From NCBI RefSeq assembly GCF_009914755.1, contig NC_060936.1: a stretch of 64,000 bases of DNA. One strand, written 5' to 3'. Position numbers and translations under genes: made by a program. This document shows positions 1 to 64,000 of this stretch, piece by piece; within the stretch, counting starts at the first letter, position 1; every line of letters starts with the position of its first letter. The notes beneath the pieces were generated by a model. The model did not search any database, was not told the origin of the DNA, and saw only the letters and a list, made by a program, of their open reading frames with translations. The DNA is from the human T2T-CHM13v2.0 reference genome, Homo sapiens.

Positions 1-151
1 CACACATATGTCTATGTACAGTCATGTATGCATATACACACATATACACTGTACTTAATATATCAACCTCAGTGTGGGCTAAGGAAGCACTCCTTGATTA
101 AAAATATTACTGTTTCCTTAAGAAAATACATGAAAATGCACAATAAGTGGC

Positions 152-1020
152 TGTAGTGGAATATTGCCCCCTACCCCATGTCCACATCTCAATCCCCAGA
201 ACCTTTGAATATGTCACTTTTCATGGTGTATTAGGCTGTTTTCACATTGCTAATAAAGACATACCCAATACTGGGTAATTTATAAAGGAAAGAGGTTTAA
301 TGGACTTACAGTTCCACGTGGCTGGGGAGTCCTCACAATTATGGTGGAAAGTGAAGGGGAAGCAAGACACATCTTACATAGCAGCAAGTAAGAGAGAGCA
401 TGTGCAGGGGAACTCCCGTTTATAAAACCATCAGATCTCATGAGACTTATTTATTACCATGAGAACAGTATGGGAAAGCCCCGCCCCCATGATTCAGTTA
501 CCTCCCACCGGGTCCCTTCCCCGACACATGGGAATTATGGGAGCTAGAATTCAAGATGAGATTTGTGTGGGAACACAGCCACACCAGATCACATAGTAAA
601 AGAGGCTTTGCAGATGCGATTTAGGTTTAAGGACTTGAAGATGATGATATTATCCTGGATTATATGAGTGGACCCAATTTGATTACATGGGTCCTTGAAA
701 GCAGAGAATCTTTCCCAGCTGTGGTCAGAGGATATGATGATGGAAAAATGGTCAGAGAACTGTTACCTTCCTGACTTTGAAAATGGAAGAAGGGAGCTCT
801 GGTAAAACAAATGCAGGTGGCCTCTAGCAGGTGAGAAAGGTAAGGAGACATATTCTCACCTAGAGGCTCCAGCACAGAAAGCGGTTTCTCTGGCACCTGG
901 AATTTTAGCCCAGTGAGAACCCTGATGAACTTCTGACCTCCAGGACTGTAAGATAAACGTTTGTGTTTTAAGTCACTAAGTTTGAGGTAATTTATTACAG
1001 AAGCAATAGAAAACTAATAA
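152..1020 (+). mobile_element. MLT1D-like MaLR LTR, interrupted by a THE1 LTR at 227-591
   Basis: MLT1D-like motifs atgtccacatctcaatccccagaacctttgaatatgt, ctttgcagatgcgatttagg and the 3' end gcaatagaaaactaata; the sequence resumes after the THE1 insert. Confidence 0.85.
227..591 (-). mobile_element. THE1 (B/C/D-type) solo LTR
   Basis: tgtattagg...aaaggaaagaggtttaatggacttacagttccac...cacagccacaccagatca; 5-bp TSD catgg (222-226) / catag (592-596). Confidence 0.92.
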
Positions 1021-2420
1021 AGTGGGATAAGGAGCTGTAATCTTATTTTATTTCAGGTGAGGTTATGAAAAACCTTTGGGTTTTTAGAGCTTTGGGGTTA
1101 TGAATTGCACTTAGGGATTGTAGACCTGTAGAAGGAATCGGGAATCTTGGTATTTTAACTGAATGATCTTATTGGGTGTGAATTTTTAATTCTAGCAGAA
1201 AGCGTTCCTTATAAAAATGTATTTTGGTTGTTACCTTCCCAGTACTTCAGCCTTTGCTGATTTTTTTAAAGTTGTATTAACTTCCGTTGCCTTTATGGAT
1301 CTTATGCTGGATGATGATTTATCCGACCAACTTGGCTGATCATGGGCCTTGGTTCACTGTAAATCAGATTAAGTAATGTATATGAAGGGCCTCACACTCT
1401 AAAGTACTGTGCAAATATACATTGGTCCTTGTTGATTATTTTTATTATTGAGCACCTGCTTTCTGTCCCTCCTTCCTTCTAGGATGGTTGGGGGTTGGAG
1501 GGGAGGAAATACTGCAGGGTGATTTTGTGAGTGTGGCAGTGGTACCGCCCCTTTCTCTGGCTGCCAGAAATCCCTTCCTGTACTCAGTCTTTACACTGTG
1601 TGTGGCTCCAACGGAGGTGGCGACTGGAATGAATGCCTCACCACAGAAAGACTGGATACCCTTGGGCTCACCCATGTTCCTCATTGTTAGCCACCTAATT
1701 GCATGAACATTTTAAGTGAGGAAGAGAGATTATCGATGTTCTGGTTCTTCTCTTGGCAGAATCCAGGGCAAAGTCCACATACTGAAACTTGCTGAGAAAA
1801 TATACCGTAAAGTATAAAGCATATTTTACCATACAGGTCAGCTGTTCACATTACAAATGCAGTATTTGTTTTTCTTGTAATGCTGTGCCATTGTAGTATA
1901 CTCCATTATTATGAAATGATTGTGGCTGTCTGATTCATGTTTGAAGTTTATGTTTTCAGTGATCTATTTCAGAATGATGATATTACCTTTGATTCAAATT
2001 AAACTGCCAACTCTTGTACTGTCCTTAATCTGTAGCTGAATCTTCAGGAACGCCAATTTTCCTATTGATCCTTTTGATGTCCAGTCACTGGAGGAATGTC
2101 ATACTGTGCCTGAAAATTATGCGTGTGGTTGCATTATTGTTTTTCCTTCATTTTTTTTTTAAGAAAACTGATAGGTTTTGAGCTATAGTTTACAATCAAA
2201 TAAGTCCAAACTTTTTTCCTTGTTAAAGACATGTATCTTCTCTTTGCCTTAATATTCTCATTATCCCTGCCCCCAACACAATGCTTTGTCTTTCCAACAT
2301 TTTTGGTATGATACATTTGAAATCTTTTCTTTGCTTTTGATGAAAGTGATTGCAATTCAAATACAACTTGACAACTTTCTCTAGACAAGTCATGTCTTTG
2401 TAATCAATAACAAGATAGTT

Positions 2421-2721
<301 letters not shown>

Positions 2722-3739
2722 CTATTTATGTCAAAGTTTTAAATAACTTTATCTAGACCATGGGCTCAAGTAAAAAATTTAGCATATTAGGAATGCTGTA
2801 GAGAAATTTTCTCACCTGAAATCTATCCTGGAATTGCTATAATACGTAATTATGATTTTGTTTCAATGCTTATTGATTCCACTGAATTCTAGTTGAAGTA
2901 TTTATTTAAAAAGTTGCAGAACCTGGAGAGTGCCTTATTCTTCACACTACAATGTATTAGGCTCAGGCTAGCTGCTGGGGGTGAGTTTGGAGGGAAAAAG
3001 GATGTAGACCTTAATAAGTTTATTTCTAGTATGTGAAGTAAGACTTGTGCAAAGGTGTAGTGCTGTAGAAAAGTATGAGTTTCTGTAGAGAGGAGCAGAT
3101 TAAGGAGGAGAAATCTGGGTAGGAAATGCTGAACGCTTAATGGAAGAAGTGGCATATGAACTATGAAGGGTGGCATTTGGATGTGCAGAGATAGAAGGAA
3201 AGATATTCTAACCGGGAAATGGGGTAGTGAATTATTCAGGCAAAATTCTGTTTACTCTATGGCAAATGGGCCTTTAGGAGTCACCCTCACCCTGCCCTGC
3301 CTTGCATCCAGTTGTCTTCACCACACCTTCCAGCTGTGTTGAGCTATAGGGAGTGTCCTGCAGGTGTCAAACTCTTTCCACTTCGAAACTGTGTGAACAG
3401 ATGAATTTCTGTACAATGAGACTTTCACGTGGAGTTTTTAAGACAATTCATATTAAGGTGTGGGAATTGCTGTTTGTAAATGACTTCTTCATAGTTGTTT
3501 AGTCTGGCCAACCACAAAGTCCTAGCTTTCCAGAGCTTGTATTTAGGGGATGTGTATTGCCTGACTCCACTAATGCCACTTGTACATTCATTCCTCTGCT
3601 TATTCTCAAAGCAGGTCTATTCTGTTCAGTGCTCAAAAGACATGGATGAAAGACAAAATAGTTGCTTCTGAGCTCACCGGTGATGAGAGACTTTTTTTTT
3701 TTTTTTTACTTTTTTGAAAATATAAAACAATCATAGTTG

Positions 3740-4110
3740 TACTTAATGTATGAAGAAAGTGTATGGAAACAGAGGTGGGTGTGACAATTCTGCCTGGTGG
3801 CTAGGCATCAGGGAAGAATGCCCAGAGAGGAGATGCTTGAGCTGAGTCATGAAACATGAGTGGGGGAACGTGCCAGATGGACACAATGGAGGGGGATGTT
3901 TCAGGATATGACTGCAAGTGTACAAAGGGAAGGGAACATGAAAAGTTTGGGGACAGTTAGTCCTCAGGAACAGGACTGTGTGCATGGGACATGTAGAGCA
4001 TGATGAAGCTGGAAGGGTAGGCAGCCCATGTAGTGTATAAATTCTAGATCAAGGGTTTATGCTTCATTCTGGAGGTAGCAGTGATCGTTGAAGGATGTTA
4101 AACAGGGATG
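3740..4110 (-). mobile_element. L2 fragment
   Basis: Purine-rich L2-like motifs (cagggaagaatgcccagagaggagatgcttgagctgagtc; ttgaaggatgttaaacaggg). Confidence 0.6.
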
Positions 4111-4244
4111 CCATATATATATTCCCTTTGAGAACAGGTGTCAGGATGATAACATCTTAATATAAAATTGTTCAATGCAGAAGCAATACTAGGTGTCAGC
4201 TAAGAGCTGAGGCTTCACAATATAACATTTCTTATAGGCGGTAT

Positions 4245-4400
4245 GAATGGGGTCAAATGAACTTCTCCATATCTCAGTTTCTTTATCTGCAAAGTGGGGC
4301 TAATAATAGCAGCTGTCTCTGAATTGGTATGAGAATTAGATGAGCTATTGTTGCCAAAGAATCCAACTATTATAGTAAATGCAATAATCATGTGCATTTA
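4245..4400 (+). mobile_element. MIR
   Basis: Core tctcagtttctttatctgcaaagtggggctaataatagc. Confidence 0.75.
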
Positions 4401-5455
4401 CTATGCATTCTAATTTTATTAAGAATAGTGACTAAGTGTCCAATGAGAAGGTGGTAGAGTGAGAACTGAAAAGCACTTGAAAGTCAATTGGAGTCTGTGT
4501 TTTAACTTACTAATGAAGTCCAGAAGCTATAAGATGAATTTTAAATATTTCTTAATCTGAGGTTGTTTTGTTTACTGGACTGAGCAAAGACAACTGGAAA
4601 ATGAGAAAAGGTAGAAATTAAAAATGCATTGCTAGTGTGGCAAACAAACAGCATCTGGGACCCTGACTGGTATTAGCCTGATTCAGGTGAGGTTATTGAA
4701 ACTCCACTGCACAGTTAATATTATTGTGTCCCCATACTGGCAAAGGTAGAATCATCACAGGGAAATTTACAAAACATAGGGAACGCTGAGGTTGGAAGAG
4801 CTTTACCACCATGACTCAATTGGCCCAGGTCAATGTGGCCTGAAGTCTGGGCCACCAAAATGGTGCAAAGGTTTCCTATGACTTCTGCTGGCCTTTTAGG
4901 GATGAATACTAATCAGTAAAATGTGGATAACCATAAAATTGTATGTTTGAATACTCAAAAATCTCTCATATACTATACTTAGTAACTTAAACATATATTT
5001 AATGAAAAAATTTCAGAAAAGAATGAGGCACAGATTTAGTGCTTCAGCTGGTAAAAGCGTATTAGTGTGTGCAAAGTATTTCACAAACTGCCATGCACAT
5101 TCTAACTATGTGATAATACCTATATGTTAAATATATATATTTGTATTATATATATTACATCTATATCTATATATCACAGGTCTTTCTGTTATTAAAAAGC
5201 AAAATATCATTTTTAAGAAGGAAAGATAGACTGATACTTCATAACATATCTGTGGTTTTGTTAATTATAAGTATATTTTCTTTGCTATTTAAAAAGATGT
5301 TTTGAGTCATCTCCCTAACACTTTAGCAAATTTTAAGGTAATAACCATTATAATTTTTGGCAAGAGAGTGATTTTATTTCATGGGATTTCCAGTTAATAT
5401 TGAAACATTCTATTTTATTGGATAGATAAATCTAAACAGCAGGTCAGGACTTTTA

Positions 5456-5710
5456 TTTTTGTGTTTTGTTTTTTTGAGACGGAGTTTCGCTCAGTTGCCC
5501 AGGCTGGAGTGCAGTGGCGAGATCTTGGCTCACTCCAACCTCCGTCTCCTGGTTCAAGCAATTCTCCTGCCTCAGCCTCCTGAGTAGATGGGACTACAGG
5601 TGCGTGCCACCGTGCCCAGCTAATTTTTGTATTTTTAGTAGAGATAGGGTTTTGCCACATTGGCCAGGCTGGTCTCAAACTCCTGACCTCAAGTGATCCA
5701 CCCACCTTGG
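5456..5710 (-). mobile_element. AluS, 5'-truncated by ~46 nt
   Basis: Antisense Alu ending at ...ccaccttgg; perfect TSD aggactttta (5446-5455 / 5711-5720). Confidence 0.95.
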
Positions 5711-8691
5711 AGGACTTTTAAATGTTTACAACTTCTCATCTAATCTCTCCAATGTTATACAAAGCAGCAGTCAGACCTTGGCCCCTTTTGCTGAGCATTT
5801 ACTTAAAGATTAAAAGATGAATAATTGCTACTCTCCCAGTCATGTGAATCACTAGTACCAAAGGAAGGAACAGTGGAAGTTTTTAATGAGTTGGTGCTGT
5901 TAATAAAAAAAGAGGTGGGTGGTAAATTATATATCCAAGCCCTTGAAAATTAACCTCCAGCACACGTTATTAGTTTCTTTCTTTTTTTTTTTTGCTTAGA
6001 GTTACAGTTTAATTTTTTGATAAAGCAGTTTATTGCCCTCTAAAAGATACTTAAGTTAGAAAAAAGTGTTGCTTATCCGAAAGGATCAATTTATCAATGG
6101 CCGTGTTGTGCTGTTTTTTTCATTTGCATTGTGAACCCCCTTTTAGGGTTCTTGTTAGAAACCTGTGTGGATTTATTTGTAGAGTAGCACACACTGAATT
6201 GGACTTAAGGATTAAATGAATTCCATGAACTAGAAGGATGACCTTGTAAACAGGAAAAGATTTCATTATATGTTTTCCTTGCTATCAGTGTAATAGAATT
6301 TGTGTTGTATGCCTGATGTTCAGACCTTTCTTTTTTATTTTTGCATGAATTATATTAAAAAAAGATTGAAATTTATCATCCAGACAGCAGACAATAAATT
6401 GGCTGAGTTCTAATTGTGAGGATTATAGCACTACATTTTATTTTCCCTCTGTCATGCTCAGCAAATAAATAATCCCGTTTACACTTCAGCCTCCAAAACA
6501 TGCTTGCATCTTTGGGCATGATGGGAATACCACGTGGGCACATAGTTTTATGGTCAGAATCCTAGTTATGTGGATTTTTATTTCTTGTCTATGTAGCCAA
6601 CTAGTGTAAAGTCTGGTATTTTGTGCAGGTATTAAAGCTCTGTTAGACTGAGAGAAGATAAAATAGAGGGGGGATGAAAGAATTTAACTGTCAGTTTCTG
6701 TTTCTGGTGGAAATACAGCCCACTGCTGCTGTATGCTAGAGAGGGAAGCTTTGGAAGCCTCAGAATGATCAAGCCAAATGGTAAAGTTCTAACAGTTTAC
6801 TGCTAATTGATTAGCTTTATGTATAAGGAGGTGCAATTATATGCTATTCCAGCCAACTCTCTTTTTAAAGTTTGTCTGACTTTTAAACCAGATTAATTCC
6901 GTCTGTTCAAAATATCCGCCCCCTGCCACCCCACCCCCGCTTCCGTACAAGGGCCTGATTCATTTGACCAAAGACCTAGGCCATGACAGCCAGCTGTGAC
7001 AATAGGGGGTAAATTAAAATAGCCTATGGCCAGGGTCAGACCATCTCTGAGAGATAATAGAAGAGTCCCTAAGGCCTGGTGAATGAAAGTGTTCAAATTC
7101 TATTGTGTACTCTGGTTAAGAACAATCTATAAAAAGGTAGCATTTAAAGTACATGAGAAGCAATAAATCATTTCCTCTTTCTACAAATTGGTTTAGAGAA
7201 AATCTCTAGGACTACAAAAGGATATTTTACTGTTTCTATGGCAGTTTAATATTAATAGGAAATACTTATTTGGTATATATTGTGTTGTTACATTTATATA
7301 ATTCTTCTGATATTTTTTGGAAAGCCTTTATCATATGATAGCTTCAATTTTGGAAGGTACATAGTATATGTATTTGTCACCAGTTTACATGTAACTAAAC
7401 TGAGGCTTGTAGTAAAGTTCAGAAGTGTGAGTTCCCAAAAATGATTAGTGGTAGAATCGAATTAGAAGCCAGCCCTAATTTCTATACTTTTGAATTGACA
7501 TCTATGATTCAGAAAAGCATGTAGTTGCTTAGGCAATGGGACAGGGATTGTATTACTCATTACTTCTGGGGCATTCTCAACTATGATAGGACTTTAGTCA
7601 TACCTCTACAATGTTGGGAGGAGAGATACATATTTAAAAAGCAATAACAGCAGTTCAAGGGAAAAAACATAATCTACTTGTTTTCTTAGGGGGGCATAAA
7701 TGGAAGGAATTATTTTTACAGAAAACACATCTATCCCACTTGTTTTGGGGATACTGTGTCTTATCTTTGAAATGGGCTTCTGCAAAGTCAATAGTGATGG
7801 CGAATTAGTAGTTGCATGATGCAGTGTTTTCTATATATCATAAATTGGTCAAGTATGATGATTTTTATTTCCATTCTTATTAGAAATGATCATTGTGAAT
7901 AATCTGCCCATTTTTCTCAGGAGTGTATGATTTAAAGTGTCATCATGTTTTTCATTCTCAAAATGGACTAATAAAACCTACCTCTGGAATGAATAAATAC
8001 CTTATTATAGATGTTGAAATTGTATAAATAGGAATGTTCATCCTCTCCTTGAGTGAAGATTTATTATTCCAAACACAAACATTCCCAATCGAAGGGTTTG
8101 AAAGTGTCCTTCAATCAACTCAAGATCATTTTGTATAGCCAGGGTTCAATCAAATACCACTTTTTAATCAGCTAATTACATGAAGCAGAACAGGTTTTCC
8201 TGCCAAACAAATGACTGGGGAGGAATAATTCTCTAAGTGCATATCCTTGAATATTTTTTCCCCAACAAAATAGTCCTGTCAGAAAACCAAGCTCACAAGG
8301 TTAAAGTGATACATGCTTTGGCCAGTTTCTAGGTTTGCTCTTAAACTTCAGTTGGAATTACATCTTGTGGGCACAGACTTGCTGGTTTTAATTTTGAAAT
8401 AGTTTATCATTATTTTAGGAAGAATATGGGAACATTTGAGTGTGTTTGGGAAAGAAAATTAGTTCCTCATTACCTCCCCTGTCCCTGCCAATAAATTCAT
8501 GAATCTTCATGTTTCTCATTCTGCGTTAACCTTTTCTCTCCATCATCCAGATATACTGCGGCTCAGGAAGCCAAGAACAGTCTCCTATTGGACATCATCA
8601 GTTCGTCATAGGGATAATTTCCTGGCCTTCTTAGATAAGAGAGTTCAACTTCCCTGTGGTCTTTTTCTAAAAGATCTTAACTTGTAATCCT

Positions 8692-8845
8692 ACAAAGTTA
8701 ATAGTACATATGTTTATCTCATGGAGGCCCAGGGAGCCAAAAAAGATTTGCACAAGCAGGTTAGTGTTAGAATGCAGAGACAGGAATGCAGGTCTTTTTT
8801 CCTGCCAGATCTTTGGATTTAAACTAGGAAACTCAAAAGTAATGC
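8692..8845 (+). repeat. Inverted duplication, copy 1 (154 bp; partner 13509-13661)
   Basis: Exact reverse complement of 13509-13661 except A6 vs A5 in gagccaaaaa(a)gatttg. Confidence 0.97.
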
Positions 8846-8846
8846 A

Positions 8847-8960
8847 GTTGCCAAGGTGAAATAATCTATTCATCTTCCTACTTACAGTGCAGTCTCAGTT
8901 ACAATAGGAAGTCATATCTCAGTTAGGCATCTATTACACTGAGCACACACAATAAATGTT
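8847..8960 (+). mobile_element. MIR 3' half (5' half at 13668-13810 on the opposite strand)
   Basis: gttgccaaggtgaaataat...cttacagtgc...agcacacacaataaatgtt resembles the MIR 3' end. Confidence 0.6.
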
Positions 8961-10233
8961 TTTAAAGCTTCAAGAGTTGAGAAAATAACATACTGTTCCA
9001 ATCCAGGGACTACTGGAAGATATGCTATAGCTTTTTTCCATCGCTTTCCATTGTTTATTGCCTACTTCTACTACTTAGGTTTTTTGTTGTTGTTGTTGTT
9101 GTTGTGTTTTTCTTTTTTTCTGACACCAGTAGTTTTCATCTGAGCATTAGGAAAATAGCAGAGGTTGATAAGATTTTCTCATGTCAACAACCTAGCATAT
9201 AGCTGGGAACCTGGGAACATACAATATTTGGGCACATGATATATTGATAAGGGGCTTGATATAATGCTTGTTCTTTTCTCTCTGCATCTGCATTTTGTAG
9301 GCAGGCCTCTGGATGTGGAGGCCACATGGCTATGCTGAAGTTAATGTGGCTGGGTCAGCATTTGTGGGACTTCAGTGAGTTTCAGAAGTCTTTTTCCACT
9401 AGCTAGCAAGAAGCCTGTTTGGATGTTGATAGCCCAAATGGGGCTTGGCCCTAAAAGTTAGGGGAAAAGGCAGAGTTCATTTCAGGGAGGCACAGAGAAG
9501 ATCTCATTCTGAAAAGCAATGATAGTGATTACCATGGCAGGTCAGGGATGTCAGCCACAAATCCTAAAGTGTTAACATGGAACACCACTGTAAAGCTTAT
9601 CAACTTGCAGTGCTCCTAAAAATGGAATAAGACTATAAATACATGCCCTAAGGTTCACGTGGCAGTCTACAGACACAAGTAGGAAATTGCTCTGAAATCT
9701 CAGATTTCATACTAGAAATGAATGTAGATTCTGTACTCCATAATTTTTGCTATATTATCCAAACATAAATAAAACAAAACAAAAACATCTAGAAACCAGG
9801 ACCTTATTTATACTGGGGTATTATTCTTGTGTTCTCTGGTATACCTCTCTGGATCAGTTCCAGAGAGTTTTCACATCTCAGTTTTAGTCATAACTCTACT
9901 GAAGAAGAAAAAAAACCTAAATAACTTTTCAAAAGGATCATACAAACAAGCTCTACAGTGTTTGGTTCATATCCAAGGCAAAGAATCAGTGTGGTATAAA
10001 ACAGGAAAAATATCCAGCGACAATTTAAATGTTTTCCAAGCCTGCTATTAGGTTTTAATGGAATTTTTCCTCTGCTGGTGAAACAAATAAAAACAAAAAG
10101 TAAATAAGTGAAACATTTTCTGTTGACAAGAGAAAAATACTGTGTAGTAGGAAGACTCTTAGGAGGCACGTTCTGGTACTGGCTGAACTTCATATGAACG
10201 TGGGACCCTAGGCTGACCTGTGATGTCTCTAGC

Positions 10234-10325
10234 TTGGTGACTATGTAATTTATTGTCTCTTTGTGGAGGTGCTATTCAAACCTGGAGTGTCCTGGTGTCC
10301 CGGGCAAATTGGGCACCCTGTCTTC
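10234..10325. mobile_element. MER94-like hAT-Blackjack MITE
   Basis: ggtgactatgtaatttattgtc ... tgtcccgggcaaattgggcaccctg. Confidence 0.6.
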
Positions 10326-11569
10326 CATTCTTTTTATTTGTTGGCGAATGAGAAGTTTACATTAGGTTAGATGTTTTTAAGCATTCTTTTGTCAGCAAAC
10401 TCAAAATTAAGACAAAGTTCAGTGTGAAGCATGGACGGGGGCAGGATTCCAGTTCCCCACCCTCTCTTCCACACAAACCCCACCCAAGGACTCTGAGGGA
10501 TCCTTGGCATGCAGTTTAAAAATTATGACATTCCATGGTTTATTCCACCCATTATTAGCCTTCAGTTGGAATCACATGCCACATCTTCATGTACAGATGA
10601 TGTTTAGGTAAATGCAAATCCTAACAGAAGAAAGAAGGATGCAATCTCATCTAAGATAAAAGCATCTTCTTATTCAGCTTTGCTTGTTTATGCCTTTCCT
10701 TTCTTAATACATATTTTGTCTATTTGGAGGATGAGTTTGAGTCAGACTTCATTTCTTCTATCCTTTTTAATGCCTTTTATTTGAAAGACTTGAACTTGAA
10801 GAATATAATTTTAGGGGTGGGCCCATATAGAGAGAGCATTTCAAGACAAATATCACATCAGACATTCTTCTGGGTGCCCAAGAAAGCAACTGTGTTGTTA
10901 CCTTACCCTCCATAGTCACCAAGGTGACTATTCCAGGGCTGAGACCTTAAGCAATATGCAGTGTAAAAATGAGGCTATATTCAAGAAGGTATATGCAGGT
11001 CCTCAAGAAGCAGCCCTGACTGGCATTTCCCCAGTGTGAATAATCAGTTTTGATTGTGCCATTTATTCTGTCCCCTTGTTTCTCTGCTGTATTCTTTCCC
11101 ATTCCTAGTCTCTTTATTGCAGATATCTCATCCATCTTCCTGCACCTGATTTGGGAGTGTTGTTCCTAACACCACTCTAACCACTGTGTCTGTATAGTAC
11201 TCTCAGTTAAGCTGCCTCTCCTCTACACATATAACATTCAGGCAGCAGGAAGCCAAGTCCCTTGCAGAGGGAGTGGAATGAACTTGCCACCCCTTCCCAT
11301 GTCACTGATGTACTTGCAGACACACTGCCAAGAGAGATTGTAATATTCCGTGCACACTGGACATCAGCTGGAACAGGAGGGAGGGGAAACAGCTTTTATG
11401 ATAGCTCCTATGTTAGTGCTTTTCCTCAATATTGGCTGGTGCAGGCTTTTGAAATTTTGTGTCTCACACCTCACTGGGGATTATCTGGAGGCCCCTTATT
11501 ATGGATGCTATCAAATTTGTAGGGTTGGTGGTCTTAGACCTGACCCAAGGCACGTAGAAATGCTTCTTT

Positions 11570-11980
11570 TTTTAAATAACATTTACTGGTTTACTATAAG
11601 GGATATTACGAAGGATATAGAAGAAATGCATAGGACAAGGCATAGGGGAAACTTCCATGCCCTCCATGGATGTGCCACCATCCAGGAACCACCATGTGCT
11701 CAGCTATCTGGAAGCTCCCTGAACCCTATTCTCTTGGGTTTTATGGAAGCTTCATGACTCAGCATTCCTTCCTCTAGGGTATGGAGCCAGATCCTCTCTG
11801 GAATGAGGGTCTTATGACCCACAATCAGAAAGGTAAGGAAGATTAGAGCCCTGCCTTGGGACAGGTGAAAGGGAGGCAGGAGAAAGTCAGAGCAGCTCTG
11901 TTTCCTGAGGCTGCCCCTGAGGCTTAACACATCCACCATTATAACAAAAGACTGTAACAAGGGCTATGGAAGTTATGTTC
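11570..11980 (-). mobile_element. MER21A-like ERV LTR fragment
   Basis: ggtcttatgacccacaatcagaaagg...gcccctgaggcttaacacatccaccattataacaaaagactgtaacaagggctatgg. Confidence 0.8.
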
Positions 11981-12248
11981 TGTGGCTTTCTTCTGTTTAG
12001 TTATAAGACAGCCTTGGGCCTAATGACATTCCTGTGTAGATCTGCACATCTTCAGAATTCAGCTGCTTCTTGGCTGATGGTACTTCCCCTTCTGGTTCAT
12101 TTAGTTACCTGGACTATTTCAGGCACAATTATCTAAGAATGAGTGGTTAGAAGACAGTATCTATCTCCAGCTGTTTGATATACAGTAGGAAGCATACAGG
12201 TTGCAGCAGGTAACAAGCATTAGCTGCCATGGCATACTAGAGGGCTGC

Positions 12249-12671
12249 TGTATTAGTCCATTCTGGCACTGCTATAAAGAAATACCTGAGGCTGGGTAAT
12301 TTATGAAGAAAGAGATTTAATTGGCTCACGATTCTGCAGGCTGTGCAGAAAGCATGATTCTGGCATCTGCTTGGCTTCTGGGGAGGCCTCAGGAAACTTA
12401 CATCATGGCCGAAGGCAAAGGGAGAGCCAGCACTTCACATGGCTGGAGCAGACGGAAGGGGGAGGAGGAGGTGCTACACACTTTCAGACAACCAGATCTC
12501 GTGAGAACTTACTCACTATCATGAGAACAGCACCAAGGGGATGGTGCTGAATCATTCATGAAGGATCCACCTCCATGATCCAATCACCTCCCAGCAGGCC
12601 CCAACTCCAACACTAGGTAGATTACAATTCGACTTGAGGTTTGGGCAGGGACACAGATCCAAACCTTATCT
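12249..12671 (-). mobile_element. MSTA solo LTR
   Basis: tgtattagtccattctggcactgctataaagaaatacctgag...ggcatctgcttggcttctggggaggcctcagg...gggacacagatccaaacc. Confidence 0.9.
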
Positions 12672-12814
12672 CCTGTGGTTCCTTGGAGAGGCTTGGAGTC
12701 TCCCTGAGTTACTGCCATCCCTCAAATATAGCTCACCAACCATCATTTATTCAGTGCCTACTATGTGCCATGTGTTTTCCCCACACTTGCCTATTTTCTA
12801 TATTAATAAGGTAA

Positions 12815-13268
12815 TATGTTAGTATCCTATTGCTGCTGTAACAAATCCTACCAATGTAGTAGCTTAGAACAAGACAAATTTATTATCTTACAGTTCTGGA
12901 AGTCAAAAGTTCTAAAGTCAAGGTGAGGTGTAAGCAGGGATGCATTCTTTCCAAAGGTCCCAGGTTCTAGAGGCTACCTGCACTCTTTGGCTTGTGGCTC
13001 CTTCTTCCATCTTTAAAACCAGCAGTGTGCCATCTTCAGATCTCTCTGTCTGACCTCTGCATTTGTCATTCCATCCTCTTCTCTTTCTTTACCTTATGAG
13101 GACCCTTGCAATTACATTGAGTCCATCTGGAATAATCCAGGATAATAATCCTATCACAAGATACTTAATGACATCTTCAAAGTCTCTTTTGACACATAGA
13201 GTAACAGTCATAGGTTCCAGAGATTATGATATGGGCCTCTTTGGGGATGGGGGCCATTCTGTCTACCG
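12815..13268 (-). mobile_element. MLT1 (D-like) LTR
   Basis: cctattgctgctgtaacaaat...tttattatcttacagttctggaagtc...ataatccaggataat...ggccattctgtctacc. Confidence 0.85.
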
Positions 13269-13299
13269 TCGATGGTAATAACTGTCACCACCAGAATGA

Positions 13300-13545
13300 T
13301 AGCAATAGCCAACATGTATTGTGTTCATGTTATACAGGCAAAGCATTGTCTTATTGTAATCTTCACAACAACTGTAAGGAATAGGTAGCAGTATCCTTAT
13401 TTTACAGTTGAAGGCACTGAGAGGCAAGTAACTTGGGAGAGGTTAAGCAACTTGCCTAAAGTCACGCAGCTAGTTAGCTGCAGAAAAAGGATTCAAATCC
13501 AATGCATAGCATTACTTTTGAGTTTCCTAGTTTAAATCCAAAGAT
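13300..13545 (-). mobile_element. MIR (its end appears to run into the duplicated segment)
   Basis: cttcacaacaac...ttttacagttgaaggcactgag...aagtcacgcagctagttag...ggattcaaatcc. Confidence 0.8.
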
Positions 13546-13661
13546 CTGGCAGGAAAAAAGACCTGCATTCCTGTCTCTGCATTCTAACACTAACCTGCTT
13601 GTGCAAATCTTTTTGGCTCCCTGGGCCTCCATGAGATAAACATATGTACTATTAACTTTGT
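13509..13661 (-). repeat. Inverted duplication, copy 2 (153 bp; partner 8692-8845)
   Basis: Base-by-base reverse-complement match to 8692-8845. Confidence 0.97.
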
Positions 13662-13667
13662 TGCTAT

Positions 13668-13810
13668 GCAACCCTACAATTATTACTTCTGTAGTACAGG
13701 TAGGCTTAAGTGAAAAGAAGGCTCTTTCTCCAGATCACACAGGCACTCAGTAAGGGAGTTGATATTCAAGTTGAATTTCTTGGACTCTGAAGCCTCTGCC
13801 TTAAACGCTG
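13668..13810 (-). mobile_element. MIR 5' half (3' half at 8847-8960)
   Basis: Reverse complement reads gtttaaggcagaggcttcagagtc...ctgtgtgatctggagaaag...taataattgtagggttgc and stops mid-element. Confidence 0.65.
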
Positions 13811-16313
13811 ATCTACGTGTGCTGAGGATATCAGAGGATTGTTCCACCTCTGATTTTGCTTTCAGCTGTGGTTTCTCTGACCTTTGTTTTGCATCTTTGT
13901 TTTGTTTCCCTTTGTGGATAGTGCTGGTCTATCGGTGAAGTCAGCTGGAGTAGGTTGCCGCTTTGGTCATGATGTCACAGGCTGAGGGTTAATGGGAGAA
14001 GCCCTTTGGCTTAGAGCAGCTGAGCTTGCTTGTTTGTGGCTGCTGCTGTGCTCTGCACAAATGGAGTTCGTTCTTGGCGTGGTTTATTGTAGGTTGAGGG
14101 GACCACTAGCTGCCTCATTTGAACTAAAGACCTTGACTTGCATTGAATTTTAAACATGGGCCCTGGGATAGAAAAGCTAATGTTTTATGGAACCAGCTAC
14201 AATTTAGTTACCATAACAACTTGGTAACCCTTATTCTGTCTTGGCTTGCTGCCTCTGAGTGTGATGTACAGCAGTCATTCTGGCCAGCTGAAATGGGCTC
14301 TCACCTTATTCTTGTTAGGCTTATTGATAAATAGCTTGGTTTCGTGATACACATTTCAAAGTCATCACCTTTTTTTATGCTGCTGACCTTCCCTTAAGCT
14401 GCAGGTTGTATAAGGAGAAACTGCAGGAGTAATGCTGTGCTGGTTTTCTGTTCCTGAGATATTTTACCATGAAATTGTATGCCTGTGTGTGTGTTGAGAG
14501 AAAGGGGTGGTGAGGAGGGAAATAGGTAGATGAATGAATTTGTGTTTGTGGAGCAGAGTATCATAGTAGTGTATTTCTGTCATCTGCAAAAGAAAAAAAA
14601 ACCTTTTGAAATAACAGTAACAGTAATTTAATCTTGTTCTTTAAACAGTGAATTTGACATACTCTGAAAAAGTTGTGGGCAATACAATTGAAGACGGGAT
14701 TCCTTTCTTTCATTCAAGCATTTTGTTATTCACTAAACTATTTAAATGTGAAACTTCCTTGATAAGTAACCTGAAGTAGAGTTTAAATTTTGTATATGGG
14801 AAAATAGTGAGGGGGCTGGTGGGAATTTGAGGGAAAACTTAGATCAGCTTTTTTTAAAAAAAAATTCCAGTAGGTAGAAGAGTGTTCTGTTCTGTTTCAT
14901 AAAGGGTTAGTAGGTATTTTGGTTGTGGGGAGGCAAAGGTAGGGTGTTGATGCCTTACGTATTCCTCCTTGGGAGATACAGATCTATATTTGTACTACAT
15001 GCTATGAAAAGGTCAGCAGTGGAGAAACCTATTTAACTGTTTCTTTCTGCATTTGGTCCCAGAGCCCCGTTTTCAGATAGGCAACTGTGAACATCTCATA
15101 GAACAATGTTTGGGAAGTGGTGCTTTAGAGGTGTAATAATAAAGAGGAAACCAAAGTCAGGATTTCACCTTCTATTCCTAACCCTCTCTGTAGTGATTTG
15201 GCTATAGAACAGATTCAGTACTTTTATTCTGTATTAAGAACTGATGCATTTTCTGTACTTCCCTCCCCAAATGTTAAAAAGGTCATTTCTTGTGGTTTGT
15301 GTTAGCCAAGACTCCATCTATGCATTGATTTGAGCAATTTGTATAACATTTTATTCTGCTTTTTCTCCTTATCTAAATATGACAGTATATTGCTAAGGGA
15401 CATTATAAAGTCACCTTTGGAGAATTCTAAAGGAAAACAGTGACCACCATTTTTATAGGATAGCTAGAGTTCAGTCTTCCAGTGGATAAAATGTGCATTC
15501 ACTGAAATCTGTGTTATCTTTATTCTAATTTGTTCACTTTAAAAAGTAATAATAAACCCCAAGCTGTTTTTGTACACTGGAGATAATTTAGACTAAGCTA
15601 CATACACCTTTCTTTTTTTAACAATGAAAAAACTCTCATCTAAAGAAGTGAGAAACCCAATGTCACCAAGTGAGAATACTGGATGTAGCATCTGAATCTC
15701 TGACTCCCCAAGAATGCATTTCCTTGTTTTGTCATTGGTAATCTTAAGAAGTTGAATTAAGCAAAAATATTTAGGAAAGGGATATTAAACCCCTCTTGAC
15801 AGTATCCCTCCTTTAAGAGATATGGCTCTCTAATACTTTGCCTGTTGTTTAAGATACAGACCTCTTATTAAGGAGGGAATTTTTGGGATTACTTTATTCA
15901 TGTATGCCTATCCATGATGTTATCCAGTGTTAAATTATTTTCTTCCAATACAAAAAAGCTGGAGGACAGCATATTTGAGTAATGAGGTGGGCAGGAACCA
16001 GGTCATTGACTACTGTTTACTACATATATGTTCTGACATTTATTTCTGGCCCAGTTAGCTTGCTGAATACTTAATCCTTTGTGTGCTAGTGGCCAGTATA
16101 TTGTGTGTGATTTAGCAGAGTCAGTAGCTTTTCTAATTCTGAACAGCCTTTGTGTACTGTGGTGTCTGTCCATGGTTAATAGTATTCAAATAACAATGCC
16201 ACTTGATGATTTTGAGGCAATTGTTAATCTCTGTCTGAAGCTTCCTCAGGTCCCATTTGCTAGAATTTTGTTGTCTTTCTCTTTTTTCCCTTCTCTTTTC
16301 TTTAAAAAATTTT

Positions 16314-16614
16314 GGCTGGGTGAAGTGGCTCATGCCTGTAATCCCAGCACTTTGGGAGGCTGTGGTGGGTGGATCACGAGGTCAAGAGATGGAGACCATT
16401 CCGGCCAACATGGTGAAACCCCGTCTCTACTAAAAATACAAAAATTAGCTGGGCGTGATGGCACGTGCCTGTAATCCCAGCTACTTGGGAGGCTGAGGTA
16501 GGAGAATCGCTGGAACCAGGGAGTCAGAGGTTGCACTGAGCCAAGATCTCTCCACTGTACTCCAGCCTGGCAATAGAGTGAGACTCTGTCTCAAAAAAAA
16601 AAAAAAAAAAAAAA
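16314..16614 (+). mobile_element. AluSc-like
   Basis: ggatcacgaggtcaagagatggagacc diagnostic region; long poly(A) tail. Confidence 0.95.
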
Positions 16615-17789
16615 TTCTACAAGAACATTGTATGAAATTTTGACATAACTGATTTTTGCATTTATGTTTAGATTAGAAAAATGTATGTCCTAAGCAAGGG
16701 AGTTAGATTCATCCAGCACTGTCTACATTATTACCCAAAGGAATTGTATGCTAGGAAAACTTGACGATGGAGGACCCAAATTTATAGGTTCATTTAATAT
16801 TTTCAAGCAATATTCTTTCCTGCTGATATAAAATTAGAGTTAGTGGCAGTCAACAACAGATAATACCTCAAAGTGGTATAACATGTTTTAAAATATTTTG
16901 GTCTTATACACACCGCAGGCAAAAGAAATAGCTGCTCGTGTGTATTACTGCTGAAATTCTGACTTTGTTTATTTTCTATAAACATAATAACTAGTTTCAT
17001 GTGAGTACATAATTTCTAGGAAGAAATTAGAAAGAGTTGGAGTAAAGTGGAACATACATAAGACATATTTACCTACTGCAAATATACTTCCTGGTATACA
17101 CTAACTCAATTTTTATTTTTAGGAAGGAAATCAGATAAAGACAATGTGTTAAATCCTTCTTGGCTTCAGAAATGTTAGTAGTTTGCATATTTTCTTAGGT
17201 GCTGTTAGCACGATTACTCATTTTCTGGCATGATGTGGTGAAAGCATGTCTTTATGAAGATTAAAATGAAAAGGAAAAGAGATATAAGGATTTGGCTTTT
17301 TGAAAATCATCTCCCAAGGCAGGGCAGACAAAGAAAGAAATGATCTATCTTGCCTCAATAAAGCTATAAAAATAAGGCATGCTTCAGGCATAAATAGGAT
17401 CAGAACCTAATGTGAATCAGATATAATAAAGACAAAAAGAAATGTGTTGACACTGTCGTTTCACATGCTTTTTTTGCTGCCCCGATTAGCTGATGAGCTA
17501 AAGACTACATATGTCATTTACTACTTGGTTAGTGAGTATGAGTTGGCTTCTCCATTCTGGTCAACTCTATCACTGATGGAATTGAGCTACACTAGACTGT
17601 GGTGAAATTAACTGAGTTTAAAGCATGCCCTTGGGGTGGGTGTCCAGCCTTTTCTGTTCAGTCCCCCACACTCTCACCAACTGACTTCCACAGAATGAGC
17701 CATGTGCTTTGGAAGTGTGAAGAATACATGTCTACTTTTAGGCTGCCATTTCTTGACAGGTGGTAATTGCTAGGAGGTGAGGGTTTATG

Positions 17790-18270
17790 TCATGGAAATC
17801 TTCACAGAAGTGATGTTTGAGTTGAGTCTTGCAGGGTCTATAACAGTTTGCAGGAGGCATGGAGAGGTAAAGTGACATGGCCTGTGTAGGGTACTAAAAA
17901 TATGATCAAAGTGCTGCCTGGCTGGAGCCTAGAACTAAAGGTTGGAAGGGGCAGTAAAGTCTTGAAGGGCAGATAGGATCTATATTATGCAGAACTCACA
18001 TGCTCTGCTAAGGGTTTAGAACCCGTGGCACTGGAAAGAATGATAGCTTGCATTTATAAAGGTAAGTCCACCAGCAATATGGGGGAAGAGCTAGAAGAGG
18101 GCTGAGACTTGAGAATAGGAGTTTAGTAGGGAAATGCATTCACTGGTTTATGTTAAAGGGGAGGAGGGCCCAGTTTAGTGTAGTGGTAGTGGCGATGGAA
18201 AGGTGCAGATGGCTGGAGAGAAATTTAGGTGCTATAATTACCAAGAGTTGGTAACATTCGAAATGGGGAG
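17790..18270 (-). mobile_element. L2 fragment
   Basis: ggaaatcttcacagaagtgatgtttgagttgagtcttg...ggtagtggcgatggaaagg...agagaaatttagg. Confidence 0.65.
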
Positions 18271-21200
18271 TGAAGGATGGTAATGAGAATTAAGTGAGAT
18301 ATTAGATCTTAAGTGCTTAACACAGTATACGGCACCTGGCACATTGTAAGCACAAAAGAAATGGAACATGTAATTCTGCTGTTACCCATAACGGCAATAA
18401 GAAACATCTTGGAGATTCCTGTCTGTAATAACAGTAACTCAGGACTTCACCTCTATGTAGCCCCATCTCCAAATACACATGAAACCTTACAGATTTCATA
18501 CTCTTGCATTTTTCTTTCTGTGGAGACTTTTCTTTATATGATGGCCTGACAATAATATTGAAGTACTTTATAGTGCTAATAACTTAATTTTTACATGCCC
18601 TTACCCAGTGACCTGCTACATTTTAAAAATGCACTCAGATGTGGACCACATCTGTTTACCTCTATGCTATCATTAAGAGAGAAAGTCCCAGCCTCCAATT
18701 CAAATTTGATTATTTGCCCAGGGTATTATTCTGTAAGTATTTCCTTTCTCTTTGTGTCTTTAGAGCTGTATTTTAATCCTTGTTTCAGACACAGTATTTC
18801 TTCCAATTTAGTAAGTTATGAAATGAAGCTATTCATAACTCTCCAGTAATACCAGCAAACAGTTCCTTGATAGTATGCTAAAACTGGGGCTGAGAAGTTT
18901 GAGAGTCTGTTGGTTTTATGCCCTGCCTTATACTCTACCATTTATAGACCAGTCTTGATTGTCTTATGCTGGTAGTGTCTGTTGTTTCAGATATGTCAAA
19001 GAGTCATTGGTGATTCATTAAACAAGCACTGAGCTAGGATTCAGAAGTCAATAAGATATTTTTTGCCCTTAAAACTTATAAAGCACAACTGTGGTTTCCA
19101 AAGTGAAAGGAAAAACAAATGCAAGTACAGATTTTTGTGGGAGTAATTGTCTCTTAGGGGATGGCAAAATTGGGGATGGTACAAAATAAGCGTCTGAGTA
19201 AGGATGCTTTCCAAGATCACTTTCAAGGTCAGTATGGTATTTTATGTGCTGCTGAAATTGACATTGCATCATGGTGTATTTCTGTCTGGTGATTGAGTTA
19301 ATCTTCATTGCAAGCATAGATAATTTTCCTTCAGGTATAGTCGTTTATTTATAGAAAGCTGTTAATTTAATTACTTTTAGTTAGTATCATTTCTCTTTGA
19401 TGCTAATAAACAAATTTTTCCACATTTTAAAATCTCTCAAATCTTTACAATTAATAATGCATCTTGGTTAATTGGCACTCTTCTCTTTTCCTCCCTAGTA
19501 AAATATGTTATTCCTTTATCATTTTTTTAATCTGTTGTTTCCTATTTTCTTGTTATAACATGATAGTGTATTTTACAATTGGTGGCAATGAATATTCAAT
19601 TAATACAGTAGTGTACATTACACTCAAAATTCCTGACTTATGCTAGTTTTTAAACTATATTATATTATGATTTCTATATTTATATGTTGTCTAATTTTGG
19701 CTAGTATACTCTGAACCACTTGAAACATGGGACTATGTATTTTATCTTTATATTCCACCATGGAACTTGCATATAGTAAGCACTTAAAGGTAGAATGAAT
19801 GGTAGAATTTACAGCTATTAGATACCCAATGCTTGCTTGTTGATTAAAGGCTCATAATAAATAGAAAATCACTTACAGGAAGTAGTTTCTGATCACATCA
19901 TCTGTGCCTGATGATGAGTCCATGCATCTAGGCATTGGAATAGTACTCTTCAGCTTTTGAATAGTTATTACATACCTTTCTGATCCATCTAGTGCTTAAT
20001 CTATTAAGTTTTCACAGAATTGTGCTGTCTCTGAAAATTCTTAGATCATATTTTACTATATGACTTATACATTAAGTATATATACATATATACATTATAT
20101 AATCTTTATGAATGAATGTTTATAATAGCTTGGGTTTTTTATAGTTCAAGTATTTTAGAGTGTTCAAATGTGTCACTATTTCTTTAGTTTATTGCTGTGG
20201 ATTTCTTTATTTTATTGCTGTATGCCTAGTTCCTAGAACAGTGTTTAGCACATAGTAGGTATTCAGGTGTTGAATGAATTAGAAATTGTAACACACTCTG
20301 TCTTCTTGGGGAGAGGAAAAATATCAGTATTTCAAAAATCTTTAGATTTGGTATATTGTTTGCAGTTTGATTCAGCTTTGATTTCCAAGTTGCATAAGTT
20401 TATCAGCTCTTAGGTTTGAAAGAGAGCTTAAAGCTATCTAGTCCAGCTTCCCTACAACAGAATAGCTAATGAATAGGTATCATATACACATCAGTAAGTA
20501 GAAACGACCAGTCACATAGCTGCGAAACACCACTGGGGAAAGGCTGATTCCTTAAGCACTTCCCCCCACTTAGCCCACCACTTAAGGCATTGTTTATAAA
20601 GGAACTACAGAAAATTATATTAAAGTGATTTGTGATGTCAGCTCAAAGGGCATAGAAGTGGCTTGTTGATTTGAGAGATCAAAACCTATTTTTCTATTGT
20701 GTTTATTCAGTCTGTTCTATCTTCTCTGCCAGTGGAAAATGGCCTAGGGATTAGAAGGAAAGAGGAATAAAGTATTTGAGCTGTGTTGGTGCCATATTGA
20801 AGGTTTTGAGTATTTTCTTGGTTCATTTGCTTAGTCCTGTTTTGATTAAAACCATATTTTGAGAAAAAGGAAACAAATGTTGGTAACTTAAATTTTGGAT
20901 GACCATTTGGCATTGGCAGCAAGCAACTCAGTTGCTAATTAGTCCTTAGAGTGTTTCCGAGTAGTGCATGTCATTATTCTATATGTGGTTAACATTTCCA
21001 GTGATCTCATAACATAGTCTATCTGGTCCAAAAGGCCCTGAAGTATTATGGAGTCTAAAGTGAGACTATAACCATCCTTCTAGGTATTCTTTCTAGACAA
21101 TTCTTACACACTAATTTATGAAGCTCTTCCTATCTTTAAGTCATGGTAATTTTTCTAAATAAAAATTTTCATTTTAAGTTGATATCTATTTCCCTAAACC

Positions 21201-22038
21201 TCCTAACCATTGTTACTACTTTGATATCTGGTGCCATCAAGAGCACATCTAATTCCCCTCACACATACCTATCTCTTCTTGAGTTGAGCTGACCTCCCCA
21301 GGCTAGATAATCTCCTTCATTGGCTTTTCACATGCCATGGCCTTAGGCCTTACCATCCTGATATCTTTAGATTAGCTGTATCTCTTTCGTCACATGCTAT
21401 TTTTAAAACTTTAAGAAGAATATAATATGATTATAATCTTGGATGTACTTATAGAGGATGTTTTTTGAAATAAGTGAAGTTTTATGCATTATGAAGTAAA
21501 ATTTTTTTCTTAACAGATAAAGCCAACCACCTCTGTTCAATTTATAGTGTTTGAAAGTGATCACTAGGTCTCTGTACCTAATATTATGATCTTTGTAAAG
21601 ACTCAATGATCATTGCTTCTCCCTCAACTATAAACATTTACAAACAAGACATAAACCTGTAATTGTATAGCTAAGACAACACTAGAAAGATTGTTTAATA
21701 ATGTATTTAGCATATGTAAATGAGATTAAAAAGTGAGAAGCTATATCATGTGTATTTGTTCCAGTCCAATTCTTGTTCATTAAAATGAAAGACAGTGTAT
21801 TCTATCTTGGAACATTGCCATTATAAAAATAAATGTCAATATGTTTCATACTCGCAGAATTTTCGCACTTGTCTACAAAATGCCAAAGGATGACTACATC
21901 AGTACTTCTGGGTGTGGGCAGTATATTCACAGTAGAATGACATCTATCATAAAAATGTAAGATTGTGCTCTGTTTTAGGGGAGTTTCCCAGTTGCAACGG
22001 TTGATTACACCAAATGCCTTCTTGATCGTTGTATTCTT

Positions 22039-22331
<293 letters not shown>

Positions 22332-22799
22332 TGATTGTTGTATTCTTAGATGAAAGGTAGGGACAGTCCATGTGTGGAAGTATTTGGTTTTTCTACCACT
22401 TACTCACTTCTTATTCGTTTTTCATTTCTGCTCTGGCTTTTCTAACTCTGTCTCTTCAATCATTTTCCCCCCTGCCTTGCTCTGAGCAGTGTGGGCATTA
22501 CTTAGTCCTAGTGGCGGCATAGAGATTTAATAAGATTGGTGACCTCTGGGCCACAGTGACTCTTGCCTGCCTGACAGTTGTTAACTCCTAGTGGGCTACA
22601 TAGGTAAGAAAAGTGAAGGGACAGGATTTGCAGGAGCTGCTGAAACAGAAGGTGTTGAAGACTGCAGACCTCTCCGTCAACACCTTTTTTTTTTTTTCTT
22701 TTCTAGCACTGGGTTTGGATGGGTGGGTGCTAGTTGGTTTACAATTAAATGACAGGAAGGAATTGGTAGATTTACACTCTATTTTTCTTTAAAATTTAT

Positions 22800-23069
22800 T
22801 TTCTTTTTTTTTTTTGAGATGGAGTCTCGCTCTGTAGCCCAGCCTGGAGTGAAGTGGCGCAATCTCGGCTCACTGCAACCTCTGCCTCCCAGTCCCGGTT
22901 CAAGCAATTACAGGCTTGTGCCACCATGCCCAGCTCATTTTTGTATTTTTAGCAGAGACGGGGTTTCACTGTGTTGGCCTGGCTGGTCTTGAACTCCTGA
23001 CCTCGTGATCTGTCCGCCTCTGCCTCCCAAAGTGCTGGGATTACAGGTATGAGCCACCATGTCTGGCCC
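22800..23069 (-). mobile_element. AluSg-like with ~32-nt internal deletion
   Basis: caagcaatt joins directly to acaggc; tgacctcgtgatc diagnostic. Confidence 0.9.
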
Positions 23070-23089
23070 TAAAATGTATTCTTATACCT

Positions 23090-23219
23090 TTATTTATTTA
23101 TTTGTAGAGACAGAGTCTCACCATCTTGCCCAGGTTGGTTTTGAACTCCTGGGCTCAAGTGAGCCTCCTGCCTCAGCATCCCAAATGGGATTACAAATGT
23201 CAGTCACCATGCCTGGCCC
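23090..23219 (-). mobile_element. FLAM/AluJ left monomer
   Basis: gtagagacagagtctcaccatcttgcccagg...ctcctgggctcaagtga...catgcctggcc. Confidence 0.85.
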
Positions 23220-23294
23220 AGTTTTCCTTAAACAAAAATGAAACCAAACCATAAGTATAGATAAATTTTATTACTAAAACTCTGTATTTATATA

Positions 23295-24885
23295 CACACT
23301 TTTTTTTTTTGAGTAGTTTTAGGTTTATAGCAAAACTGAGTGGAAGGTACAGAGATTTTTCATATACCCTCTGCCCTAATAGCTGCATAGCCTGCCTCAT
23401 CATCAACATCCTCCACCAGAGTGGTACATTTCGTTATAATAATTGAACTTATATCCACACATCACTTTTATCTAAAGTCCATTGTTTCCATTGGGATTCA
23501 CTTTTGGTGTCACACATTCTGTGGTTTTGGACAAATGTATATTGACGTGTACCCAACATTATGATATCCTGCAGAGTAGTTTCATCGCCCTAAAAATTCT
23601 CTGTGTTCTGCCTATTCATTCCTTCCTCCCTGCTAACCCTGTCAAATCTCTTTACTGTCTCCATAGTTTCACTTTTCCCAAAATGTCAGAGTTGGAATTA
23701 TATAGTATGTAGCCTGTGTAGTAAGCAGATTGGTTTCTTTTGCTTAGTAATATACATTTCAGTTTCTTTCATGTCTTTTCATGTCTTGATAGCCCATTAC
23801 TTTTTAGGGACGAATAACATTTCATTGTCTGGATGTACCACAGTTTTTCCATTCATCTACTGCAGGACATCTTGGTTGCTTCCCGGTTCAGACAATTATG
23901 AGTAAAGCTGCTGTAGCTATCTGTAGGCAGGTTTTTGTCTAGACATAAGATTTCAGCTCTTTGGGGTAAATACCAAGGGGCTGCATCATATGTTAAGAGT
24001 ATGTTCAATGTTCCAAGAAACCGCTAAACTGTTTTCCAAAATGGCTGTACCATTTTGCATTCTTGCCAGCCATGAATGAGAGTTCCTGTTGTTGCACATC
24101 CTTGCCAGCATTTAGTGTTGTTGGTGTTCTGGATTTTGCCATTCTAATAGGTGTGTTGTGGTATTGAATTGGTGTTTTAATTTGCATTTTTCTGGTGGAG
24201 CATCTTTTCATATGCTTTTCCCCCATCTATACAGCCTCTTTAGTGAGGTGTCTGTTAAGGTGTTTGGCCCATTTTTAAATCAGGTTGCTTTCTTATTGTG
24301 TTTTGGAGAGTTCTTTGTATAGTTTGGATAATGAGCCTTTAATCATTTGCACATATTTTCTCCCAATCTATGGGACAGCAGAAAATTTTAATTATAATGA
24401 AGACAAATTTATCCATTCTTTTTCATGGATTGCGCCTTCGGTATCATATCTAAAAAGTCATTGCTAAACCCTAGGTTATCTAAATTTTCTCTTATGTTAT
24501 CTTGCAGGAGTTTTATAGTTTTGTGTTTTACACTTAGGTCTATGATTCATTTTGACTAAATTTTTGTGAAAAGTGTATGATCTGTGTCTAGATTAATCTT
24601 TTTTTATTGCATGTGGATGTCCAGTTGTTTCAGCACTATTTGTTGAAAACACTATTTTTGTTCCATTATGTTGTCTTTTTTCCTTTGTCAAAGATCAGCT
24701 GACTGTATTTATATGGATCTATTTCTGGGGTCTCTATTCTGTTCCATTGATCTATTTGCCTTTTCTTTCATCAAACCACACTATCTTGATGACTGTGGAT
24801 TTATAGTAAGTCTTGAACATGAGTAGGGTCACTCGTGCAACTTTGTTCTTCATTTTTAATATTGTGTTGGCTATCCTGGGTTTTA
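23295..24885 (-). mobile_element. L1MC1-like 3' end plus ORF2 C-terminal remnant
   Basis: 3'UTR ttttaggtttatagcaaaactgagtggaaggtacagag; ORF 24005-24226 KHMKRCS..MQIKT..YH.TPIRMA resembles ORF2p. Confidence 0.88.
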
Positions 24886-27800
24886 CCACTTTGGTTTTGA
24901 TCACCTGTCTATACTATACCTGGTGGCTTAGTGGGGGTAAGGAGGAAATAGAATGGAATCAGAGAGCCTGTAGAAACCAGTGTTTTTCTTATCCTGTTCA
25001 CAAATTGTTCTAGTTGGAGGTGCAGATGTAAAGCCACTGTATTAGTGTTAAGGACTGGGACCTGTAAAGTAGGTTTGGAGTACCAGGTTCTGGGAATGTT
25101 AGGGCTGATGCCATAGCTTCAAGGACAGTAGTGAAATGGAGACCTATGTAAAAATGCTAGTTCACTGTTTACACAATTAAGGCCAAGCCAGATTTGCAAG
25201 TTATGTATTTGCCTAATTTTGCTCCTGTGCAAGGTAGAAATGCTATGAGGTACATAAATTGCTTTTTAACTTTGGGACTTCTTAATACCAAATACATGGA
25301 TATAGTTTTTAAAAATAATATTTTCTTATAGATGCTAATATCTTGTGACCTCTCAATACTTGATCTGATTGTCTGAATTCTACTTCTTGTGTATCTGGTC
25401 TGAAATAAAAAGATATTAGTCCCATACTGGTCTCATGTGTGTACAGTACCAGTGAATTCCTAGTGAGAATTAGTGAGAACAGACAGGTCATATTCAATTA
25501 AATAGCTTGCAATGCTTACAGATGTGTAACCATTTGTGATAAGGAGCTGGGGGGCATTATGGGTGGTGGAGGAGGTGAAGAGTTGTCTGTATTCTATTGG
25601 TTTTCTTTTCCCAGTACAGAATCAAATAGCTAATTCAAAGCAGTCAATTTCTGCCTTTCCCCATCCCCCAAAATATGATTTGTAATTTGAAAGTAGTTCC
25701 TGAAACTATTTGGCAAATATGTCTGTATTCCAGTTGTTTGAAAATGAGAGGTCTTTTGACTTATTTGACTTTTCCACTACCCCATTTACCAGTAAAACAA
25801 AGTAAGAGTTAGTATCAAGTAAGTCTTTGGTTAAGTCAGCAGTGATTTATGAAGAGCCCATTAACGTACTACACAGACAGAAATTGCACAGATTTGATGA
25901 ATCAACAAAGCAGAAAATGGAAAATATATTTCAACCTCTGGGTTTTGTGAGTCAGGAAGAACACATCCCTGGCTATGGTTATGCTTTAATATTTGCAAAA
26001 AAGAGAGTAAACTGGTCTTCATTTGTGCTGATCTAAGCTGTGAAAATAGTGTCTGTGTTTTCTTCCTTCGAAAAGATTTCTGCAAACAGATCTCTAAGAA
26101 CTGTACATAAATGATTGCGGAGATTGTTTTATTTATCCTAAAAGCAATATCCTTCCTGTCAAGGCCAGGGAATTAGATGGCAGAATCAATAACTTGGTAG
26201 CCATGTGGGACTTGCTAATACGCAAATTAGTACACGGTGCTTATGAGCATGATAAGCTTGCAAGGCAGTATTTCATTGCCATGAAGTCAAATGAAAGAAT
26301 AGAGAGAAACAAGGTAATGGTATCAAATGTTATATGTCATCATCTTTCTAGGATGTTAATTCACACGTGCACTGGTGACTGCTGGCATCTATGTGCTACC
26401 TAGTTGTGTGACAAACTTCTGTGACAAATATCTGGTGTTGTGTGTGGTGTTTCCTAAGGCAAAAATCAGATAAAACTGGGTAGTTTTTTTAAATAAGAAC
26501 TCATTTCCTTTGGCATGTAAGTAGGAAGCATTGGCAAATGGACACCCGACTGTGAGATTTATCTTCTGAAATGTTCTTTTCAGGGTTCTGTGTGGAAGCG
26601 TTAGCTGTGTCAATTAGTTGAGATGAAATGGCATAATTTATTGACCAGTGGTGATAACTTTTCTAAATACATTGCACATTTGGCGCCATATAACTGAATG
26701 CCTCACTAATTGCTTAGACTCATGCCTGCTTTTGTAATCAATGTGCTACTTGGGCAAGCCTCAGCAGAATTCATTGCCTCATTTTCTGTTTCAGACTGCT
26801 TAAATATTCACTGGGTGGTATCCCTGAAAATGACAGTCCCCAAGGAAAAGAATCGCTGTGTCAGAGGCCAGAGACCTCCTGTTTTCGTGGCTTTGGAATT
26901 ACTCTTTCATATTCTAAGAGGAAGGCAAAGCTGGCGATTTGCATTTAAAGCACTGCTCTCCAAGGTTACATTCTGTTGAGTATATCTTTTAGATAGTAGA
27001 CATTTATCATAGTGTAGCTCTCAAATCTGAAATAGCTGCTGAAGGTATAGCCGAAGAGCTATCACAGTCCTGGGGAACAAGGTAATAAATCAGAAGCTGC
27101 CACATGATCACTATGGTAACCGTCAGACCCTGTCACACTGCAAGCATTATTGAAGGGTAGGTGCAACGTTCAGCTCATCAAGTGTTTGTGATCATAAACC
27201 TGTTGACATTATAGATTTAATATGACCATTTTATTGTTTTTGTGAATTGAAAGGTACTGCTATCAGACCCCGTTTTTGGGGGAAACAGTACCATATTTAA
27301 GGGACAGTTTCATTTTATTATTGTAGACCTGAACTTGTTGTCAATGTCAATTGGCATGATACGATAGTGTGTTCTTTTTCTTTTTAAAGGTGAAACCTAG
27401 TATTTCAGCATTGAAACTGAACATCTTTTCTAGTGAGACATTTTATGTTGAGTCGTACATGTAGACATATGTAATTAGGTACCCGCATTGATTTTAAAAA
27501 TCTAAATTATATTTTAACTATTGTAACACTTAGCATTCAACACTTCTATTTGACACAATTTCAGTATGCATAATTTTCAGAAATAGAAATATGGCATCTT
27601 GGGATAATGCTTTCAGCCTCCTCTGTTTTTAAGTGTATGTACAAATTGTGTTTTGAAAATCTGATAACTTGACATTTAGATTTAGATATAGGGAGTATCT
27701 TGGTAAAATTGTTGATGAATTTATTGTGAAGCAATTATAAATATAATTAAATATAAGGCCAAGATTATTAAAGGTAGTATTTTCTATTATAAGAACTAAT

Positions 27801-28944
27801 TGTGTATTCTCAGATTTGTAATCACAACTTTAGGTAAGTGAAATCATATATTTCCTAAGAGTGACATTCATATATCCAGTACACTTTTTATAAAAGTAAT
27901 GAGCATTTTCAATTACATTTACTTATAATAAAAGGTAGTTTCTCAAAACTTTTAATAATACAATTGTTTAGTATTTTATTAAATCACATATATTCAAAAG
28001 TAAGGGGAGGAAAACCCCATGTTTACTGTAATGAACTTGTTAGTATTTTCACAATCATTACTGAATTTTTACCTCTTTTCTCCAACTGACTGAAAGGGCA
28101 TTACAAAATGCTACTGGCAGTAACTACGGTAATCTCCTTGTGTGTGAGAGAAAAATTCATTAAGACCATAATAAAGCAGTCACTTCTACATATTCCTCAT
28201 AAAGATCTGAAATTTTTTCCCTTCATTTCCCTCTTTTTGAAAGAATGATCCAACATTAATGTGCACGTGTTTGTCATTATATTCTTCAAAACATCATATC
28301 CAACTATAGGCAGGAATAATCCACTGTAAAAGTGTTGGAAGGCAGGAAAGGAGGCAGAAAAGAAGAGGGGACAGAGGGAAGGATGGATGAGTGTTTGAGC
28401 ATTTCCTATCTCTTTGCCTGCACACTGCTTGAGTTCTGAATTAATGATTTAGTGCCTAGAAGAGGAAGAGGCACAGCAATACTTAGCAGTTTATTAAAAA
28501 GACTTCTCCCTGCCATACTTCTTTTTATTTGAATGGCAAGCCTGCCGCAGGGGCCTGCTGCTACTGAAATATAGTGGAAGTTGGTGATATGGCCAGCACA
28601 GCAGAGTCTGAACTGGGTTGTGAGTGCTATTTCATGTGGGATGCTAAGCAGCTGTCAGATAGGGAACTACTTTGCACCACTTATGGGCTAGAGTTAAAGC
28701 AGCAGGCTGGAGGGGAAAAACTTGGGCCAGTCAGCTAGATTTGGAGGCTCCTTCTGAAAGGGTATTTATAAAGTCTGCAGTTATGTGTTACTTGTTATTT
28801 TCACTCAGTTCACCTTTCCTTGTCTGTTTCCATTATTCTTATTAGATTAAATTCCTATTCAGAGGCACTTGCTCTAGCAATCACATACTTTATAAAAACA
28901 AGTTTGGGGAAAATACATTATGAAGGAAGGGGAGTAATACTGCT

Positions 28945-29135
28945 CATTTTCCATGTGCTAGGTATTCTGGTAGGTGTTTGCATACGTTCTTGCTTTAATA
29001 CTGAGAGCAATGCCAGGAAGTGTTATAACTCCCATTTTACTTATTAGGAGGCTGAGCCAAAGAAAGATTTAAATACCTTCAAAGTGGCAGAGACGGGTTT
29101 TCCACTCAACATCCCCTGACACCAAAGCCTATGCT
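28945..29135 (-). mobile_element. MIR
   Basis: catgtgctaggtattctg...cccattttacttattaggaggctgag. Confidence 0.6.
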
Positions 29136-29399
29136 GCTTCCATTTTTGTCTGTGTTATTTGCGTGAGTGTTCAAGAAGACATAATTTCTTCCAGTTTCAT
29201 TGGTGTATTTTTGGGTGTCTATTGTGTAGTTTGTCACTTCTTAGAATTGCACTCAGTTTAGTAAATTCTTTGGTGCTGGCTATGTGCCAGACACTGCCTG
29301 GTGCTAGAAAAATCTATCAAAATTTAGGCCTTTGGAATTCTATTTGCTGTCACTATTAAGATAACTAAAGACAGGCAAGTACCCTTTGCTCTAGTGGAG

Positions 29400-29620
29400 G
29401 CAGATTGTGGTAAGAAACACACTCTGGCATCATATTTGGGGTTTGATTTCAGGTCCCACTCTGTATTAACTCTTCAATTTTGAGTCAACAATTTAAGTCT
29501 TTGAACTAGTTCCCTCATTTGTTCAGAAGTGATAACATCTGCTTCATAGTGTAGTCGTGAGGATTGAGTAAGGTAATGGATGCAACAGACCTGGTGTGGA
29601 GTGGGTACTGCTCGTCTTCA
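29400..29620 (+). mobile_element. MIR
   Basis: tagttccctcatttgtt...catagtgtagtcgtgaggattgagtaaggtaatggatg. Confidence 0.65.
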
Positions 29621-31320
29621 TTTTTATTGCTGACACTTCTGGTTAGAAAACAACTAGAGGTTTAGGTTGGAGTATGCAAAAAAATTTTAGGTCAGTATTC
29701 ATCTTCATGTGACTCTACTGTATACATTCATTGATTATGTATGTGACATTCATACTAATGTATTGTGTTGATATCTTATTTCTCATTAGAGATTCATTTC
29801 TCTGAGTTTATACATTTGAAACTAAGCAATTATCTTGAACACTGAAGGCAAAAGTGGAAGAGCAAATGAGAAGTGCTATTCTCCCCAAACCTAAATCTGC
29901 CATTAAGCCCTGAGGGTCTTCCACCCTCCAACCTAGAGTCTGTGCAGAAGAGTCCTGTTGATGAATCAGGAAAGCATATGCTAATGTGTTAATCCCTAGC
30001 ATTTCTCCAGGAGTCAGATCACACCTCCCTGTCTGTTTCTGTTGATCTGCTTGCTTTTGTTTTCCTGTTCCTCTGACTCTTCAGAGCAGATTTATACATT
30101 TCACCTGACATTACAGCGCAGTGTCAACCTGGCCTTTCAAGGGTGGGCAATTGTTTCATTTCACTGGGTTTGTTATTACATTGGCTTTTTAAATGGTAGG
30201 CTTCTGATTCTGCAGCCTCAACACCTGGGCAACTCCAGGTAGTGTGTAATAAAGGCTCAGCTCTCTACTGGTATAGAGAGAGGCAGGTGGTCTGCTGCCA
30301 AGGGCCACTATACTGAGGTATTTCAGTTATGGCTTCATGTTATTGCCAGAGTGATTAGCATTCTTTTGAAAGGATGGTAATTGATTAACTGAAAGATCTT
30401 TCTCATAATCAAGGGTTAGTTTAAAAAATATTAGAAAGGCTTCAATTTTATAAAAACTTTAATAAAAGTTATGTCCAATGCTGTCAATTGCCTGTGATTG
30501 CCTGTGTTTTGGGGTTTTGGTGTTTGTGTGTGCTTTTAATTTCAAAGGCTTATGGATGTGTGTAGAAAGCAGGTAAAATTCTGTAGGTTTTGTTATTTCA
30601 GGTAATGCTTAAACAGAATTGCCATGGTGAAGCATGTTTTGGTAGAAATTCTGATGACATTGACTTTTCCTTTATCATCCTTATTTAATTATGAACAACC
30701 AGCAGCAGCTTGAAATTCTTTTTTCTATTAGATGAAAACTCACCCTTGTACTGAGATGTTTTACTTATCCTGGCTTTGTGTTTCCAATAGTAAACAAATA
30801 AGCATTACTGTTTTCAGAGCCAGACTAAGATTAAAGCAAGGCTTTATGTTTAGGAATCTTGATGTCTTAGTCATACTAGCACATTATATTTTGCTTCACT
30901 GCCTTCTCAGAAGTTGAAATGAAAAAAAAATGCACTATTGATGAATTGGGGAATTATGCGATGAAGTGGTTGGGGTGTGTGTGTTTTCTAGTTTCATAAG
31001 GCGGAAGCTCATATTAATGATTTGTGACCTTTCTCTATAAGCATTCAATGGTATTAACTTTGCACACTTCTTTAGCTGAATCCCATAGTTTTTTGTGTGG
31101 TAATTTCATTTTGTTTTTATTTAGTTCAAAGTATATCCTAATTTTCCTTGATGCTTCCCATTTGACCTGTGGATTATTTAGATATGTGTTTAGTTTCTAA
31201 ATATTTAGTTACTTTCCAGATACCTTTTTGTTACAAATTTTTAGTTTACTTTTGTTATGGTAGGAGAAAATACTTTGTAAAGTTTAATTTTTTATTTGTA
31301 AAAATGTTTGATTTTTAAAT

Positions 31321-31614
31321 TTTTATTTCTTTTAAGAGATGGGGTCTCACTCTGTTGTCCTGGCTGGAGTGCAGCGGCTCAATCACAGCTCACTGTAACC
31401 TCAACTTCCTGGGATCAAGTGATCCTTCCATCTCAGGCTTCCAAGTAGCTGGGACTGTAGGCATTGAGACTGTACCTGGCTAATTTTTTTTTTTTTTTAT
31501 ACTTGGGGGCCTCATTTTGTTGCCCAGGTTGTGTAGGACTCCTGATTTCAAGCAATCCTCCTGCCTTGGCCTTCCAAAATGCTGGGATTACAGGCTGAGC
31601 CACCATGCCCAGCC
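31321..31614 (-). mobile_element. AluJ
   Basis: gagatggggtctcactctgttgtcc...ctcaatcacagctcactgtaacctc...caccatgcccagcc. Confidence 0.9.
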
Positions 31615-32360
31615 TTTTTGTTTGTTTGTTTTACAGCCCAGGATATGGTATCTTTGTGAATGTTCTGTCTTCACTTGACAAGAGTACCCAGTCTGCTGCT
31701 GTTGGTATAGTGTGCTATAAATGTCAGTTAGGTAAGGTTAATTGGTAGTATTGTTTAGTTTTTCTATATCTTTCCTGATTTTACTTTTTTCTGTTAGTTT
31801 TTGAGAGGAGTGTTGATATTTTCAATTATAATTATAAACATATTTATATTTTCTGTTCTATCAGAATTTGCTTTATGTATTTTGGTGTTCAGTTGTTAGA
31901 TATATATACAATTAGATTTTTGTCTCCTTGTTGAACTGATACTTTCATCATCATGAAATGATCCTTTTTATCTTCAGTTTTGTTTGTTTTGGTATGTATT
32001 TTGTCTAATAGTAGTATAGCTACTCCAGCTTTCTTTTGATTAGAGTTTGCATGGTATATATTTTTCCTTTTCACTTTTAAACCACTTATATAATTATATT
32101 GAATGTGGGTTTTCCTAGACAGCATATAATTGGATCTTTTTTTGTTGTTGTTCAGTCTCACACTCTATCTTTTACTTCATATGTTTAAACCATTTACATT
32201 TAGTATAATTACTGGTATGGTTGAATTTAGGTATAATATTTTATTCCTGTTTGTGCCTTCTGTATTTTCCTTTCTCTGATGGTCCTTATTGCCTTCTTTT
32301 GTATTATTCGAATCTTTTAGTATTTTATTTACCAACTTTCTTTTTGGCTTTATCTCTTTA

Positions 32361-32660
32361 CCGTCATGCACTGCATAACAACATTTTAGTTAGTGATAGA
32401 CGCACATATGACAGTGGTCCCATAAGATTATAATTATATTTTTACTGTACCTTTTCATGTTTAGATACACAAATACTTACCATTGTGTTACAATTGCCTG
32501 CAGTGCTTAGTACAGTAACGTGCGATATAGGTTTGTAACCTAGGAGTAGTTACACCATCTAGGTTTGTGTAAGTATGCTTTATAATGTTCACACAAAAAT
32601 GAAATCACCTAACAATCTATTTCTCACAAAGTATCCCTGTCATTAAGCAATGCATGACTG
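32361..32660 (+). mobile_element. Tigger3a (MER7A) MITE
   Basis: TIRs ccgtcatgca / tgcatgactg, TA on both sides, internal gtggtcccataagattataat. Confidence 0.9.
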
Positions 32661-33840
32661 TATTTTTTTTTGTTACTGTATACACAGCTGACTTTGGCAA
32701 TAAACTTAGAACCCTTACAACCATATTGTTCTTTTTCCTTTCTACCTAAACAGTGTTAGAATCTTTGCTTTCAAGTGTCATATATATTTTTAAATCCTTT
32801 GAGGAAAAAAAATCTATTCTACTACTTATTATTTCTTTGCTCTTCCTTCATTCCTTATTTTCCTTTAACATGAAGAACTTCTTTAAGCATTTTTCTTATC
32901 ACAGGGCTGCTGGTGACAAATTCTATTTCCTTTCCTTTGTCTGAGAATGTTTTATTTTGAGTTTATTCCTACAGTATATTTTCACTGAATAAAATCCTGG
33001 TTTGAGAGTTCTTTTCCTTCAGTGCTTTACAAATCTTGTTTCATTTTCTTCTGGCCTCCATGGTTTCTTATGAGAAATCTATAATAATTTGGATTCTCCT
33101 TTATCTGTAATGTTCCTTTTTTTTCTGCTGCTTTTACCAATTTGATTGTAATATGTCTGTGTATGGTTTTCTATGAATTTATCTTGTTTAGGGTTCATTG
33201 GGCTTATTGAATGTATTAATCAATGTTTCAACAAATTTGGGATGCTTTCAGTCATTTTTTTTTTTAATCTTTAAATCTTTTTTTCTGCATCAATATCACT
33301 TTCCTTCTGAGAACCAATTAACACAGTAGTTTGAACTTTAGATATTGTCCCACATACCTCTGAGATTCTATTCATGTTTTCAAACAGTCATTATTCTCTC
33401 TCTTCTTCAGACTAGATAATACCCATTGATTTATTTGGAAGTTCACTGGTGATTTCTTTTTTCATTTCAATTATTCTATTGAGACAATTCATTAAATTCA
33501 TACATTTCAGATGTTGGATTTTTTTTGTTTATTGTTTTTTGCTCTTGGACCCAAATAAAGAGATGAGGAAGAAAACAAAACTTGTATACTTGCTTATTTT
33601 GTATTTTTTATCATTGTTACAATTGTTGCTCTAAAATCTTTGTTAATTTTAACATCACGATCATCTTGGGACTAACGCCTATTGTTTGTTGATTTCCTTG
33701 TGAAATGGTTAGATATTTTTAATTCTTTGTATGTTGGGTGAGTTTAGATTATATCCTTGACTTTTTGAATATTAGTTTATGAGACTCTGAGTCTTATTAA
33801 AATCCTCTTCAGAATGTCGATTTCTTTTCTTAAAAAATAC

Positions 33841-34298
33841 TTTTTTATACTTTAAGTTCTGGGGTACATGTGCAGAATGTGCAGTTTTGTTACATACATA
33901 TACACATGCCATGGTGGTTTGCTGCATCCATTAACCCATCACCTACATTAGATATTTCTCCTAATGCTATCCCTCCCCTAGCTCCCCACCCACCGACAGG
34001 CCCTGGTGTGTGACGTTCCTCCGTGTGGCCATGTGTCCTCATTGTTCAACTCCCACCTATGAGTAAGGACATGCGGTGTTTGGTTTTCTGTTCTTGTGTT
34101 AGTTTGCTGAGAATGATGGTTTCTAGCTTCATCCACGTCCCTGCAAAGGTCATGAACTCATCCTTTTTTATGGCTGCACAGCATTCCATGGTGTATATGT
34201 GCCACATTTTATTTATCCAGTCCATCACTGATGGACATTTGGGCTGGTTCCAAGTCTTTGCTATTGTGAATAATGCTGCAATAAACATACATGTGCAT
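33841..34298 (-). mobile_element. L1PA 3' end (non-inverted part of a twin-primed insertion)
   Basis: tatactttaagttctggggtacatgtgcag 3'UTR; [19 protein letters not shown]...[15 protein letters not shown]2p C-terminus. Confidence 0.95.
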
Positions 34299-34545
34299 CT
34301 GAAACTGGACCCCTTCCTTACACCTTACGCAGAAATTAACTCAAGATGGATTAAAGACTTAAACGTAAGACCTAAAACCATACAACCCCTAGAAGAAAAC
34401 CTAGGCAATACCATTCAGGACATAGGCATGGGCAAAGACTTCATGTCCAAAACACCAAAAGCAATGGCAACAAAAGCCAAAATCGACAAATGGGATCTAA
34501 TTAAACTAAAGAGCTTCTGCACAGCAAAAGAAACTATCATCAGAT
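34299..34545 (+). mobile_element. L1PA ORF2 segment (inverted part)
   Basis: [32 protein letters not shown]...[12 protein letters not shown] on the + strand, abutting the minus-strand 3' end. Confidence 0.95.
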
Positions 34546-35569
34546 GGGAGATTTTTTTTTTTTTTTTTCAGCAAGCAATCAACTCAGGTTTTCCCACTTC
34601 TATGGGCAGTTTGCCCATTGTCAGTTCTGTTTTTAAAGACTTTGCTGTGCTGTTTTGGGTCTACTTTACACATTCATCACTCTGGGATTTATGTGGCACT
34701 TAGGTGGTGACTTTTATTCTCATGGTGGCTCTGTTCTTAGTCTTTGCTGGGTTTGTTTGTGCAAGTGTAGGTTGACTGGAGTGAGCCTGGGACACTCAGA
34801 CTTAGGTCTTCTAAGCATTAGAGGATCCCCTTCTCCAGGAATTTCCTCATTGGATTTTCCCCAGTACTTTCTGATTCATAGGGGTCTGTTTCACTGTTTC
34901 TCTGCCTAAAAAAATGAGTGTTTCTCTCAATTTAGCACCCTGTGCTATTGTAGAGTTCTGCCCATCTGGGACTGCCCTTGAGATGAAACAACCAGACAGA
35001 GAACAGGGTGGGTGGGAAAGTGAAATGCTGATACCCTCACATTCTTAAGGCCATTTGGGTTCATTTTCCCAGTTCCTTTGAATTAGGAGATGGGTTTTCT
35101 CTCTAGATTTTCAATGCTGTATCACAGCTGTGGCTATAGTGCAACTCTGTGACTGCAGGTGGCTTCTGAGCAGGACTGGTAGAGACAAGAGAGAGAGAAA
35201 AAAAGGAATCCCCTTTATACTGTCTTGTTTGCTGAAGTTCATTTTCCAAGTCTTCTGGGCAGCAAGAGAGGGGCTTTCTCTTGAAGTTTTTTGCCATATG
35301 TACACAGAATGCATTTCTGGGACTCAGGCACACCCCTAAGTGAAAGCAGGAATATAAAGGAGGTGGGGGGAATACAGAAAACCACCACTGTACTAGCTGT
35401 CCCCAAGTTTTAACTTGTCTTTATAAATCACCTGCTATTATTTTTGTCAGTTTGCAGGCAGTTTTATTTTGTGTTTTTCCAGAGTTTTTAGTTACCAGTG
35501 GGAAGAGGGAGAGGGTGTGGGCTTACTCCACTTTGGCCAGTATGAGAAAACCAAAATAATGTCTTTAAA

Positions 35570-36110
35570 ATTAAAGATTATTTTGCCAATATCAAAATAC
35601 ATGTTATACAAAATTTTGGAAATATAAAATTAGAAGAAGAAAACTATCTGTATTCTTACAACTTAAAACTTAATACTCTTAGCCCTTTAATGTATATCTA
35701 GTTCACTTTTTAATGTACAAGTTACTTTTACAGAGGTGACCATATATATACAATTTCGTATATTGCTTTTTTACTGCAAAAATGGAAGCTTTTTTGGTGT
35801 TATTAAAATTTTATGTAAAATGAGTTTATAATGAGTATGTAATAGTTCATTGCATACATTAATTATAGTTTATTCAATTATTTTTCTATTGTTGGATTAA
35901 AAATATTTTCTACCATAAAATTACTGTGATTAACATCTTTGTGTATAAACATTTCCATAAGTTTACTTTTGAGGATATTTTTATAGATGTATAGTTACTA
36001 AGCCAGAAGGTATGAATGTTAAAGGATCTGTTGCATAATTCTAAATTATATAATACCACCATCTTACCAAAATACTATTCTACTAGCAATGTGTAAGAGT
36101 GCCTAATCCT
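35570..36110 (-). mobile_element. L1ME-like 3' fragment
   Basis: ttttctattgttgga...gtgattaacatctttgtg...ctactagcaatgtgtaagagtgcc. Confidence 0.6.
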
Positions 36111-36339
36111 GGCAATTGAGGTTGCTTCACACATCTTTCAGTAACCCATATCTTAATCACGGCTCTTTCATACCCGAACCCCATGGACTTAATCAGGATT
36201 CTACTTATTACCCAGAACACTCACATTGCTGCACCTTGTAAGTTACATGCTGTTCTCACCTTTCTCAGATTAGGTTACTCATTGACCTGGTGCAATAATG
36301 ACTTGTGCAAGAGTTGTACTATCTGAGCCAGTTATGTGG

Positions 36340-36925
36340 CAAGCACAATTAGGACCACCTCACTTCCCTGTTTAAAACCTCTTGTTAGCCCTCCATTGCC
36401 TATGGGAAAAAGTCCAAGTGTCTTAACATGCCATGAAGATGCTTCACCATCAGCCTTATCCATTTGTGATGTTCTCTTGCTAGTTTTGCCCCCATGATTT
36501 GTGCTTTAGTCATACTAAAACTGTTCATATCATGCTGTTTCCCACCTTCATATCTTTACTATGCCCTTTTTTTTTCCCCATGTCCTCCCATCTCCTTTGT
36601 CCCCCCAACCCATGCCACATAATTTGCAACCCAGACAGAGGCATAGACACACACTTGCAAGCTCCTCGTTGTCATGCTTCCTTCAGGGTGTTCTTTTCCT
36701 GAACAAACCCTTTGTACTACTCCTCTTACCACAGTAGCATATATGTTTGTTTTAGCTGTATTCAAATAATCTGCCTATGGGTTCCACCCCCCTTCAATGG
36801 ATTATGAATCTGTAAACTAGAAATGTTTTATTTTATAGCCTCAGAGACCAAAACAATGCCTGGTACATGCCAGAAATTTAAGATTGGTTAGTTGAATGAA
36901 TGCATATATGCATACATGAATGAAT
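36340..36925 (+). mobile_element. L2 3' region
   Basis: cttccctgtttaaaacc...aagtccaagtgtcttaacatg...atgcctggtacat...gttgaatgaatg tail. Confidence 0.7.
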
Positions 36926-37943
36926 ATCTCTGAAATGTCCTTGTTTCAGATAATTCTTAATGTGCAGTAGTGCCTTACAGGAACATTCTATTTTTTATTG
37001 TTTTCCCAAGTGCAAATGTCTGTCACTGGTGATGGTGGTCAGATATGTAGAGACAGTTCTCTCAGCACTGCTTTATTATAAACCACAGTTCTTGATCTAC
37101 AGGGTTAAAATGGATACAGATTCATGTGGCTTGAACAGTTATTTCTGGCTCTGGAATATGAAAACAGAACATAAATCTTTACATATTTTATATTAACTGG
37201 TGTTCTATGCTGCAGAGTCAATGATTTTTGTCTTTCTCTTTATTCCACACTTACTAGTCTTCTACCCTTTGAAGTTCTACATTTTGTGCCTATGAAAACA
37301 GCAATATTTATGATTGAGGTTATCTTATAATTGGCCAGTTGAAAATTATAAAAATGATTTGGCCTCACTCTTATAAAGCAAAAAACAGATTAAAAATGTA
37401 AAATACATGGGTGGCCATTTGGAAAAGGGCATTTGAGGCAATGTAATTGTTCAGCTATCAAAATATTGCTTATGTTTTTTTTTTCTCTAGCCCCAATCCA
37501 CTAGGGGAAAAACAAGGCACATCCTTGTTTTTCGTTTAAATACATATTTAGTTAAATACAGTTAAATACATATTTTAATAATTTTCAAGTAGGAATTTAA
37601 TTTAAGGTAAACAAGTCATGAAATAAAATGCAGATGAATACATAAAGGAGAAGTAAAGTGGGACAAAATCTCACCAGATTTTCCAGCTGTGTGTTTTCTC
37701 TCCAGATCTTAACTCATTAATGTGGACTAAAAGTTATTAGTCAGCATTGTCATCTTCATTCTTTACCCATTTTTCTTCCAGCATTCTTTTCCATAATCAT
37801 CCTTCCAGAAGTACCATATCTTAGGGCAGATATCTACCTTTGTCTTCTCCTAATTCCTAAAATAGTTGTAGTAGCTTTGAATTGTTTTTAGGTGGTCACA
37901 GGTTGCTAAGGATCTGATTCCAGCTCGTGCTACTTTTGGATTT

Positions 37944-38327
37944 TGTAGTAGTCTGTTCTCACACGGCTATAAAGAACTACCTGAGCCTGGGTTGTTTATG
38001 AAGAAAAGAGGTTTAATAGACTCACAGTCCTGCAGGCTGTACAGAAAGCATGGCTAGGAGGCCTCAGAAAACTTGCAATCATGGAGGAAGTTGAAGGGGA
38101 AGCAAACACGTCTTACCATGGCAGAGCAGGAGTGAGAGAGTGAGTGAAAAGGGGGAAGTGCCCAAACTTTTAAACCATCAGATCTCACTTACTATCATGA
38201 GAACAGCAAGGGGGAAATCCACCCCTATGATCCAATCACCTCCCACCAGGCCCCCCCGCTGACGTGTGGGTATTACATCTCAGTTTGACATGAGATTTGG
38301 GTGGGGACACAGAGCCAAACTGTATCA
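37944..38327 (-). mobile_element. MSTA/THE1D-type MaLR solo LTR
   Basis: tgtagtagtctgttctcacacggctataaagaactacctgag...gtggggacacagagccaaactgtatca; TSD gattt / gatgt. Confidence 0.9.
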
Positions 38328-39439
38328 GATGTCAATTTAAGTTTGGGTTTAGAATCTGCTAGGTGATTTGGACTGTAGTACCCATCCAGAAATTATTCAA
38401 TACCTATAATATGCCAGATATAGTACAGGCCTGGAAGATACAGGTGAGAAGACAGTATATGCTCTTTCAAAACTCACATGGGAAGCAGCCCAGTGAGGAC
38501 ATGACCAAGCCAACATGCAGTTGCAAATCACACTGTCATGTAAACTATAAGGGTGAATGAAAGGTTTTTTCAAGGGCACGTAGAGAAAACTTAATGGATC
38601 AGGGATGATTTCAGTGGTGAGAACTTCAGCTGTTGATGTTACTGACACATAATTTGGGATATTAAAAATCCTATGCTTTTGGATATGGGTATTCAGCTCT
38701 TGGCACGGGGTTTCCAAGTATGATCTTGCTACTGTATACCTTGCTAATCTAAAATCTGTCCTCTCTTTCTGGCACTGCATCTTCAACATTATAGAGCATC
38801 CAAATAACTCTTCTTGGAATCTTTGATGAAATGCATAAGGCATATTTATGCAGGCCAGCTAGCTTGGTTCCCCTCCCTCTCTGTATTCTCAGGCCAAGAG
38901 GGAACAGTATTGCCATCCGTGTTTGCTGAGAGCAACTGCCAGAAGGAGTATTATAGGAGTCATGTTATTAAGGTGTGGTTACATGCAGCCCAGCTAACTC
39001 TGGCTATTGACAAATTGTAGTTTAAATTACTCAGGAGTAAAAGAGGGAACTTTTGCCAGCAGTTTTGAATAGGGGAAAAGTGTTGTCTCTAGATAAATTA
39101 GAATTTAAAGCATGCTGCTTTTCCATTTTAGAACTGGTCCTTGTAGCTGTGTACGTTTTGTTTCTCTCCTAGCCAGGTGAATGACACTCTGTAGCACTCC
39201 AGGAAATTGGGGTGAGTCTCTTGGATCCAGTCCCATGGTTAACACTGAATAACTGCAGATGCCGTGTTGGTTCCACATTCTCCCCTTGAACCACCCATCT
39301 GTAGTAGGAATCACATCTCAAACATGAGTCTGGTTTTATGGATCACTTCTAAGATAGGTTCTTAAGATACAGGTTATTTTTTTTCCTTTGTTGTGGGGAC
39401 ACATTTAAGCCATATAACCTATTTATTCTTTGGTGTAGT

Positions 39440-39645
39440 CAGGAGTAGTGTAGACTTTAAATTCAGAATGTTGGGTTCCAATTCTGGCTCTGTATAACCT
39501 TGTTAAGTAACTTAACCTCTCTGTGCCTCATTTTCTTGATGAAGTGGGAATAAAGTAATCACTTACTGTAAGAATTAAGTAAGCTGACATTCACAAAATA
39601 CAAAAAACAGTACCCAACATGAAAAAGTGCTCAAGAACTATTAGA
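39440..39645 (+). mobile_element. MIR
   Basis: gggttccaattctggctctg...aagtaacttaacctctctgtgcctcattttc. Confidence 0.8.
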
Positions 39646-41089
39646 AATCGTCAAAAATTAACCAAAATTGAATTACCTGGCATCAAAGAGAATAACAGAC
39701 ATAGGTATGATTAGAGTTTTTTTTGTTTTTTTTTTTTTTGATAAAAGTCTGCATAGCTATTGAGAATTGTTTGGTTGGAGACATTGTATATATAAAATTG
39801 AGAAAAATGTGATTCTGATTGCAATTTTTGCCCATTTTCCTCCAGACTTTCATCTACACTGTCCCTGCTTCATTTCCAGGGGAGCATTTCTCCCCACTCT
39901 GAAATCTCACATTCATTTATCACAGTGAATAATTACGTAAGTCAGTTAAGATCACCTTTGAGATTTTGTACTCCAGTGGTTGTCTGTGGCAGTTTTTTGA
40001 AAAAGTCTCATCTTAAACATGTTTTACAAATAAAACTTGCTTAGCAGAGTTTTGGTTTGTGTGCACTTTATTTCTTTGGAGTGCCTTTTTCTTTTTGCTC
40101 GAAATTACCATTTTGTGAATTGAGGCTCTGCCTTTGTTTATAAACATTGCTTTGTGAGGCTTTCTGCCCTTTTCTTTTTTCTGTGTTTCATGTCTTATCA
40201 ATTGGAGAGGATAATTTTTCTTGATAATAAAACTAAAGGCTTTAAGCAAGTTTAATTTGGTTTCTACACGGTCTTATCCTTGCATTCACGTATGAGCAGA
40301 AAGTGAATCTTAGGTCCAAGGGCAATTGTTGCATTACATACAGTGAGCAGCTTTAAGAGCAATATAAGGCTAATTTTCATTTGGTGAAATTTGGCTGATT
40401 TTTACTTCTATAATAATTCTTTAAAGTCACTAGGTTAGCTTCTTTTCTGAGTGCATTGTTATATATGTGGGTTGTGAATCTATGATAAAGCTTTTTGCGT
40501 CAGTCTGTCTCATTGTATAAACTGTTCAAACTAAAAGGAACTTTTTATTATGTCTCATTTTAGTGTCCATTCAGGAAAGCCCAGGAAATATGTCCTTTGA
40601 TTCACTTGAATACATCTCATGTCAGAGTTAACAAGCCATCCCTGTAATGCCCTTGCCACAACATATATGGTAAATCTCACTTAAAAGATCAAAGGATGCT
40701 TAGTAGGGAGACAACATTACATAGCAGTTATTCTGAAATTTTCGGCAAGGGGTCACCGTAGTTGCAGTACAATCTCATTCTTTATGCATATATGAAATTC
40801 AGTATTCATAAATGCATCTTCCCAATGTTTTTAGATACTTTTTACCTAAATTTAAATATATTCTTCTGTGTCTTCTTTAATAATGGACTTAATTTCTATT
40901 GAGTCCCCTAAATTTTCCACCTCTTTTGCACCTCTCAGCTTTGAAGACACTCAGCTTATGTTTGAATGATCCTTGGTTTCTCCAGTTTTTCTTTCCTTCC
41001 TATAGAGTATATTGTTAGATATTGTTGCTGAGTTGTTATTCTACTAAATGGGTTAAAGTTGACAGTGTTCTGTTTTGCTGTTTTGTTTA

Positions 41090-41440
41090 CCTCAACATTT
41101 ATTAAATATTATTCTGTGCCATGATGAAAATGCACAAAAATATAAGATGGGTCCCTGCTTTTGAGATTCAAAACAGTGGTGGACATATCTGTTAAGGTAT
41201 CATTTCTGTGCATGGTAGTAAGTGTAATGTTGGAGGCATGCATGGAGTATGCTGTGAGAGCTCACAGCAAGGTCTCAAAGGTGGTCAGGCTAGCCAGTCA
41301 GGAAAGCCACTTGGAAGGAGTTAAGTCTTAAGGGAGAGCTGGAACGAGAGGAGTGAGATGAGCCTAAGGCCTGCTGGAATGTTAGCCAATGGGAACAGTA
41401 TCATGTGGTAAGATAAAAGAGTACAGATGGGTCACTACAG
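41090..41440 (-). mobile_element. L2 3' fragment
   Basis: caacatttattaaatattattctgtgcc...gtccctgcttttgagattca...gtcaggaaagcc. Confidence 0.6.
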
Positions 41441-41445
41441 GATGT

Positions 41446-41823
41446 GGTTAGTTTTGCTATAATGTTCCTAAAAATCACTATTGCAAAATTGTACAAGGTT
41501 AAAAAAAACCCATGTGGCATATGGGGAAAAGGGAGTCAAGGGCAAAAACATTAGAAAGTTGGTCATTGACATGAGAAAACATAATAAACATGATAGCACA
41601 GTTTTGCACATGTGTGTGTGCTTTTTTTTTTTTTTTTTTTCATATTCCTACATGGTTTGCTTCTGCAGGCACAGTTTTCTTTGTTCACCTAGGTGTTTTC
41701 CAAAGATGAAATTGCATATGAGCAAGTGCGAAATTTGGTTATGCTTCAATTGTTGCCTAATGTAACAATTGCATTGGAACAAATTCATGTTTTCAAAGCA
41801 ACTGCTATAGCAGAAGTGTCTGC
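41446..41823 (-). mobile_element. Tigger13a-like DNA transposon remnant
   Basis: Termini gttagttttgctataatg / ctatagcagaagtgtctg; internal gcattggaacaaattcatgttttcaaa. Confidence 0.6.
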
Positions 41824-41956
41824 ATCTTGTATTGTTGCAAGGTAACAAGGGAGATAGGGAGTGGCAGGAAGTGAGTTAGGGTGGAGTTCCAGGCTAGGGC
41901 TTCCATTCACATCTCCAACATCTTTTTAATACTTTGTCATTTAAAAAGGACATCAG

Positions 41957-42361
<405 letters not shown>

Positions 42362-42924
42362 CTAGCAAGTCCTTTTGATCTTTCATGACCATACTGCTTT
42401 TCCTGAAGAGAAGAGAAGACCGTTCTCTTCTCTTCAGCATTCTCACATGTACTGCAATGGGAATTTTTACCATGATCCTAATATCTGTTTCTGACCCTTG
42501 TTACTCCTGAGAGTTGCCCTCTGTTGTCTGTAGCCTGGTCTTCCTTTGCTTTTTCATCATTTCCTGTCAGGTATTTTCTGCATTAATGTGGGGGCTGCTA
42601 AGAATTCAGTTCTGTGCTACAACTGCTACCCAAATCCTGATTTACCTTGAGTGGTTACTTTGCTGTTGAATGGTTTCTAAGCAAATTGGTCACTCATACT
42701 TCATGTTGCTGCTGGCACGTTTAGATGGAAGAGGTCATACTTTTTGAAAATTTATCCTTCAGTACTCCCTGTTTGAATCTTTGTTTAGCAAGTAAAATTA
42801 AGTAGACCTGAGAGGAGTTAGAAGTTCTTTTAGATCCACTTACCTGTTTAGAAAAATAAGACCTTGCATATCTTAGCTGATGATCAGTCGATTGTAATAG
42901 ATAGCTGTTAGTATTTCCTGAACA

Positions 42925-43160
42925 TGTAGCATAATGTCAGGTACAGAGTTACATACTTTACCTGGATTATCTCATTTCTTCCTCATAATGGCCTTAAGAA
43001 GTAGGTACTATTATCTTCATTTTACATGAGGCAGCTGAGACTCAGGAAGTTAAGTGACTGGCTGAAGGTCGCGTAGATACCTGTTCAAGGTCACATGCTG
43101 GAGCATCCGTAAGAACATGCATAGCTTGATCCAGATAACCCAGGCTTTTACCTATTGCAG
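42925..43160 (-). mobile_element. MIR
   Basis: gtaggtactattatcttcattttacatgaggcagctgagactcagg. Confidence 0.8.
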
Positions 43161-43879
43161 CATAATTGAAATAGTGTGCTTCAGACATTATAGGCATCTT
43201 GAGCTTGTATTGGGAAGTGGGCACACATCAACGTGAAGGGCCATGATGTTTGGATAATTTTCAAATCAGATCTACTAGCAACTAAGTCTCTATACTTAGC
43301 TACATAAATGTAGCATTCATCACATTATATGATTGAGCATTCACTCAGAATATTTCAATAGTACTTGAATTGCTATCAGCTAAATTTTCTATTCGTACTT
43401 TTGCTAGGCATTTTTGTTAGCTAAACTCTCACTGGTAGTAGCAGCATAGATAGAGAGGGGAGAAGCCTGGCCCCTTCCCTGTTACAGGTTTAGAGTCGTT
43501 CCATATATCAGAGTATAAAGTCACACTACACCTGCTAGGGTGAGGATGGGGGGCATTTGTGCAATATAACTATAAGAAATGTGCTCAAAAATGAAATGTG
43601 TGACTGTAAATAAATAAGTTAGCTACTTGGTTCTGTGGCTAAGAAGCAAAATAATAAAGATGGAAATTGAAAAAGAGGAAGCTCCAACTTCATCTCTTGG
43701 AGGGATCACAGGGATCAGGTTTTGCCCCTTCAGTGTCTGTGCTTCTACTGGTGGCACTTGGTAACGGGGCATTATGACATGGATGGGGATGTTGTGATGT
43801 GCTGTCTTCTAAGTACCTATATTTCTAACCAAAGGTTTGACCTCTAACAGCTAGACATGGGTGAAATTGGATACCAAGC

Positions 43880-44110
43880 TTAATGGGTAATCTTGACAGT
43901 TTACAATGCCTTTCCAGGTGTATTATTTTAGTTATTGCGATTCTGTGGGGTAGGCAGGAAAGCTATTATTCTCATTTAATAGGTGAAGAAATGGAGATTC
44001 TGAGAGGGTTAATTGACTTGCCCAGGGTCACAACCACTAAGTGATAAAGCTGTGACTTTTGAAATACTATCTTTTATGTCCTAATCCAGGGGATTTTCTT
44101 GCTCTCCTAT
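43880..44110 (-). mobile_element. MIR
   Basis: ggtgaagaaatggagattctgagagggttaattgacttgcccagggtcaca. Confidence 0.8.
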
Positions 44111-44839
44111 GTTCTTCATAATGTATGAGACAGTTCATGTACAGGTGGCAGCTGTTTCATCAGACAACTGTTTCTGCAGCCTCTTTATTATTTTGTAGCA
44201 TTTTGATACCTCTCATCATTCTCTGTGTGATTGGAGGTCTGGGATATGAGAACTTCAAATTTCCTGTCAAGGATGTCCTAAACCTATTTTCTCTAGAGCT
44301 GAATGGATAGAGAATGGCAAATTCTTATGCAGAATCTTTGTTTGGAATTTTCCGTCAAATGATTTTTAGTGGGGAGAGAGCTCTCTGTCTGAAAGGGAGA
44401 GAGAGGTTTAATTTTGGCTTTTAACAGAGCAGAGGACTCAGCACATGATTAAACTATGTTTTGGGCTTAGTGAAAGAAACAAAATTACTTGAATAAATAA
44501 AAAGCTCCTATTTCTGCCTTTGTGGAATTTAGGGACTGATTGGAGTCTGATGGATTCTCATTCTGGAGATTCTCTATCCCCACCGGTTTGTTAGTTCTCT
44601 GTGACCAAGGCACCTGCCTGTTTTCTTCATTGTTGTGCCCTCAGCTCTTAGAAGGCACTCACGTAATTGAGGGATAAATAAAATAATGTTGACTTTATTT
44701 CTCTTGGATCAATACACTGAATCATTAGGTTAGCATGGGAAGGTGCTTAAAGCAAGACTTTGGAGTCAGATGTAACTTGGCTTGGCTCCTGAATTTGGCT
44801 CTAATTATTACCTTACCCTTTTGAGTCTCAGTTTTCTTA

Positions 44840-45253
<414 letters not shown>

Positions 45254-45368
45254 GGACATAAAGGACATATCCAAATATCTGAGATTGCATAATTTATAAA
45301 GGAAAGAGGTTTAATAGACTCACCATTCCACATAGCTGGGGAGGCTTCACAATTATGGTGGAAGATGA

Positions 45369-45749
<381 letters not shown>

Positions 45750-46341
45750 TGAGAAAAGTATGGGGGAAACTGCCCCCATGATTTAATTATCTCCACCTGG
45801 CTCTGCCCTTGACATATGGAGATTATTACAATTCAAGGTGAGATTTGGGTGCGGACACAGCCAAACCATATCACGCAGTATTTAGCACATAGGACATTTT
45901 AAATCAATGCTGGCTGCTATTACCATTCTCAGGATTCACTTGGACCTCCACACTTTTCATAGGATGGGCTGATCATCCTAAGGTTGTAATATCTGCTTTT
46001 GTTTCATCTCTAAATCAGGATGCAGTTCTTAAGATTTTATTACCTCTCTAACCCAGAACTCTATCTTATCACATCTCTTTGCACATTTGGGTGCTAATAC
46101 ACTGTCTTTTCTCATATTCTTTGGTTAGTTTGGGCTGAAGTCTTGGATATCATTTAAGCACTTCCACACTAGTATCAACATTTGTCTTACCAAATTTTTG
46201 GAGAAAATATAGGCCTGATTCTGGGCTATGCAGATTAGAATAAGCAAAATGAGCTCTCTGGAAAACCTTTTCTGTACCAGGGAAGAGATCGTTGCTTAAT
46301 CGCTCCTACAACTATTTGTCATCTTTTATGTAAGTCTAGGC

Positions 46342-46553
46342 CAGAGTTTCCCAACCTCAGCACTGCTGACATTCTGGGCTGGATAATGCTTTATTCTGGG
46401 AGGCTGTCCTATGTACTGTAGGATGTTTAGCAGTATCACTGGTCCCATCCACGAGACATCAGAAGCATTCTCCTACTCCCAGCAACCAAAAACATCTCCA
46501 GATTTGCCAAATGTTCCCTGGGGGACACAATTACTTCTGGTTGAGAACCACTG
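46342..46553 (+). mobile_element. MER20 hAT-Charlie MITE
   Basis: cagagtttcccaacctcagcactgctgacattctgggctggataat...ggttgagaaccactg. Confidence 0.9.
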
Positions 46554-48253
46554 GCGTAAACCTTAGTCTTTTGTTTCTCTGATGGATACTGCCCCCTTTC
46601 AGGTAACAGTGGACTTTTCTCATTTATTCTTTCTTACTGCCATTCATTCTCTCGGCTCCCTCCTTTTCCCTCTTGTACTGAGAACAACCATTTGCTCAGG
46701 TTGAAGTAATTACTAAAGTGCTCTCTGTCAGTGCAAAGATCTAGAATAAAAGCTATTTTAAAAGTACTCAATGATTCTAAAATTCTCAAGGGCCATAACA
46801 ATCCTCAGAAAGTCAAAGTAGTAAGTATTCTTGCTCTTCTTTAGCTTGTTGAGGGAATGATTAGATGTTGTCAAAATTGTGAGGCAAGTGATATTTAAGA
46901 CAAATACCACCTTCACTTTTTCTTTACTTCCTCATGTCTTGTGATGCTCCCTTTCTAAAACTTCAAATTTATTTATCATTTATCCTCTGTATGCACATTT
47001 TTCTTTTAGTCCTTATCTCATGAGTCCCACATGTATGGGATCTTAGCTCATTATTAGGAGAAACAGGTGATCAATCTAATTTATTTAAAATTGGAAATAA
47101 TTCCTAGGATTTACTACATTGCTTCTCTTTGCATTTGTGTTTTGTTAAGACAAAACTTTGTAACTCAAAGGAATGAGTCTCATGGACTGTACTGAAGTGA
47201 AACGAATTTTCAGCAGATGGGAAAGATAGTTTTAGACATGAGTCTTCATTTACCTCTTAACTCATGTGTCCCAGACAACTACTTTCTCTATATAGTGATG
47301 ACCAACATACATTTCAAGAGTTTCAAAATAGAGGTTTCCCTACCTTCTTATCATCTTTGCAGTTCTTTGGCGTTGTCTCCTGTTGGATATAACCCTCTCT
47401 TCTGAGGAAACTAATTTTCTTGTTGATGTGGTTTTTCCATATGAAATGGTCTGTGAGAGAATAAGGAAGTTAAGCAAAGTGACAAGTTGTGCATTGATGC
47501 AAGCTACTGGAAGATGGAACTAAGTTTCAAAATTGTGTGTGTAATTTATGTGAGAGGCTTTGGAGAGGATAGTGGTATAATTCTGGTTGTGGGAGACAGT
47601 TAATTTATTGTGAAGATTGAAAAAACTTTATAAGAGAAAAGACAGCTAGAAAAACATTTTATGTGGGAGTGATGAGGACACTATAAAGAGGAAGATTTGG
47701 GAAAAGATTAGAGAGGCTGTAGGAAAACATTGGAAGCCTTTCATATAAGAAGAAAGCTATGTAGATTTATTTATAATCTGTAAAAACGAGAGTGTTGGCT
47801 CAATCCCTTTCAAGTTTAATATTCTTAATATGACATTCTTGAGAATACTTGTTTATATAACATCCAGAAAATAAAACCAAATTCTAAGATATTTGATCAA
47901 TTATATGAAAATATATTAAATGATAAATACACTTTTGAATCCAATTCAGGTATTAGTAAGTCATCAATCTATGGACATAGAATATACTCAAGCATGAAAG
48001 AGGAGGAGGTCATATGTCCACGTCTTTGTCTAAAGTAACTCTTATACTCTCTGTGGTTGTTTCTGTTACACAATGCTCACTGTAATGTGGTACAGAGAGA
48101 AGAGTCCTTCTATTCTTTTTAAATAGCCAACAGTGCTGCATTCTCAGCTTCTCAGGAGTTCAGGGGATCAATATTCCTTTCAATATTTTGAGAGTTTGTA
48201 TGGGATCATCTTTAGGAACATGTCAACAGAGCCAGTACAGATGCCGTCAAAAC

Positions 48254-48427
48254 AGTGTATGGGGACTATAATCACAAATAGAATGTTACACCCAAAAAAT
48301 TCTCCAACAATCCTTTATTAAGTGCCTACAATATGTGAGGCACTTTATTGTAGGCACTTAATAAAGGATTGTTGAAGAATTTTTTGTGTGTGTTACATTC
48401 TGCTTGTGATTATAATTTCTATACACT
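48254..48427. repeat. Long fold-back inverted repeat (~80-bp arms, 12-nt loop), L2-tail-derived core
   Basis: 48305-48333 is the exact reverse complement of 48346-48374; the outer arms pair with mismatches. Confidence 0.95.
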
Positions 48428-49109
48428 TGCTATGTGCTGGGGCTGTTAAGAAGAAAAAGAGGAAACAGACACCCGAGTGCAACAGCAGCCATTTCCAAAT
48501 TATAGTTTTTCTCTGTTTGCAAAAGCATAGTGATTAGAATGGAGCCAGTACACAATACGAGAGGCCCACAGGTTTGGAATACAAATGACATGTGAGAGCC
48601 CTTTGCTCTGGACATATCTCCACATGGGGTCAGCTGCAGAGAGAGTTAGTGGGGTGGGGGCTACTACTGAGAAGCAGACTTCCTCCAGCTTTAGAAATGG
48701 TACTTCCATGTAGAGGAGTGACCCAGAAAGCCTCTGGATTCATTTTTTCTTAGGAAAGATTTTTGAAATACTCTGCTCCATTTAAGTTTTTCTGGAAGAT
48801 TGGCATTGGATTCTGGAAACATCTGGGGGGTGCAGAAAACTCCTCTGGAGGTACAGTTCTTGGATCTTCTATGTAGTTTGGGATTCGACACAAAACAGAT
48901 TGAAATTCCAGGGCAGGCTCTATTTTCATGGAGGGCTCTCCAACCTACAACCGGCTCACCTGCATGCTTTTGCTTTTGTGAGTTCTTCAGGCTGAACCTC
49001 ACACCCTGCAATCTTCTTTAGGGATGTTCTGGGGATTATAAATGGCTCAAGCTTGGGAGACAGGTACAGGAAAGGAGGGCCGGGGTAGGCTGTTAAGGAT
49101 AGTTTAATG

Positions 49110-49275
49110 AAATCCATTTTTATCCAGCTAAAATGCCTAGCGGATAAAGAGACTTAGTTCTACCTCTGGCTTGAATCTCCCTCTGTGACTTTGGGTGAGT
49201 CACATTTCCTGTCTGGGGCTTTGTTTCTCCATCCATAAATTGAGGGAATGGACTAGATAATTTCTAAAGTTCTAA
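49110..49275 (+). mobile_element. MIR3/MIRc
   Basis: ctgtgactttgggtgagtcac...tttctccatccataaattgagggaatggactagataatttctaaag. Confidence 0.75.
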
Positions 49276-52200
49276 GTCGATCAAAGTTGATCTAAGTTTC
49301 TAAGTTAATCAAAGCAGAAATGGTTCCTAATTATATCTCCTGTTGCTATTTCTAAGTTCCTTTAAAAAAAAGAATAAAGCCATCTCATAAGACCCTAATT
49401 AACTGAGTTTTCCTTATAAAATTATGTCTTTGCATTAAAGAGGGTACAGGACGAAAATGAATACCCACAATCCTTCTTGCAAATGAGATACCCTAATTAG
49501 TCCTATTACAAAGAACAAGATAGATTTTTTTTTTTTTCAGTTTACCTACAGCATCATAGGAAAATGGCAATGATAAAATGGGAGAGAATGGATTGATTAT
49601 TGCTGCTTGAGCCCATACAGAAATAGGGCCTTGGAGTTGCTGGATGCCATTGATTGCTATCTATTCATTCTCACAACAACTTTAAGGAAAATGCAGCCAA
49701 GAGGAGATATACTCCCAGGTTAGAGATACAATGGGTAACTTCCAGCAAATATTATTTCTGTGTAGAAATGAAAAAGTAAAAATGAGGGATGATATCCATT
49801 TTCAGAAAATGCAAGACTGGTATAAAATTAAAACATTATAATGTCCAGAAAGATGATTATGCATAAATGGCATATCCTGACTGAATTTGTCATCAGCCAC
49901 AGTGTTCGATTCATACCTACCTGTTTTACAGGAAAAATAAAAGATAAGTACACATTGCTGCTAGCATCAAAGAAGCAATGCAACTCTAAAGACAGAGCTG
50001 GAATCTTTTTCTTGCATTAACTTCAAATCTGTCAGTGGTATAAATTATGATTGCAGAAGTTATATTATTGTGGCAGTATTATAAGCAAGAAGAATATAGC
50101 AGTATTTTCAGATCCCAGGTGGAACATATATGGCTGGCATTTATATCCCAGTTTATGATTTATAAAGCAAGAACAAAATTATGAAGGGAATATAAGTGCT
50201 GCCCCACCTAATCTGTCATTTTGTTGCGTTACATCCAATTTCATAACTTCTTTTTCCCTTATTTCTTATTTAGAAAAATGAATGCAGTGCTATCATTTTT
50301 AGAAGGAAAAGACCAGAGTTCATTGTATTTAGAGACGGTCATGAATGGCCTATTTATATTAAGTATGAGAGTTTCCAGAACAGCGATTAAAAATGTTTTA
50401 AAATTCCAGATTAGAAATGTGGGATTTTCCTTTTGGGCTAAAAAGCACTCTTTAAAAAGTTACAATTATACAACTCACAGGAATGAATTAAAATTAGAAG
50501 ATTTGCATTTATTCTCCTCTCTTCATGGCAGTATAAACTTTATGTGTTAGGGTTTTGATTCTTCTTTTCCTCTTCTTTACTTGCAATTAGAATTCTGAAC
50601 ATGTATTGGTATTTAAAATGGTAGTTATCCCGGACTTAATGTAGTTGATTCCATTCCTGAGAGACACATTTCTTATCCCCTGATTACACTCAGTTTTACT
50701 TCTACCTCCTTATGCTACTCAAGTAAAATTAACCTTGGTGTGACTTCCACCTTCCTCAGACTACTGACCTGGAAATAGGGATTTTTAAACAGGAATCTAG
50801 CACATGGTCATCATGAGGTAATCCTTCTCCAATATTCTTTACTGGAAACATCTGGAACATGATTAATAGTTTGGAAAATAGGTTATGTTAGTAAAAGGTA
50901 ATAATAATTGAAAATGATTTTTTATGTAGATAAATGTGATTTTAAATACAAAATGTAAGTTCATGAGAAGCAGTTGGAAGAAGGGCAGTTACCTGTTATT
51001 CATTCTTTTGAATATTAAAGAAGATCATATATAATAGCAGGAGAAATTTGTGTTAGGAATAATGATCCAGTTTTGTAGAAGTTGCCCAGAGAGAAGGTAA
51101 ATTCTATAGTGCGAAAGAAAAAAGATAAATAGTTAAATGTCTATGAAGTGTCAGAATTTTGAGCCCAGGACAAAATTGTCCCCATGTTTGTTGCAAGCTT
51201 TTTTTCACTTACCAATGAGGTGGTAAATATATATTTATATTATTTACATTTGTATTACTTGTATCCATTATTCTGCTAAGGTGTAATGAGCTACAGGTTT
51301 TCTTGGAAGCAAATCTGGGATACATAGAATTGATTGTTTTAGAATGCAAATTCCAGTAATCAGGGACTATTCTGGGTTCTGAGTATGTGGAAGTATTCTG
51401 GCAAGAAGCAAACTACAATAAGCTGTTTATAACTACAAGGAGTCACCAGTGTCATGAGACATGAAAAAAATGTGATGAGGGAGGCATAATTTGATGTAGA
51501 AGAGTCGCAGGCAAAGAGAACCCATTTTAAAACATCTTATTGGAAAATGTGAATTGTTTATTTGTCATCAGACTGCCAATGCTGAAAATACGGCCCAAAT
51601 TAGGGGCTCAAATTAAAACATACAGAGCAAGAGCAATACGTTGGACACAGTTTTCATATATTTTTGAGAAAGTATTAAGAAATACAGTGAAGGTATTTAT
51701 TGATTCAGTGGTATTTTTCTGTTTATTTCTTAGAACTATATTTTATGCTGCATTCTTTTACTTCATAAGTATCCCCTTTCTTCCTCTATGCTTTTGTCTG
51801 GGATTGAAATAAAATAAAACATTTAGGGCTATCCAAGGCTGTCAGGTCCATAATGAAATCTGGCTTTATTTATGTGTGTGCTTAGAGGGTTCAGAGCAGT
51901 CGGAGCTGCTAACTGTTGTGTTAAACATTGGTTGGCATGCTCCTCCTTTAAATCCTTTGAAAAGAGCTGATTTTTTATGTTCATGCAAAAGAGTCCTCAG
52001 AGGATAGTGAGGGTGAAATGTGGTCTGCTCATACATGAGATTATCTTATTATACAACCTATGCCATTATTAGAGGAAGAATCATTTGTGGGGTAAAGTAA
52101 TATGGATCTCTTTCCTGTAGTGTGAAGAACAGGTGTTCTACGGCCTAGGAAATTTAGAGGAAACTTTAATCATGCCTGTAGATTTCAGTAATAAAAATGT

Positions 52201-52581
52201 ATGACCTGTGTTTGGCATAAATGGCATCATAGTATGACAATCAAATCTGGATTGTATATCTTAGTTTGTATATCTAACACACATTATTTTGATTTAAGTA
52301 ACTGGGAAAATTAGTATTTTTTTAATGTCCCAAGTATACATAATGATTAGGATAAGTTTTTTAAATGGGGAATTATGACCTAAAATAATTTTTTCCATGG
52401 AGAATGGATGCCTTGGTATTAAGTAATCATAGCTTTATGTTTGTACCAGGATGTTATTGATAACTGTGAGGGAAGTGGTTTGGGCACCTCACCATTAGCA
52501 AGAGCAATATTTACACTGGAAGAACAAGTGAAGTCTACAAGGAATGTTAAGGTCCAGGAAACTATAGGGTCATTATAGAGA

Positions 52582-52736
52582 TGTGGTATTCAAATTAGCA
52601 AGACCTTCAGCATAGGCATCACCTAGGAGCTTGTTAGAAATGCAGAATCTGAGGCAGTGCCATGGACCTGCTGAATCTACAGTTTAGTCAGCTCTTAAGG
52701 TTGTTGGTGTGCATGCTAACATTTGAGGAATGCTGG
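52582..52736. mobile_element. MER5A
   Basis: gcatcacctaggagcttgttagaaatgcagaatct...catttgaggaatgctg. Confidence 0.8.
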
Positions 52737-54384
52737 TCAAGAGTCTCAAATGGAATGGAGCCAGTAATTGAAATTGGAAAACAGAGTACAAAGAGTGAGG
52801 GATCATGAGCCTGGGGTGCTGAAATAAATCAAAGGGATCAGGATCAAAGGAAGTTATGAGTTTTTGTTTGTTTTAATGATGGGAGGGTGGGGTAAGAGAA
52901 TGGATGGTTGGTATCTTGAGTGATGGCCATAGTTAGAACCACCATTGATGCTTCGAGTTTTATGAAGTGTGCATGAGATTACCTCATTTATGATTATGGG
53001 TGGAACAGACACTGGGTACTGTGGAATCTGGCAGCTATTAAACATCGAAATAGATCACAAACTTGGAAGCCTGGTAAGGTGGAAGACTTGAGCTGAGTCA
53101 AGTCTGGGGAAGTGATTGTTGTTGTCTGAAGATGAATCAGTCTCCTGGGGTTGCAAAACCTATCAAACCTTTCCCTAAGAGCAAAGGCATTGTATTGATG
53201 GGATGATTATAAAGTTGGGCTTAGCTGTATTCATTTCTGAAGTCAGGTGAGTATTGCATGTGAGTGTTCTTTCCAGATGGCAGTGACAGATTATGCAGGC
53301 AGGCCTAAAGATGGAAACACTAGTAAAAAGAATGAGATTTTGCTAAGTTGAGATTTGAGGAGCAGTTAGACTCACATTCTGTTGGAAATCACTGGGAAGC
53401 CCAACCATCTCACAGTTGAAGAAATGTCAGTAATTATGTTTTAATTTCTAAAATTTAAATTAACTTTTTTACTAACACTAAATATTTTAACATTAATTTT
53501 TATTGATTTTACTTATTTTCCTCTAAAAAACAGAAATACACTCATAAAAAGTCAAAAGAATATAGAACAATGATTAAAATCAATCTACAGTATATAATAT
53601 ACACATATTTAATAGGTTGTAGCATTTTATATATACCCTCTCTCCAACTTCTTTCCCCTTTCCTCCCAATTGGTAACTGTACTTATGGCTTAGCATGTTG
53701 TATTCCATATCTTAGGAGGAAAAAAGAATTTTTTAGTCATGATAGCATCTGAAATTTTGGAAGAGAAGAAAATTTGTTTTAGTACCAACAAATCTTTTGA
53801 ATAAAAATTGTATAGGGCTTTTAAGGACTATAATAAGGCCCAAAAGACAAGATCTTTCTTTGAACTTACTAGCACTGTAGGCAGGAAATGGGCTGCAATG
53901 TATTTTAGTCCCTGCCAATTATGTCAGTGAGATCAGAGGTATATATACAATATATTTTTAGTGGTTACCAGCACTTAAGCTGTGGCAATCCTCATCCTAC
54001 ACTCTTGTGGCTTAGCTTGGCAGATCTGAGATGGGACATAAGCCACAAAGTGCTATGGGTCTTAGGACATAATGAAGTCATACATTACGGTAAAGGGTGG
54101 GGAGGGGGAAGAAACCCCAACATTTTCCAATAGCCAAGGTCTTTGCACATAGATGCTGCACATACATTTTATTATTTCTGTATTTATAGCTACTTAAACT
54201 ATGTAAAGATTGCCTTAATTTCTTTACCTATAAACTTACAGGACTAAGTGACTTGCCTTTATTTATGCCACAGGGCTATTCAATGCCATCTAGAATACCC
54301 TTCAAAGCAAGTATCCCTGGCTCCTCTCCATACACAGTAGGTGTTAAATGATAGAACTCTGTTCGTGGGTATCTTGTTAGGTGC

Positions 54385-54991
54385 TATTGGGGCTCGGAAA
54401 CAGATACTTCAAACTATGGTGCATTGACATGCTGAACTGAAGAAGCCTCAAGGTCTTTTTGATTCCCCATTCCCATCTCTCAATCTTCTGTTCTCCCCGG
54501 CCCCCAAAACAGGATGAAGTTGTTCTTTGAAGTTTCCTTATCTGCCTAAAGACTGGACCTGCCAAAAAGAAAACAATTACTGCTGGTCCCTTCCCTGAGT
54601 TTTCAATAACTGAACTCACATGACAGGAGGAAACACTGAAGTCAGTAAACACTCCTGGATAGACTTGTCACAAACCACTGTAGGTTCTGTGGGCCCAGCA
54701 GATTTTGTCCCAGGCCTTTGTATGTTCTTCGAGCCCATTGACTTCCCCTAAAAATCATTTACTATGCCCCTAAAATCATCCAGACTTCCTCATCTCCCTT
54801 TTCCCCTAAGAAGGGTGTATAACCTGTACCCCATTGCATAGTGGGGTAATCACTCTGTGATCTTCCCTCATGCACATCAATAAATTTATATGCTTTTTTC
54901 TTTTAATCTGCTGTTATGAGTTGATTTTTTTTTTTCAGCAAACCCTCAGAGAGGGAAGGCAGGACTTCCTACAGTAGGCATGGCCCCTACA
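54385..54991 (+). mobile_element. MER39/MER34-family ERV1 solo LTR
   Basis: tattggggctcggaaacagatac...gacatgctgaactgaagaagcctcaaggtc...aataaa...ggcccctaca; 4-bp TSD gtgc / gtac. Confidence 0.8.
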
Positions 54992-56698
54992 GTACCCATG
55001 GTTAGAACTTCTTGACACTTTACCTTGGCTGCCAAAGTCATTCGGTTAACTGGAGTGTGGTGAGTCTGGGGTGAGAGGTAGATGTGATGAAGTGAGGAGG
55101 CAGTGTGAGTAGACTGCAGCTAGACTTGGGAGGACAGCACCTATACCAGCCTTCTGTGACCAGTCAGGTGATGGCTCAACCTCCCTGATCCTCACTCCTT
55201 GTGATGCCATCAAATGCAGGGCATGGGACATGAGAGCAGGAGCTCCTGGACTGTGAACAACCAGGATGACTAGAAGACCTTTGGTTTAAGTTCACACTTC
55301 AAATTGGAAATCACCACCAGAGTGTAACTATCCCTAGTAAAAGTGTGCTTTGTTGAAATAAGTTAATTTTGCTTGTATTTTAATTACCTATAAGTGTTAG
55401 AATGAGGTCATATGTGATAATATAAAAATGAATGGAATGGTTCATTTTTTTGTTGGTTCCATTGTGTTTTCCATTCAGAACCATAATTATGCCATATAAA
55501 AAAGTATTAATTTGAATTTTTAAGAAAAATGGCCACTTTTAATCCTTTTGAAAATGTGAATGCACATTGGTCTTTCCCAAGGGATAGTTCGGTTGGTCTG
55601 GAAAAACATCTTTCCATTTGATATATTTTCTTCTCATATGTTTCTTATTATTTTAGCTTCATTTGACCCAGTGATATGTGCTCTGCAAATTTATGGATTA
55701 TTCCTTTTGATTTGGGGCATGTACTCCTAGGCTTAAATCAATCTCAACTGTGCACGTTTATTATGGGTTCAGGAAGGGGAGCCAGAAACCATCTTCTGAG
55801 TAATCAGAATTTTCTATTGTTTCTTTCTTTGTTTCTTTCTTTTTTTTTTTTTTAAAGCCACTAAAGCATTTCCTGAATGATCTCCACTAAGATTGAATTG
55901 TTTTTTTCTCTGATGGTCATATATAATTGAAAAGTAATACAGTTAATATTTAAAGAGGCATCGTTGATATTCACCTGGAGATATTTTTCTAGGAAAAACA
56001 AGCATTATGATTTGCTCTTCAAATAGCTATCATAGGATTACACTGCACAGCAAATAATACATATATATATATATACATAGTGTTAAAAACTCAGACTACA
56101 TTTGTATAGTAGATGTCCAATTATTTCACATTAATACCTCTGATTATTTTTGTTGTTCATGCCAGTCACAATGTTTAAATCAGTTGCTCACAGAAAGGGA
56201 CTTTTTATGAGAAAGAGATGTAGCCTTTTGTCTTTTGTAAGTGAATTCATGGAAGGCATTTTACAAGTGGATTTTCTGCGGCAAGACTTTATCCCATACA
56301 TTGTTGAAACTTTTATTAGTCAGGTCTTATCAAATTTCCACTTAACGTATTTCCCCCTCCATTTAAACACCAGGACATGAAGATAATTTAAATGGCCCGG
56401 GAAATTTACATATAGCTATTCATAGGATCAAAATACTTTCTTTTAAACTGTTTATTTGGATTCTATTAAAAATTATGTGGTAAAAGACAGTAATTGTTAG
56501 TACGAAAATGCAGAGTAATGGTACTATAAGAGGAAAAATTTCGGTGTGGATTTTTTAGGAGAAGTAATATTTACGGTTCTATTTTTTTAAAGGGCTTGAC
56601 ACGAGTTATTAATTCATTTATGTTTGTGCCTAAAACCTGTAGGTGTAATAGCAAGCCAAGCCCAGGAAAACTTCACCTTACGCAAATACAAAGAGCCT

Positions 56699-56716
56699 GT
56701 GTGCGCATGCGCACAC
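56699..56716. promoter_or_regulatory. 18-bp palindrome containing a full NRF1 consensus (TGCGCATGCGCA)
   Basis: gtgtgcgcatgcgcacac; motif match only, binding not demonstrated. Confidence 0.45.
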
Positions 56717-57423
56717 GCATATCTTTTTGGGGGTGGGAGGATAGGATCTTTGCTCCTGAAGATACTCTGTAAATATCTTTTGTTTTCATATGTTTCCCTT
56801 TCCCTTTGTCTGAAGCCAGTTGGATTCTCCTCTGCACCAGCACCCTAAGTGACAGCCCCTGGCAGTAATGAGGCTGCACACTCTGCTATAATTGAACCCT
56901 GTCAGCGCTGCCCATTAAGGCCGTGGTGTGTATGCCAGCTCATTAATCCAAAGCCCATTTCTTCTCCTCTCTCATTTCCCTTTTATACTATGGCACTGTT
57001 TCAAGTCCTGATCCCCTCATTGTGCATATGGAGGTTCAGGAATAGAGAGTAATTGGTGTTGTTGCACCCGTCTTGAGGAATAACCCTTTTAATAAAGACA
57101 TGTTCACATCTGCAAACTAAGACCATTGTGTCATGATTGCGTATTGTTTGGACTTCTAGGAGAGTCTATTTGCAGTAGTCTAGATGGTCTATTTGCAGAA
57201 TTTTTCTTTGTGCATTCAGACCCAGAATTTCAAACTCTCACAATTCCATGATGTAAAGGTACATATTTGTGATTAAAGATACACATGCATTTATACATAT
57301 GTAATTTGCTTTTATAATAAAATTAATGATGTATTTTGACTCTCACTGTGAGTAAGAGTTAATTATCTCCCATGTACCAGCATAAAATACAGTGGGCTTC
57401 TGTATAATCATACTCTTGGTTAG

Positions 57424-57808
<385 letters not shown>

Positions 57809-58739
57809 TAATACCAGCATGCCTTTATCTTGTTTATTTTTCTGTATGTAAATAATGCATTCAAATTTTATAATTGTTTTCATTGTTGTATTTTGCATAT
57901 GCAATCCTTTTGGATGTTATTCTGTGATAGTACAAGTAGAGATGACTTAATTATCACTTACATGATAAAACCTTTCTAACACTATTATGTGTAACTTTGC
58001 TTGGAGCCTTTCTTTCATTTCATCTTGCTAGAGAAACCATTTTTTTACACTCAAAAAATGTAATTAAATGAAATCCCTCTTTGGATAATTTTGAATCTGT
58101 AATCGAATTGAAGCTTATCTTTTAATGTGCCTTCTAAGTAGGAGTCAAAGAAAATATACTTTGGGCCTTAGTAGAGAAGGCAATTCAAGGCAAGGTATCA
58201 TTAAATTGAAATGCAGATGTGAGAAAATGGTCTAGCCTATAGATGGAGAATGTGGGAAGGAGTGTTAAAGGGATGGATGGGAGGAGGTATTGACAAAATT
58301 GATCAAAGATTCAGGTGAGTCCTCTAGAAATTAACAGCTCTAAATTGAGTCAAAGTTATTTAACATTATCACTGGTAAGTTGCAAATCTTGTATAGTTTT
58401 GAGATAGGAACACATAAAAATAAAAAAAATGAATGGAAATTCTTGATATTTGGTACTTAAATTATTACTTGGTATGATATTATTATTTGAGACAGTCTAA
58501 TTAGGGTCTAGGAATCCTAGGATTCACTTTCTATACAAGTAAATCACTTTCTGTAAAAGTAAAATCAAGAAAAACAACAATAAACAGGAAAAAACAAGTA
58601 CATTTCAACTTTTTGAGTGTGGATTGTGTTTTATTCATTGTTATATACTTGTTTGGTTCAATGTGGTGTTTAGTTGCAATCAACATATAGTAGTTTTCAA
58701 GCAACATTTAGTACAAAGAATGAACATCCTGTATGAACA

Positions 58740-58840
58740 GAGATAACTTGTCACTTCTGGTCTGTACAGTACCTGTAGTTCTCAGACTAGTGCTTGGTAC
58801 AGAGGAAGTGCTCAGTAAGTATTTATTGAATTCATGAATC
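58740..58840 (+). mobile_element. L2 3' tail
   Basis: tagtgcttggtacagaggaagtgctcagtaagtatttattgaattcatgaat. Confidence 0.7.
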
Positions 58841-61800
58841 CAGCTTGGAATGTGGAGGAAAAGATTACTATTAAAACAAGGGTTTTTAACCTGACTTCTT
58901 TATGCTATTGAGTATGGTCGAAAGCAAAAAGGAAGCTGTAGTAGAATAACAAAATAAAATATGTTTTTATTATCAAGAACAGTGTATCTAGGTTGAAGCT
59001 CAAATCTCCAAAGTAAGACTTTAAACTCTGCTTAACAAACAGACTGGAATTTAGTCTCTTTCCTTATACTCACTGTCAACATTTTGGATTTAAACTCTTT
59101 ACATTTTTCTCATAAGAACTTGTTTTATTAAATGTCAGGAAAGATTTTAAAAATTTCATAATGACTTAAGAGCCAAATTAATCTCTATTAAAGGCAACAC
59201 AACATATATTCCTTTCTTTTTAAATTTTTTTTTTTAGAAAAACAAAGTTAAGAAAAGACTCATTAAAGTTATACAATGAGTGTGAGCTGTATGGAATTTG
59301 GCACAGTTTTTATGACAAACACAACAGTTTATATCTCACTTCCAGATTATGGGATCAGAAGATAGTTTATTTATTTTTTATTTTTATTTTTTTCCAGTTC
59401 TGCATGTGTTGGTGGGGGGAAGGGGAGAGGGATTTGAAGGAAAATGAAAACATGGATAGCTGTCCTAAATAAATCAGTCAAGGAACAAGAGTGCTTAAAG
59501 TATTTTTTATTTGTTTGTTTAAACTGGAAAAATGGATTGAGGTAGGTATGGGTATCAAATGGACCCCACCCTCTAATTTCATTGATTTTCTTGTTATTAG
59601 CAATTTGACTCTTGATTATAACCATGTGGCTGGGAATTTTTATTAAGATAGAGAGGCGGTCCAACAGTTTTTTATGAAAGCGCAATTACAGTGAAAGGAA
59701 AATAAACATGTTATGTGTTTTTAAAAATGCTTGAAGAATTTGTAATCATGGACTTTTATACACCATGTAAATGAAAACTCAGTATTTGAATCTGGTGGTG
59801 ATTTAAATATTTATGTAAAAGAGGACATTATCAGATTATTTTCCTGTCATTCTTATTCCTCTATAATTTTCCCCAAATTTTTGATATTGGCCACTTTTGT
59901 ACCTCCTGCAGATGTCAACAATACAAGGGTCCTCATGTATTGAAATACCCACTTACGGGTATTTCAGAGACTGAGCCGCTGGAAGCCCTTGGCAGTGTTT
60001 TCATAAGGGCTGATGCATTCTCTTATGGGTAGAGGCCATGGCTCTTACAGAAAAGATTATTAGGCTTAAAAAAAATCAAAAAAAAAAAAAAACAATCTTG
60101 CCAACTGCCGCCTTTTCCTGCCTTCATTTGGGCTCAAGTCGGATAATACCACCAACCTCTCATTGAATCCCATTTCCTAAACTTATCTCATTTCTCTTAG
60201 ACCCTTTAAGACCTTGGTGGCCTCCAAATTAGCTAATGGTGGTATCCTTAACAAGTGTGACCTACGCTCTTGGGACCGTTAGAAAGATCTGATAAATCAG
60301 AAGTAACTGCTTGCTAGTAATTTAGTTGGGGTGGAAGGTGAGAGAGAAGCTAATGCTACTGTTACTAGGAGATGACTTACATGAGGTATGGTAGAGACCA
60401 TGAAATAAACATATGAATAGATGGAAATTTGTGTATCATGCTCTAAAGAGCTATCTTGTCCATTGACATGAATTAGCTCAACATCTATTGCATACATTTA
60501 TGACTTAAAATTTTGAAGATCCTTTTCCTCCTGAACTTTCTAGATGCTTGCACCCTTTTGTTTAAGGGGTTAAGATTGATGTTGCCCATTAACTTAATAT
60601 GATATGACTGTTTTTTAAATTTATCTGAATTCTAATTTTAAAATTTTCTTGAGAATATCTTCTAATATTCCATGCTGAGAATATTACCCACATGTGGTCA
60701 TGTGGACTCCCTCCATCTCAGAAAATACTGCCCTTTACTCCTAAGCACCTGACCTCTACTCCTTCAAACGTTATGTAGAACTGGACTCCACGTGAGATAA
60801 ATGCGTAATGTTTCACTGTATTATTATCTTAATAGTCTCATTGGCGGAACAAATTTTAAAACCCACATTTTACCCAATATAATCCTTTCCTCTACTCAAG
60901 TTTTTCACACTATATGAGCTCTGGGATTTTTCACCTCCTGTGTGCTTAAGGACACATCTTTGTTTTATAGTAGTCTTATATGGTTGGTTTCCTGAAAGAA
61001 ACATTAGGTTTTTAAGTCTCTTGTAGTGGTTGTCACAGCCATGTTGTTATTTGATGGATGCCATTTGTTGAGGTTGAGGTAGAAGGTGATGAAAGTGGAA
61101 TTCTTGAGTCATAGCCTCTGAGTTTCAGTTAGAGCTTTTTTGAAAAATAGTTTGGAAATTCATAACAAAGACTGAAATTTTGTCCTTTCGGGAATATTAC
61201 CTAAAACCAACCAACAAACAAAAAGGAAAACAAAAAACTATTAGGGATATGCATGAAGATTGGACCAAAGGAGTATTTCTTTCCAGACAAAAGGCAATAT
61301 AAGAGGGGAGAAGGAGTATATTACTTAAGTTTTCAATAGTAGAACATTTCCTAAGTTTTATATATTTGTAAGTGACTATGTAGTCATTTATAATGAAGCT
61401 GTGTATTTTTATTTATTACTCAGAACCTTAGCAAAAAATGCATTATGGAGTATGGTTTCATGTTTACTGAAAAAAATAAGTGTCTTTTTTATATACCAAG
61501 GTGCAAATGGATGTTAAAGGTAACCTGTGAGGATTATGAGTATTTTTGTTTTTGTCTTTATATTTTGTGTCTTTTCTAATCTTTCTACAACAAATAGATG
61601 CTCAATTCATATTACAGTGTTGACGTTCATATAACAGCCCTGCATATTTATCAAAACATGTTTTGTTGAAGACTTACTATTTGCCAAGTACTGTCCTAGG
61701 TCCTAAGCATGTACAGTATTGGTGAAATAACATTCTATGTTCTTGTAAACCTCATAACTATAGTGAACTTGCTGCAGCTATTATCAGTCATATCCTAAAG

Positions 61801-61989
61801 CACCAGGAAAAACAAACAAGACTATTACTTTTATTGACCTAGCAAAATGAACGTGAATATTTTAAGTTAATTTGGCAAGATTCACACAATTTATTTATTT
61901 ATTTGGCCAAAGATGTTCCTGCTGCCAGTGGTAGTTAAAACAAAAGATGTTGAAGGCTATCTTTAGTTTATTATTGTTAGAGCATGTTT

Positions 61990-62110
61990 CTTTTTTTTTG
62001 TATACATTTAACGGGTACAAGTGCAGTTTTGTTACATATATATTGCATAGTGGTTAAATCTGGGCTTTTAGTGTAACCATCATATAAATAGTTTACATAA
62101 TATCCATTAT
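61990..62110 (-). mobile_element. Short L1PB/L1MA 3' end
   Basis: gggtacaagtgcagttttgttacat...ttgcatagtggttaaatctgggcttttagtgtaaccatca. Confidence 0.8.
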
Positions 62111-62506
62111 GCTTTCAATGTTTTATCTGTGGTCTTCAGCTTCATTCTATGTTCTCAGAGTCCTTAAGACATGGAGGTAAAATTTGATAAGGAATTGAAC
62201 AGATATATCACATCCTACTGATTTAGGCACAACTTATATATTAGTCTCTAATTGTTTACAAAGTAAGAAAGTTTGATTTTATAAAAAGAGAACTTAGGCT
62301 AATTCAAAACTTTGTATACCAATTGGGGTGGTAGTATTTCATTATGGATTTCATTAGTGGGTGAGAAGGAGAGATTCTGCAATTGCAAATATGTTATCTA
62401 AATTAAATTCTAAATTAGCCTTATAATAAAATAATAAATGATAATATGCTAAGACCCTACAATACTGTAGTATCATGTTGGTGTGTGTGTGTTTTTAACA
62501 ATTATG

Positions 62507-62883
<377 letters not shown>

Positions 62884-63589
62884 CTATTCAGGGTCATGGC
62901 AATTAACGTATCACAGGTTAATTTCAATTAGTAATTGATCAATGTTTCTCAAATAGCTGAAAAAGCAAGATACCTGAAATCATTTAAGAGAGCAATTTCA
63001 TACACGGTATGTGACAAACACCATTCCCTGAGATGTGGTAATGGTGGTGGTGTACGGTGAAGGGTTTGATACCAAAAACACTTGGGAAATGCTGTATACT
63101 GTTTTCTCTTGGACATACAAAGGCACATGAGCATATTGAAGGCTCTGACCAGTACTGCAGTAAAGAAGTCAATTTAATTTTGTTTCATCTAGTGTTTTTA
63201 AAATGTTTACATCAGGAAATTTTCATATTTCCTAATATGACATACTCTGGTATTCTGTGAACCTTCTTTGACCAGGATTGTCTACACTCTAGAGTAGTGC
63301 TTCTGAAACTACTGTGGACAAAGATTAAATTTTAAAATTCTAATCTGTCATAACAGGCCACTAGTGATGACTAATTTTAGCTTGTACCACGTTAAGTCTG
63401 ACAACATTCACACTGGCCTGTATCCTGTTCAACATGTGTCCAGTGGTCATGTAGTTGGGTGTTGTAACAATGTTAACGTACTGTAATAGTTTCTAAATGC
63501 TTACCCTGTTTCCTCCATTCTTACCTGTCTCCCTTTGGACCAGCACTGGCAGGAGTAACTACTTTTGAATAGGACAAGTCCAGAGCCTC

Positions 63590-63750
63590 ACTTACTCACA
63601 GTGAGGTCTGCAGACCCGTTGTATCAGGATCACCTGAGAACTTGTTAGAAATGAGGTACCTCAGGCTTTCCCGAGATGTGTGGAATTATGAATCTTTATT
63701 TTAGCAAGATCCCATGTGACTTCTGTGCGCAGAAAATTTTGGGAAACATG
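63590..63750. mobile_element. MER5A
   Basis: gatcacctgagaacttgttagaaatg...ttttagcaagatcccatgtgac. Confidence 0.75.
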
Positions 63751-63761
63751 AATCCAGAACC

Positions 63762-64000
63762 ATGCTGTTCAGTAGAAGTAGAATGCAAGCCAAATATGTA
63801 ATTTTAAATTTTCTTGTAGACATGTAAAAGTGGAACTAATTTTAATGTATTTTATTTAACTCTCTATATAATTTCAGCATACAATTGATATAAAATAATC
63901 ATAAGACATTTTGCATTTTTTGAGACTTTGAAATTTAATGTTTTTATACTTAAAACAGATCTCATTTCTCATTGGCTACATTTCAAGTATTTAGTAGCTG
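63762..64000. mobile_element. MER33-like hAT-Charlie element (runs off the window)
   Basis: gctgttcagtagaagtagaatgcaagccaaatatgtaattttaaattttct...ggctacatttcaagtatttagtagc. Confidence 0.75.

What the first reader, a model, noticed from the sequence alone, without database searches (positions are those of the whole stretch)
8692..13810. Recent ~4.7-kb inversion shown by a 153-bp inverted duplication and a MIR split across both breakpoints
Seen: 8692-8845 and 13509-13661 are reverse complements of essentially unique DNA, with zero substitutions and one homopolymer indel. Seen: a MIR 3' half lies on + just inside the left copy (8847-8960). A MIR 5' half lies on - just outside the right copy (13668-13810). 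Re-inverting 8846-13508 joins them through a shared GCAAC (8847-8851 as GTTGC; 13668-13672) into a continuous MIR, ...taataattgtagggttgc|caaggtgaaataat..., close to consensus catagggttgttgtgaggattaaatgagataat. A second MIR (13300-) appears to run on into the duplicated segment. Inference: the ancestral order A-D-B..C-E became A-D-C'..B'-D'-E, the footprint of staggered-break or template-switch inversions. Near identity implies a young (possibly hominine or polymorphic) event, or ongoing conversion. Caveat: the three LTRs inside would then have been sense to the inferred + strand host gene, which is the disfavoured orientation.
Basis: partly seen in the sequence, partly recalled or inferred. 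Interest (0 to 1): 0.88.

Follow-up and report, generated by a model that had tools for sequence, protein, structure and literature searches.

The report
Young 153-bp inverted duplication, possible inversion
Two perfect, oppositely oriented copies of a 153-base unique sequence lie 4.7 kb apart in a human gene desert; they mark one recent DNA-repair or replication accident of a well-known kind, and this genome alone cannot show whether the DNA between them was also flipped.

Summary
8692-8845 and 13509-13661 are reverse complements with 0 substitutions and one A6/A5 indel. The whole CHM13 genome holds only these two copies.

The inversion reading is only partly supported. A MIR fragment does start within 7 nt of the right copy: 13669-13822, + strand, positions 96-268 of a home-made MIR profile, with 0 of 3000 controls scoring as well. 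The proposed other half is not detectable on its own (490 of 3000 controls as good). Joined to the right half, 8848-8912 continues the alignment exactly at positions 95|96. This beats most random flanks: 37/1500, 27-46 of 800, and 15/1500 by HMM at one offset.

The claim that the second MIR runs into the duplicate fails. That MIR stops 6-7 nt before the duplicate, which fits the simple staggered-break model poorly.

Published surveys report that inverted duplications under 1 kb placed within 5 kb of the source outnumber true inversions (PMC4617611). I give an inversion with breakpoint duplication 0.48 and an inverted templated insertion without inversion 0.42.

Zero substitutions bound the age only to about 10-20 My or less. 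This is an ordinary kind of event. Outgroup and pangenome alignments would settle it.

The parts
8692..8845 (+). Left copy (D) of the inverted duplicate, 154 nt, with an A6 run
   Evidence: exact reverse complement of 13509-13661 except one base; only two copies in the genome; no CpG
13509..13661 (-). Right copy (D') of the inverted duplicate, 153 nt, with an A5 run
   Evidence: not MIR-like (score 90, 2905 of 3000 controls as good)
8846..13508 (.). 4663-nt spacer between the arms. It is either flipped in the event or untouched. It contains the RefSeq enhancer feature 11713-12912 (hub note).
   Evidence: distance between arms; orientation relative to the ancestor not testable here
8846..8847 (+). 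Two bases (AG) between the left copy and the start of the candidate MIR piece. They are filler if the inversion reading is right.
   Evidence: best join offset is 8848
8848..8912 (-). Candidate 5' piece of the split MIR (profile positions 32-95), 41/62 identical to the profile consensus. Weak: seen only when anchored to the right piece.
   Evidence: not significant alone
13313..13501 (+). Second, well-preserved MIR (profile 45-218). It ends 6-7 nt before the right copy, and its tail is absent from every neighbouring flank.
   Evidence: E 8e-31; score 786; no flank extends it
13503..13511 (+). 9-mer TGCATAGCA straddling the spacer/D' junction. It is the reverse complement of 13662-13670.
   Evidence: background 105 of 58101 junction pairs, 0.18%
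13662..13670 (+). 9-mer TGCTATGCA just after D'. Its first 7 nt lie between D' and the MIR piece. It could be templated filler or a pre-existing small palindrome. 13660-13672 is a 5-bp-stem hairpin.
   Evidence: read from the sequence
13669..13822 (+). 3' two-thirds of a MIR (profile 96-268), cut off within 7 nt of the right copy; 98/152 identical to the consensus
   Evidence: score 317, 0 of 3000 controls; nhmmer 13724-13807, E 3.6e-07

Best explanation
One non-homologous rearrangement, either break-and-repair or replication template switching, flipped the segment now at 8846-13661. It also left a second copy of its 153-bp end at 8692-8845. In current structural-variant vocabulary this is an inversion with a breakpoint duplication (dupINV/INVdup type). 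Before the event the order was A-D-B..C-E, and one breakpoint cut a MIR element between profile positions 95 and 96. After it the order is A-D-C'..B'-D'-E.

What is shown: the duplicate, its uniqueness, the cut MIR at the right junction, and short extra bases at the junctions. What is inferred: that the spacer changed orientation. The evidence is the weak 5' MIR piece at the left junction.

The plain staggered-nick version is the less likely variant, because the spacer/D' junction also looks disturbed. I favour a version with a third junction or a small loss next to D, as in multi-step template switching. The single homopolymer difference between the copies could be a slip made during the copying. 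That idea rests on my recall that break-induced synthesis is error-prone, not on a tool result.
For: The inverted duplicate of unique DNA is perfect except for one homopolymer base.

The right-hand MIR is truncated at profile position 96 within 7 nt of the duplicate (0 of 3000 controls).

Of the candidate former neighbours tested, only the reverse complement of 8848-8912 extends that MIR leftwards. The extension starts exactly at position 95. The gain is 105 against controls of 45 +/- 25, with 37 of 1500 as good. The present neighbour D' gains 41, which is control level.

The result holds under four scoring schemes: 27, 46, 33 and 36 of 800 controls as good. An HMM forward score rises from 21.9 bits (right half alone) to 26.1 bits, and the alignment then crosses the join. 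Controls score 21.2 +/- 1.2, and 15 of 1500 are as good at that single offset.

The two pieces have equal identity to the consensus, 41/62 and 98/152.

Non-templated or templated bases at junctions and small indels are usual for non-homologous human inversions. In one study, 18 of 21 had them (preprint 10.1101/501981, passage). Inverted duplicates at inversion breakpoints were found in 17 of 29 Drosophila inversions (PMC1885836, abstract and passages).
Against: The left MIR piece is not detectable on its own: 490 of 3000 controls are as good, and nhmmer finds no hit. The join test is only p about 0.03-0.06. The HMM gain appears at 1 of 8 offsets tried, and the controls were not offset-scanned.

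The junction that should be ancestral and undisturbed is spacer/D' at 13508|13509. It lies 6-7 nt from the abrupt end of a well-preserved MIR, whose tail is not in D'. That looks like a novel junction. Some MIR copies do end near there naturally, though: 5 of 46 good copies end at profile positions 222-225.

In 229 verified human 'inversion' calls, 54% were inverted duplications of under 1 kb placed within 5 kb of the source, and 20% were simple inversions (PMC4617611). The prior therefore favours the rival.

No outgroup or second human haplotype could be examined.
Confidence: 0.48

Rival explanations
1. Inverted local templated duplication without inversion. During replication or repair, synthesis switched to the opposite strand about 4.7 kb upstream and copied 8845 back to 8692. 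It then returned, leaving D' inserted between two MIR fragments. The adjoining MIR ends were probably lost, in the manner of a dispersed duplication with a deletion at the insertion site. Under this reading the spacer has always had its present orientation, and 8692-8912 is undisturbed ancestral sequence.
For: The geometry matches the commonest inversion-signature variant in the 1000 Genomes survey. There, 54% of 229 verified sites were inverted duplications, 'in nearly all cases' under 1 kb and within 5 kb of the other copy. In the same survey, 871 complex deletions carried an insertion templated from within 10 kb (PMC4617611, passages).

Both sides of D' abut truncated MIRs, ending at profile 218 on the left and starting at 96 on the right. 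A single replace-and-insert event explains both truncations.

The 9-nt inverted match flanking D' has a background frequency of 0.18%. It fits fold-back or template-switch synthesis, or a small palindromic target site.

The second MIR's tail is found in none of the flanks tested, as expected if it was deleted.
Against: It leaves the MIR-like continuation at 8848-8912 as chance. That piece starts 2 nt from the left copy at exactly the complementary profile position, which has p about 0.03-0.06 or 15/1500 at the best offset. There is no microhomology at either D' junction (read).
Confidence: 0.42
2. Two steps rather than one. First an inverted copy of D was inserted into an intact MIR. Later, homologous exchange between the two 153-bp arms flipped the spacer, and it may still toggle. 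The end product is letter for letter the same as in the one-step inversion. Its probability is counted within the best explanation, not in addition to it.
For: It combines the common event (inverted duplication) with the MIR split. Inverted repeats are known to drive recurrent human inversions (PMC6748972 and preprint 10.1101/501981, passages).
Against: The arms are only 153 bp. In the genotyped human set the repeats mediating such inversions were 654 bp to 24.2 kb. It needs two events. It also leaves the MIR end next to 13508|13509 unexplained.
Confidence: 0.05
3. An old, larger inverted segmental duplication in which a 153-bp tract was recently homogenised by gene conversion.
For: Perfect identity is what a fresh conversion tract would show.
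Against: There is no residual similarity beyond either end of the arms. The neighbouring 30 nt are unrelated. The repeat finder, which extends while identity stays above about 65%, stops exactly at the arm ends.
Confidence: 0.03
4. Assembly artefact, or two chance members of a repeat family.
For: None found.
Against: Only two copies exist in 3.1 Gb. The whole structure spans under 5 kb, which is shorter than the long reads used for this assembly (my knowledge, not tested here).
Confidence: 0.02

Closest known systems
'Inverted Dup' class of the 1000 Genomes structural-variant map (Sudmant et al. 2015, PMC4617611; passages read)
   Same: A duplicated stretch under 1 kb (here 153 bp) lies in inverted orientation within 5 kb of the other copy (here 4663 nt between the arms). 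It is not associated with retrotransposition, and a replication-error origin is proposed.
   Different: In that class the spacer keeps its orientation. Here a weak split-MIR signal suggests the spacer may have been flipped. Here the derived state is in the reference-quality assembly itself, and its population frequency is unknown.
CNV-flanked inversions dupINV/INVdup (Collins et al. 2017, PMC5338099, passages; gnomAD-SV preprint 10.1101/578674, passages)
   Same: An inverted segment with a duplication at one breakpoint, seen as one complex event.
   Different: Those calls came from libraries with about 5-kb resolution or from short reads, and mostly concern larger flanking duplications. Membership needs the ancestral orientation, which I could not test.
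Staggered-break inversions with inverted breakpoint duplications in Drosophila (Ranz et al. 2007, PMC1885836; abstract and passages)
   Same: Inverted duplicates of ancestrally unique sequence bracket the inverted segment. No repeat mediates the event.
   Different: The model predicts that one junction of each copy is undisturbed ancestral sequence. Here the spacer/D' junction sits at an abrupt MIR end, and 2 and 7 extra bases sit at the other junctions. This fits multi-step template switching better than simple fill-in and ligation.
Human non-homologous polymorphic inversions (Giner-Delgado et al. 2019, PMC6748972 and preprint 10.1101/501981; passages)
   Same: Kilobase-scale inversions without long inverted repeats in the ancestor. 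18 of 21 carry small insertions or deletions in the derived allele, attributed to FoSTeS/MMBIR.
   Different: Whether this locus is one of the catalogued inversions could not be checked.

Membership tests
Inversion with inverted breakpoint duplication (staggered-break / dupINV) | Inverted duplicate of otherwise unique sequence at the two ends of the segment | tested here: met
Inversion with inverted breakpoint duplication (staggered-break / dupINV) | An element cut by the breakpoint is restored when the segment is turned back | tested here: inconclusive
   The pieces meet at profile positions 95|96 with equal identity. However, 37/1500 and 27-46 of 800 random flanks do as well, and the left piece is not significant alone.
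Inversion with inverted breakpoint duplication (staggered-break / dupINV) | One junction of each copy is undisturbed ancestral sequence (8691|8692 and 13508|13509) | tested here: inconclusive
   No element spans either junction. A MIR ends abruptly 6-7 nt before 13509, which speaks against continuity, but 5 of 46 good MIR copies end near there anyway.
Inversion with inverted breakpoint duplication (staggered-break / dupINV) | Outgroups carry one copy and the opposite orientation | not testable with these tools
   No primate genome or second human haplotype is held. The own-genome search states that it has no relatives.
Inverted dispersed duplication ('Inverted Dup', Sudmant 2015) | Duplicated stretch under 1 kb, inverted, within 5 kb of the source | tested here: met
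   153 bp, 4663 nt between the arms; class definition from PMC4617611
Inverted dispersed duplication ('Inverted Dup', Sudmant 2015) | Spacer orientation unchanged; the source copy sits in undisturbed sequence on both sides | tested here: inconclusive
   Nothing spans 8845|8846. The MIR-like piece starting at 8848 argues weakly against continuity. The orientation itself is not testable.
NAHR inversion between pre-existing inverted repeats | Inverted repeats long enough to recombine and older than the inversion (diverged arms) | tested here: not met
   The arms are 153 bp with 0 substitutions. Repeats mediating genotyped human inversions were 654 bp to 24.2 kb.
MIR (mammalian-wide interspersed repeat) | Significant alignment to a MIR profile (home-made from 66 hits in other genomic loci and the rest of the window) | tested here: met
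   Met for 13669-13822 (0 of 3000 controls) and 13313-13501 (E 8e-31). For 8848-8912 the result is inconclusive. No curated MIR model (Dfam/Repbase) was available.

The most novel reading that the evidence does not exclude
The event is a human-lineage-specific, or still polymorphic, inversion-plus-duplication made by multi-step template switching. It turned round a 4.7-kb block carrying an annotated enhancer (11713-12912). It also created a perfect 153-bp inverted repeat that could now let the block toggle by homologous exchange.
Probability: 0.15. Interest if true: 0.4.

Novelty: new member of a known kind. Interest (0 to 1): 0.22.

Why it matters
It matters modestly. Whichever reading is right, this is one more instance of a class of small complex rearrangements that is already well catalogued in humans and flies. 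It lies in a gene desert with no annotated gene in 64 kb.

Its use is as a clean, sequence-resolved example. The junctions carry 2 and 7 extra bases, a 9-nt fold-back-like match, and a one-base homopolymer slip between the copies. All of these are footprints of error-prone copying.

If the block proves human-specific or polymorphic, it would be a natural test of whether flipping an enhancer-bearing segment has any effect. It would also test whether a 153-bp perfect inverted repeat is enough for recurrent inversion.

Tried and rejected
1. Single-sequence nhmmer with the three MIR candidates found only self-hits and one other MIR. This was too insensitive, so I built a profile.

2. The first iterative profile shrank from 207 to 146 positions and was discarded. 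I rebuilt it from extended, MAFFT-aligned copies.

3. nhmmer on short test segments returned no hits for either tests or most controls, so it could not discriminate. I replaced it with consensus alignment against matched controls.

4. nhmmer local alignment of joined sequences did not extend across the join.

5. Whole-genome searches with each MIR 'half' alone found only themselves. Searches with two other MIR 5' halves, meant to enlarge the profile, also found only themselves.

6. Searches for paralogues spanning any junction found none. Window 8200-9400 gave only a (TTG)n simple repeat at about 9080-9110. Window 12900-14300 gave a roughly 300-nt repeat family at 12960-13267, with only 40 of 730 candidates scored. 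Window 13823-15400 is unique.

7. The test of the spacer end as the MIR's former neighbour was invalid. The aligner simply switched to the second MIR's own alignment. By profile coordinates (it ends at 218, and 95 is needed) it cannot be the continuation.

8. I considered that the masked stretches 12243-12614 and 16255-16626, both 372 nt, were two LTRs of one provirus that could report orientation. This is rejected: 16255-16626 is Alu-like and the two share no repeat.

9. The gene-conversion rival is rejected because the flanks are unrelated.

10. The literature gave nothing for the nearest gene name (0 papers). Main texts of the inversion catalogues hold no chr12 coordinates. Their supplements are closed, so I cannot say whether this locus is already listed.


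Full report
WHAT IS THERE.
The repeat finder reports two inverted arms, 8740-8845/13509-13614 and 8692-8743/13610-13661, each 100% complementary. A global alignment joins them into one 154/153-nt match with no substitution and a single missing A in an A6 run. Similarity stops dead at both ends, and the 30 nt beyond each end are unrelated. A search of the whole 3.1-Gb assembly in which the window lies found exactly two places, the two arms (2 candidates, 2 scored). This is a duplicate of unique DNA and not two members of a repeat family. It cannot be chance.

TESTING THE MIR ARGUMENT.
No curated repeat library is available here. I built a MIR profile from the genome itself in three steps:
- The MIR at about 13300-13500 was used to fetch 29 other loci.
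- Their copies were extended, aligned and turned into a 271-position HMM.
- The HMM was refined on those loci plus the window with 8000-14500 excluded, giving 66 hits.

The profile finds 20 MIR-like hits in the window at E<=1.

The second MIR is strong: E 8e-31, and 13313-13501 on profile positions 45-218 by consensus alignment.

The piece right of the duplicate is also a real MIR. It covers 13669-13822 on profile positions 96-268, with score 317 and 0 of 3000 random window segments as good. It therefore begins 7 nt after the duplicate ends.

The proposed partner at 8847-8960 is a different matter:
- Alone it scores 134, and 490 of 3000 controls do as well.
- nhmmer does not see it.
- It has no detectable relatives in the genome.

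THE JOIN TEST.
I anchored the right piece and asked how much each candidate left neighbour adds, allowing 11 start offsets for the test and for the controls alike.

- The hypothesised neighbour adds 105, best starting at 8848. The alignment runs from position 95 down to 32.
- Random flanks add 45 +/- 25, and 37 of 1500 reach 105.
- The present neighbour D' adds 41.
- Three other scoring schemes give 46, 33 and 36 of 800, and the original scheme repeated gives 27 of 800.
- An HMM forward score rises to 26.1 bits at the 8848|13669 join, and the alignment then crosses the join (profile 73-253).
- HMM controls give 21.2 +/- 1.2 bits, and 15 of 1500 reach 26.1. The other seven offsets tried show no gain, and these controls were not offset-scanned.
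- Identity to the consensus is the same on both sides, 41/62 and 98/152.

The support is p about 0.03-0.06, which I translate into a Bayes factor of roughly 5-30. It is not proof.

WHAT SPEAKS AGAINST THE SIMPLE MODEL.
In the staggered-break model, the junction between the spacer and the right copy (13508|13509) is old, undisturbed sequence. It does not:
- Extension into D' gains 34-40 against about 30 +/- 17 for random flanks (318 of 1000; 112 of 400). This MIR is otherwise well preserved (score 786 over 174 positions).
- Its missing tail is also absent from the other three flanks tested.
- It ends 6-7 nt before the duplicate.

An abrupt repeat end next to a junction is what a novel junction looks like. 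Against this, 5 of 46 good MIR copies end naturally at profile 222-225, so the argument is moderate. I put it at a factor of about 4-5.

The nine bases straddling that junction (13503-13511) are also the exact reverse complement of the nine bases that follow the duplicate (13662-13670). Only 105 of 58101 comparable junction pairs in the window show such a match. This points to templated or fold-back synthesis, or to a small palindromic target. It fits replication-type template switching better than simple fill-in and ligation.

THE RIVAL AND THE PRIORS.
D' may simply be an inverted copy inserted 4.7 kb from its source, with the spacer never flipped.

In the 1000 Genomes survey, 229 'inversion' sites were verified with long reads or PCR. 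Only 20% were simple inversions. 54% were inverted duplications, 'in nearly all cases' under 1 kb and within 5 kb of the other copy. In addition, 871 complex deletions carried an insert templated from within 10 kb (PMC4617611, passages read). The present case has precisely that geometry.

A replace-and-insert event would also explain why both sides of D' abut truncated MIRs. It would not explain the MIR-like piece at 8848.

On the other side:
- Inversions with small extra insertions or deletions are the rule among human non-homologous inversions: 18 of 21 (preprint 10.1101/501981), and 23 of 51 inversions without repeats carry adjacent indels over 50 bp (preprint 10.1101/2021.12.20.472354).
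- Duplication-flanked inversions are a named class (PMC5338099).
- Inverted breakpoint duplicates accompany 17 of 29 Drosophila inversions (PMC1885836).

Combining a prior of roughly 1:4 to 1:12 against the inversion with the two internal lines of evidence gives odds close to even. I settle on 0.48 for 'spacer flipped'. Within that I prefer a three-junction or small-loss version, and I allow about 0.05 for insertion followed by exchange between the arms. I give 0.42 to 'inverted insertion only'. Gene conversion in an older duplication gets about 0.03 (no residual flank similarity). An artefact gets about 0.02.

AGE.
The duplicate has no CpG. Zero substitutions in 153 bp over two lineages gives a 95% upper bound of 19.6 My at 0.5e-9 per site per year, or 9.8 My at 1e-9. 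The probability of seeing none after 6.5 My is still 0.14-0.37. 'Hominine or polymorphic' is possible but not implied.

SURROUNDINGS.
- The spacer holds the RefSeq enhancer feature 11713-12912 (hub note).
- The flanks next to the junctions are unique in the genome, apart from a (TTG)n run near 9080-9110 and a roughly 300-nt repeat family at 12960-13267.
- Nothing detectable spans a junction.

WHAT COULD NOT BE DONE.
- No ape, monkey or second human sequence is reachable with these tools.
- Supplementary tables, where inversion catalogues keep their coordinates, are closed. The main texts searched hold no chr12 entry, and the nearest gene name occurs in no held paper. I therefore cannot say whether the locus is already catalogued.

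VERDICT.
This is a real, young, unique inverted duplicate produced by one non-homologous event of a well-known kind. Whether it is an inversion or an inverted insertion is unresolved, at about even odds. Interest is low to moderate. A single alignment to the ape T2T assemblies would decide it.

Noticed in passing
window 13503-13511 and 13662-13670 (also 13660-13672): The 9 nt straddling the left end of the right copy are the exact reverse complement of the 9 nt following its right end. The background frequency for comparable junction pairs is 0.18%. 13660-13672 forms a 5-bp-stem, 3-nt-loop hairpin. With the 153-bp copy removed, the site would read as a 6-bp-stem palindrome.
   Followed up: partly
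window 8738-8743 vs 13610-13614: The only difference between the copies is one base in a homopolymer (A6 against A5). It could be a slip made while the copy was synthesised rather than a later mutation.
   Followed up: no
window 12960-13267: A roughly 300-nt interspersed repeat inside the spacer, with many genomic relatives at 69-79% identity (730 first-look candidates, 40 scored). No library was available to name the family.
   Followed up: no
window 5448-5731 and 16255-16626: Two Alu-like elements in opposite orientation (arms 82-88% complementary) bracket the whole region at about 10.7 kb. They form a second, older inverted-repeat pair around the locus.
   Followed up: no
window 9080-9110: A (TTG)n simple repeat about 230 nt inside the spacer. 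It accounted for all the non-self genome hits of 8200-9400.
   Followed up: yes
window 4231-4364, 18275-18361, 28923-29135, 29412-29608, 39453-39626, 42934-43077, 43922-44056, 44731-44910, 49155-49272: Further MIR copies found with the home-made profile, with 20 MIR-like hits in the window at E<=1. This shows the profile works and that MIRs cover about 5% of the window.
   Followed up: yes
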